Origin: Macrostomum lignano
Taxonomy: Eukaryota
DNA length: 64,000 nt
NCBI GenBank assembly: GCA_002269645.1
Contig: NIVC01002907.1
Location: 1 to 64,000 of the forward strand
Direction of reading: 5' to 3'
Below are positions 1-64,000 of this stretch, one piece after another (the stretch's first letter is position 1; the number at the start of each line of letters is the position of its first letter). A program made the position numbers and the translations under genes. The notes under the pieces are model-generated. The model was given only the letters and a program-made list of their open reading frames with translations. It did no database searches and was not told the origin of the DNA.

Positions 1-390
1 GTTGCTAAGAGACGGTTGCAAACGGGTTGTTTCCTAAGGAGATGGCTGCTAATGGTTGTTTTCTAAAGGTTTGGTTGCTAAGAAACTGTTGCTACTGGTT
101 TGGTTGCTAAGAAACTGTTGCTACTGGTTTGGTTGCTAAGAAACTGTTGCTACTGGTTTGGTTGCTAAGAAACTGTTGCTACTGGTTTGGTTGCTAAGAA
201 ACTGTTGCTACTGGTTTGGTTGCTAAGAAACTGTTGCTACTGGTTTGGTTGCTAAGAAACTGTTGCTACTGGTTTGGTTGCTAAGAAACTGTTGCTACTG
301 GTTTGGTTGCTAAGAGATGGTTGCTAGTATGTTGGTTGCTAAGAGATGGTTGCTAAGAGACCATTACTACTAGTTTGGTTGCTAAGAGAC
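1..390. repeat. 29-bp minisatellite (tttggttgctaagaaactgttgctactgg); degenerate units resume at 2832-2935 beyond the inserted element
   Basis: Period 29 read directly (ttgg at 71, 100, ...). Related units are on the other side of the foldback element. Confidence 0.9.
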
Positions 391-2831
391 GGGTCCACGA
401 CAATTGACTGCCACAAAATGACTGCGGACAAAATGACTGCGGAGCAATTTGACTGCCGACAATTTGACTGCCGACAAAATGACTGCGGCAATTTGACTGC
501 CGACAAAATGACTGCGGAGCAATTTGACTGCCGACAAAATGACTGCGGAGCAATTTGACTGCCGACAAAATGACTGCGGAGCAATTTGACTGCCGACAAT
601 TTGACTGCGGAGCAATTTGACTGCCGACAATTTGACTGCCGACAATTTGACTGCCGACAAAATGACTGCGGAGCAATTTGACTGCCGACAATTTGACTGC
701 CGACAAAATGACTGCGGAGCAATTTAACTGCCGACAATTTGACTGCCGACAAAATGACTGCGGAGCAATTTGACTGCCGACAATTTGACTGCCGACAAAA
801 TGACTGCGGAGCAATTTAACTGCCGACAAAATGACTGCGGAGCAATTTGACTGCCGACAAAATGACTGCGGACAAAATGACTGCGGACAAAATGACTGCG
901 GACAAAATGACTGCGGACAAAATGACTGCGGACAAAATGACTGCGGACAAAATGACTGCGGACAAAATGACTGCGGACAAAATGACTGCGGACAAAATGA
1001 CTGCGGACAAAATGACTGCGGACAAAATGACTGCGGACAAAATGACTGCGGACAAATGACTGCGGACAAAATGACTGCGGACAAAATGACTGCGGACAAA
1101 ATGACTGCGGACAAAATGACTGCGGACAAAATGACTGCGGACAAAATGACTGCGGACAAAATGACTGCGGACAAAATGACTGCGGACAAAATGACTGCGG
1201 CAGTTTGACTGCCGACAAAATGACTGCCAAAAATGACTGGCGACAAAATGACTGCCAAAAATGACTGGCGACAAAATGACTGCCAAAAATGACTGGCGAC
1301 AAAATGACTGCCAAAAATGACTGGCGACAAAATGACTGCCAAAAATGACTGGCGACAAAATGACTGCCAAAAATGACTGGCGACAAAATGACTGCCAAAA
1401 AAACACTCCAGGCTCTGACCGTATTTATGCAAGGCTAGCAATGCTTTTTACATGAGCAAAAATGCAAGCTACATTTGGCTTTCAACAATTCGTGCATGTA
1501 TATCTACTAGTGAAATTAGAAGCGTCATGTCAAAAAAGAGAAGCGAAGTCATGTCAAACATAAAAGGCGTCAAGTAAAACATAAAAGAAACTTCATCAAA
1601 CATAAAAGCAGCGTAAGGTAACACATAGAAGAAACGTAATCTAAAATATAAAGGAAGCGTCATTTAAAAATGTTGACGTCTTGGGATGCTAAAGCTTACG
1701 GCGGCAATTGCTGCGATTTCGAGGCTTACTGGGGAATTGCTAAGATTTCAAGGCTTACAACGGGGAATTGCTGAGATGTCAAGACAAATAGGATATACAT
1801 TAATAATTTTCGTCTCTTGCTTGTTGGCCGCCCCGAAGGGGGCGCAGGATTGCTACCAATGTTCAAACTGATCTTTTGCATGTAGCTGTGTTTAATGAAT
1901 GCTGTTTTATAGAGTTTTTTTCTCCCATGTCATATTAATCTCATACTTGAATCTTATTGATTCTTTCAGATTTTTAAAAAATGTCACATACTCGTCCTAT
2001 CAGAAAAGCTTTATTAGGCCTAGTCAAAGCTAAAGTTAATGATACGCTAGCGCGCGGCTATAGCTATATAAAGAGCATTCATGGAACACAGCTTCATGTG
2101 GAGGATCCGTTTGAACATTAGTAGATATACATGCACGAATTGTTGAAAGCCAAATGTAGCTTGCATTTTTGTTCATGTAAAAAGCATTGCTAGCCTTGCA
2201 TAAATACGGTCAGAGCCTGGAGTGTTTTTTTGGCAGTCATTTTGTCCGCAGTCATTTTGTCCGCAGTCATTTTTGGCAGTCATTTTGTCCGCAGTCATTT
2301 TTGGCAGTCATTTTGTCCGCAGTCATTTTTGGCAGTCATTTTGTCCGCAGTCATTTTGTCGGCAGTCATTTTGTCCGCAGTCATTTTGTCCGCAGTCATT
2401 TTTGGCAGTCATTTTGTCCGCAGTCATTTTGTCGGCAGTCATTTTGTCCGCAGTCATTTTGTCGGAAGTCAAATTGTCGGAAGTCAAATTTTCGGAAGTC
2501 AAATTGTCGAAAGTCAAATTGTCGGCAGTCAAATTGTCGGCAGTCAAATTGTCGGCAGTCATTTTGTCGGAAGTCAAATTGTCGGCAGTCAAATTGTCGG
2601 CAGTCAAATTGTCGGCAGTCATTTTGTCCGCAGTCATTTTGTCGGAAGTCAAATTGTCGGAAGTCAAATTGTCCGCAGTCACTTTGTCGGAAGTCAAATT
2701 GTCGGAAGTCAAATTGTCAGAAGTCAAATTGTCCGCAGTCATTTTGTCCGCAGTCATTTTGTCCGCAGTCATTTTGTCCGCAGTCATTTTGTCCGCAGTC
2801 ATTTTGTCGGAAGTCAAATTGTCGTAGACCC
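391..2831. mobile_element. Non-autonomous Mutator-like (MULE) foldback DNA transposon
   Basis: Termini GGGTCCACGACAA / TTGTCGTAGACCC. Perfect 9-bp TSD CTAAGAGAC (382-390, 2832-2840). Arms are 14-15-bp caaaatgactgcgga repeats (398-1400; inverted 2228-2825) plus about 110 bp unique inverted sequence (about 1400-1509 vs 2119-2228, one mismatch). The roughly 610-bp spacer shows no transposase. Confidence 0.85.
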
Positions 2832-3013
2832 CTAAGAGACAGTTGCTACTAAGTTGGTTGCTAAGAGACCGTTGCTACTGGGTCGGTTGCTAAGGAGAGC
2901 GTTACTAGTGGGTTTTGGGTAAGTTGCTACTTCAAGTACAGCAAAAGTTTCATTCGTAGGATTGCAACAAAAAATCAGATTACGGGCGCAGCCCCCCCCC
3001 ACAAAAAATTTAC

Positions 3014-6000
3014 CTCGGCCAAAGCAGCCGCTCTTTCGTCCAGCTGTCCGACACTGGGCCGGAATGCGGGCCACTTGAGCAGCGCCAGGATCAGCAGCGG
3101 CAGCAGTCGAATGTTGGGAGGCGACCAGAGGCCACCGGCGCCGCGCTGCCCGGTGGCCCGAGCGTAGGCGGCCAGCGGATCGGCTGCGGCGTTCACCAGC
3201 GCGTCGCGAGCGTCCGACAGGCGGTTGGCGCCGGTTATGATGCGCTCGGCGCCGATTTGCGCCAGAAGGCCGATAATCTTTAATGAAAAGATTCGATTTT
3301 GATAATTCGGTTAGGTGAATCGGCTGTCAAGGATTTGGTGAATGGCTGTTTATGATTTGGTGAATTGCTGTTTACAAATTTGGTGAATGGGCTGTGTTAC
3401 GATTTGGTGAATGCGCTGTTTATGATTTGGTGAATGGGCTGTTTATGATTTGGTGAATGGCTGTTAACGATTTGGTGAATGGGCTGTTTATGATTTGGTG
3501 AATGGCTGTTAACGATTTGGTTAATGGCTGTTTATGATTTGGTGAATGGGCTGTTTATGATTTGGTGAATGGGCTGTTTACATTTGGTGAATGGCTATTT
3601 ATGATTTGGTGAATGGGCTGTTTATGATTTGGTGAATGGGCTGTTTACATTTGGTGAATGGCTGTTTATGATTTGGTGAATGGGCTGTTTACATTTGGTG
3701 AATGGCTGTTTACGATTTGGTTAATGGCTGTTTATGATTTGGTGAATGGCTGTTTACGATTTGGTTAATGGCTGTTTATGATTGGGTGAATGGCTGTTTA
3801 TGATCCAAGTTGCTTGAAAACGGCAGTCACGCTATCACAGCAGCTTTGAACTTAAAAATATCTCACCGCCCGCTGGTCGGACCCGGCGAACACATCCTCA
3901 ATCCGGGTAGCAACCGGCAGTCCCAGCGTGTGCACTCGATCCTCCGCTCGCCCTTCCGCCCAGTGTACAGCAGAGCGGCCTGGAACACCACCGGCTCGCT
4001 GGCTCCCGCGGTGCCGGCGCCATCGCCGACAGCCAGCTGGATGGCGAATCCGGCGTCCGGACTAGCGCAGGGCAGCGCCGCCAAGTCGGTGGCGCGAACG
4101 AAACAGGAGCCGTAGAAGGCGGCCACGCTGTAGCCGTTTGAGCAGCGGACCCGGAGCACAGCCTGGAGAATTAGGGCGATTCTGGGGTGGTTCAGGGCGA
4201 TTCCTAGGGTGGTTCAGGGGCGAATCTTTGGGATGGTTCAGGGGCGATTCGGAGGGTTATTCAGGGGCGAATCTTTGGGATGGTTCAGGGGCGATTCGGA
4301 AGGTTATTCAAAGGCGATTCGGAGGGTGGGTTCAGGGGCAATTCTGAGGGTTATTCAGAGACGATTCGGAGGGTGGGTTCAGGGGCGATTCGGAGGGTTA
4401 TTCAGGGACGATTCGGAGGGTTGTTCAGGGGCGATTCGGAGGGTTATTCAGGGACGATTCGGAGGGTGGTTCAGGGGCGATTCTGAGGGTTATTCAGGGG
4501 CGATTCGGAGGGTTATTCAGGGACGATTTGGAGGGTGGTTCAGGGGCAATTCTGAGGGTTATTCAGGGCGATTCGGAGGGTTATTCAGGGACGATTCTGA
4601 GGGTGGGTTTAGGGGCAATTCTGAGGGTTATTCAGGAACGATTCCTAGGGTGGTTCAGGGCAATTCATAGGATGGTTCAGGGCGATTCATAGGATGGTTC
4701 AGGGCGATTCTTGGCCTCCAAAGCAATTCCTCAAAGCTATAACAGAGACCTCTAATCCCAGCTTGCGAGTGAGATGCCGGCCAAGATCCGCAGCCAGCCG
4801 GTCCGCATCGTCGGGCAGGCGCGGATAGCGGTGCACCCGGCCGGAGGAGTACACGGCTATGGGCATGACCGAGGCCAGGTCAGTGTGACCGGGCCCGACG
4901 CAGAACAGATCAACAGACAGCTGGGCGCTGCAACAGTCTAACGCCAGGCGCTTGTAATAGTCAGTGGCCGGCTGGCCAGCCAAGTCGTCCGAGTCTGATC
5001 CGGCCGGACCGGACAAGGCGCCGGGTCCGACTGACGGACGGGAGGCCAGAAACAACAGTAGACGGCCGCCGCTGGACTGGGCGAGTCTGAATACAAGTAA
5101 ATTGACCGATTAAATACCCGTGTATTACTGGCAGTAGGTGGTTAACGAATATCACTGTCACAATTGATGAATGATAGCGACGAAAAGTAAAAAACTGACA
5201 GAGATTGACCTGTCCACAAGAGACACAAGACAGTCTACAAGAGACACAGGCCAATCTACAAGAGACACAATGATCGAGCTACAAGAGACACAAGCCAATC
5301 TACAAGAGACACAATGATCGAGCTACAAGAGACACAAGCCAATCTACAAGAGACACAATGATCAAACTACAAGAGACACAAGCCAATCTACAAGAGACAC
5401 AATGACCAAGCTACAAGAGACACAAGCCAATCTACAAGAGACACAATGATCGAGCTACAAGAGACACAAGCCAATCTACAAGAGACACAATGATCAAGCA
5501 ACCAGAGACACAAGCCAATCTACAAGAGACACAATGATCAATCTACAAGAGACACAATGATCAAGCAACCAGAGACACAAGCCAATCTACAAGAGACACA
5601 ATGATCGAGCTACAAGAGACACAAGCCAATCTACAAGAGACACAATGATCAAGCTACAAGAGACACAATGATCAAGCTACAAGAGACACAAGCCAATCTA
5701 TAAGAGACACAATGACCAAGCTACAAGAGACACAAGCCAATCTACAAGAGACACAATGATCGAGCTACAAGAGACACAAGCCAATCTACAAGAGACACAA
5801 TGACCAAGCAACCAGAGACACAAGCCAATCTACAAGAGACACAATGATCAATCTACAAGAGACACAATGATCAAGCAACCAGAGACACAAGCCAATCTAC
5901 AAGAGACACAATGATCAAGCAACCAGAGACACAAGCCAATCTACAAGAGACACAAGCCAATCTACAAGAGACACAATGATCGAGCTACAAGAGACACAAG

Positions 6001-9000
6001 CCAATCTACAAGAGACACAATGATCGAGCTACAAGAGACACAAGCCAATCTACAAGAGACACAATGATCAAGCAACCAGAGACACAAGCCAATTTACAAG
6101 AGACACAATGATCGAGCTACAAGAGACACAAGCCAATCTACAAGAGACACAATGATCGAGCTACAAGAGACACAAGCCAATCTACAAGAGACACAATGAT
6201 CGAGCTACAAGAGACACAAGCCAATCTACAAGAGACACAATGATCGAGCTACAAGAGACACAAGCCAATCTACAAGAGACACAATGATCAAGCAACCAGA
6301 GACACAAGTCAATCTACAAGAGACACAATGATCAAGCAACCAGAGACACAAGCCAATCTACAAAGACACAATGATCAAGCTACAAGAGACACAAGCCAAT
6401 CTACAAGAGACACAATGATCAAGCTACAAGAGACACAGGCCAATCTACAAGAGACACAATGACTAAGCAGCCAGAGACACACAGGCCAATCTTTAAGACA
6501 GACCTGTGAGCTATGGCCAAAGCCGATCCCAGACAGCAGCCGGGCACCGCAGGGAACTCCAATTCGGGCAGCGATTCCAACAATTCAACGATGGCGTCGC
6601 GACATTCGGCCACGGGTACTAGAAGACCTTCGGGCATTGGTAGGTCCGAATCGCCGTCCAGATCAGGCATGGCCAGCAGGCTGGGACGGGGTCCGTCCAG
6701 TTTGTACAGGTGCAGAACGCCATTGAAGGTGATGACGGCCAGCTGGGTGCGGGTGTCGCCTGGCAGACGGTCCAGACAGCGAAGCAGAGTCTGACTAACC
6801 GCAGTCAAGTAGGCAGTTGCCGACTTGGCAACGGCCGGGTCTGACGACAGAACCTGGGACACGTCCAGCGCCAGGATGTAGGTTGCGGGCGGCGGCGGCC
6901 GAACAGAATACTCCTGGGTGGCGATGAATTCCACTGTGCCGTTGCGAATCTCTGGCCGACGGCTCGGGTCGCCGTAGGTCTGCGGGGGCAATAGGTTTCC
7001 AGCGGAGCAGTTGTCTTAAAACTACTCGGGACCAAAATATGAGTTCGTACTGGTCTAGGTGATTCTCTAGAGGGGCTGGGGGTCTGCAAACTTTTTTTAC
7101 CTGAAGGGCCAGATAAAGAATTCAGCTCATGGCTGCGGGCCAGATGAGAGTACAAGGAGAGAATAAAATATAGACGAGAGACGAGAGAAGAGTAAGGGGA
7201 GAGAAGAGAGCTGAGAAGAGGCACAAACATTGAGCGGGCCGGATTGCTATTGTGAAGTTTCAAAGGACCCGAGGACAGATAAAGGGATAAAGGCTAGTTT
7301 TCTACCCATTCTAAATGTATAATGTGGCATCCCGCCGATCTCTGATTGGTGTAGAACGAGTGACAGAACTTGATCTAGGTACAATAGAACATTTATATAT
7401 AAATACCGTATATGCATAAAAGCGTTGATCTTAAAGCATTTAAGCGCGTATTATTTTTTTACAAGGTTTCTGCGAAAGTAAAAGTCTGCCTTACCTGGGA
7501 CATGGGATCATAAAGAAACTCTTCTGGCAAATCGTTGTCAAGAAAGCAGAGACTGCAGCGCCATCTCTGTTGGCTGGAGAAGCGCACGAAAGGATTAATA
7601 TAGGCCCGGCAATCTCGGCAGCGAACGATGACGTTGGCCTGAATGACTGCCAGGCTGCGCAGATCCTTAAACGGGTGCATTGCCAGGCCTAACGGTAGGC
7701 GAGATCGGCGCAACAACTCGGCAGTGGCCGGCACGGCGTTCATTGTGCAGGACATGACATCCGGATTGCAGTTGGCCTCAGCCGGGAACGAATGGCCCAA
7801 CGGCGGCGGAGCGACCGTCTCTATGGGCTCGGAGCCGTGCGTCCGCAGCAGCTGCCGGTCGCGCAGAAGATTCACTGAGTTTTCGCGATGCTGAGCGCTT
7901 GCAGTCGACCACTGCGGCTGCTGAAGCGTCGGCGGCGAAGTCATTTGTCGAGGCATCGGTCCAACGGGCAGCGGCGGCGTCGGCGCTACGAATGGCATTG
8001 GTGCTGGCGGCGCGGGGACAAATGAAGGGGGCGAAGGTGCGGCTGCAGATATTGGATGCATCGGCGGTTCTGGAGGTCCAATAGGCCGATGGCCAGGTGC
8101 CGTTGAGCTCGATGGCATCATAGGAGGTGGCGGAGGTCCAACAGGTTGATGGCCAGGTTGCGGAGGTCCAACAGGTTGATGGCCAGGTGGCGGAGGTCCA
8201 ACAGGTTGATGGCCAGGTGGCGGAGGTCCAACAGGTTGATGGCCAGGTGCCGTTGAGCTCGATGGCATCATAGAAGGTGGCAGAGGTCTAACAGGTTGAT
8301 GGCTAGGTGCCGTTGAGCTCGATGGCATCATAGGAGGTGGCGGACATCCAACAGGTTGATAGCCAGGTGCCGCTGAGCTCGATGGCATCATAGAAGGTGG
8401 CAGAGGTCTAACAGGTTGATGGCTAGGTGCCGTTGAGCTCGATGGCATCATAGGAGGTGGCGGACATCCAACAGGTTGATAGCCAGGTGCCGCTGAGCTC
8501 GATGGCATCATAGGAGGTGGCGGACATCCAACAGGTTGATAGTCAGGTGCCGTTGAGCTCGATGGCATCATAGGAGGTGGCAGAGGTCCAATAGGTTGAT
8601 AGCCAGGTGCTGCTGAGCTCGATGGCATCATTGAGGACTGTGGACCTACATATCGATGGTCAGGTGTTGCTGAGCTACCAATTCTCATCTGGTGTACCTG
8701 AGACGTCAAGTTTGCAGCTGCTGTCTGAGTTGAAGGCACTTCAAATGATGAAACTTGAGGTGGTTGTCTCAACTGAGAAGGGTGTGGAGCTGACACTGAG
8801 GAAGATGTTGATGGACAAGGCATTGAACTTTTTGGCAAATGACTTTGCAGAGGCAATGGAGGTGCAGCCATACCTGCTTGTGCAGATGAGGAATTCAGAC
8901 CATGCAAGTTCATCTGATTGGGCTGATTAGACAACATAGACCTCACAGGTGTTGGATGCAATAAAGAGCCATGAGGAAGTTGTAATGGAGGTGTAGAGGC

Positions 9001-9147
9001 AAAAATAGGCCTTGTAGGGTTAGCTGATGTTTGACTTGGCTGAATTTTAGGCATAGTTTCAATAGGCATAAATGATCTAGCTGGCTGAGCTTGAGCAGAT
9101 GACAATTGAAGGCTCCCATTGGGTTTTGTTGGTTGCTTTGGCTGCAT
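3014..9147 (-). CDS. SEC24B: COPII cargo adaptor Sec24A/B-like, partial; exons 9147-7495, 6979-6504, 5086-4750, 4162-3867, 3277-3014; 1-nt frameshift near 3937; C-terminal gelsolin-domain exons not seen in the window
   Basis: Pro-rich N-terminus, zinc finger CRDCRAYINPF...WRCSLC, trunk motifs YILALDVS and YYKRLALDCCSAQLSVDLF (A/B-type), AVLRVRCSNG, and helical domain DARDALVNAA...RLLPLLILALLK. All introns are GT-AG with compatible phases. A versus B orthology is not resolved. Confidence 0.9.
3312..3803. repeat. 22-23-bp intronic minisatellite (gatttggtgaatggctgtttat)
   Basis: Direct tandem repeats in Sec24 intron 4. Confidence 0.9.
4172..4712. repeat. About 23-bp intronic minisatellite (ggagggttattcaggggcgattc)
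   Basis: Direct tandem repeats in Sec24 intron 3. Confidence 0.9.
5205..6480. repeat. Intronic minisatellite of alternating 21-bp (ctacaagagacacaagccaat) and 23-bp (ctacaagagacacaatgatcgag) units
   Basis: Direct tandem repeats with a mostly 44-bp higher-order pattern, in Sec24 intron 2. Confidence 0.9.
7077..7275. mobile_element. Truncated hAT-type MITE copy (family of 56190-56828)
   Basis: Begins ggggtctgcaaactttt and shares gagagctgagaagag...gggccggattgctattgtgaagtttcaaaggacccgagg with the copies at 14387 and 56190. Confidence 0.7.
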
Positions 9148-10355
9148 TCCTCTTATATCTATAGTCTAGATTATATGAATAGCTTTCAGAAAAGTGAATT
9201 TATGTTTTTAATCTAGAGTATAAGTTGTTTCTTTAATCTATGAGATGAACAATTATTATTTCATAATTTAAAACCATTTATACTTGTGCTGTATAATTTG
9301 ATATATTTGCACTAGCCTAGGCCTAGGTTTCCCTGTTAGAATTTTTGCTCAAAATGCATAGACGAAAATTAGGATTTTAATATTTATAGTCCCTAATTAA
9401 AAGGGGATGGCAATAAACCTATTGGTTATTATAATTTTGAGCTACTTTACTATGTAAGGGCCTATCACACAATGCCATAATTGGTGTAATGTAGACTAAA
9501 GTACTATAAAACCTTGGTGAAATGCAATATAATAGAAAGGCAATAGACATATAAATGTCAGTTTTTTATCAAACTAAATTGTTTGTATAATGCAACATGC
9601 CATGCTACAGCCTAGCACCCTAGTGCAATAATCTTTAGCATGATATGACAAGTGACTAATTAAGCATATGAATAATTTATATAATACTAATCAATTAATC
9701 TATCTATGAAAAAGAGGATATAAAAATTATTTTCAACAAGAGTGATATTCACATTCACTTCAGTTTGTATTACAATTTTTTCTATAAAATATACCATGTT
9801 TATCATAAAGTAAATTTTTTTGCTTCAAATCTTAGATTAACTTAACCGATCAAATCAAAGGAGTTGTAAGAACCTTTCAGTTGAATAGTTTCGAGGTTCA
9901 AAAGGGTCTGTCAACTTAGGTTCATAAAGTGGAGCCCGACACCCAAGAAACATTATGTACATTGTACACAAATGATACGCCATTCTGCTCACAGTGACAC
10001 CAGAAAGATGGACTTAAGAAAAAAATTACAAAAATTGAACCTGGGATAAAAGAGAACAATCAAGGGGACAATTAGGGACTCCACCTGATAAGCTTAAGAC
10101 AGTTTACATGATGATGATAGTAATCATTATTCTTAGAAATTATACTTTTTAAACTAGAAAATATCTTTAGCAGCAACAGGTAAATTAGACTGAAATTATT
10201 ATTGACAAAACATTTTTTAAATACCTTAAGATTTTTTCAGATATTATATTTATTGATGGACAAACAAATAAAATTTTTGTTTTAGCCAACAATTTCAATT
10301 ATAAAACCGTTGGAAATTTACTACGATTTTTTTTGTGAAGGCCTAGTGAAGTGGG

Positions 10356-10364
10356 CTGATTGGC
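10356..10364 (-). promoter_or_regulatory. CCAAT box (GCCAATCAG) in the divergent Sec24/NF-YB intergenic region
   Basis: Matches the NF-Y consensus within a locally GC-richer patch of AT-rich DNA. Function untested. Confidence 0.25.
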
Positions 10365-11042
10365 AAATCCAGGGGCCATAGTCCTCTCAGCTAGGATCGA
10401 AATAAATCGCCGCATTTTTTCTTCTTCTGACGAATTTTGACCTAATTTATACTACTTTTAGTCGCTTTTCGAATGTCGTACTAAGGCCAAGGGCCTATAC
10501 TATATTTGTTGCTTATTCTACTATACTAGGTCTAGGTGGGCCTAATTGTTTTGCATCATAATCGTTTTGGAATTTTTTTTTAATTTGATTTTTTATGCAT
10601 ATTGGCAAGTTATAAAACCTTTATTTAAATATATAGCATTTAGTAAATTAAATTGACAATTTTTTAAACTAGCCTAAGGCTAAAGATTTAAGTTATTATT
10701 AATTAGGACTAATTTAACTAATAAAATTTAGTTAATATTAGTTATTTAGTCAGGTAAATTTAATTGAAAGATTTTAATATTATAATTGAGACAAAATTGG
10801 CTAGGCCTAGGCCTATAAAAAATTTCTTAATCTCATCAAATAAGATTGCTAAAAATAATATAATATTTTGTCTTTAGTTTTATAATTTAAGGCTAACTTA
10901 ATTTAGTTTAGTAACTGCAATTAATTATAATTTAGTTTGGTTTAAGATAGGGTTTAAAAAACTTTTTTATCTATAAGGCAAAATAGAGAACCAAATATTT
11001 GATTGATAATTGTAAGCTAGTGTAAGAAAGAGAAAGAGAAAA

Positions 11043-11753
11043 GGCAATCTTCAAGTTTCGTTCGTTAAATTATTTTTTCAATGATTTCTGAACTATCTTG
11101 CTCTGAGATGATTATTTTCGAGCTCTCCAGTGTGCCCAGCCCTTTCCTAGCTGAGAAAGTAGCAGTTTTGTTAATATTATATATCTAATGTACTGTAAAG
11201 CCGTTAGTAGGCAAAGGAATGTCTATGGCCCATATTACGATAACGTAATGATGACGTGGCTTTCACTGACATGGCATTTTAGCAAAGAACGTCTATGGGG
11301 AATAAAGATGCTACTGTACGTGTACGCAGCTTTAGGAGTGGCATGGAGTAATATCATAAGCAGTTAATAGACAAGCAGCTAATACACTATAAGACTGACG
11401 GCTACACTTGGGCTTGCACCAACTGCCATGCGCAGGTGTCCATCCAAAAGGGGTCCTTTTTTGAACGGAATCACCTCAAGCTATGTTAGCTACTGGACCT
11501 CATCTGCCCCTGTTGTACCCCACTGTGTTATTATTTTTGTCTGTTTGTACTCAGTGTTACATGTTAGCTTTGCTTGTTTGCATCTTATATTTCCGGCTTT
11601 ATGGTACCTTAGAGGTTAATATTAACAAAGCTGCTACTTTCTCAGCTCGGAAAGAGCTGGGTACACTGGAGAGCTCGAAAATAATCATCTCAGAGCAAGA
11701 TAGTTCAGAAATCATTGAAAAAATAATTTAATGAATGAAACTTGAAGATTGCC
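11043..11753 (+). mobile_element. Merlin-superfamily non-autonomous deletion derivative
   Basis: 136-bp TIRs (11043-11178, 11618-11753) starting GGCAATC. 8-bp TSD agagaaaa/agagaaga. Internal 11391-11489 reads KTDGYTWACTNCHAQVSIQKGSFFERNHL, resembling the DGxxWxCxxC...SIRxGSFF segment of Merlin/ISXO2-like transposases. Confidence 0.75.
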
Positions 11754-12756
11754 AGAGAAGAGACATAAGAAATAGGTAAGAAAGGAAAAACATAACAATG
11801 TAAAAAGTGAGAAGACTAGGGGATAAGAGAAAAAAAGCAAAAAAGGAAAGAAAAGAGAAAAAAGAAAAAAAAAGAAAGTGTAGATTAGAAAACAAAGAGC
11901 TAAGAAGAAAGGCAAATCTTGAATAAGCCTGATTCCCATTGTAACATTTCAAAGGACTTAAAGGCTAGATAGAATGGCTTTGTAAGCTGCATATGGCCTA
12001 TAGGCTAGTCTGCTGACCCTTAGACTTGGTCTATGTTGGCATGGCCTAATGATGATTTCCTATTTAATATTCCTTTAACCTTTAATGTCTTTTTTGCTTT
12101 TTATAATAAGGCTTTCAGTTTTTACATGATAAATTGGTTTCTTTGTCTAATCCTAAAAGAATAAAAAAGAGGATGAAATTACTACAAGAGAATACAATAC
12201 AATATTTAGGTAGTTAAATAGATATTTAAGGTATTAAATATTTAGATATAAAATATTTAGTAAAATATTTAGGTTTATCAATATAGGTAGGCCTAATGAT
12301 ATATAGTATATATATTTGGCAAAAATTCAATCAAAATTGGTCAAGAATTGCAATCTCTAGAGCATTATAGACAAGTAAACATACAAACAAATATTAGAGA
12401 TTTAGTATAACTTTAGTATAACTTTGTTAGTTATTTTAGAAGTCCCATCATAATACTTCTATTGGTTTATTAGGCACTTGATAAGACAACCTTAGTCTAA
12501 AAGTTATTTCTATTCATGGTTGACAAAGTAACAAGTGTTATATCTTAAATCTTAGGTGAATGTTTTTTATATCACAATTGTGTGTCTCTAGAGTTGACAA
12601 TTTATTTCAAAAAAATAAAGATACAAACCTATGGCTATGGAATCTATATATGTAATGTTTGTTTTCCATGGATATAATTCTGAGATGTCCTTGTAACTGT
12701 AGTTGGCATAATATCCCACTGCAGCTTGTTGCCATATGCTATACAAACACAAATTT

Positions 12757-13296
12757 ATGGACTCAGACGAGCACTCTGGCTCCGGGTTTGGGGCAACGCC
12801 AGGCGCGACAGCCAACGCCGGAGGAGGCAGTCTGGACGATGGCCGACCGATTGGCCGGTGCTCGCCAATCCGGGACCAGGACCGCTTCCTGCCCATTGCC
12901 AACATATCGAAGATTATGAAGCGAACAATACCGGAGACTGGCAAAATCACTAAAGAGGCGAAAGAGTGCGTGCAAGAGTGTGTGTCCGAGTTTATCTCCT
13001 TTGTCACGTCCGAAGCGTCGGACAGATGCCAGGAGGAGAAGCGGAAGACAATGAACGGCGAGGACATCCTGACGGCGATGCAGGCTGTCGGCCTAGACAG
13101 TTACATTGAGCCGCTGAAAGTCTACCTGATGAAGTATCGGGAGGCCAATAAATTGGAGGCGGCCAACGAACGGGCCGCCAATCCGCAGGGCGGCGGCGGC
13201 ACCGGAGCAGCGGGCGGAGCCAGCGGCGGTGGCGGTGACGACGGCGCTGTGGGTGGAGGCGGAGCCGGCGGCACCGTGTTTGTCTCTTTCAACTGA
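12757..13296 (+). CDS. NFYB: Nuclear transcription factor Y subunit beta (CBF-A/HAP3 histone fold), intronless CDS, 179 aa
   Basis: [15 protein letters not shown]...[42 protein letters not shown] near 13376. Confidence 0.93.
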
Positions 13297-13655
13297 CAGA
13301 TGCAGGCAGCCTTCCTGTTCCCTCCCTTGCTCCTCCTTAATGTTTCTGCCAATTGTCAAAAGCACCTTTATTACAATAAAAATACTACAAAAATCGGGTG
13401 GGCCGCTCAGCAGATTTGCTTACATGCTACTACTGTCAGTTCAGTAGAAAGCTAAATAGAACCTTATTTAATTTACGAAATACTTCAGCACCGGAACCTA
13501 TTTGACCCTATTACCCGCCAGCTGAACCCTGCGACCGCCTTTTGCCACACAAAATTTCTGCCCCGCCGCTAATGTACATGAGATTCAGCCAATGTACACT
13601 TTCCTTAATTGCTACTCAGGCAATAGTAATAAAGAATCTGTTTTTTCCCAAAGGA

Positions 13656-13953
13656 GGGGTTGTAGCTTAGTTAGAGCGTCGGACTCACGACTGATAGATA
13701 GGTCGGGGGTTCGATTCTCGACCCACTCGGAACAATTTGTATCCTTGAGCAAGACACTTAACTCTGCATTGCTTCAGTTCACCCAGCTGTAAAATGGGTG
13801 CCAGCATTAGCTGGGGTAATTGAGGCTGTGTGGCGACCCCCCAGTCCTTGGACTGAACAGCCGTACGCAGCCTTCAGATGCGCCCCGCAATAGCTGCGGC
13901 TGAGCTGTTTATTGCACATCTGCACATTGGGGCAGGTGTAATCAATTATTATT
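13656..13953 (+). mobile_element. tRNA-derived SINE, copy 1 (near full length)
   Basis: A-box-like tagcttagttag, B-box ggttcgattct, central ccttgagcaagacacttaact...ctgtaaaatggg, and an (ATT)n tail. Four more copies in the window. Confidence 0.85.
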
Positions 13954-14386
13954 AATTTTATTACAATTAATATTTTACCAAGCAAATACGCCTAAGTGGC
14001 CCATCTAGTTATGTGGTGGTTATTTATAGGAAGGATGAAATGATAAATAATATTTCTGGTTAGTAGTATATGAGATGTTTTGCGTAAGATTCTTAGGATC
14101 TTAACAGAAACCATCCCAGAGTCAGAAGAAAGCATAAATGAAAGGCACTTCTAGGTTTTTGGCTAGCTGGTGATGTACAAAGGAAATTCGTCAGACTTAA
14201 GTGCTTGACATTTTCATAGCTGAATTAAAACTATTTAATTTAATTTGTTTTATAAAATTCTGAGCTGCTACCTGCTAGTGAATTCTAATTAGTCTTTACC
14301 CAGTAACTCCCACTGACTTGCTATGCACACTCATTAGTACATATATACACTCTAATAATCACGCTTGAAACTCCATTTGTTTAAAT

Positions 14387-14578
14387 TAGAGGTCGGCAAA
14401 CTTTTTTACCTCAAGGCCAGAGAGAGGAAAGGAGAAGGAATGGAAGATGAGAGGGGAGAGATAGCATGAGAGAAGAGATAAGAGGAAAGAGAGAGCTGAG
14501 AAGAGACACAAACCTTGAGCGGGCCGGATCGCTATTGTGAAGTTTCAAAGGACCCGAGGGTCGGAGTTTGCCGACCTG
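14387..14578. mobile_element. hAT-type MITE, short copy
   Basis: Ends tagaggtcggcaaac / gtttgccgacctg. Degenerate 8-bp TSD gtttaaat/ctttaaaa. Homologous to 56190-56828 in the opposite orientation. Confidence 0.7.
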
Positions 14579-15013
14579 CTTTAAACTAAAACTGTTGTCC
14601 TTCATGATAAACCTGACTACGAGAAGCCCCCTGTCCCTCCGGATGTTTTGCATTTCTTGATTACCACCATTATTACTGTCCTAAGCGATTTTTAAACACA
14701 AATAATATAATCCTTTCTCCTTCGTGTTGTTCTTTTGTTTGACTGTAATTTATACTGTTTGATGGTAAAAATTGTTGTATTTACGTATGATATTGATAGC
14801 TTATTATATAATTTATTGTTATTTGTCTGTTTGCACCAATAGTTGCACTATAATATGTTATATATAATTTATAATATAATAATTATTCATATCAACTTGC
14901 GCTCTGGACGAATACTCTTCTAGCGCGCTGTGTACAGTGGCTAAATGTGACGCTTATTATTATTTTATTTGTCTATTTAACAAGGAGTAACATTGCTAGC
15001 AACAGCAATGTCT

Positions 15014-15553
15014 CATCATTAGCCAGGCTGGCTCTGGTTTAGCCTCAGCCAGCTGGCGTCATTAGCCAGGCTGGCTCTGGTAGCCTCAGCCAGCTGGCAT
15101 CATTAGCCAGGCTGGCTCTGGTAGCCTCAGCCAGCTGCCATCATTAGCCAGGCTGGCTCTGGTTTAGTCTCAGCCAGCTGGCATCATTAGCCAGGCTGCC
15201 TCTGGTTTAGTCTCAGCCAGCTGGCATCATTAGCCAGGCTGGCTCTGGTAGTCTCAGCCAGTTGGCATCATTAGCCAGGCTGCCTCTGGTAGCCTCAGCC
15301 AGCTGCCATCATTAGCCAGACTGGCTCTGGTACCCTCAGCCAGCTGGCATCATTAGCCAGGCTGGCTCTGGTAGCCTCAGCCAGCTGGCATCATTAGCCA
15401 GGCTGGCTCTGGTAGTCTCAGCCAGCTGGCATCATTAGCCAGGCTGCCAATGGTTTAGTCTCAGCCAGCTGGCATCATTAGCCAGGCTGGCTCTGGTAGT
15501 CTCAGCCAGCTGGCATCATTAGCCAGGCTGGCTCTGGTTTAGTCTCAGCCAGC
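15014..15553. repeat. 41-43-bp minisatellite (catcattagccaggctggctctggtagcctcagccagctgg)
   Basis: Direct tandem repeats ending about 50 bp before the RRM-gene acceptor. Confidence 0.9.
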
Positions 15554-15613
15554 CCCAGTATGTTTGGCATCGAATCGTGACTACTCTTGACCTGCTTGCA
15601 GACTCTTTGAGCG

Positions 15614-18600
15614 ATGCCGAACTACTGCCAGTGCCCACCAGATCATTCCGGCCTCTGGGCCTCCGTGTACGTCGCTGGGGTGCCGTATTCGAAGTCCGCC
15701 CGCTCCCGTGTTCAAAATTTTTTCTCGGCCGCCGGCCGAATCATGTCCGTTCGAGTTTGCGCTCCGAGAAAGGATAATTTTGGGGGGTGAGTGCAACTGT
15801 ACAACTCGGGCTGGTATGGTAAAGTCCTGAAGTTATTCATGAGACTTCTCCGATTAGACACCAGTGAAGATTTCATTTCTTAGCCATCTGTGTGATTTAA
15901 TCCCATCATAACCTTATGTGGTGTGGCGAATTGATCCCATCATAGCCGTATGTTGTGTGTGGGAATCAAACCATCAATGGTATTTATGGGAAGTTTATCC
16001 CATCAATAACTATTTATGGGGATTTTATCCCATAACCATTAATGAGGATTTTATCTCATCACAACTAACGATTTATGGGGTGGGGATTTTATCCCGTAAT
16101 AACGAACCATTTATGGGGATTTTATCCCATCATAACCATTTATGGGAAGTTTATCTCATCATAACTAACGATTTATGGGGTGGGGATTTTATCGCATAAC
16201 CATTTATGGGAAAATTATCCCATCATAACCATTTATGGAAAGTTCATTTCATCATAACTAACGATTTATGGGGTGGGGATTTTATCCCTTGACTTACTTG
16301 ACTTAGCTGCAGGGCGGTCCGAAGACGCAGCGGGGAGGCGAGCGTCGCCCATTCCGCTAATCCCTGAAAGACCCGCAAAGGCTAGGGCGCGGGGCCGGTC
16401 AGGGAGGTCTGCCGGTCCTGTCTGCAGCGTTGTCTTCGGTGGGGAAGACGGAGGCTCGCTTAGTGGCCCGGAGGAACCGGATGAGCCGTGGGATGTTCTC
16501 GGGCCGGCAAACGTCGTCCAGGGACGGGTTGGGCCCGAGGTGGTTGAGCCGGTCTCGGTTGAAGGCCGGGCAGTAGCAGACGAAGTGCTTAGCGTCTTCG
16601 TTTTCGAGGTTGCAGAAAGGGCAGAGTTCGCTCCGGCGGGCACTTCGGAGGAAACAGTGCCTGGCAAAGCAACCATGACCTGTGAAGGTCATAGTGAGAG
16701 CACGGATATCTTTTCGATTTTGGTTCAAAAGGATTCTCCGCAGCTTGAGGGACGGATTGGGCACTGCCGCACGAGATTGGCGGCAGTTGGAGATACCATC
16801 CCATCTGCGCAAGTGCAGGATGTCCGCCCAGTCGTTAATCTGACGATTAATGACTGGCGGGGATGGGGGCCAGGGGCACGGGGCCAAGGGGCGAGCCGGA
16901 ACAGCCCGCCTTAGCGAGGGAGTCGGCGAGCTCGTTGCCTTTGAAGCCGGCGTGTCCTGGGATCCACGTAAGCTCGACGGTGTTCCTCCGAGCCAGCTTG
17001 TTGAGCTGCCCGATACAGTCGCGGACTGTTCGGGAGTTCGTAGTGGTGTGACACAGGGCCTGTAAAGCGGCCTGGCTGTCAGAGTGGAAGAAGATTCTTC
17101 TGTCCTTGAAGTCCCTGCAGTGGAGCTCAGCTGCACAGGAGCTGATGGCAAGGACTTCGTTCTGGAAGACGCTGGAGAGTCTGCCAGTGTGTTGGGCGTG
17201 AGTAGCGATCACGCGGCCGTTGATAAGGATGCAGACTCCAAAGCCGGATAAGCCGTCTTTAGAGGATCCGTCAGTAAAGCAGTGAACCTCCTGAGGGGCC
17301 CAGCTGTCGTTGGCGTTCTCCCTGGAGGGGATAGTGACCTTGAAGCGTTGGTAGAGACTGAGGGAGCGCGGCTCAGCGTCCGACAGGACAGCCGCACTCC
17401 CAGTCTCCTCCAGAACTTTAAGGCACAGGTCAGAGTGCGGCAGGAGCTTGCGCTTCGCCATCGCTCTTTGTGGCTTGAAGCTAACGCCAGCTTCGATGAG
17501 CCGGCGGGTCGTTTTAGCAGCCTCGCGACGGACAAAGATGTCCAGAGGCGGAAGGCAAAGAAAGGCGTTGAGGCCGTCAAAGGGAGTAGAGAGCGGGGCA
17601 TTCAGGATCATGCGGCACGCACGTCCCTGCACCTTTTTGAGGGCTTCGTGGCAGGTTTTAATCTGCAAGGCGCTTGTCCAGACCAGGCCGGCGTAAGTAA
17701 CGGCCGGTCGGACCATTGCTGTATAGATCCACCAGAGCCGTTTTGGGGTGAGGCCCCAGGTGGTGCCGACGGCCCTGCGCAGCTGCGCAAGAATCGCGAG
17801 GGCTTTTTTGGTTTTGGCCTGGACGTGGGTGGACCAGCTCAGCCGATGGTCCAGCGTCACGCCGAGACACTTGGTTTGCTTGCAGGATGGAATTTCCACC
17901 CCGTAAAGCTTTAGTGGGCGAATACGCCAGTTAACCCTGCTGGTGAACATGATCGCGACAGTTTTGGTCTCGGAGAGCCTGAGGCCGCACCTGTCCGCCC
18001 ATCGTTCAGCAGAGCGAATAAAGTTTTGCAGAAGATCCCTAAGGGTTTCAGGTGACGGTCCGGATGCCACGGCTGTGACATCATCGGCGTAACCGACCTT
18101 GAGGATGGGGTCAAGATGGCTGTCCTGGAGGAGCTCATCAATGACCATGTTCCAGAGAACTGGAGAGAGGACACCGCCCTGGGGGCTGCCTTTGCAGACG
18201 GTAACCGTCCGTTGGTGGCCCAACAGGTGTGCGGTGGCAGTACGGTGGCTGATCATATGCATGATCCACCGGGTGAGGTGCGAGTGGGTTCCTCTAGCAC
18301 GTAGAGCTCTGTCAAAAGCCTCAAAGAGGACATTATCGAAGGCTCCAACAATGTCGAGGAAGACAGCGAGAGCGTAGCCATTACCAAGAACGGCTTTCTC
18401 CAGCATGTCAACCAAAACGTGAAAGCGCGCTCTCCGTGGACCTGCCTGCCCGAAAGGCGTGCTGGTTCTCACTGAGCGGCTTGTTCTTCAGTTCCACAGA
18501 GAGGAGGCGCCAGAGCACTAGTCTCTCTAACAGCTTCACCAATGAGGAGGTGAGGCTAATTGGTCTGAAGGATTTAATGGACCGGTAGTCCGGTCGGCCG

Positions 18601-21600
18601 GGCTTGGGGATAAAGACCACCTTGGCCTCGGTCCAGGGTTTCGGAACAAAGCCGAGAACAATGCAGGCTTTCAGAAGCCGGCAAAGGTTCCGCAGGAAAC
18701 CGGTGCATTTCACCGCATCTCGCAGGAAGGCTGGCACAACGCCGTCCGGTCCTGGGGATTTGAAGGGTTTGAAGGAGGAGACTGCTTTAGTAACGCGGTC
18801 CTCCGTGATGATTGAGTCAGCCAGTACGTGTCCGCCCACTGAGTGATCAGGGGGGTCGGGCCTGGCTGGCTCGTTCGGGAAAAACGCTGTTAGCATCGCT
18901 TCCAGTGTTTCTCCTGGGTTCTCAGTGAGCGAGCCGTCGGCTCTCTTGACTGAGGAGAGTTTGGACATTTTGTCCCAGGGTGAGGGCTTTAACGATTCTG
19001 GAGGTAGGGCGGGAGCCCTCAAGTTCCTCACAGTACGAGTATTCGCGCCACTTGTTGGTTTTGGCGTTCCTAACCTGCCTCTTGAACTCGTGGATAGAGT
19101 TCAGGTAGGCGGTTTGGTCGGCCGGGTTTTTAGTTTTTTGGGCCCTACGGTGAAGCCTTTTGGCTCTACGACGGAGGTCGCCAAGCTGCGGGTTCCACCA
19201 TGGGGCCGACTGTTTGCCTTTATATGCATTTAGTGGGCATGAGGCTTCGAAGGCAGCAGTGAGCGAGTCCGTAAGTGCGGCCGCAAATTCATCTGCTTCC
19301 TCGCAGGTGTTGATGGAGACTGGAGTGCTAGTGCAACGATAGGTCTCCTCCAGGGCAAGCCTGAAGGCGGTCCAGTCGGTATTCCTAGCATTCCGTTTCC
19401 AGTAAAGCTGGCCTGCGTTTCAGGCGCTGGTCAGCGTGAAAGAGATGAACTTGTGATCGGAGAGGGACGCCTCAGGAAGCACCCGCCAATCCCTAGTGCT
19501 CTGGAAGAGCCTGGGCGTGGCGAGGGTGGCATCCAGCACCTCCGATCGGCGTCCGTTATTGAAGGTAGGGGTACTACCCGAGTTACAGAACTCAAGGGTT
19601 GTAGTAGCAATATAAGCCAGGAAGTCTTCACCTCTCTGGTTAATATCAGAACTGCCCCAGTGGGTGTGGTGGGCGTTGATATCGCCTGCCACAAGCAGCT
19701 CATAATTTCTGGTGGAGCAGAGCTCGACCAGTGTGACAAGCTCCCCTGGGATCATCTCGCCGTCGCCCGGTAGGTAAACCGAGGCGATAAGGGTAGTCCT
19801 CCCAGGGAGTATGTCTTCAGATTGGATGACGCAGATGTCCCTGGTGGACAGGTCCGATCTGAGCCATGCGTTAATAGAATTGGACACCATGATGCAGGAT
19901 CTTGGTGCCAGGTTTCCCTCCCGGGTGCCAGCAGTTAAACACTGGTAGCCGGTGGGGACATGTTGGGGCCTGCCCCTTAGCGTCCAAGGTTCCTGGATAA
20001 GGATAATCCCTGGTGCGTATTGGTCAGTGTGCTTCAAGAGGTTGACTGAAGCAGCAATGCTGTGCTGCAGGTTGACCTGCAAGCAGTGGATGCCCTGGGA
20101 GACAGTCATGTCTACTGTCCAGGGGAGGAGAAAAACAACTCATTCTCAGCCCCATCGGTGAGAGTTGAGTCGCCAATTTCCATTGGCTCAGGCTCAGCCG
20201 CCTCCCCAACCGCCGCAGAGCTGGACACGGCGCCCACGGCAGGTGAGTCACCTAGCCGCGCTACACGCCCTCCTCCCCAGCGACTGGGGTACGGCTGCTG
20301 CCTTCGCCTTGCGCCCCGCCGTCGGGAGTCTGAGCTCGGCCGGCAGCGTCCTCCTGGTGGTAATCCCACCAGTTGGAAGGCTGAGCCATGCCGTCGTTCA
20401 GTTCCCTCGGCTGGCTTTCAGTGCTTTTGCGAGCGGCACGAGTCTGCTCGAGGTGAAGTCTCAGAGACTGAGCTTCGTCAAGTGCGCGCTGGATTAGACC
20501 GGACCGCCGGTTACTGCGGGCGGGTCTACGTCCGCGCGAGACGGACTCAGCAGCGCAAATAGCCTTGTTAGGCTCGGGATCAGGTTGCTGCTGCCGCTTG
20601 GCCGGCGGAGCCTGAGCCCCAGCTCTGGGAGCGGCGCGCTTCCGATCTTTCTTGGTCTCCACCTTGCCCTCCTCACAACGGAGGATGGTCAGTTGATGGA
20701 GACCAAGGTGGAGGTTTGTGCCGTGCGGTAGCCGCTTGGCCCATCCCTCCGTCAGGCCGAGGATGACGGTGGCCCCGGTCGTGCCCTTGCGGACCGTGCT
20801 GTGGTACACAAGACCACTGGCGTCGAGATCCGGGTGCCGCTTGAGCAGGAGCTGCCGCAGCTGCTCCCCGGACTTGATTGCACTGTCGGCCGGGACCCAA
20901 ATCCGATGGCGGATGGTCTTCGGCCGCTCGCTCTCCAAGGCGAAGGTCAGCTGGCCCAGGTCGCTGTGCCAGTCGAACTTGGGCAGCTGATCCCGCAGGA
21001 GCTGGGTGCTTTCCTTGGATTTGCACCACAGTAGGATGCACCCGTTCGCCTTGGTGGACTTAACGATGTCCACAAAGACACCCTCCAGGGTTAGATTGAG
21101 CAAGCCCTCGTCGATGGTGCGCCACGCGACGTCGAGCTGCTCGGGCGTCAGGTCGAAATCCCCGCCGAGGATCATCACGGCGGGTTGCAGCGGCTGCTTG
21201 ACCTTGGAGGCGTAGGACTCGGAGGTCTTGAGCGGGGCCGCTTTGTCTTTGGAAGGCGGTAGGCCGGCAGGGTTGCCCCCCTGAGAGTCCGAGGACACGG
21301 CGGTTCCTGACGGCCCAGCCGCACCACCGGACTCCCCAGAGGGCCTCCCCGCTGCGGTGGCTCCCGAAAGCCTCACTGCGGCTTTCCCGCCCTCCACGGA
21401 CGCAGCAGCAGCCCGCTTCTCCTGCCGCTTACGGTTGCGGCGGATGTTTCGCTGCCGTCGGGACTCGGCCGTGCGCGGTCGGCTAGACTGGCGGCCAGGG
21501 TGATCAGCCTGGCCCGGTTGGACCAGGTTGGGCGTTGGAGCTACCAGTGGTAGCTACCGGAGCGGCTGATCCCGGTGGGCCAGAGGCGACCGGGTCAGTT

Positions 21601-24445
21601 TCTTTAGGAATGGTGGCAATAGTGGCCATAGCTGAAAAGCGGGGGGAGGGCTACTCGTTATGCGAGTTGAGTACCCGACTGGCCGACACCTCAAGCCAGC
21701 CGGTTTGAAAAAAGGACCGCTAGCGACCGGACTACTCCCCGGCCTTCCAGCCCATCGGCACGGTCAAACACCTTAGGCATTAGAGGGTACGTTAAGCAGT
21801 ACCACGGCCTGCAGGCTGGCGAGCCAGACCCGCATACCCAAATTCGGCCGAAGCCACTGGATAGGGTCGCCAGCGCCGGAGCCCAGTCTGTCCAGCAGCC
21901 CTAGGGTCTGCCTTGAACACACGCGGGGACGGGTACCCCTGGGTCGACTTGCGAGACAGCGTGGGGGAGTCTGCGGCTGCCAGAGGCAAATAGAGGGTGC
22001 AGACCTCCCACCAGCCTTGACCTGCTGAAGATAGGGGCAGGCGTGAAGCATCGCAGACCTTAGCTCGTAGGCCTAGTCTGTCTCATACTTCACTGGCATG
22101 CTGAATACGCCTTCGCGTGCGGGGATTTTATCCCATAACCATTTATGGGAAAATTATCCCATCATAACCATTTATGGGAAATTTATCTCATTATCCCATC
22201 ATAACCATTTATGGGAAATTTATCTCATTATCCCATCATAACCATTTATGGGAAGTTTATCTCATCATAACTAACGATTTATGGGGTAGGGATTTTATCC
22301 CATAGCCATTTATGGGCATTTTGTCCTATCATAACAACATTTATGGGAAGTTTATCCCATCATAAATAACCATATATGGGGAGTGTATCCCATCAAATGG
22401 ATATTTTCTACTTCCGCTTTCTTCGCCCTGCCCCTGCATTCTCTCGCGTCGCCACCCTGCACCGCAGGACCGGCTTCGCTTTCGTTGACTTCGCCTGTGC
22501 GCACGGCGCCTACGCCGCTGTGCTGCGATTCAATGGCAGCAAATTCCACGGCTGCCGCCTCTCAGTCCAGCTGGCTGAGAGCGGCCTCCGCAACCAGCTG
22601 CAGCCGGCGCCATGGTCTCTGGCTGGCGGCGCTGTCAATGGGCGCCAGAAGGAGTCCAGCATCTATCTGGTGAATGCCCGCGCCCTGAGTCGACAGCACC
22701 TATTTACAGAGGTGCTCAAACTGGTTAAGCCGCTGGGCAAGATCGAACAGATTAAGATTAATTGGAATCCTGTCCGAGAGTTGTGGAATGCCTTCGTCTA
22801 TTCGCCTGGTGAGCGCCGCTGGTGTTTGATGTTCGATTCTTGACTTGTCTGGCATTTTCTGCTTTTAGATTTCTTAGATTAGAAGGAAATTGGATTTTTC
22901 AGCAACCTCTTCAATGATCATCGGGAATTTAGCACCCTGCTTGTACAGGAAAGAGTGACACTATCTAAAGTTGAGTTTATAAAAATGAGCAGTAACTGAG
23001 GCGCAAGATCCAGACGGTTGTATTTATAAGACATTAACTAGGGCGGGGGGGTTTAAGTGCAAGATAAGGAGGGGCAGAGTGCGCGACTAAGGAAAGATGC
23101 GAGATTCAAGAGCCAATCAGAAAGCAACGAGGGACAGAGATAAGAATAACAAGATTAGACTGGCCAGAGAGGGAGAAAAGACAAAGTAAACAGAGACAAG
23201 TGCAGATGAACTAAAAAATGACAAAGATTAAGAAAATCGCGACACCCATGTTACTCGTACAGTCAGGAATGTCAAATTCGGGCCATAGACAGATTCCTCG
23301 GTTCCAATTTATGCCCGTATTTACTGTTAGAAGGGCCATAGATTTGCTGAGTTTTATGCAAACTTATATATAATAATAATAATAATTGATTACACCTGCC
23401 CCAACGGGAAGATTTGCAACCAACAGCTCAGCCGCGGCTGTTACGCATCTGAAGGCTGCGTACGGCTGTTCAGTCCAAGGACTGAGGGGTCGCCACGCAC
23501 CCTCAATTACCCCAGCTAATGCTGGAACCAATTTTACAGCTGGGTGAACTGAAGCAATGCAGAGTTAAGTGTCTTGCTCAAGGACACAAATTGTTTCGGG
23601 TGGTTTGAGAATCGAACCCCCGACCTTTCAGTTGATATTTTAGTATCGATACAATATATAAGACAATATACGAGTACTTGGTGTTTTGGAAGTCGCATGC
23701 TTTCTGTATCTGTAGCATAAAAAGATTTATTGCTTAAATCCAAAAGTAAGCCGCTTTGAGAATACCTCCTACCCCCCAGACAAGTTTAAACAGACTTAAC
23801 CAGAAAAAGAGTTTTGTGGATTCCCAGAATCGACTGAGCTAAGGTTGTCCTTCCCGATCTGCAGATCCCAGCTTCGCCGAGCGCGCCGTCTCCAAGCTGA
23901 AGGGCGTCCGCATCTTGGACTCTGAGGTGGAAATTGGCGCCTTCAGACAGGCCGAGTCGCGCCCAGTGAAAACCGGTCGCGGCGGCGGCGGCGGAGCTGG
24001 CGGAAAGCCCGACGCCATGTCGCAGCCGCTGTGCGAGCTATCCGAAGCTGAGCTGCTTCATCAGCGCCGGTTGGCAGTTGAGGCTGGCACCGGCTTCGCT
24101 GCCGATAATCCGCTCCTGTCGGACAGTCGGGCAAGCCAACGGCTCAAGCGCGCTGTTGACCGCCTAGCAGAGCTGCTCTGCCTGGTCCCGTTCCAGGCCA
24201 GTCGGCTGCTGCTGCTGCCAGACACTGAGCCGCCGCAGCTCACTTTGATGAAGGCCTCGAAGTCCAAGACAATGACAACTGGTGCGTCGGCAACTTCAGC
24301 GCCAACGGTGCCAAAGTCTAGAGACGCACCATCGGCGATCGAGGAGACCAGCGAGCTGGAGATCAATTACCGGCTGATGTGCTCTGGGGAGCAGTTTGCT
24401 CGCTCATCCGACCTGCTGGCCGCCCCCGCCGAGGACTGGCAGTGA
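15614..24445 (+). CDS. Two-RRM RNA-binding protein, about 364 aa; exons 15614-15786, 22468-22808, 23865-24445
   Basis: Exon 1 has RNP2-like SVYVAGVPY. Splicing GG|GTGAGT...CAG|G creates RNP1 GGTGFAFVDF. A second RRM (SIYLVN...NAFVYSP|DPSFAERAVSKLKG) spans exons 2 and 3. All phases are consistent. Confidence 0.8.
15895..16288. repeat. About 29-30-bp satellite (tcccatcataaccatttatggggatttta), left part of an array split by the LINE
   Basis: Tandem repeats; the same unit resumes at 22121-22395. Confidence 0.85.
16399..20109 (-). pseudogene. LINE ORF2 (AP endonuclease, reverse transcriptase, RNase H, CCHC finger), disrupted
   Basis: APE: QVNLQH..IQEPW..GDINAHH..SDH. RT: PQGGVLSP..YADD. RNase H: FTDGS..QNE..SDSQAA..WIPGH..NELAD. 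CCHC: CPFC..H..C. In-frame TGA at 19420-22 and 1-nt frameshifts near 18975, 18424 and 16860. Confidence 0.9.
20112..21629 (-). pseudogene. LINE ORF1 (gag-like, DUF4780-like), probably frameshifted near 21550 and possibly near 20400-20570
   Basis: 378-aa ORF 20261-21397. Upstream ATG at 21629 is in another frame. An alternative acidic C-terminus ends TAG at 20112, two bases before the ORF2 ATG. Confidence 0.65.
22121..22395. repeat. Right part of the satellite split by the LINE
   Basis: Same unit as 15895-16288. Confidence 0.85.
23371..23632 (-). mobile_element. tRNA-derived SINE, copy 2 (5'-truncated, B-box retained)
   Basis: Reverse-complement match to copy 1, including the tail. Confidence 0.85.
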
Positions 24446-24624
24446 AAGTGTTACACTGACCTTGGTAGGAAGTTCCAATTCACTGCTTAGAAGATTCGCA
24501 GAGAGATAGGCCTTTTGTTGTATAATAACTACTTATTTTAAGTAGTATGGTTTTATTAAAATTGCATGCGTTGCACTTTTCTGTTCCCAGTTTTTATTGT
24601 CGTTTCTCTACTGCAAAATCAGAC

Positions 24625-24678
24625 CTGCCAAGCCTCTCTATCCGGTCCTCGGGTCCTTTAAAACTTCACAATAGTTTA
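24625..24678. mobile_element. Fragment of the hAT MITE family
   Basis: atccggtcctcgggtcctttaaaacttcacaatag matches the 37-bp internal unit of 56190-56828. Confidence 0.5.
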
Positions 24679-26826
24679 GATTATCAATAGCAAACCATAA
24701 CCCGGCTTGCGAAACCTAAGATCCCTTGCGAGAACAGGACCTGTTTAAGTGCAGTTGGAACTTTTATAGTGCTCCCAGTGATAAACTTAAACAGGAAATC
24801 AGGAAAACAGGAAAGATAGAGAGGTATGGAAATTCTTGCAAACTTCGCCAAAGACATGACACAAGCCGGAATACGATTGTCCTGAGGCTTCACATTCGTA
24901 CTGCAAAGATCAGCTTCAATAGTCTGTTTGCGCTGAAAGTGTAACTGACTTTAACGCCCGTTTCGTCGGGAAATTTTTTTATTCATTATCTTATTGCATT
25001 CGTTTAAAATGTTAATATACAGTGTAAAAATCAGCACCCTCTTGGGGAGAGCATTTGATAAGTAATAATCATTATAATCCTCACTCAGCTCTCTTCTATC
25101 CTCTGTCATCTTCTCTGTCATCTATTCCCTCTCCTTTCTGGCAATAATACTAATACTATTGTATATTGTAATTAGTAAATCAAAATCGCATTCAATGTCA
25201 AGTTTTCTATTGTTCAAATAAATAAGCTGCGCGCATTTTCGACAAACAACTATTAAAATATCATTTATAGCATATCCGATTTGATTTTATTTTGATATAC
25301 ACAAACTTATTTATTCACTTTTAATTTGATTGAGAGGTAGATGAAGAGAGCTCTCAAAACTGCGAAGCACTTTTGTGTACAGAAGAAAAGAAAGCAGAGT
25401 TGTTAGCTTTTTATGCACACGATCAATTTAAAGTAGAATGGCCCTATTCATGGGAGCAAGATAATGATTACAATAGGAGCGAGCCAGGCCTCACTGCGTG
25501 GGCCATTGAATCATTCTTTTTCGCTTTCGACACTGTGCGACTGACTGGTTCGAAGGTACGCCAGTGCAAACGAAAGATTTATACGAGCGGGGCGCAAGGC
25601 AAGCTCAGAGAAAGGTGGACGAGAATTAACAAGCATTTTTGAGAACTGAAGAATAGCCTGTCTAATGGAGAGCCTGGGCTTAGGGCTCAAATTGTTATTA
25701 CAAGCAAGTGTACACATACTTTTGGTGCTGTAATACTTTGAAAACATTCACAAATAGTATCGTACGTGCATAGGCATTGCTGCAGATTAGCAAACAGATT
25801 TTTCAACTGTTTCAAATGAGCAAGGGCATATATGTGACTCAATATAACCAATATAAGAGCCGTACGCTCGTAGCAGGACTCAAAATCAACATGTAAAGCG
25901 TTGAACAAAAGTCAACAAACGACAAGCTTTGAGTATAAAAAAGCCATTAGACTTTATCAACTACGGACAGGTTTCCTCAGATTATACTTACAAAAATTGT
26001 TTGTCTTCATATTTATATCCATTTTCGTAGCGAAACAAGGATATAAATACGGGTAAAACTTACTGTACACTTGATTTAGTGTGCGAGTTACTTTAAAGTC
26101 GACCAGATATTTTATTCTGAACTATAGCAAGTTCTCGGGCCATCTTAGCGGGCCCTCAGCATCAGATGAAAGTCAAACCAGGGTTTTAGTCATTGACTGT
26201 CCCTGATTTTGCTTCACACGGAAAGAAAACTGGCATGGCTAACAGTTCATGTGCAGCTATGAGATATAGTTGCTCGTGCGAGAAGATACGTACATGTAAT
26301 ATGGTCTGAGAAATGCTACATTAGACATATGGAGGGAGACACTTCCACGCAAAATGGACCTCGACTTCTGCTGCTGATCCCAAGGTTTGCTGCTGCAGTC
26401 AGGTGAAGGTCTGCTGTATCCGTGCAAAGTCGCTTTTTGAATTATGCTGGCCCTCAGAACTCTACGGCCCTATACGAGTATAGCAAGTCAGAAAGCTTTT
26501 CGTATTGTCTATGGCCTAACCCATTCTGTAGGCATTTAACTTTGGATGTCTGTTTCCTGCAACTTTGTAGCTAGTTAGCTAGCCAGCTAGGCCAGATAAA
26601 TTCTACAACGCTTTTAATTGGTCGAGCCATTTATTTGGCCCGGTCAGATAAATTAACCATAGACTAAAAGACCGGGACCTAAAGGGGGATAAATTCTGAA
26701 AGCTGCTGAGCTTCTAGATGTCTAAAAATCGATTCGGCCTCCAAATTTCGGGGTCGTGTCCACTTCCATACATCCAAGCGGTGTTTCCAGGCCGGTCAGA
26801 GTTGGGGGCAACAGCTTATCCTGGGG

Positions 26827-28139
26827 TCAAACTCGCCAGTAATCCGGAGCCGGTTGTGGCGGACTCCTACTACCCAGTGTGACATCGGCGTTGTACCGAC
26901 TGCGCACCGCTGGAGGTCCGGCTGCGCCGCTACTGAATCCGTTCTGGTAGTGTGGTTGCTGCTGCGGTTGGTACTGCAGATGCCGCGACAGCTTGGGGTG
27001 GTGATGGTGGTACATCTTAGTGTCCGAATAAGTGTATGTGTGCATACTCTTGGCGCCGTTGACAGCGACTGATCTGGACGATTGCGGAGTCGTCGTGTTG
27101 ACTGTTAGCGCCGATGTCGCGGCCGAAGCAGATGAGCGTGAGCGCGACACCGAGTGCCGACTCGAGGATTTGATGCCAAACAACCGCCTCAGCGAGAAAC
27201 GCTTGGATCCGCCGCTTCCTTGCGCAGGCGCGGACGCGGTTGTTGCCGCGGCTGGCAGCTGCTGACGATGCTGGAGCCCATCGCCGGTGACCAGCGGGCG
27301 AGTGTGCACCGCCCGGTGCAGCACAGCCGATGGCTGCAGACTGCGGCGCTGGTCGTGGCCTTCATGAGGATGATCGAAGTCAGAAGTTGAACGCGATGGA
27401 GGCGGCGGCAGCGGCTGCCCTCTGCCTGGCCAAGGACCGCGGGGCGCCATGGTGAAAATCACCCGACCGCCGCCCGTATTCAGCTGTGTGGAGCGGAGAG
27501 TTGTGACCATCATTTAGTCAGGCTGGTGTTCCAATCGGCTTCAGCATGATTCAGTTTCTACGAGTATCAGATACATGTACCATGTTCTTGAACTTTAGAC
27601 ACTCCTGAAGTCCAGAGCCACCATCCTGAAGTGTAGGGCTACCCTCTGGAAGTTATATAGAGTCAACCTATGGAAGTGTAGAGCTACCCTCTGGAAGTAT
27701 AGAGCTACGTACCCTCTGGAAGTGTAGAGCTACTCTCTGGAAGTGTACAGCTACCCTCTGGAAGTGTACAGCTACCCTCTGGAAGTGTAGAGCTACCCTC
27801 TGGAAGCGTAGAGCTACCCTCTGGAATCGTAGAGCTACCCTCTGGAATCGTAGAGCTACCCTCTGGAAGAATCTCACTCACCTCAAATTCGCTGTCTGCA
27901 TCGCCCTGAGCAGCGCTATTGCCGAAGCGCAATCGACCTTCGCCATCTCTACGATCGGCGCCGTCAGCCGCCGCCACCGCTGCCTCGTCTTCCTCCGGCA
28001 GCAGCCAGTTGCTGCCCCATCCGGCGCCAGCTGCGCGGGCTTTCGGCGCCGCCAGCGTAACGTCGTCAAATCGACGCTCGTCGGCCGAATTGGTTGGCGG
28101 AAACGGCGAGCACCAGCGCCTGTCGTTGGCTGCCGACAT
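26827..28139 (-). CDS. Uncharacterised low-complexity protein, about 304 aa; exons 28139-27882 and 27483-26827
   Basis: GC-rich coding-like ORFs joined by a phase-0 GAG|GTGAGT ... CACAG|CTG intron. Acceptor cttcag 3 nt before the ATG. No recognisable domain. Confidence 0.6.
27625..27868. repeat. 21-bp intronic minisatellite (gtagagctaccctctggaagt)
   Basis: Direct tandem repeats. Confidence 0.9.
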
Positions 28140-28748
28140 TTTCTGAAGTTCTCTCGGCAAACCAGATGCCTTTTGTGAGCTTCACCTTATCCGCTAATAG
28201 ATTGTGCTTCTTTTATGCTGAAGTCTGTTTTGATTCTCTTAACGCCTCCTGCTTTTAGCAATGAATAATAAGTTTTCAAACTCTTCTCTTCACTTTTTAA
28301 TGGCTTCGCTGCATTTTAGCCAAGTCGAAGGCCAAGATCGAATGGGATTTCTCGAAGCTGAAAAATATTTGTCTCCTACTTTCTGCGAAATCTAAAAAAG
28401 CCCCGACAACAGAGTAGAAGTTTCGCCACAATCAGCTCAGGAAAGAAAAAAATTCATGGGGTAACTAGTGTAGGTAATCCACCCACCTACCCACCCACCC
28501 ACCTGCCCTGCTTGACACAGCCTGCCCGCGGGACAAAAAAAACCACAATCCAAGCCGCGCGCACAGAGACCACAGAGAGACAACATCATGGCTTTCTGGA
28601 GTAATACACGAGATGGAAAAGCAAAAGACTGAACAAAATAATACAGGCAACGCCCGCGAGCTGAGCACAAAATTTTGTTAACCAGCATCTCATCTGTGGC
28701 TGAGTGCATTGCCCGGCGATTGCAGAATGAAGTGCAGAGGCACCTCAA

Positions 28749-28785
<37 letters not shown>

Positions 28786-29404
28786 TTAGTTTACCATTTT
28801 TTATTCTAGTTTCAAGTTGTCCAATCCGACATGCCATCTTCGAGTGTAAGCTGCTCAGTGTACTCTGCAACGCCAAGCCACGCTAATTCTCTACTTTGCA
28901 ATGAACTGAAAAGGGCCGACTCTTGAGAGCGGGGTTATCATTTCGATTGAAGTTGCCCGGAGTAGAAGTACGAACTCTCGTTCATGGCTCTTGGTGACCT
29001 CTGTTTGTATTTTCTTCTGTAGCAGAGTGAGCTACAGCATAGTGACTTGTCGCTGGCATATCGCTTTTAAGCAGTTTTTGCTCTATTAGGGGCGTATTGG
29101 ATTGCCGAAAGTACTGGGTCGCTTTCAAATCAGATGCAGACAGGTACTCGTATTACTGTACGATAGCTATTGTGCATGCAATTCGATTTTCAATTTTACG
29201 CCATCAATTAAAATATTACGCACTTGGTTTGGTAGTATTTAAATCAGTAGTAGTTAAAGCGTTTTTACATATATTTTTTTCTCGAAGCTACATGTATAAG
29301 GCTTCATAATTTGAACTCTTCATTAGCTAAAGTATTAAGCTTGCTTACAGACGCAAAATGAAGCTTGGTACAATAAATTCATAGAGGATGTCTTGGGAGC
29401 TGAT

Positions 29405-29555
29405 GTATGTTGTTGTGTGTCTAACTCAGCAACCTCAGTGTTCAACAATATGTGGTGTATGTTGCTGTGTGTCTAACTCAGCAACCTCAGTGTTCAATAA
29501 TATGTGGTGGTGCATGTTGCTGTGTGTCTAACTCAGCAACCTCAAACAGTTCTGA
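29405..29555. repeat. About three copies of an approximately 52-bp unit (tgtatgttgctgtgtgtctaactcagcaacctcagtgttcaa...)
   Basis: Direct repeats. Confidence 0.75.
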
Positions 29556-30804
29556 ACAATCTATGGTCCTGCGTCTCAGCAAACTCAAAAGATTTCATAG
29601 TGTACTTTTACCAAGCTCAGCAATCGCAAGTAGTTCCCGGTGTAAGTTACAGTAACCAAATTCTGTAAAGCTGACCCCTAAAATCCAATAACCAAAAGTT
29701 GAACAAAAAAACGTATATTTTTAGAAACAGGTTGCGCCATTACTCATGGAACTTGCCTGGCGGGCAGCTTCACAAACTGTGTTCTCCCAATTTAGAACAG
29801 CAATTTTTTGTCAGTTCTAAAAATATTACTGACCGAATAGATAGGTAGCTATATATTTTCTGTAGTGTTTTCTGCAAATTGTATATAACCGTTTCATAAA
29901 TCGACATACTTGACAATCTCCAGGCACCCTAGCTGTACAGTGCATGTACATTGAGCTGCAATCAGAGTCGAGAAGCAAGTTATGATAAGTAAATCGAAAC
30001 AAAATACCAGCTAGAGTGTAGCGATCTTTCAATTTTTTAAAAGTACCTGCGCAAGTCGTTATCGCGCTCTGTCTTTTATTCAATCTTGCAATGCTTGCAA
30101 ACTTTGAGAAATACCTGTGTGTACAGCGAACTGTGGAACATTCTTGCAGTAGCTGAAATTGCAACCGCATTTGTCATTACTTTTACTCGAAATAAGTAAC
30201 GTGTTTTTTACGTGTACGAAGCAATGCTATATGTACATAAACTGATGTGCGAGATACATTGTATGCGCTGGCCTTACTAAACTAATGCTTATTTACACAA
30301 AAATTGAAAGCGGCGATAGTGACTGGACAGCAGTGAGACTTGATTTGGTCCAGGGTGTGGGTACATAAGTTTCAACGAAAATTTACTAAACAATGGAGCG
30401 ACACACTAGTATAAAGTATTTACAAACAGTTTTTAATATTAAAATAGAGGGAGAAAAATCCATTAGTGGTCGTTCGATACCATACACAAAATGCATTTCC
30501 CTTGAAATCACTTTGAGTATTGGCTTAGAAGTCCAGGAAGACAATATTATACAGTATGTTGGTGCAGGGTAAAAAAGTTACATAGCGGCACCTTGTCACA
30601 GAAAGCAACGGCTATACGAGCGTAGAAGGATCGGCACTGCCTCCTAGCCTTTTGTCTTTTAGCTGTCCTGATCAGCACAAAAACTGCATACACTGTATAA
30701 CATAGAAAAACACTGTTTGCGGATGGCTCAATGCGGCTAGTCAGGTACAGGACATTAAACTAACTAAAAATCTGTCTTGTCAGGCTGCAGGCGCATCGCC
30801 AAAG

Positions 30805-31296
30805 TCAATTCTCATTGTCGGCTGCATCGGGGGCTGCGCCGGACATCCGCCTGAGACTGTTAACAATTGAGTGGAGCCAGGAGGACTCTCGAACGATGGT
30901 GAAATCTGCGCTGCTTCGTCGCCTGGCGCTCTGGGCCAGGTTGGTCTGTGGGTGAGGAGAGTCGGGCAAACCTTGAAATATGAGCTTCCTGGTCAGCTTC
31001 ATCTATGCTTATTTTTCGTCTTGCCAAACTTATCAATCGGTTCGAAATTCACCTTTTGAATTGGAGTCTTCATCTCGTAGTAGTCGTCGCCGAACTGCTT
31101 GAGCATAGTTCCAATCGATCTGTTATGGTTGAGCATCTCAAGCGTAGGCACGGATTGACTGCGCGGCCGGTGATGCTGATTCCACAGATTTTCAACCTGG
31201 ACTGCCAGCGGTCGGTAGCCCCGCCTGATCGCTAGTGGTGGCCTCGACAGCTGCAGAGCCTGCCGCTGCTGCTGCTGCTGCTGCTGTTGCTGCTGT

Positions 31297-31331
<35 letters not shown>

Positions 31332-31342
31332 CTCCTCGTTTA
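30805..31342 (-). CDS. 3' exons of an uncharacterised poly-Q protein; exons 31342-31053 and 31002-30805; upstream exon not located
   Basis: Acceptor tgcag|TA, about 22 Q from mixed CAG/CAA codons, AAG|GTGAAT donor, 50-bp intron, catag|ATG acceptor. Phases are consistent through to the stop. Confidence 0.55.
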
Positions 31343-31416
31343 CTGCACATTTTAAAAAAGTGAGCACTTTTGAAGTTATGACACTTACAGTTACAGTTAC
31401 AGTTCGTTTGACAAAA

Positions 31417-31650
31417 GGGGTTGTAGCCTAGTAGTCAGAGTGTCAGACTCAAGACTGAAAGGTTGGGGATTCGATTCTCGACCTTACTCGGAACAATTCG
31501 GAACAACACTTAGCCCCAGTCCATGGACTGAACAGTCGTACGCAGCCTTCAGATGCGCCGCGCAATAGCTGCGGCTGAGCTGTCGGTTGCACTTCTGGCC
31601 CGATTGGGGCAGGAGTAGACAGTCAATTATTGCAAGCATTATTATTTTAT
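31417..31650 (+). mobile_element. tRNA-derived SINE, copy 3 (internal deletion of the central domain)
   Basis: Head ggggttgtagcctagtag, B-box variant, and the 3' part shared with copy 1. Confidence 0.8.
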
Positions 31651-32689
31651 TACTGACATAAAAACTATGCAGCAAATTTTGTTACCAGAGCACTGTGTCT
31701 TGGATTATTCGGTGCAGCTATTTATATCTTCTAAACAGAATTTCTGTAGCAAAAATCACAGACCAGTAGTTAGGTCAAGCTTCAAAAATATACCTGGTAT
31801 CGACAGAACTCACCTTTACTCCGAAGCGTCACCATGCTTTCCAAGTCTGACTCGACGTAAAACCTGGCCGCGTGGGTCTCTGGGTTCTCACTTTTGCCTG
31901 ACATTTTCTCTTGCTCAATTTTACTCTAAGCTGGATTTTAATGTCACTAAGTGAAATAAAATTTATGGTGGGTTGCAAAATTTGCAAGCTAATTAGTCGC
32001 TAGTTGTTTCAATACAACAGTCGAACTGAGCTCTGCTATCTCATGCAGATCAGCCAGCTTTATAGTGTTGCAGACTCGAGTCAGATAAGTTTGCCACGCA
32101 TGCACAGGGCCTATTATTGGCACTGACGCACTATTAACGCTACTTTGAAACCATGCATGCACCCAGCATGCAACCCCTTTTCTCGGACTCCTTTTCCTGC
32201 TACTTGAGCCAATGGAGTTGGTCGGGAAAGACAGCACGTGAGGGAAACGATATTTGGCAGTGAATAATAATAGCCTTGCATATTAGCTATATTTATTTTA
32301 ACACCTTAGTAGAAAACAAATTGTACATTGCATCATCTCTTCGGCTAAAATAAACTGCACTGGGTCAATCCGCTTCCTTTTTCCTGTTATCTTATTTGCT
32401 CACATGATCTCCCTTTGAGTTTCATGTTCTGAAATCGGGGCCCTTGTAGTGACATCATTTGCCCACCAAATATCGAACCATTTTAACCAGTTCAAACCAG
32501 CTGAGCTGAAAATCGACGTAAGTTATTTGGAGTTATTAGTTGAAACATTTTAAACAGGGATGCCAATCAAAAAGGGGAGGCCCCGTACCAGGTCGCTTTT
32601 TTGGGAGAGGAATTACATCAGGACCCCCTTACAGACAATTTGATCTTATACTTAAAACGGCGTTTCCCTTATTCGACGAGAAACGTCGA

Positions 32690-33020
32690 ATAATCTGCCA
32701 CGTTCATCTGCCACGGCGATCTGTTCCCCAATACTAGCCAGGTCCGCAGAGTCCCAGCGGACTGTCCTCCGTTCGATAATTTGGAGCCCTTTTACCCGAT
32801 CAACGGCTTTGGTTTCAGGTGGTAGTCAAGACTGTCCTGCTGTACAACTCCGCGGGGCGATACACTTTGACTGACGCATTCAAACAAAGACTCGTAAGAC
32901 AACGACGAGTGAGTCACCATAGCGCGCTACTCATTCGCCGCACTGACTTGGCCTAGCTACGACTCCAGTTGGCAGGCCACATCATCCGCGCCAGGTCGTA
33001 CTGTGACGCTACGGATTCTG
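32690..33020 (+). pseudogene. Degenerate RTE-type retrotransposon RT C-terminal fragment
   Basis: Reads LWFQVVVKTVLLYNSAGRYTLT and RLQLAGHIIR, resembling the RTE motifs VLLYxxETWTLT and RLxxAGHxxR. Confidence 0.5.
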
Positions 33021-33244
33021 GTAGGGGACGCTGGTTTTCACACCTGCCATTTGTGTCCTTGGAGTTTATAGGAAAGTTTATTGCCCATTAATAAAGACTA
33101 TAATTCGTCCGACAGTTTCGGTTTAAAAAAAAATTGAAAAGAACTAAAATGAAATTTATTTTTGAAAATGCTCTGGTTTTTTAGAAAAAGAAAATACTCA
33201 TTTCCTGTTATTAAGAAATTCAAACACGCAGGATAAGACGCATT

Positions 33245-34474
33245 TCAGGTGGTGGACAACACTGACATAGGTCGTCGGCTGGATCCTTCTGGAGCGTCCT
33301 GCTGAAGTGATGACAAGTCCACAATTCTATACGGGATCTTCGCTAACTCCAGCATGGGATCCTTTGGATAGTGCGCAAACTGGGCCGGTGGCGGAATTGG
33401 CTGCTCGAAGCCCTCCAGCTTGGTGTAACCTTTCGTCATGGTTTCGCGCCACTTCCTCCAGGGAACGATGATGTCCTCCGGCTCCTTCTTCAGAATCAGA
33501 GGATTGGACTTGTCGGCCGGGTAGAATATCAATGATTGGCAGGCGTTGCAGTTAGGCGGTACTAATGCCGATGTCGGTATATCGTCAATCGTTTCGAGCA
33601 CCGACGGTCGCTCCTCCTGTTTGTCGTCGATGTGGATGCAACGACTGCCCAGTGGTTGGCTGCAGTCGAACTTTAAATCGATGTTGTAGCGCCACTGCAT
33701 AGAGCTGAGAACGTACACTTTGTCCAACTGTGGCCGGAACTGTGAGTAACGCGTATAGTAGCCGTCCTTGGGATTCTTGTCGCCGCGTTCGATGGCCAGC
33801 AGCCAGACCTTGAAGCTCTGACGCCTGGACACCTCGGTCAGCGGGAAAATTTGACCGCCAGATTCGACTCCCCAGTGCATTGTCGGGTAAAAGTAGTCGG
33901 AAAATTTCAGCTCCGTGAACTGACGCTTTGTCACCTGACCGGCTTTTATGTCGATCATTGACTGTCGATGCGAGTAGAACGGCCACTGAGATCCGTTGCT
34001 GTCATTAACCATCGTGTGCAGGCCGGATTTCAATGGTTGAAACTCCCAGCTGTAGTGACCACCCCTGTCGAATTTGTTCACCAAGGTGATATCGTCACAC
34101 GCCTGCGCCAAGCCGATGGTCCAGTCGTGTCCTGCGATTGCATTGTCGAATGAGATTCCAACGCGACATTTAAAGTGCTCGCCGCGCCACTGCATCAGAT
34201 GTCGCTTCTCCGATATGCGCGTCAGCTCACCGTCCTGCGGTCCACAATAGTATGGCTTGACGTAATGGACATTGATGTGCTGGTCTGGCTGGAAGCGGGG
34301 CGTCAGACTAGTTGTCCCGGAGTTCGCGTGGCTCTCACGCATTTGAAGCACGTCATCGTCTAATTCCTGGTTGTCTAGGACATCTTTGGTGATGCGGCAG
34401 TCCTCCTTGTCATCCCATTCCTCAGGAGGCACGTGTCCGTTGCGATTGTGCAGTTCATTCTCTCCCATCATCAA
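33245..34474 (-). CDS. FAM78: FAM78-family protein, intronless, 409 aa
   Basis: WTIGLAQAC, SWEFQPL, VNDSNGSQWPFY, DYFYPTMHW, RRQSFKVWLLA, PLGSR and IPTSALVPPNCN follow the FAM78A/B motif order. Confidence 0.85.
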   Translation of the reverse strand: MMMGENELHNRNGHVPPEEWDDKEDCRITKDVLDNQELDDDVLQMRESHANSGTTSLTPRFQPDQHINVHYVKPYYCGPQDGELTRISEKRHLMQWRGEHFKCRVGISFDNAIAGHDWTIGLAQACDDITLVNKFDRGGHYSWEFQPLKSGLHTMVNDSNGSQWPFYSHRQSMIDIKAGQVTKRQFTELKFSDYFYPTMHWGVESGGQIFPLTEVSRRQSFKVWLLAIERGDKNPKDGYYTRYSQFRPQLDKVYVLSSMQWRYNIDLKFDCSQPLGSRCIHIDDKQEERPSVLETIDDIPTSALVPPNCNACQSLIFYPADKSNPLILKKEPEDIIVPWRKWRETMTKGYTKLEGFEQPIPPPAQFAHYPKDPMLELAKIPYRIVDLSSLQQDAPEGSSRRPMSVLSTT

Positions 34475-35186
34475 TGGTTTGGAGCAACGTCAAGTTGGAA
34501 TAAATTTTCCAGTGTATATATTAACACCACCTCAGATTCAATACGGTATTCACCCCAAGAAGAAGATGATAAGATTTGGGAGCTCTATCAGTTTATTTAC
34601 CTACCATAGACTATGCACTATGCGCTATATGCGCTGGGCACTGATAAATTTCAACTCAAATTTTCATTCATATAGCGGTTTCAACTTTGAACCAGATGTT
34701 TTTTTAGAATCATGCTGATGGTATGATAATGCATCGGTAATCAGCTTGAATTGTATAACTATTTCTCTTTTTACTAGTAGCTACGAGATACTCGTATATT
34801 TCATCTATGTGCAACCCGATGAAATTATACACAGCAAAATGCTCGTTATAGATTGTACACTTACATTACATTTATTGATCAGGGGGAGTAGAGTAAATGA
34901 AACACGGATATTGTGTTTCGGCTACAAATAGTTTCGCATGCAGTCAAAATAATTTTATAACGTATAAAGACGGTGATGCGCAAACGTGGCGCGCAAACTG
35001 GCCAAGTTTGCGATTTGTATATTTGAGCTGGTTCTATTTCTATATCGAAGAAAATGCGACGACGTACATAAATTATGGACCGAGTGCAAACCAAAATGTG
35101 CATTTATGCTACATATAGGTGAATAAAACTCATTCAGAGAAAATAAATGATGTTATTGCAGGGCAACTCACCAACTTTACGCTATT

Positions 35187-36711
35187 ATTAATTGTGGTTT
35201 GGTCAAAATGTTCTGCAACCCACTCTTCTGTAGCCGTTTTTGCATAACCAAATAATCTGAAATGCTTCTCACCGAAGGCTTACTTTGCTATTTACTTGTT
35301 TCATGTAAGGAATTTCGTTCAAATTCATAAGTTTCAGTTACGACTGGACTCCGACCATATCCTGCTTTCAACTTCTACAATACAATAATACAATAAAGCC
35401 CTAGAATTCCAACTTCTGCATGGAACCTTCAAAAGACAATATTCGCTTGTAATGTTTTTTTGTGCAGTAAATTTATATGCGCATGCAGCTGGGTCAAAGA
35501 TCTGTGGTTTACTGCAGCTGCACCCGTCTTTTGACACCGTTGCGCGCCAAATTTGATTTGCCAATTTTCTAACTCGATTTTCCTATTTAATACCTATTTA
35601 AATCGTCGTTATTCGCTAAACGTAAAGTTCTTTCGAAGTTCGTTTTTGTTCATTTTTCGTTCGTTTTTCACGCTTTGAAATATTGCGCGCTAGCAAAATA
35701 CTACATCTTTTTACAAAAAACGCTCTTTCAAATACCTTAATAATTTTACAAATATCGTAACTCGCATCGTAACTCGTGTAAAAATTTAACCTTTTGAGCA
35801 AATTTAACCTTTTGAACTTAATCGTAATTAAACAACTAATGCTAAAATATCTTAAATACACAGAAATATACTGGCCAAACAGGCTTCTTGCCTGAGCCAA
35901 CTTACTACTACTACTACTACTACGATTGTTTGAGCGTCCAAAACGAGAGCCGGTCTCAGTGACGGACATCCGTGACCGACGGGTCAGTGGCCCTCGCATA
36001 AGCCACTGTGCGCAAGGATCGAAGCGTAAAGCAAAGGAGCACAAGGATCGAGCTCGCTATACGTGCGAGCTATGGTAGCGCTCACAACATCATGCAAGAG
36101 CATGCAGCGGAGCAGCGAGCTGAGTCTGTGCCGCACATCTGCGACTGTGGCTGCAGATGTTCGAACCTCAACGGCCGCAGAAGGCTGTCTGACGTCGTGA
36201 CAGGCGACGAATGTAGAACTTCTTCACGATGAAGGGTAAGCAGTCCAACATGGTCTGTCTGATCGAAGATGGGCCTATAAGGCCTGAGGTCATGAAGAGC
36301 GGTTGTGCTGCAGGAGCGGCGGGTGCTGCTGCACCACGACAATTCGGCGGCATTGCACACTGCTACTGCAACTCAGGCATTTCTGGAGCAGCAGGTGGTT
36401 CAGCTGCTGCCCCACTCACCTTACTCAACAGAACTCGCACCCTGCGACTTCTGGATGCTTTCGAAGCTGCGGTCAGTATTTTCTCGGAGGCCATGACAGG
36501 GAGACACCTGGCTCGAACGGTCAAGCAGAACTTAAGAGGACGCCCACATCAAAAGTACCTCAGTTGCTTCCAGGCGGGATGGATACCAATGCACAGTGAT
36601 ATGCATGTAGAAACTGATGAGGTCGAGAATTCGGAGGAATTTGTGCACCATTTTTTCCTGGACATTGTAATAAAGCCACTTGCAGAACTTTTTGATCTGC
36701 ATTCCTCCTAC
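35187..36711 (+). mobile_element. Decayed mariner (Tc1/mariner) transposon
   Basis: Frameshifted transposase motifs VVTGDE and LLHHDNSAALH..LLPHSPYSTELAPCDFW. Imperfect TIRs ggtcaaaatgttctgcaa (35201) and ttgcagaactttttgatc (36680). Confidence 0.75.
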
Positions 36712-37887
36712 TCGTTAGCTCACTCCATTCGATTTATATGTACCTGACTTAGCTGCAGGAGTCCGATGCGCTTGGAATCTCACCCGGCTACTGGTTGATC
36801 CTGGTTGATCCAATATAGTAGTCGTGAAAAGAGATGCTGGGAGTTGGTTGGGGGCCAGCTACATGTACATGTATCGCCCAACTACATGTAATTACGCGAT
36901 CGACTGCCAAGAGATGACACACAACCCTATTTGACATTTTCTTTTTAGAGACACCTTATTATAACGCACTGGTATGCATTTCGGGATAAGAATTAATATA
37001 CGTACCTAGGCCGGGAGAACTAGGGATCTCGACGATATTTAAGTTGTCCTTTTTAGTGCCCGGATCTGCTGCCGTCAGTTCAACATGTCCTAGGGGTGCT
37101 TTGAACACTCTTGGGAACGATCGTATACCCCTTGGGTGGACTTGTGGGAGCGTGGGAAAGGGTTCTCCAGACACCTGCACCAAAAAGATGACATAAGTTA
37201 TGCAAAATTCTGAGTGAAAATATATTTATTGTAAAATAATTAATAAAATTTCACTCGAAAAATTTAAAAACTAACCATATAGCCTGTCTATAGAGTTATA
37301 AATCTGTATAGTTCCGGTTTTAATGCAAAAACGATTTGAGATCAACTCGTTTAATTTGGATGGACAGGTTTTATAAAATTTCTGCGCGGCCGCCGAGGCC
37401 TGTACGAGTGACAATAGACGAATGAAGGAATTACAACTTCCACGAAAAGTAAAATGGATGTCTTGAAAAACTATTGTTAGTCGCTAAAATTAGATACTGT
37501 CCGCCGTCACTTAGGCCCCTATGTTTTAGTAAAGTATTAGACCTATGGCTGGCTATAGTATAAGGTAAAGCTCACGTCTGTAGTCTAGGCTACCAGTCTA
37601 ACAGTCTTGGAGTTAGGCCCTTAGTTGTGCCCATAGCTAGTAGGCCCAGAGCTTAGTTATCTTATCAGTATCTTGGTTTGAAGATAAGATTTAAATCTGC
37701 ATGTTCTTTATATAAACATTGAATCATATAGATAAGGTAGGGACTATGGCATCGTTCTAGTTTACTTCGTTATATTCCAACCCCCCCTACCCTTGAATAG
37801 AGGGCGAAATAATTTAATGCAGTAAACTAGAACTATGCCGGGACTATTCTTATTAATTACATAAGAGGCAGCATAGGCCCTAGAAAT

Positions 37888-38182
37888 GGCAATGGCTAGA
37901 GTTCCGGCGCCGGAGCCCGTTTTCTGACGGCTACAGATTCGGCACTATATAGAAGCATATAAAGACTGCTAAGAACATATCTTAAGAAGTCTGAATATTA
38001 GAAGCATCTTGTCCCAAATCTTAATCATATCGTCTTAAATTTTAATCTAGAACAAAATCTCAATATCAGCCACCTGTAGAAAGAAAAATATAGTGTTCCA
38101 TCTATATTATAAAATATAATGGCACTGCCAGATCCGTAGCCATTAGAAAATGGGTTCCAGTGCCGGAACTCTAGCCATTGCC
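37888..38182. mobile_element. 295-bp MITE with about 58-bp TIRs (GGCAATGGCTAGAGTTCCGG...)
   Basis: Clear inverted arms. 9-bp TSD cctagaaat/cctagaatt. Superfamily could be MULE or Merlin. Confidence 0.75.
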
Positions 38183-38427
38183 CCTAGAATTAGTAAAAGA
38201 GATTAAACTTTTGATACATGAGTTTTATTAAAGGTAATGCTAATAAAATGCTTTGAATTATATTTGTTTAGACCTATTGATTTAGATTTTATTAGGCCAA
38301 GGCTTATAAATATAAATATAGGCAGGCCTAACTTATGATATAGGCCTAAGCTAAGTTTTTTAGGGGCCTATCAAATAAAAAAAATATAGATCAAAATCTA
38401 GTCTAGTCTAAGCTTAGGGCTATTCCA

Positions 38428-39535
38428 TAGTCCAGATCATTCTGGGTGCATGCCCAAACAAAAAATGAATAATTAAAAATGCATGCCAAAAAAAACAGTA
38501 CATGCCCATTCTCTGAAATATGCCAATGTTGCAACAATAAATGACCTTTTTATATTGCATAATAGAACCAACCTTATTAGCAGATAATTTGGTTGATTTT
38601 TGTGCTTTTTCTGCAATACTATTTACAAAATAAAATTGATACACACAAAGTCAAAGATTTGTTTAAATGCTTTTTACAAGCTTAAAAAACTGTAAAGCTT
38701 GAAATTTATGCTTAAAATTTAACTTTTTTATTTTTTTCTACTTCACAATAACTTACACATGATTCTATAAAGTGCATTCCAGGTGTGCATACATACTATT
38801 TTCTTAGGAGTGATGCATGCCCAAATTTTTGGGTATATACTACATGATACAGAGTGTTGAGACTGCTTAGCTAAGGTAAGGTAAAGGGTAGATGTAGGTG
38901 GTAGGCCTATATATGCCCTATTTATTACTATTTAATATTGCCCCATCTTGATTGAGTTGTTTTATCATCTTAATTTGTGCACTAATCAAAGTCATTTGCT
39001 ATCTAATAATGTCAATTCTAATTTCAAGAGAATTAATATAGGCTCTAGAACTTTTATATAAAATGTTTAAATATTCTTATATAAATTTTATTGCTAAAGT
39101 TAAAAGACTTGATACCTATTTTATATTTATTAGCAATTTTTCTTATAATAGAATAGACTAAAGTATCCAAATTTCTAGTTTAGTTTTATATATAGATATG
39201 TATATATGTATATATTATATATAACATATTATAAAAGCTTTAAGATTGATTTTACTAAATCTGATTAATAACAAAATTATATGAGTACTACTAAATTACT
39301 TTGGATCATAGTATATACCCAAAAATGTAGGTGTACATTGGTCTTAGACATCAAAAGTTTGGAGTGCATATCTGGCATGCACTCAATGCAATAATGTGAA
39401 AGAGTTTATATTAAGTGAAAAATTTCATAAATTCATTTTAAGCATAATTTCAAGCTTTTAAAACTTTTTTTGGTATGCATCAAATTTATTTGTAATTTGT
39501 AATTTTTTGGCATACACCTAGCATGATCTGAACTA
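38428..39535. mobile_element. Old degenerate foldback / long inverted repeat element
   Basis: Four collinear inverted anchors: about 38430/39530, 38690/39450, 38772/39365, 38825/39305. Confidence 0.55.
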
Positions 39536-41074
39536 TAATATTCGTAGTATAACTAAGTATCTAGCTAAGATTAATATTTTAGTCCTTTATCTAAAGCTTA
39601 TATTAGCTGGTTTTATCTAGAATATAGCTATTTTGTCTATTGTCAATTTGTAATATTTGTTTGCTAGTAGATAACTGACAATTCAATAATAGTGGTGCTT
39701 ATATTAACATTACCACTAGTAGCATTAATTACTTAATTTAGGAAATTTGCAATAGGTTTTATCCTATTCATTATGAATTTTATAAGTAAACTAAATATAT
39801 ATCAAAGTAAATAAATAGTATACTGAAATGAAAATTCTTTTTGTTCTGGTAAATCTTGTGATTAAAAATAAATAATAATTTTTTAATATTGTATTGAATC
39901 TGCAGGTTTCTAAAGTATAATCAAGACTATAGACTTTATTTATATGGTAATAAAACTATTATATATGAAGCTTAGCCTAAAGAAAGGTATTATTATTGCA
40001 TATGACAAAGTACTTTTCATAGTCTATAGTCTTTTAAGTTATTTTATTTGCACTAGCAAGAAAAAATGGCTTAAGCTCCCACCACAGTATATTTAAAGTA
40101 CTTTAAATGTTTAATAGGTTTTATTTCTCAAGGTCAAATCTTATGACAAACATTTTAGCTGGAGCCTATTAATTTCCTAGTGAATTGGTACAAAACTATA
40201 CTCATTATTAGTAGAGGCTGGAAAATATCACATTTTTTAGATTTTTAAGACTTAAGAGCTATGCTTTTGAGATAATCAAGATTCAATAAAGTTTGACATT
40301 AAGCCTTATTAGCATCTAGTAAGCCTATTTACACTAGTTTATCTATTAGTGCTAATATTGTTATTTGTTATGTACAAAAATAATAATAGAAAGAAAAACA
40401 ATTATTATATAATATTAAGCTTGTTAGTAACTTGATGTATATCCAATATAAATCTGATAATATCATAGTTACCAATTATCACATAGTCATAAATCTTGAC
40501 TTTTTTGATATCTCAAAAACAAGATCAAGATAGAGAAAAGTGCCAAAATCTTGATGATCAAGATAGAGATTGAGATATTGTCTAATTGCTACTCATTAGA
40601 TAGATCACATTCTTTTCTTTAAAATGACATCTTATTTGTACAAATTGCTCTTTTAGTTTTGTTTAGGCTGGCTGTTTTTCCTAATGCTTGGCAATGAAGC
40701 TAGATATTTTGATTAAGTTTAGAGCTAATATATCTTGATAAAACAATTATACTCACAGCATACTTTATGAAAAGAACTTTTTAAAACTTTGAAATACCTT
40801 AATAAAAGCAAAATAATTAAGTATATTTAATTTTATTCTATTTGATATCTGGTCATAAGTTTATTATTTATAGTATAGGTTTTGTAATTTTCTCTCCTTA
40901 ACTAAATTGTTTTTCCCTTTTTGATCTAATCCCCTATTGGAATATTTAACTAAAGGTTAGACAAAAAGGAATTATAGAATAATTTTTAAGTCAAGATTTA
41001 TCAAGACAAATGTTTGCATAAAAAATAGAACTTTATAATTATAGTATTATAAACATTAATCTTATCTGTCTACT

Positions 41075-41340
41075 AGTCAGATGTGCAATCAGCAGCTTAG
41101 CCATAGCTAATGCATAATATATCTGAAGGCTGCATATGGCTGTTCAGTCCAAGGATGAAGGGGGGTTGCCACACACTATCAATTACCCCAGCTAATGCTG
41201 GAATCCATTTTATAGCTAGGTAAACTGAAGCAATGCAGAGCTAGGTGTTTTGCTCAAGGACACAAATTGTTCCAGTGGGATCAGAAATCGAACCCTAACC
41301 TTCAAGTTGTGAGTCCAATGCTTTAACCAATAGGCTACAA
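41075..41340 (-). mobile_element. tRNA-derived SINE, copy 4 (diverged)
   Basis: Reverse-complement match to copy 1. Confidence 0.8.
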
Positions 41341-42700
41341 TCTATTTATTTACATTTTAATAACTAAAAAATTCGCAGCTATGACTACAGAAATCTTTGA
41401 GAAAAGCCATAGCCATAACAACAGTTGTTTTCCACAGGCATATTCATAGCTCCTAGTTGCCATAGTCATAATTTTAGTGAAATTTAAATTATATATTTCT
41501 ATGAGTACAATATTCAATCTATGTACTTGAGAATTTATATTTTGTCTGTAGGTATTTCCTAAGTATTCTGTTCATATTCTAAACTTCCTACCTTGCTGCT
41601 GATTTATTATTTAAGCTATATTTTTAACCTCACTGCTATGCCAATTATGGATTGGTTTAATCCTGTCTCTTTGTCAACCATTCTCATATGTTTGTTTCTA
41701 ACACCTGCTACCTTTAATCGTCACAAATTTTGTTGACAACAGTCTTCTCTTTGTAGTCTTCTTTGCGAGCAATCTTTGCAGATTTTACCGCAACTGACTT
41801 CCATAGTTTTTCCATCATTTTCACTTCTCTGCTCCCTTTGTGAACTGCATATCTGGCGATTGTTTCTAATCTACCTGTTTTTATTGCCGCAAATACACGC
41901 TCGTAGTTCACAGTATCTCTCCCACTATTTATGAATTGCTGCTGTGCATTGCGACCGGGCTCCCCCGCCGTCCCCCCTGCTCTGTAGCCAGCCAACCTCC
42001 GCCAGCTAGTCAGCCTATCACCGCTTAAGAGTCCCCCAAGGATTCCCCTCAACCCCCTGGGCAATAGCGAACACCCTCTGGTAATCGAGAGAAGAGTTCA
42101 AAGCAGGAGAGACACCGTTGAGTCAAAATACTTTTGAGCAGCATTTTATGGAAGCTGTCAAGTTCGGTGAGGCTTTTTTATGTTTCAATTGTCAATTCCT
42201 CTGCGTTAAAAAATGTATAAATATTCGCTAGAGGCTGTGGGCACCCCGGCGCGACATCATTCCACAACTCAGCGCTGAGGCCATGCTGCCCATTCCGCTG
42301 ACTCCTGAGCACATGCAAGCACGCCGATGCTTTACGCAGTACACACGCTTACACAGCGACCCTTACTTACTTTTCTAATCTTGAGATGTACACCCTCTGT
42401 GCCTTGGGGGTTGGCCCTCGTGGCTTTTGAATCCTCTGGAAAAATTTTGTGCGCGTTTCAGACGCTTTTATTGCTGAGCTGCTTTGCCCCCTAATTGCAG
42501 CATTTTCAGGTTATTGCAGGTTATCTCAACTCAGCGGTAAAGCGTCTGGCTCCTCGACCCGGGAAATTTATAAATCGCGCATGCGAGGACGAGGGCCGAC
42601 CACCAAGGCGCAGAGGGTGTACATGTCGGGGGCGCTGTACACCCTGTGTGCATGCTCAGTGATCAGCGTGCTGAAAGGGCCTGACATGACTGCTTGTTCT

Positions 42701-42995
42701 TTAATTAATAATTCAAAAATTGATTACACCTGCCCCGATTGGGCCAGATGTGCAACTAACAACTCAAACGCGGCTAGTACCGCGGCTGTTCATTCCAAAG
42801 ACTTTAAGGTCACCACGCGCACCCTCAATTACCCCAGCTAATGCTGGCGCCCATTTTACAGCTGGGTGAACTGAAGCAATGCAGAGTTGAATGTCTTGCT
42901 CAAGGACACAAATTGTTTCAGTGGGAATCGGGAATCGAACCCTCGACGTTCAAGTCGTGAGTCCGACGCTCTAACCACTAGGCCACCACAACCCC
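42701..42995 (-). mobile_element. tRNA-derived SINE, copy 5 (best Pol III boxes: TGGCCTAGTGG, GGTTCGATTCC)
   Basis: Reverse-complement match to copy 1. The head runs straight into the 18-bp array. Confidence 0.85.
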
Positions 42996-43874
42996 CTACT
43001 AGGCCACAGCCCCCTACTAGGCCACCACCCCCTACTAGGCCACCACCCTCCTACTATACCACAGCCCCCCTACTAGGCCACCACCCCCTACTAGGCCACC
43101 ACCCTCCTACTATACCACAGCCCTCCTACTAGGCCACAACCCACTACTAGGCCACAACCCCCTACTAGGCCACAACCCTCCTACTATACCACAGCCCTCC
43201 TACTAGGCCACAACCCTCCTACTATACCACAGCCCTCCTACTAGGCCACAACCCTCCTACTATACCACAGCCCTCCTACTAGGCCACAACCCTCCTACTA
43301 TACCACAGCCCTCCTACTAGGCCACAACCCCCTACTAGGCCACAAACCCCTACTAGGCCACAACCCCCTACTAGGCCACAACCCCCTAATAGGCCACAAA
43401 CCCCTACTAGGCCACAACCCCCTACTAGGCCACAAACCCCTACTAGGCCACAACCCCCTTACTAGGCCACAACCCCCTACTATACCACAGCCCTCCTACT
43501 AGGCCACAACCCTCCTACTATACCACAGCCCTCCTACTAGGCCACAACCCTCCTACTATACCACAGCCCTCCTACTAGGCCACAACCCCCTACTAGGCCA
43601 CAAACCCCTACTAGGCCACAACCCCCTTACTAGGCCACAGCCCCCTACTAGGCCACAACCCTCCTACTATACCACAGCCCTCCTACTAGGCCACAACCCC
43701 CTACTAGGCCACAACCCTCCTACTATACCACAGCCCTCCTACTAGGCCACAACCCTCCTACTATACCACAGCCCTCCTACTAGGCCACAACCCCCTACTA
43801 GGCCACAAACCCCTACTAGGCCACAACCCCCTTACTAGGCCACAGCCCCCTACTAGGCCACAACTCCCTACTAC
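42975..43874. repeat. 18-bp minisatellite (ctactaggccacaacccc), about 50 units, derived from the SINE 5' head
   Basis: Reverse complement ggggttgtggcctagtag is 17/18 identical to the 5' end of SINE copy 3. Confidence 0.9.
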
Positions 43875-43966
43875 TCGTACGCCTTGCCCAGGCTAAATAC
43901 AATAATTGTATTAGTAATTTGCCTCCCGTCACCGCAGCGGAACTGAAGCGCGAACAGCCCGACCCC

Positions 43967-46900
43967 ATGGATCACACAAATGAGCCACCAAGCAAACGAC
44001 AATACGCCGGTAGCGGAGCGCGCAATGAAATGCGCTTTTTAATCCCGTCTAAGGTAAATCACGTGATCAATACGCACTGATCTATTAGTGTAGAATAATG
44101 CATGTGCTCACTGTCTCATTCTAATTGCAGATGGCTGGCGTCATCATTGGCAAAGGCGGAGCCAACATCAAGCGTTTACGCGAAGAGGTGAGCACATCGA
44201 ATACTTTGCCATGTATATATTTTTAAAGTTAATGCTTAGTCAGCAGTTTGCTATTTATCTCACGCTTGTTTTATTTTCTATACTTAATAATACTATAGTA
44301 CCATTATTGTTTTACTAATTTCGTATTAAAAAGTCTACAAATATGCTAGTCGTACATTGTGCACTAATTCAATTTATAATACTGACAGTAATAGAACTAG
44401 ATTATTAACAGCTAGATCAAATATCCAAAGTTACCAGTCGAAAACTTACAAAATCCAAAAAGTACATAGAGAACCCGCTGTACAGATCCCACCCCCACTC
44501 TACTCTCTTTTCCCTTTCCAGTTCTCTGCCAAAGTGTCCGTACCCGATTCCAATGGCCCCGAACGGTACTGATGAAGTCGCTGATAATTTCCCTGTTATT
44601 GTTGCGTAATATTTGTATGTTTTTCAAACTGACGCGTTCCTGAAAATGTGCTTTTTTAATCTTCCTGATAAGACTGTTTATTTTAAATCCACATCATTCG
44701 TACTTTTTAATTGTCTTTTCAATAAAACCATTACTAATCCACAGTGCTTCGAATCTAAATTGGCATTTGACTGTCAGTGTCTCGGATGTAGATTGCCATT
44801 TGACTGTCAGTGTCTCGAATCTAAATTGGCATTTGACTGATCTAGATTGCCATTTGACTGTCAGTGTCTCGGATCTAGATTGCCATTTGACTGTCAGTGT
44901 CTCGGATCTAGATTGCCATTTGACTGTCAGTGTCTCGGATCTAGATTGCCATTTGACTGTCAGTGTCTCGGATCTAGATTGCCATTTGACTGTCAGTGTC
45001 TCGGATCTAGATTGTCATTTGACTGTCAGTGTCTCGGATGTAGATTGCCATTTGACTGTCAGTGTCTCGGATCTAGATTGCCATTTGACTGTCAGCGTCT
45101 CGGATGTAGATTGGCATTTGACTGTCAGTGTCTCGGATGTAGATTGGCATTTGACTGTCAGTGTCTCGGATGTAGATTGCCATTTGACTGTCAGTGTCTC
45201 GGATCTAGATTGCCATTTGACTGTCAGCGTCTCGGATGTAGATTGGCATTTGACTGTCAGTGTCTCTGATGTAGATTGGCCTTTGACTGTCAGTGTCTCG
45301 GATCTAGATTGGCATTTGACTGTCAGTGTCTCGGATCTAGATTGGCATTTGACTGTCAGTGTCTCGGATCTAGATTGGCATTTGACTGTCAGTGTATCTT
45401 TTAGAGGAAGTTAACATTTAGTATGTAGTAAATAAAAAGCTGCTTGTATGTTACTGTATTGTTGTTAGGCATGCTTTAAATAACCATTGACACATCTCAT
45501 TACTAACAGTAATTTAGATGGAATGACAGGTTTCTGATTAGTGTAAAGCTTTTGAAACCGAATTCAAGAATTTATGTTGCGTTATTGGTTGAGAGAAGGT
45601 TTCTGCTAAATCTTAATGGTCAGTTTTTCATCGGTTTAATTTGTTAATATCTGTTCTTGCTATTCTATTAACAGTTGAATTGCAAGGTTCCTCCAACACT
45701 CGGAACCTTCGCATTGGCACTCTGTCAAACAGATGACTTATTTTAATAGAGACGTGAAATAGAAATATTAACCACTTCTCTTTCACGTCACCTACATTCT
45801 TACGTCACGTTTCTTATTTCACGTCACGTCATTCTTACCTGCTGCATTTCTGAGCAGCATATGATGCTAGTATGGGTTTAGAAATACTACTATTTGAGAT
45901 GGTAAATAAGCCATGTTCTAGTAGAATTACAGTCGTGTCTGACTCAAGTTAGTTTGTGAACTGATTTGAATAGACTAAATGAGATTATTATCTCTATGTT
46001 CTTCATCCCCCAAGAGTAGAAATATTCCCCAGATTTCACTTTTGCCTATTTTTGTGCAAGATATTTCAGTCTCCAAATTCCACAACCCCAAGTTTCACAG
46101 TCCCAAATTTCACAACTTTAAATGATATTTCTAATTGGGGTTGCAAAAGTTTTGGGGTTTGGGGCAAATCAAGTTTGAGAATTAAAAAAATTAGGAGTCT
46201 ACAAAAGCATCGTCTTATCATACTACTTGTTCAACGACTCGTACTACTTACACTCTGTATAATTTTTTGGAAGTCCAGAAGGTCAAAAAGTTGTCAATGA
46301 AGCGCTAAAACAAACAAATAATTCTGTTCCTCTGATGTATCTTCTGCTTTCGAGTATCTAAGTGCCCGTTTTTTATTATTTAAAAACCCGCCATCCAACC
46401 CCGCAGAGTTCTGTGCTTGGAGGGCGAGCAGCCGATGCTGGAATCCCTGCTAGCCGACGTGCTCAACACTATGGTTGTCGAGGGCAACAGCGGCCGCGGC
46501 GACCGGGACGGCCTGGGCACCCAGCAGGGCGCGGTGACCAACACCGGGGATGTGGACCTGCGCCTGCTGGTGCACCAGTCACAGGCCGGCTGCATCATCG
46601 GCAAAGGCGGCAGCAAGATCAAGGAGCTGCGCGAGGAGTCCAAGCTGCGCGCCTTAAAAGTCTATTCGGTTGCTTGTCCAGTGTCCACCGATCGCGTCAT
46701 CCAGATGATCGGCGCCCCGGCCGAGCTTCTTGGCGCCGTCCGCATGGTGTCCGAGCTGCTGGAATCGGCGCCGCCTAAAGGCCAAATTGCCGGCTACGAT
46801 GCGCGCAATTTCGACGAATTTGGCGCCGAACAGTACGGCGGCTGGCCCGGCCGCTGGGGCGTCGGCCGGCAGGACCACTCCGTGGCCGCCAGCGCCGTCG

Positions 46901-47754
46901 GCATGCCGCCTGGCCCGCCCGGCTATCCGCCTGGCGGCGCTTTGGCCGCCGCGGCCGCCGCTGCTCACATGCGCGGAGGCGTGGCTCCCGCCGCCGCCGC
47001 AGGCTCGCGGACTCGGCCCGCCAGTTGGTGTACCCATGGCCGCTGGCGGCGCCGCCGGCGGGATGCCGTACGGTGCTCCGCGCGCTCCACGCGTGCCAGC
47101 CGGTCCGGAGGTGACCCAGCAGGTGTCAATCCCGGATTCACTGACCGGCTCCATCATGGGCCGGGGCGGCCAGCGCATCAAGCAGATCAGGATGGAATCT
47201 GGCGCCGATATTAAAATTGATCGGGGCGACCCCGGTCAGGATCGCATTATTACTATTAGGGCCCCCAGGAGCAGATACAGAATGCGCAGTACCTGCTGCA
47301 GATGTGGTGAGTATAGTTTGTATATTTGTTTTATGTTACACTCGCGATTCCTTCCCAGGTTTTGATCTGCCAGTTGGCCCTCAGTGTGGAAGACCAGTGA
47401 TTGTTGCCCAGACATTTTTTATAACATTATACTTCACAAAGTTTGACACTTTTGGACAACTCTCTCGGTCTTCCGTATTGATTGCCTTCGTTCGACATTT
47501 TACTCATATTGACTTGTGTGCGCGAGCTCAGTGTCTTTTTATGTGATTCCTCCACCCCACATCTGGGTCATTGTGCATGTGTAGACCGCTCTATCCCACA
47601 CCATAGTCCATCTGAAGACCGCTCTACCCCACACCCTAGTCCATCTGAAGACTGCTCTATCCCACAGCTTGTTATTTTAGTCAAGCAAATAACCTGAACA
47701 AAGTTCCCCCCTCGTTAACATTTCAGCGTGAAGAAGTACTCAGGACAGTACTAA
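43967..47754 (+). CDS. HNRNPK: hnRNP K-like triple-KH protein; exons 43967-44053, 44131-44187, 44522-44565, 46407-47306, 47727-47754; two 1-nt frameshifts (about 46990 and 47265)
   Basis: KH1: EMRFLIPSK|[19 protein letters not shown]|[15 protein letters not shown]|VL. KH2: [28 protein letters not shown]3: [36 protein letters not shown]|VKKYSG. Introns are GT-AG. Confidence 0.9.
44765..45395. repeat. 33-bp intronic minisatellite (tctagattgccatttgactgtcagtgtctcgga)
   Basis: Direct tandem repeats in hnRNP K intron 3. Confidence 0.9.
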
Positions 47755-48289
47755 TAATAATCGGCGCTAATGAAGAAGAACTATCTAAATTCGCCAGCAG
47801 CTTCGAAAATGCTTAGCAAACGGATTTGAACAGGTTTTTTGTATTCAAGTTAGACTGGACTGTGAGAATTCTAAAATAGCGATCAGTATCAAGTGTTTCT
47901 AGTGCAAACCGCGGGCTTGTTTTGTTATTATTAATAAATATGCCTAAGGCCCTTCACCCCCGGGCTTTAAGGCATGCATTTGTCACCTCTTTTCCCATCT
48001 ATAAATTGGCCTGCTTGTTTTTTATTCTGTTCGCAGGTTGGCTCCGGTGCGACGGTGTGCGTGTTTGAGGGTAAATTAATAATTAATTAGCTAATGAAAG
48101 TAAGTGGATTCGGTGCGATGCGGTGAAATTCGGGTCGCTGAATTTAATTGTCCATCTTTGAGAAAAAGGCACAGCTTTTTGTGTTACTGAATCGATCTCT
48201 ATTGTGTTGCAGTCTTCTTTCTTTCAACCTGACTAGCTTAGTGCAGTCATTTTGCATAGAACTGAGCCTAGAGCCTCATCCAGTATTAC

Positions 48290-48985
48290 CTTCATCAGGA
48301 TAGTGGCGCCTTAAGGTGGCCTTTATCAGGATAGTGGCGCCTGTAGGTGGCCTTTATCAGGATAGTGGCGCCTTTAGGTGGCCTTTATCAGGATAGTGGC
48401 GCCTGTAGGTGGCCTTTATCAGGATAGTGGTGCCTATAGGTGGCCTTTATCAGGATAGTGGCGCCTTTAGGTGGCCTTTATCAGGATAGTGGCGCCTGTA
48501 GGTGGCCTTTATCAGGATAGTGGTGCCTATAGGTGGCCTTTATCAGGATAGTGGCGCCTGTAGGTGGCCTTTATCAGGATAGTGGCGCCTTTAGGTGGCC
48601 TTTATCAGGATAGTGGCGCCTGTAGGTGGCCTTTATCAGGATAGTGGTGCCTATAGGTGGCCTTTATCAGTATAGTGGTGCCTGTAGGTGGCCTTTATCA
48701 GGATAGTGGTGCCTGTAGATTGCCTTTATCAGTATAGTGGTGCCTGTAGATTGCCTTTATCAGTATAGTGGTGCCTGTAGATGGCCTTTATCAGGATAGT
48801 GGTGCCTATAGGTGGCCTTTATCAGGATAGTGGTGCCTGTAGGTGGCCTTTATCAGGATAGTGGTGCCTGTAGGTGGCCTTTATCAGGATAGTGGTGCCT
48901 GTAGGTGGCCTTTATCAGGATAGTGGCGCCTGTAGATTGCCTTTATCAGGATAGTGGCGTCTCTAGATGACATCTATCAGGATAG
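48290..48985. repeat. 32-bp minisatellite (tttatcaggatagtggcgcctgtaggtggcc) followed by (gtgctgtatta)6; recurs at 49216-49740 and 50840-51600
   Basis: Direct tandem repeats within the ANAPC13 intron. Confidence 0.9.
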
Positions 48986-49746
48986 TGGAGCTTGTGTGCT
49001 GTATTAGTGCTGTATTAGTGCTGTATTAGTGCTGTATTAGTGCTGTATTAGTGCTGTATTGGTGCGCATCAAACAGACAAAAAACTTAGTTTCAGTGTCA
49101 ATGTTAGAATAACAACAGACCCTGGTGTATTTGAATTACTCAACCTTCCAGGCCGATCATCAATCAGTCCGGCCGGAGGGCCGCATGATCGACCTGGTCG
49201 ATGCTGATTGGCTGGTGCCTATAGGTGGCCTTTATCAGGATAGTGCGCCTTAGGTGGCCTTTTATCAGGATAGTGGCGCCTGTAGGTGGCCTTTATCAGG
49301 ATAGTGGTGCCTATAGGTGGCCTTTATCAGGATAGTGGCGCCTGTAGGTGCCTTTATCAGGATAGTGGCGCCTTAGGTGGCCTTTATCAGGATAGTGGCG
49401 CCTGTAGGTGGCCTTTATCAGGATAGTGGTGCCTATAGGTGGCCTTTATCAGTATAGTGGTTGCTGTAGGTGGCCTTTATCAGGATAGTGCGCTGTGATT
49501 GCCTTTATCAGTATAGTGGTGCCTGTAGATTGCCTTTATCAGTATAGTGGTGCCTGTAGATGGCCTTTATCAGGATAGTGGTGCCTATAGTGGCCTTTAT
49601 CAGGATAGTGTGCCTGTAGGGGCCTTTATCAGGATAGTGGTGCCTGTAGGTGGCCTTTATCAGGATAGTGGTGCCTGTAGGTGGCCTTTTATCAGGATAG
49701 TGGCGCCTGTAGATTGCCTTTATCAGGATAGTTGGCGTCTCTAGAT

Positions 49747-51754
49747 GGCGGACAGCGCATCAAGCAGATCAGGATGGAATCTGGCGCCGATATTAAAATT
49801 GGATCGGCTGCGACCCGGTCAGGATCGCTATTATTACTATTAGGGGCAGGGAGCAGATAGATATGCGCAGTACTGCTGCAGATGTGGTGGTATAGTTTGT
49901 ATATTTGTTTTATGTTACACTCGCGATTCTTCCCAGGTTTTGATCTGCCAGTTGGCCCTTCAGTGTGGAAGCAGTGATTGTTGCCCAGACATTTTATAAC
50001 ATTATACTTCACAAAGTTTGACACTTTGGACAACTCTCTCGGTCTTCGTATTGATTGCCTTCGTTCGACATTTTACTCTATTGATTGTGTGCGCGAGCTC
50101 AGTGTCTTTTTATGTGATTCCTCACCCCACATCTGGGTCATTGTGCATGTGTAGACCGCTCTATCCCACCATAGTCCATCTGAAGACCGCTCTACCCCAC
50201 ACCCTAGCATCTGAAGACTGCTCTATCCACAGCTTGTTATTTTATGTCAAGCAAATAACCTGAACAAAGTTCCCCTCGTTAACATTTCAGCGTGAAGAAG
50301 TACTCAGACAGTACTAATAATAATCGGCGCTAATGAAGAAGAACTATCTAAATTCGCAGCAGCTTCGAAAATGCTTAGCAACGGATTTGAACAGGTTTTT
50401 TGTATTCAAGTTAGATGGACTGTGAGATTCTAAATAGCGTCAGTATCAAGTGTTTTAGTGCAAACCGCGGCTTGTTTTGTTATTATTAATAAATATGCTA
50501 AGGCCTTCACCCCGGGCTTTAAGGCATGCATTTGTCACCTCTTTTCCCATCTATAAATTGGCCTGCTTGTTTTTTATTCTGTTCGCAGGTTGGCTCCGGT
50601 GCGACGGTGTGCGTGTTTGAGGGTAAATTAATAATTAATTAGCTAATGAAAGTAAGTGGATTCGGTGCGATGGTTGAAATTCGGGTCGCTGAATTTAATT
50701 GTCCATCTTGAGAAAAAGGCACAGCTTTTTGTGTTACTGAATCGATCTTATTTGTGTTGCAGTCTTCTTCTTTCAACCTGACTAGCTTAGTGCAGTCATT
50801 TTGCATAGAACTGAGCCTAGAGCCTCATCCAGTATTACCTTCATCAGGATAGTGGGCTTAAGGTGGCCTTTATCAGGATAGTGGCGCCTGTAGGTGGCCT
50901 TTATCAGGATAGTGGCGCCTTTAGGTGGCCTTTATAGGATAGTGGCGCCTGTAGGTGCCTTTATCAGGATAGTGGTGCTATAGGTGGCCTTTATCAGGAT
51001 AGTGGCGCCTTTAGGTGGCCTTTATCAGGATAGTGGGCGCTGTAGGTGGCCTTTATCAGGATAGTGTGCTATAGGTGGCCTTTATCAGGATAGTGGCGCC
51101 TGTAGGTGGCCTTTATCAGGATAGTGGCGCCTTTAGGTGGCCTTTATCAGGATAGTGGCGCCTGTAGGTGGCCTTTATCAGGATAGTGGTGCCTATAGGT
51201 GGCCTTTATCAGTATAGTGGTGCCTGTAGGTGGCCTTTATCAGGATAGTGGTCTGTAGATTGCCTTTATCAGTATAGTGGTGCCTGTAGATTGCCTTTAT
51301 CAGTATAGTGGTGCCTGTAGATGGCCTTTATCAGGATAGTGGTGCCTATAGGTGGCCTTTATCAGGATAGTGGTGCTGTAGGTGGCCTTTATCAGGATAG
51401 TGGTGCCTGTAGGTGGCCTTTATCAGGATAGTGGTGCCTGTAGGTGGCCTTTATCAGGATAGTGGCGCCTGTAGATTGCCTTTATCAGGATAGTGGCGTC
51501 TCTAGATGACATCTATCAGGATAGTGGAGCTTGTGTGCTGTATTAGTGCTGTATTAGTGCTGTATTAGTGCTGTATTAGTGCTGTATTAGTGCTGTATTG
51601 GTGCGCATCAAACAGACAAAAAACTTAGTTTCAGTGTCAATGTTAGAATAACAACAGACCCTGGTGTATTTGAATTACTCAACCTTCCAGGCCGATCATC
51701 AATCAGTCCGGCCGGAGGGCCGCATGATCGACCTGGTCGATGCTGATTGGCTGG
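49747..51754 (+). repeat. Second copy of 47165-49215 (hnRNP K 3' end to ANAPC13 exon 2 start), rich in 1-bp deletions
   Basis: Collinear near-identity with numerous single-base losses. Confidence 0.85.
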
Positions 51755-51942
51755 ACGATCGGCTGCCCCGCGAGTCCGTGCCCGTGCTGCCTAGCGAGCT
51801 GCCGGATTTGGATCCGGACTCGCAGGACGAGCAGGAGGCGGCCGACGATAACAAGTGGACAGAGCTGCAGCTGATGCGCATTAGGCGGATTGCAGAGCAG
51901 CAGGTTCGCGGCCACACTGCCGGGCCTGCGCCGCCAAGCTAG
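50646..51942 (+). CDS. ANAPC13: Anaphase-promoting complex subunit 13-like, about 85 aa; exons 50646-50651 (ATG AAA; duplicate at 48094-48099) and 51691-51942
   Basis: EGRMIDLVDADWLDDRLPRESVPVLPSELPDLDPD...KWTELQL parallels APC13 DGRILDLIDDAWREDKLPYEDV...KWTDLAL. The micro first coding exon is inferred from ATG AAA|GTAAGT. Confidence 0.8.
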
Positions 51943-51989
51943 AGTTCTTTCGCTTTTAGAGTGCTTTTGCTAAACTTTATCTTATCAGA

Positions 51990-53178
51990 CCACTCCCCCC
52001 GCTAGCAGTTAGTGACTGCAATATCATCAGGCCACTCCCCCCGCTAGCAGTTGGTGACTGCATATCATCAGGCCACTCCCCCCGCTAGCAGTTAGTGACT
52101 GCAATATCATCAGGCCACTCCCCCCGCTAGCAGTTGGTGACTGCAATATCATCAGGGCCACTCCCCCCACTAGCAGTTGGTGACTGCAATATCATCAGGG
52201 CTCCCCCGCTAGCAGTTGGTGACTGCAATATCATCAGGGCCACTCCCCCCACTAGCAGTTGGTGACTGCAATATCATCAGGGCCACTCCCCCCGCTAGCA
52301 GTTGGTGACTGCAATATCATCAGGGCCACTCCCCCCGCTAGCAGTTGGTGACTGCAATATCATCAGGCCACTCCCCCCGCTAGCAGTTAGTGACTGCAAT
52401 ATCATCAGGCCACTCCCCCCGCTAGCAGTTGGTGACTGCAATATCATCAGGGCCACTCCCCCCACTAGCAGTTGGTGACTGCAATATCATCAGGGCCACT
52501 CCCCCCGCTAGCAGTTAGTGACTGCAATATCATCAGGGCCACTCCCCCCGCTAGCAGTTAGTGACTGCAATATCATCAGGGCCACTCCCCCCGCTAGCAG
52601 TTAGTGACTGCAATATCATCAGGGCACTCCCCCACTAGCAGTTAGTGACTGCAATATCATCAGGGCCACTCCCCCCGCTAGCAGTTAGTGACTGCAATAT
52701 CATCAGGCCACTCCCCCCACTAGCAGTTACTGACTGCAATATCATCAGGCCACTCCTCCCACTAGCAGTTACTGACTGCAATATCATCAGGGCCACTCCC
52801 CCCGCTAGCAGTTAGTGACTGCAATATCATCAGGGCCACTCCCCCCACTAGCAGTTAGTGACTGCAATATCGTCAGGGCCACTCCCCCCACTAGCAGTTA
52901 GTGACTGCAATATCATCAGGGCCACTCCCCCACTAGCAGTTAGTGACTGCAATATCATCAGGGCCACTCCCCCCACTAGCAGTTAGTGACTGCAATATCG
53001 TCAGGGCCACTCCCCCCACTAGCAGTTAGTGACTGCAATATCGTCAGGGCCACTCCCCCCGCTAGCAGTTACTGACTGCAATATCGTCAGGGCCACTCCC
53101 CCCACTAGCAGTTAGTGACTGCAATATCATCAGGGCCACTCCCCCCACTAGCAGTTAGTGACTGCAATATCATCAAGT
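51990..53178. repeat. 41-43-bp minisatellite (gggccactccccccgctagcagttagtgactgcaatatcatca)
   Basis: Direct tandem repeats. Confidence 0.9.
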
Positions 53179-53739
53179 TATGGTGCGAATACACGAATTC
53201 TCTGGCCCTGACGCAAACAGTTGAGACCCCAAAACCGAAAGCAATCAAAGTACGTATTTGATTCCTTGAATTCATTCGTTTTTCTGTATTTTCGTGCTTG
53301 TTGCTTATGATGAAATGCTGCCAAATTTAGTTACCAAAAATACAAAATATTACTTCTTATGACTTCATAATTTGTGTAAAAAGTCTGGCACCTGTGTTCA
53401 AAGGTTTAAAAATTAAATAAACGCTCTGATAAAATTTCACTGTTTGTTAGTATTTAAAATCCAATAAACATCCATTGTAAGTAGACGAGAAGTGGCCGGT
53501 TGTAGATTGTCGATGCCGAAGGCTAATAGTTGCCGCGCTGTCGGATAAGTGGCCGAAATTTGGAAATTGGCCACTTGTCCGAACGCCTGCACGCGTTGGC
53601 GTGCAGACGGAAACAACTTGGTATTGTTTGCATTAGGCTGCTTGGGTCGGCTCGGCAGTCAGTTGTCGTAGACACGGAGAGACGCGATTGGAGGGCCAAC
53701 AGATTGACTCATGTTCTAAAATGAATTAAAATGCTTCGA

Positions 53740-54885
53740 TTCCCATTGGATTCAGTATCCTTACCCAAGTCTCACCCATTGGATTCAGTATCCTTACCCA
53801 AGTCTCACCCATTGTATTCAGTATCCTTACCCAAGTCTCACCCATTGGATTCAGTATCCTTACCCAAGTCTCACCCATTGTATTCAGTATCCTTACCAAG
53901 TCTCACCCATTGTATTCAGTATCCTTACCAAGTCTCACCCATTGTATTCAGTATCCTTACCAAGTCTCACCCATTGTATTCAGTATCCTTACCCAAGTCT
54001 CACCCATTGTATTCAGTATCCTTACCCAAGTCTCACCCATTGTATTCAGTATCCTTACCCAAGTCTCACCCATTGGATTCAGTATCCTTACCCAAGTCTC
54101 ACCCATTGTATTCAGTATCCTTACCCAAGTCTCACCCATTGTATTCAGTATCCTTACCCAAGTCTCACCCATTGGATTCAGTATCCTTACCCAAGTCTCA
54201 CCCACTAGATTCAGTATCCTTACCCAAGTCTCACCCACTAGATTCGGTATCCTTACCCAAGTCTCACCCACTAGATTCGGTATCCTTACCCAAGTCTCAC
54301 CCATTGTATTCAGTATCCTTACCCAAGTCTCACCCATTGTATTCAGTATCCTTACCCAAGTCTCACCCATTGGATTCAGTATCCTTACCCAAGTCTCACC
54401 CATTGTATTCAGTATCCTTACCCAAGTCTCACCCATTGTATTCAGTATCCTTACCCAAGTCTCACCCATTGGATTCAGTATCCTTACCCAAGTCTCACCC
54501 ACTAGATTCAGTATCCTTACCCAAGTCTCACCCACTAGATTCGGTATCCTTACCCAAGTCTCACCCACTAGATTCGGTATCCTTACCCAAGTCTCACCCA
54601 CTAGATTCGGTATCCTTACCCAAGTCTCACCCACTAGATTCAGTATCCTTACCCAAGTCTCACCCATTGTATTCAGTATCCTTACCCAAGTCTCACCCAC
54701 TAGATTCAGTATCCTTACCCAAGTCTCACCCATTGTATTCAGTATCCTTACCCAAGTCTCACCCACTAGATTCGGTATCCTTACCCAAGTCTCACCCATT
54801 GGATTCAGTATCCTTACCCAAGTCTCACCCATTGGATTCAGTATCCTTACCCAAGTCTCACCCACTAGATTCAGTATCCTTGGCC
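53740..54885. repeat. 33-bp minisatellite (cccattgtattcagtatccttacccaagtctca)
   Basis: Direct tandem repeats; the long ORFs here are repeat artefacts. Confidence 0.9.
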
Positions 54886-56189
54886 AAGTGAATCCAATCT
54901 TCCTCCATTCTCAGTGTGGATCACTGCTATGGTCAAGAGTTCGAGACTGCGCGTGCCTTGGATGTGAAGCCACTGGATCTATAATCTAGGCCCTCAAGCT
55001 CCCAGGCGACTGTAGTATCTTAGGAAAATAACCTGGCGTCCTTTAGTATCACCACCTAATTTTAAACTAACATTCGTCATTAAGGTTCTTCATAACCATA
55101 CAGTTCCTTGGTATCATTATCGGTTTGTGTCCCCTTGCCGTCACTTTCTGATTCTTAGATTGCTTTTGGCTTTTCGCTTTGGCTTGGATTTGGATTTTGG
55201 CTTCAAGCAGGGAATCCAACCTTGGGACTTGTGCGTAGTGCCTGGCGACCCGCAAGGTGCAAAGTATGCACACCGCCTTGCCATGAGAAAGTCGGAGTAG
55301 ATGTACACATGTGAGCAGAGGCCAATATAGCATGAGCATAGCGAATAGTTTCTTCGCTGACTGTCGTCCAAAGTTGCTCGACATTAATATTGGCGCACTT
55401 AACTAACTCAATAGATGCACTTTTTTATTTACTTCTGACTTTATCAACTGTATCAATCAACTCGTCTGAAGATCTGAACTGCTCATAACTAACCCCAGAA
55501 AAGTGCGAAATGAATAACAAAACAATTAATGGGCTTCCAAATACAAAACCAGACTAAATGAATAGATTGTCTCGCCGCCTGATTTTTCCGGTATACCGGC
55601 CAACCCCTGTGTTCATAAATTTAAATTTAGCGCCCAGCCATCCGTTGTTGGCATGGTTACGGGTCATGCCTGTCCATTGAAGCGTATAGCCATAGTTAGA
55701 GAAGTCTCTTTTTACCGGAAATGCTTTATCGCCCGTCTCATTGGGTGGCCGCTCCCGGGCGCCCGCGGCCGGCCATTCCTGGCCAGATGCAGAGAGCAAT
55801 AGTATAGGCCGTCGCCATCCATCACAGCTGTCACTAAATGCGTCTGCACTGGTCAGGGTCGCCTAAGTCCGAAGCTGGCCTGGCCACCGGGATTGGCGGG
55901 TCGCCAGGAAGCTGCCCGAGTTGGAATGAATGGCGATGTCACCTATTGCACCCCGGGGCGTCTGGCCGCAATCTGGGTTTTCGGCCGGGGTTGCATGGCG
56001 CCGCATTGGAGGGGGGAGCTATAATTGATGCCAACTCGAGGCCAACCGTGTGTCCTTTGGTGTATCCTTTTTCAACTGCGTTCTGCCAGCTCGCGTATTC
56101 GCTGCGACCGACACTCCGGTCCCTAGTTACAGCAACAAAAATAAAAGTGCAACAATGGCTACTATTCAATTCCAGTTTTCCATCTAAGC

Positions 56190-56828
56190 CAGGGCTCGGC
56201 AAACTCTCCGGCCCGTGAAGCCTCTCAATCCGGCCCTCGGGTCCTTTGAAACTTCGCAATAGCAATCCGGCCCTCGGGTCCTTTGAAACTTCGCAATAGC
56301 AATCCGGCCCTCGGGTCCTTTGAAACTTCGCAATAGCAATCCGGCCCTCGGACTTTGTCGCTGAAAGCAATAGCTCCTCGGGTCCTTTGAAACTTCGCAA
56401 TAGCAATGCCCCGGCCCTTAAACGGTTTCCAATAGCCCAACCGAGCTCCGAGTCCTTTGAAACTTCGCAATAGCAATCCGGCCCTCGGGTCCTTTGAAAC
56501 TTCACAATAGCAATCCGGCCCTCGGGTCCTTTGAAACTTCGCAATAGCAAGCCGGCCCTCGGGTCCTTTGAAAAGGTTTGTGCCTCTTCTTATCCAGTTC
56601 TTTCTCTCTCTCACCTCTCCTCTCTGCCCGTCTCTCCTCTCCGTCTCTCTCCTCTCTTCGCTCTCTCTCTCCTCTTTCCCCTCTGTCCTTTCTCTACTCT
56701 CCGATTTTCTCTCATCTCACCTCATATTTTATCATTTCTACTTTCCTCTCTCATTTCCTTTCCATGGCGCGCAGCCATGAGCTGTGTTTTCTATCTGGCC
56801 CTTGAGGCAAAAAGTTTGCAGACCCCTG
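56190..56828. mobile_element. hAT-superfamily MITE with an internally amplified 37-bp unit
   Basis: TIRs CAGGGCTCGGCAAACT / AGTTTGCAGACCCCTG. Perfect 8-bp TSD ATCTAAGC (56182-56189, 56829-56836). Confidence 0.88.
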
Positions 56829-58579
56829 ATCTAAGCTGTAACAATCGCCTAGAGAAATACCGAAATTTAGATCCTAGAAATCGTCAGATTTAGTGCAGAA
56901 GGATATGGGATTTCAAAATATAATTAAAGAATTATGAATCTCAGTCTACTTGTAAATATTCCACAGTACAGAGTAAGCTCAGTTTCTGGCAGCTCGCAAG
57001 CGAAAGCATTTATTCAAAAGCTGAATCGAAGCGTGCAGGTCAGGCTGAGAGAGAAAAAAAGAAATAAATTAATGCTGATGGAATTTTAACGCGAGTTCTC
57101 CTATCGCGCAGCAGACTCCCGAAGAACTGCTGCTGCAGCCAGCCGCTGCACTGGGAGTTCCCGATCCGATCCTCTTCTAGGCCAGCCATAGGATTTGAGC
57201 CCCGGCAATGCTGCCAGAGTTAATTATACAGGATTAGCCGGGGCCCGGGACCGCACGCGACCGCGCTGCCGCAAAGGCAGCAGAATTGTGCGCCGCGACT
57301 CTGATGGGACCGCTGCGGGCTTTCGCCTGTGGTCGGGCCGATCCTAGGGAAAAATCTCACAGTGCCGCTTCACTCTGCCTCTTCCTCACCCTTTCTCCAG
57401 CAGTTTCATCTCCCTGGAGACGTCATTTTTGCAGATTTTGTTATTTTCCATTGCATTTGTGTTCGGTGTGCTTAATAAGAGTGGAGAGCTCGCCAGTGGC
57501 CGCTGTCTATAAGGCCGCGTTGGGAAAAGTTGAGGAAAATTTTTTATCAAAGAATTGTTTTGTTGATTAAAACATTTTTTGTCAGAAATGAGCTCTATGA
57601 GCCAGGCGAATACAGACAGACTGGCTCTAGCATTTGTTCCACTTCAGTATACCAGCGCTGAATACTGAATGCATTAAAATCCAACTAAAGTGCTCAGCTG
57701 ACTGACTGGCTGACTGACGCTTGAGTCCGAGTTTTTGTCTTAGCCAACTCGGTGCCTGCATAACTGCTAATCCGGTAATCCCCAATGGACAACTGTCTAT
57801 TAAGTAGGGAGAGAGGAGAGAGACGGAGACGCGTGCCACACATTAGACTGGCAGGCCAAATCCAATGCATATCAACCATGATTATCCTCGCTGGGAGTTA
57901 CTATTATTATATTATAATTATATCCGTCGCTATTGAATATGATCCGCTAGCTGCAGCACTCGGCCTCTGCTGCGCTATCAGAATCGATTACGGGCAATCT
58001 GTCTAACTGTCGCGTCATCGCGGCTATTAGCGAGAACGGGCACCAGCAGCCAGTGCAAGCTTGCAGCTAGAGCTGCTGCTAGTATACTATATCACGCATG
58101 ACATTCGCGTCAAGCAAAATGATGGCATGTGATTTGTTACAGGCCGTGGAGTCCTGTTCCGCGTCAAGTTAGATTGAGGGCGAGTACGTTATTGCGGATA
58201 CGAGCTACTGGTGTGGGTAACTTGGAAGCGGGCTGGAACCACTCCTAAAACTGGGCAGGAAGTGACTGACTGGCAGCATGGGTGTCTCAACGCGGACGAG
58301 TGTGGGAGTGATTTATTGCTGCAGAGAGTCTCAATGCTACTTAAATTTTCGGGCCAGCAAATGGAGACGTGACTGCGGAACACTTTGCGAAGCATCCGGC
58401 CTTGAAGAAGAAGACCCAGCAGTGAAAACTGCCCTGCCTTCCCTACAGATTGATCAGGCCAAGCCATTTTCATATCGCTCTTTTCATATCCTCTCCAGGC
58501 GATTTTAATAACTGTGAAAGCCCCTGAACTTTAACTCGTATCAAATGCTTTTCATTTATGCTTTACGAGTTGTAATGTA

Positions 58580-59090
58580 CATTGGGTCAGAGCTGCTCCG
58601 AGTGACTCTGCGGTGGGTACAGTGTGGGTCAGAGCTGCTCCGAGTGACTCTGCGGTGGGTACAGTGTGGGTCAGAGCTGCTCCGAGTGACTCTGCGGTGG
58701 GTACAGTGTGGGTCAGAGCTGCTCCGAGTGACTCTGCGGTGGGTACAGTGTGGGTCAGAGCTGCTCCGAGTGACTCTGCGGTGGGTACAGTGTGGGTCAG
58801 AGCTGCTCCGAGTGACTCTGCGGTGGGTACAGTGTGGGTCAGAGCTGCTCCAAGTGACTCTGCGGTGGGTACAGTGTGGGTCAGAGCTGCTCCGAGTGAC
58901 CCTGCGGTGGGTACAGTGTGGGTCAGAGCTGCTCCGAGTGACCCTGCGGTGGGTACAGTGTGGGTCAGAGCTGCTCCGAGTGACCCTGCGGTGGGTACAG
59001 TGTGAGTCAGAGCTGCTCCGAGTGACTCTCTGGTTGGTACAGTGTGGGTCAGAGCTGCTCCGAGTGACTCTGCGGTGGGTACAGTGGGTG
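58580..59090. repeat. 42-bp minisatellite (gggtcagagctgctccgagtgactctgcggtgggtacagtgt)
   Basis: Direct tandem repeats. Confidence 0.9.
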
Positions 59091-59449
59091 TAGAAGTGCA
59101 TTCGAATAAATTGAAACTATAGGCAGCATTTTCAGTTTCATCCCAACTGCTCGCGACAGAACCGAGTTCCTCTGGCCGGTGATAAAATTCGAAGATAAAG
59201 AGGCCTTCAAGAAGGAGCCTGTGATTTGTGGCTAAAAATACACCGAACTGAAATTGAAACAGCGCTACACCTTCATCGGGCTTTGTGGACCCCCCAATCC
59301 CTGATTTTCTGTGGCGGGCAACAGCTGCAAGATGTCCGGCCATCACCTTGGGACGTGGGTCGTTCCGAATCCTAGAGGGAATATTTCCATTTTCTCTCTT
59401 GGCTATTATTAGGTAATATTGTGCCTAACCGTTTGGGGTAAGTTTCCCA

Positions 59450-59970
59450 TTGCAGATCTGACACAGCTGACCCTGAAATACTGTCTGAGGCATTACAGAT
59501 CTGACACAGCTCACTCCGAAATGCTGTCTGAGGCATTACAGATCTGACACAGCTGACCCTGATCTCCTGTCTGTGACATTGCAGATCTGACACAGTTTAC
59601 TCTGAAATGCTGTCTGTGACATTACAGATCTGACACAGCTGACCCTGATCTCCTGTCTGTGACATTGCAGATCTGACACAGTTTACTCTGAAATGCTGTC
59701 TGTGACATTACAGATCTGACACAGCTGACCCTGATCTCCTGTCTGTGACATTGCAGATCTGACACAGTTTACTCTGAAATGCTGTCTGTGACATTACAGA
59801 TCTGACACAGCTGACCCTGATCTCCTGTCTGTGACATTACAGATCTGACACAGCTGACCCTGATCTCCTGTCTGTGACATTACAGATCTGACACAGCTGA
59901 CCCTGATCTCCTGTCTGTGACATTACAGATCTGACACAGCTGACCCTGATCTCCTGTCTGAGACATTACA
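59450..59970. repeat. About 43-bp minisatellite (cagatctgacacagctgaccctgatctcctgtctgtgacatta), two alternating variants
   Basis: Direct tandem repeats. Confidence 0.9.
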
Positions 59971-62709
59971 TAGCTCACGCAGATGACACCTGAGTTTCAT
60001 TCACATTGACAAAAGCGTAAAAGGTGCGCTCACGAGCGTGCATTGAAATGGCACCTTTTCTGTTCCTTTTATCTCTCTCAGTCTGAGCAACCCTATTATA
60101 GACGGAATGGCGAGTCCCGAGCATTGCTCCGCCACAAATCTATGACTGAATTCGGTGGATCGAGTCTATAAGAGTGAGGGAGATCCGGAACCAAGTGCTT
60201 AGGAACACGCTTGCACACTCATGCGTGTAATTAGAGTAGGGAGAGAGAGAGAGAGAAGGGGAGATGCAGTCCGAATAATGCAGCAATGCAGAGCAATGAA
60301 TTGAGACGAAGGTGAGACCGAGAGGCTCAACCCCTGGGGCGGGGGATTCCGCTTCCCCGTGGCCGTCCAGGCCGAGCGGAAGAAACAATTAGCGAGCCCG
60401 GGGGCCGAGAAGAAAGAAAAATTGTGTCGAAACGCGAGCATGAAAAGTGGAAATCTTGCATCTCGATGGAGGCGCAGATTGGTTTAGGTGACTGACTGAC
60501 GGGCAAGTAAGCGCAAACTGCGTTCGTGCGCAAGTTTAGAATGCGGCGCAGTCAGTCAGTCAGTCAGTCAGTCAGTAGCGTGTTCCCTGTGGCCTACAGC
60601 ACACACTGCGACCGCCACCTCTGCTGGAATGACGGCCGCAGTGAGGGGGTGGGGTCGAAAAGAATGATGGACCTGGAATGGCGCCCTGTCCCCTCTCCCC
60701 ATTCGCTTCTCCCTGGCTTTCTGCTGATCCCCACCCTTCATTCTCTTCTCTCTATATTGCTCTCTGCGGAAGGCTGAACCAGTCAGGGATTGGGCCGCTG
60801 AAAAGGGGGGGGGGCGCAGAGGGGAAGCCCCGGCTGGTTGCTGGGGCGGACCGCGGGGTCTCCCCTTCTCCTACCGACCGTTGGGATTAGTACACGCAGA
60901 GGGGCGGGACTGCGTGCAGCCGTGTGTGTGTGTGACCGCATGTGCAGCTGAGAGAGGTGGATAAAAAGCTGATCCAGTCCTGCCTCGAGGAGCCGCGCCG
61001 ATCAGACCCTCCTCTGCAGCTACCCCAAGGCTCCGCCCACAGGTTCTGCGCCCCTGAACGCACGGAGAGGCCGCAGAAACCCCCGTTTCAGCATTCCCGC
61101 GTTCTCCTGTCGGGCCGTCTAGCGCAACACTGCGCGCCAGATTCCAGCGCCTTGGCTATTTTTCTCTCCACCTCTTCTTTTATTCTTATTTCATTCAGGC
61201 GCAGCTTTTTACCGCATCATCCCTCTCTCTCCCCCTCTCTCTTCACTTCTTGAGTGCCGTTCGAGGGGCCGCCGACCTCTGCAAAAATCAGATCCCCGCT
61301 TCACCTCGCCTGTGGTTCTCCGCAGCAGCATCCAAAGAGGCTCTTCACGCCTTGCACACGCGGGCCGCTGGCTAGCTAACAGGCACAGACCTCCGATCTC
61401 CGTCCCGCATGCCGCTGCTGCACTAAGTGTCCGCTGCCGCTGCGATCCTTGAAGTTGCTGCTGTCTTGAAGAAGACAAGGAGAGAGAGAGAGAACGAGAA
61501 AGCAGAGTAAAAGGAAGCAACATCCGAGTCTGGACCGCCACCCTGATGAGGCTGCTAGAATGCATTGCTGGTGAGTATAACTGCTCCGCATATTTAATTG
61601 CCACGTTTTTGTGCGCCAAACTTTCCTTCGTGCTCCTAGTTGGGGTTATTCAAGGTCACGGGCTCCGTTCTAGGCGCGCGAATCGGATACTCGCACATCT
61701 GAATATGGGTGTGCAATGCAGCGGATTGACAGAGCAGACAGCGCGGCCCTGCTGGCCACAAAAGGAGATCAATGCATCCAGGGCCCAAATGCTCTCTCTC
61801 TCTGTCTGTCTCTTGCGTCTCAGTGGATTTGATCGCTAAGCTGCAAGTGTTCCTGACGCCGCAGACATCAATTGCGGCCACATTCATCTGAAACTCGTGC
61901 TCGAACATTCGCCACAGATTTGCGCCCGTGATGTACAACCCACAAGGCGCAGAAAGTGTCAGGAATGTGCATAGGTGACGGATAGACAAGTCGGGGCCGC
62001 TGTGCACCCTCAGGGGTACTTAGGGCTTAGCGGAATTAACATAACTGCTTGCTTCCTCCGACACCGTTGCTGCTCTAGCTGCCCCCCTCAGGTTGCTGTC
62101 CTTCATTCAGCAGGATAAAAATAGTAAATAAGAGCTGAGGGTGCGCAGCCAGTTGCCATTAGCTTGGCTGATCGAATATGCAGCCAGATGCATGCGCACC
62201 GGGCAGCCGGCGCACCCGACTGGCCCCCAGGAGGGCCGCAGGGAGCTCAATCAAATAGGCAGGCAGCTGCGTAAAAGCAGAAAGGGGGCGGAGAGGACCG
62301 CGAAACCCGCCCCGCACTTTTTGCTTGCTGCTCAAGCTTTCGCGCCAACCCCCCTCCCTCAAACCCACCGGCGCCGGTTGACTTGCAATTTTCATGCGAA
62401 AATTGCCTGCTTGCCTGCCGGGGCACCCATGGGGCCAGCGGCGGGGCGTTGCTTGTGCTAGTTAGACTGACATACAGGCAGAGAGACAGACAAATAAATG
62501 ACAGGGGAAATTGGAAATAACAGTATGCGGTCAATCAAACAATCAGTATGGGAGCTGATTGTAAAAAAATCGATTTTTGAGCACAGGGTACATGATCAAA
62601 AAAATGAGTTCACTTTCTCTAGTATTATTCAGCAATTCACTTGGCTTTGTCTTCCTCATCTCATGCCATTCAAGTCGACTTAAACACAACCAGAGTCACC
62701 GAAACACGG

Positions 62710-64000
62710 CATTAAGACACGAAACAGACATCAGGCATATCAAAAGACACGAAACAGACATCAGGCATATCAAAAAGACACGAAACAGACATCAGGCATA
62801 TCAAAAAGACACGAAACAGACATCAGGCATATCAAAAAGACACGAAACAGACATCAGGCATATCAAAAGACACGAAACAGACATCAGGCATATCAAAAGA
62901 CACGAAACAGACATCAGGCATATCAAAAGACACGAAACAGACATCAGGCATATCAAAAGACACGAAACAGACATCAGGCATATCAAAAAGACACGAAACA
63001 GACATCAGGCATATCAAAAGACACGAAACAGACATCAGGCATATCATAAAGACACGAAACAGACATCAGGCATATCATAAAGACACGAAACCAGACATCA
63101 GGCATATCATAAAGACACGAAACAGACATCAGGCATATCATAAAGACACGAAACCAGACATCAGGCATATCATAAAGACACGAAACCAGACATCAGGCAT
63201 ATCATAAAGACACGAAACCAGACATCAGGCATATCTAAAGACACGAAACAGACATCAGGCATATCATAAAGACACGAAACCAGACATCAGGCATATCATA
63301 AAGACACGAAACCAGACATCAGGCATATCATAAAGACACGAAACCAGACATCAGGCATATCATAAAGACACGAAACCAGACATCAGGCATATCATAAAGA
63401 CACGAAACCAGACATCAGGCATATCATAAAGACACGAAACCAGACATCAGGCATATCATAAAGACACGAAACCAGACATCAGGCATATCTAAAGACACGA
63501 AACCAGACATCAGGCATATCATAAAGACACGAAACCAGACATCAGGCATATCATAAAGACACGAAACCAGACATCAGGCATATCATAAAGACACGAAACC
63601 AGACATCAGGCATATCATAAAGACACGAAACCAGACATCAGGCATATCATAAAGACACGAAACCAGACATCAGGCATATCATAAAGACACGAAACCAGAC
63701 ATCAGGCATATCATAAAGACACGAAACCAGACATCAGGCATATCATAAAGACACGAAACCAGACATCAGGCATATCATAAAGACACGAAACCAGACATCA
63801 GGCATATCATAAAGACACGAAACCAGACATCAGGCATATCTAAAGACACGAAACCAGACATCAGGCATATCATAAAGACACGAAACCAGACATCAGGCAT
63901 ATCATAAAGACACGAAACCAGACATCAGGCATATCATAAAGACACGAAACCAGACATCAGGCATATCATAAAGACACGAAACCAGACATCAGGCATATCA
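62710..64000. repeat. 30-32-bp satellite (gacacgaaaccagacatcaggcatatcataaa), running off the window end
   Basis: Direct tandem repeats, increasingly homogeneous towards the right. Confidence 0.92.

What the first reader, a model, noticed from the sequence alone, without database searches (positions are those of the whole stretch)
47727..51942. Candidate operon: hnRNP K followed by ANAPC13 at C. elegans-like spacing
Seen: hnRNP K stop at 47754, AATAAA at 47933-47938, a U-rich tract, then a strong 3' splice site (ttttttattctgttcgcag, AG 48035-36) about 100 nt later with no upstream donor. A micro exon ATG AAA|GTAAGT splices in frame to the APC13-like exon. There is little room for a promoter. 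Known: nematode operons use about 100-nt intercistronic spacers resolved by 3'-end cleavage plus SL trans-splicing, and flatworms have SL trans-splicing. Inference: a dicistronic unit coupling an RNA-binding protein to an APC/C subunit, relevant to proliferating cells.
Basis: partly seen in the sequence, partly recalled or inferred. Interest (0 to 1): 0.7.

Follow-up and report, generated by a model that had tools for sequence, protein, structure and literature searches.

The report
Flatworm hnRNP K–APC13 operon candidate

Summary
The window is the first 64 kb of contig NIVC01002907.1 of the M. lignano Mlig_3_7 assembly.

Three things change the picture:
- Window 49213-51754 is an error-rich second copy of 47165-49215 plus a minisatellite piece. 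Two paralogous loci (L001, L002) lack it, so it is probably an assembly artefact.
- The deposited APC13 model is a Met-less CDS starting exactly at 51691. The species' spliced leader (SL) ends in ATG and is in frame there, giving MADHQSV.
- In L002 the CAG acceptor at that junction reads ATG, matching the SL's last bases. The hnRNP K 5' acceptor shows the same kind of change in the window, while all 38 ordinary splice-site copies are intact. The assembly was polished with RNA-seq.

So SL addition is best placed at 51691, not 48037. That is about 1 kb from the poly(A) signal, or about 0.55 kb after subtracting repeats. This still meets the published M. lignano operon criterion, but not the claimed 100-nt spacing or "no room for a promoter". 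Co-transcription is unproven. The adjacency is absent in Schistosoma and Echinococcus. This is a known kind of arrangement and of low interest.

The parts
41942..42166 (+). hnRNP K exon 1 (5' UTR plus ATG at 42148). The SL trans-splice acceptor is at 41941|41942.
   Evidence: L001 and L002 read ttgcAG|CTGTGC. The junction is homologous to SL|CTGTGCCC in the relative's transcripts L005-L008. The window reads ttgcTG, where -2 is the SL's base.
43938..47306 (+). hnRNP K exons 2-5: 43938-44053, 44131-44187, 44522-44565 and 46407-47306, with minisatellite-rich introns. In the window, exon 5 carries +C at 46987 and -G at 47259.
   Evidence: Splice sites mapped from the intact 389-aa model P0124 of L002. 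Frameshifts sit in homopolymer runs. The deposited window model P0007 (BOX15_Mlig028343g6) is truncated.
47727..47754 (+). hnRNP K last coding exon, stop at 47752-47754.
   Evidence: Translates to VKKYSGQY*, identical to the C-terminus of P0124 and P0002.
47933..47938 (+). AATAAA, probable poly(A) signal of hnRNP K.
   Evidence: It is the only canonical signal between the stop and the APC13 exon and is identical in all loci. Its use has not been verified.
47971..47982 (+). Conserved element GGCATGCATTTG, between the poly(A) signal and the 63-nt exon.
   Evidence: 12/12 match to the 3' regions of hnRNP K transcripts of two relatives, which share 18/18 (TGGCATGCATTTGACCCC) with each other. Function unknown.
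48000..48006 (+). TATAAAT, about 30 nt upstream of 48037. A possible promoter element under the rival explanation.
   Evidence: It is the only TATAAA between 46 and 54 kb apart from its duplicate at 50552.
48037..48099 (+).
   Evidence: Strong, rare splice-signal pair, intact in all 4 copies. It is absent from the deposited APC13 model. An SL joined here opens an 18-codon upstream ORF.
48289..49065 (.). 31-nt minisatellite plus an 11-nt microsatellite, inside the spacer/outron.
   Evidence: TRF. The homologous array in L002 is 9351-9771.
49213..51754 (+). Duplicated block: a copy of minisatellite 48428-48969, then a copy of 47165-49215. Probable assembly artefact.
   Evidence: 96.7% identity, differing mostly by 1-2-bp deletions in the second copy (47 deleted columns, 4 inserted). 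It shares copy 1's haplotype-specific bases and is absent from L001 and L002.
51691..51942 (+). APC13 coding exon, stop at 51940-51942. The preferred SL trans-splice acceptor is at 51690|51691 (ttccag|GCC).
   Evidence: Pfam Apc13p at 22.2 bits against a cutoff of 22, and HMMER relatives named APC13. The deposited CDS P0001 begins at 51691 without Met. The SL ATG is in frame. L002 reads cATG|GCC.
51984..53468 (+). APC13 3' region: 42-43-nt minisatellite at 51984-53175, then AATAAA at 53416 and 53463.
   Evidence: The position of the 3' end is inferred only.

Best explanation
This is a Macrostomum lignano locus in which an hnRNP K gene (first gene, SL trans-spliced at 41942, 3' end after AATAAA 47933) is followed on the same strand by a single-coding-exon APC13 gene.

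The APC13 mRNA is made mainly by adding the 35-nt spliced leader directly onto 51691. The leader's terminal AUG then serves as the start codon (M-ADHQSVRPEGRMIDL...).

The two genes are probably transcribed as one unit. That unit would be resolved by cleavage and polyadenylation after 47933 and SL trans-splicing about 1 kb downstream. In the two clean paralogous loci the distance is about 0.55 kb once the 31-nt minisatellite is subtracted.

The 63-nt exon at 48037-48099 is at most an alternative 5' exon that uses the same acceptor in cis. The 2.5 kb block at 49213-51754 is an assembly artefact.

Shown: gene identities, signals, the structure of the three loci, and the SL-type base changes. Inferred: the SL junction at 51691 and the poly(A) site. 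Not shown: co-transcription.
For: 1. The window is NIVC01002907.1 of Mlig_3_7. [quoted passage not shown]
2. The deposited APC13 CDS (P0001) lacks Met and starts at the first base after the acceptor in all three loci. An in-frame TAA lies 13 codons upstream in the intron, so a 5'-partial ORF 'ADHQ...' needs a transcript that starts exactly there. The annotation pipeline sets such boundaries from SL-read peaks.
3. The SL ends in ...TTGCATG, and joined at 51691 it gives an 84-aa ORF from the SL AUG. SL-donated initiator AUGs are documented in flatworms (Cheng 2006). Orthologues begin MSDA.../MDSE..., and P0001's first residue aligns with their Met.
4. L002 reads cATG|GCC where the other copies read cCAG|GCC, which are the SL's -2 and -3 bases. 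The window's hnRNP K 5' acceptor reads TG where L001 and L002 read AG, again the SL's -2 base. All 30 hnRNP K cis splice-site copies and all 8 copies of the 63-nt exon's sites are intact.
5. The assembly was polished with RNA-seq. A micro-exon overhang (..AAA) could not put a T at -2.
6. TTCCAG fits the published trans-acceptor motif [T/C]TNCAG. TCGCAG at 48031-36 does not.
7. Relatives' transcripts carry the SL on hnRNP K (L005-L008) and an SL-like leader on APC13 (L015).
8. The spacer in L002 is about 1.0 kb, of which 421 nt is minisatellite. That is under the 1 kb repeat-adjusted criterion.
9. The hnRNP K locus tags are Mlig028343 g1, g3 and g6. This suggests other genes share the same transcriptional-unit prefix.
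Against: - I saw no M. lignano RNA read or transcript directly. The SL junction is inferred from the annotation and from base changes in the assembly.
- The L002 and window base changes could be real mutations in redundant copies of a neopolyploid genome.
- Simple end-to-end read overhangs would be expected to alter positions -5 and -7 as well, and those are unchanged.
- The 63-nt exon has unusually strong and rare splice signals. A strong donor upstream of 51691 should favour cis-splicing.
- The roughly 1 kb spacer, with a TATAAAT at 48000, leaves room for an independent promoter.
- The poly(A) site is unverified. The conserved element at 47971 lies inside the 3' UTR in relatives, which hints that hnRNP K transcripts may extend further.
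- The pairing is not conserved in Schistosoma, in Echinococcus, or beside the second M. lignano hnRNP K paralogue.
Confidence: 0.5

Rival explanations
1. The SL is added at 48037, about 80-100 nt after the hnRNP K poly(A) site. The 63-nt exon then supplies ATG AAA and is cis-spliced to 51691, giving MKADHQ...
For: - The acceptor and GTAAGT donor pair is strong and rare and is intact in all four copies.
- The ATG is in frame.
- About 100 nt is the modal intergenic distance of M. lignano operons.
- There is no strong donor between the hnRNP K last exon and 48036.
- Flatworm acceptors are often shared between cis- and trans-splicing, so this form may coexist as a minor isoform.
Against: - The deposited model lacks the MK codons and starts at 51691.
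- The base change in L002 is SL-type (T at -2), not micro-exon-type.
- TCGCAG does not fit the published trans-acceptor motif.
- An SL joined at 48037 opens an 18-codon upstream ORF that ends 6 nt before the ATG.
- The exon is not recognisably conserved in the relatives' contigs.
Confidence: 0.15
2. There is no operon. APC13 has its own promoter in the roughly 1 kb spacer, for example the TATAAAT at 48000. Its primary transcript is either SL trans-spliced at 51691 as a monocistronic outron, or starts near 48030 and cis-splices the 63-nt exon to 51691.
For: - TATAAAT lies about 30 nt upstream of 48037.
- The spacer is long relative to the 100-nt mode.
- About 60% of SL trans-spliced M. lignano genes are not in operons.
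- The adjacency is not conserved in other flatworms. In other flatworm-like transcripts APC13 is paired with a different downstream ORF.
Against: - The repeat-adjusted distance of about 0.55 kb falls on the operon side of the published bimodal distribution.
- The locus-tag numbering g1, g3, g6 suggests that two genes share each transcriptional unit.
- A single TATAAA hexamer is weak evidence for a promoter.
Confidence: 0.3
3. The acceptor at 48036 is cis-spliced to an hnRNP K donor (for example 47306), which makes the 63-nt exon an alternative 3' exon of hnRNP K rather than part of APC13.
For: Joining 47306 to 48037 keeps an open frame that ends at a TAA inside the exon (read directly). The relatives' hnRNP K contigs run through the homologous region.
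Against: There is no supporting protein isoform among M. lignano hnRNP K entries: P0002, P0124 and P0125 all use the ...LLQM(CVKKYSGQY) ending. The donor at 48100 would be left unexplained.
Confidence: 0.05

Closest known systems
Macrostomum lignano operons, as defined by Ustyantsev & Berezikov 2021 (PMC8629364) on the Mlig_3_7 annotation (Wudarski et al. 2017, PMC5730564)
   Same: Same genome. The genes are adjacent on the same strand, the downstream gene is SL trans-spliced, and the repeat-adjusted distance is under 1 kb. A minisatellite inflates the spacer, as that paper describes. A two-gene unit is the commonest size.
   Different: This pair is not described individually in any paper I could search. 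The distance (about 0.55 kb adjusted) is well above the 100-bp mode. Co-transcription has not been shown here.
Caenorhabditis elegans SL2-type operons with intercistronic regions of about 100 nt
   Same: The same logic: 3'-end cleavage of the upstream mRNA, plus SL trans-splicing of the downstream one, from a single pre-mRNA.
   Different: M. lignano has one SL and no specialised SL2. The best-supported acceptor is about 1 kb from the poly(A) signal, not about 100 nt. No separate U-rich element was identified beyond the acceptor's own pyrimidine tract.
SL-donated initiator AUG in flatworms (Cheng et al. 2006 J Biol Chem 281:733, cited in PMC9851317 and PMC12582326)
   Same: The SL ends in AUG. 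The junction at 51691 is in frame. The exon has no AUG of its own before residue 13, so the full-length conserved N-terminus needs the SL's AUG.
   Different: It was demonstrated experimentally in Schistosoma mansoni. Here it is inferred from frame, annotation and alignment only. In the relative L015 the APC13 mRNA has its own AUG 22 nt after the leader.
Polycistrons of parasitic flatworms (Schistosoma, Echinococcus; PMC12582326)
   Same: SL-resolved gene pairs, with acceptor sites shared between cis- and trans-splicing.
   Different: In those genomes hnRNP K is not followed by APC13 within 10 kb. The pair also fails the 300-bp criterion of PMC12582326 if the acceptor is 51691.

Membership tests
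SL-resolved operon (M. lignano definition, PMC8629364) | Adjacent genes on the same strand with no opposite-strand gene between them | tested here: met
   hnRNP K (41942-47955) then APC13 (51691-51942), both on the + strand, in the window, L001 and L002.
SL-resolved operon (M. lignano definition, PMC8629364) | Repeat-adjusted intergenic distance under 1 kb | tested here: met
   In L002 the poly(A) signal is near 8995 and the acceptor at 10001, about 1.0 kb apart. Subtracting the 421-nt minisatellite leaves about 0.55 kb. In the window the raw distance is 3.7 kb, but only because of the duplicated block.
SL-resolved operon (M. lignano definition, PMC8629364) | Downstream gene's mRNA carries the spliced leader | tested here: inconclusive
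   The indirect support is strong: a Met-less deposited CDS starting at the acceptor, an in-frame SL AUG, an SL-type base change in L002, and an SL-like leader on APC13 mRNA of a relative. I saw no M. lignano SL-bearing read.
SL-resolved operon (general) | Both genes transcribed from one promoter as a polycistronic pre-mRNA | not testable with these tools
   This needs RNA-seq continuity, RT-PCR or 5'-end data. The only hint is the shared Mlig028343 prefix with gene numbers g1, g3 and g6.
C. elegans-type operon | About 100-nt intercistronic region between the 3'-end signal and the trans-splice site | tested here: inconclusive
   An acceptor lies 98 nt after the AATAAA (48036), but the evidence for SL use points to 51691 instead.
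C. elegans-type operon | Specialised SL2-class leader for downstream genes | tested here: not met
   The literature reports a single SL in M. lignano (PMC8629364 and PMC12582326). The window contains no SL RNA gene.
APC13 / Apc13p (PF05839) | Match to the family profile over the conserved N-terminal region | tested here: met
   Pfam 22.2 bits against a cutoff of 22, E = 1.6e-4. phmmer hits at 4e-9 and weaker include proteins named APC13 in Octopus and spiders. The profile search returned 337 hits, nearly all carrying PF05839.
hnRNP K | Three KH domains, with best matches to named hnRNP K proteins | tested here: met
   KH_1 occurs three times in the L002 model. The C-terminal KH scores E = 9.5e-20. 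Top hits are named hnRNP K in M. lignano, Schistosoma, Echinococcus and arthropods.
SL-donated start codon (slORF) | SL 3'-terminal AUG in frame with the ORF at the junction, with no upstream in-exon AUG | tested here: met
   SL plus 51691 gives an 84-aa ORF. The first in-exon AUG is codon 13. Translation from the SL AUG cannot be tested here.

The most novel reading that the evidence does not exclude
The CATG in L002 and the TG in the window are real genomic variants rather than polishing errors. In one of three redundant copies of a neopolyploid genome, a CA-to-AT change would then have destroyed the trans-splice acceptor while installing a genome-encoded AUG exactly where the SL's AUG lands. 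That would be a snapshot of a gene switching from SL-dependent to SL-independent translation initiation, possibly through conversion templated by cDNA of the SL-spliced mRNA.
Probability: 0.1. Interest if true: 0.5.

Novelty: new member of a known kind. Interest (0 to 1): 0.2.

Why it matters
Biologically, little. SL-resolved operons cover about 15% of M. lignano genes and are already annotated genome-wide, so this is one more two-gene example, and it is not conserved in other flatworms. The practical lessons are more useful.

- A strong acceptor close to a poly(A) signal is not enough to place a trans-splice site. In flatworms the SL's own AUG can be the start codon, so ATG-based gene models can invent small 5' exons.
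- Because Mlig_3_7 was polished with RNA-seq, some trans-splice acceptors in the assembly may carry SL-derived bases in place of the true AG. That matters for anyone who copies promoter or acceptor regions from this assembly into transgenes, or who trains splice-site models on it.
- The window contains a probable 2.5 kb false duplication and homopolymer frameshifts that truncate the deposited hnRNP K model.

Tried and rejected
- **M. lignano APC13 transcripts.** The exhaustive HMMER scan and the profile search found no closer Macrostomum APC13. The SL junction could therefore not be read from M. lignano RNA.
- **Published tables.** ANAPC13 and Mlig028343 are absent from the stored parts of the supplements. 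The HNRNPK rows belong to the other paralogue.
- **Conservation among the three M. lignano loci.** They are too similar, with 0-2 differences per sub-region, to show selective constraint on the spacer or the 63-nt exon.
- **Global alignment of the spacer to relatives' 3' regions.** Uninformative apart from two short islands.
- **Longer SL fragments in the held M. lignano DNA, as a genome-wide sign of polishing footprints.** 7-mers occur at the chance level and nothing longer was meaningful.
- **Rfam on the window.** No match. No SL sequence in the window.
- **The second ORF that follows APC13 in L013-L015.** It is not in the window, L001 or L002 and has no Pfam match. I recalled a resemblance to a polyprenyl synthase subunit but could not verify it, so I make no such claim.


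Full report
**Origin of the window.** The APC13 exon's product (P0001) is carried by three contigs of GCA_002269645.1. One fetched locus, L003, is identical to window 41691-61942, and its record range shows that the window is the first 64 kb of NIVC01002907.1. NIVC01000000 is the Macrostomum lignano Mlig_3_7 assembly (PMC5730564).

**The observation.**
- hnRNP K last coding exon at 47727-47754 (VKKYSGQY*).
- AATAAA at 47933-47938.
- Acceptor AG at 48035-36.
- ATG AAA|GTAAGT at 48094-48105.
- An APC13-like exon at 51691-51942, in frame with the micro-exon.

The acceptor-donor pair around the 63-nt exon is unusual. A pyrimidine-rich CAG acceptor followed within 150 nt by GT[AG]AGT occurs three times on the + strand of the window, two of them being this exon and its duplicate, and never on the - strand. 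AATAAA at 47933 is the only canonical poly(A) signal between the hnRNP K stop and the APC13 exon.

**Gene identities.**
- The upstream gene is hnRNP K. It has three KH_1 domains. It is 97% identical to a UniRef entry named hnRNP K of M. lignano, and its orthologues are named hnRNP K in Schistosoma, Echinococcus and arthropods.
- The deposited models are BOX15_Mlig028343g6 (window, truncated), g1 (L001, truncated) and g3 (L002, intact, 389 aa).
- The window copy is broken by +C at 46987 and -G at 47259. L001 is broken by a missing C near 46906. All three lie in homopolymer runs, as expected from residual long-read errors.
- The downstream gene is APC13. Pfam Apc13p scores 22.2 bits against a cutoff of 22. 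An exhaustive phmmer scan returned 30 relatives, several named APC13. A profile search returned 337 hits, nearly all carrying PF05839.

- Window 47165-49215 recurs at 49747-51754 (96.7% identity). Between the two copies lies a copy of part of the 31-nt minisatellite (49213-49747, matching 48428-48969).
- The second copy differs from the first mostly by 1-2-bp deletions: 47 deleted columns, 4 inserted and 33 mismatches, with many deletions in homopolymers.
- It shares copy 1's haplotype-specific substitutions relative to L001 and L002.
- L001 and L002 each have a single copy of the whole arrangement: last exon, AATAAA, acceptor, micro-exon, an intron of about 0.9 kb, then the APC13 exon.
- I read the block at 49213-51754 as a false duplication built from poorly corrected reads. 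I could not examine the reads themselves.

**Where the spliced leader joins APC13.** Five lines of evidence point to 51691 rather than 48037.
1. *The deposited model.* P0001 is 'ADHQSV...', with no Met, and starts at the first base after ...ttccag| in all three loci. An in-frame TAA lies 13 codons upstream in the intron. The 63-nt exon would have supplied an ATG. A 5'-partial ORF starting at that base therefore requires a transcript whose 5' end is exactly 51691. The Mlig_3_7 annotation sets such boundaries from peaks of SL-trimmed reads.
2. *Reading frame.* The M. lignano SL is CGGTCTCTTACTGCGAAGACTCAATTTATTGCATG. Joined at 51691, its terminal ATG is in frame and gives MADHQSVRPEGRMIDL..., 84 aa. 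All flatworm SLs end in AUG, and its use as an initiator is documented for Schistosoma (Cheng et al. 2006, cited in PMC9851317 and PMC12582326). In an alignment with the closest relatives (MSDA..., MDSE...), P0001's first residue falls on their Met.
3. *Acceptor motif.* TTCCAG at 51685-90 fits the published trans-acceptor motif [T/C]TNCAG. TCGCAG at 48031-36 does not.
4. *SL-type base changes.* At the APC13 junction, L002 reads ...ccttcATG|GCC where the window (both copies) and L001 read ...ccttcCAG|GCC. Positions -2 and -3 carry the SL's bases, and further upstream the sequence is normal intron.
   - The same kind of change occurs at the hnRNP K 5' acceptor. L001 and L002 read ttgcAG|CTGTGC, at exactly the point where transcripts of a close relative join SL to CTGTGC (L005-L008). 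The window reads ttgcTG, where -2 is again the SL's base.
   - As a control, all ten cis splice sites of hnRNP K are intact in all three loci (30 of 30), and the two sites of the 63-nt exon are intact in all four copies (8 of 8).
   - Mlig_3_7 was polished with Pilon using Illumina DNA and also RNA-seq mapped by STAR. SL-bearing reads overhanging a trans-splice junction can therefore overwrite the last intron bases.
   - A micro-exon overhang (...AAA) could not put a T at -2.
   - Whether these changes are polishing artefacts or real variants, they imply RNA in which the SL abuts 51691 and 41942.
   - One caveat: simple end-to-end overhangs should also have altered -5 and -7, which are unchanged.
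5. *Relatives.* A transcript contig of a relative with a near-identical leader (...GCAATTTATTGCATG) shows that APC13 mRNA is SL trans-spliced there. That mRNA has its own ATG 22 nt after the leader (L015).

**Is it an operon?**
- SL-resolved operons are established for this genome. [quoted passage not shown] Most operons have two genes. The repeat-adjusted intergenic mode is about 100 bp, and the working threshold is 1 kb (PMC8629364).
- In the clean locus L002 the poly(A) signal is about 1.0 kb from the 51691-equivalent acceptor. Of that, 421 nt is the 31-nt minisatellite, which leaves about 0.55 kb. The pair therefore meets that paper's criterion.
- hnRNP K would be the first gene. The nearest annotated upstream gene is 7.5 kb away on the opposite strand.
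- The hnRNP K locus tags share the prefix Mlig028343 with gene numbers g1, g3 and g6. Under the authors' naming scheme this suggests other genes derive from the same transcriptional units. Three loci with two genes each would fit, but I could not see the APC13 tags.
- I could not test co-transcription.
- The spacer is long enough for a promoter and contains TATAAAT at 48000-48006.
- The 63-nt exon remains unexplained if it is unused. Because flatworm acceptors are often shared between cis- and trans-splicing, a minor isoform (SL at 48037, then 48099 spliced to 51691) is quite possible.

**Comparative context.**
- APC13 is not within 10 kb downstream of hnRNP K in Schistosoma curassoni or in two Echinococcus genomes. 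It is also absent beside the second M. lignano hnRNP K paralogue. The pairing is therefore not an old flatworm feature.
- The neoblast-enriched HNRNPK entries in Grudniewska et al. 2018 (Mlig013850.g1, Mlig033523.g2) belong to that other paralogue. A link between this locus and proliferating cells is not documented.
- In three transcript contigs from other flatworm-like organisms, the APC13 ORF is followed after 8-42 nt by a second, unrelated ORF (L013-L015). That ORF is not in this window.

**Verdict.**
This is a plausible two-gene SL-resolved unit of a kind already catalogued in this species.
- My estimates are about 0.85 that the SL joins at 51691, and about 0.6 that the two genes are co-transcribed given that. 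That gives about 0.5 for the whole best explanation.
- Interest is low. The most useful by-products are technical: SL-derived bases at acceptors in an RNA-seq-polished assembly, a probable false duplication, and frameshifted gene models.

Noticed in passing
window 41940; L002 9998-9999: At two SL trans-splice acceptors, one of the three paralogous loci has the AG replaced by the spliced leader's own terminal bases (TG, ATG). All 38 cis splice-site copies checked are intact. The assembly was polished with RNA-seq, so these look like SL 'footprints' and may occur genome-wide in Mlig_3_7.
   Followed up: partly
window 49213-51754: A 2.5 kb block duplicates 48428-48969 and 47165-49215, differing mainly by 1-2-bp deletions. 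It is absent from the two paralogous loci. It is a probable assembly artefact that creates a truncated APC13 exon (49152-49215) upstream of it and a second micro-exon.
   Followed up: partly
window 47971-47982; L004 1572-1589; L005 1583-1600: The element GGCATGCATTTG lies between the hnRNP K poly(A) signal and the 63-nt exon. It is conserved in the 3' regions of hnRNP K transcripts of two relatives, which share 18/18 nt (TGGCATGCATTTGACCCC), while the surrounding sequence has diverged. It contains a GCAUG core. Its function is unknown.
   Followed up: partly
window 46987 and 47259; L001 exon 5: Single-base homopolymer indels frameshift hnRNP K exon 5 in the window (+C, -G) and in L001 (-C). 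Two of the three deposited models are therefore truncated (P0007 at 347 aa, P0123 at 315 aa), and only L002 is intact (P0124 at 389 aa).
   Followed up: yes
L013 276-1030; L014 178-932; L015 47-709: In transcript contigs of other flatworm-like organisms the APC13 ORF is followed after only 8-42 nt by a second conserved ORF that has no Pfam match. This suggests a different, very tight dicistronic pairing of APC13. L015 carries an SL-like leader at its 5' end.
   Followed up: partly
window 53961-54887: A deposited 309-aa 'protein' is simply an open frame running through a 33-nt minisatellite (array 53742-54889), so it is almost certainly a spurious gene model.
   Followed up: partly
window 43000-43870, 44742-45400, 47569-47666, 48289-49065, 51984-53175: Introns, the spacer and the 3' UTRs of this locus are packed with minisatellites of 31-43-nt units. 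Their copy numbers differ between the three paralogous loci, and they account for most of the length differences between those loci.
   Followed up: no
L012 (NIVC01000415.1): A second M. lignano hnRNP K paralogue (P0008, BOX15_Mlig013850g1, 65% identity) is the one listed as SL trans-spliced and neoblast-enriched in Grudniewska et al. 2018. It has no APC13 nearby.
   Followed up: yes
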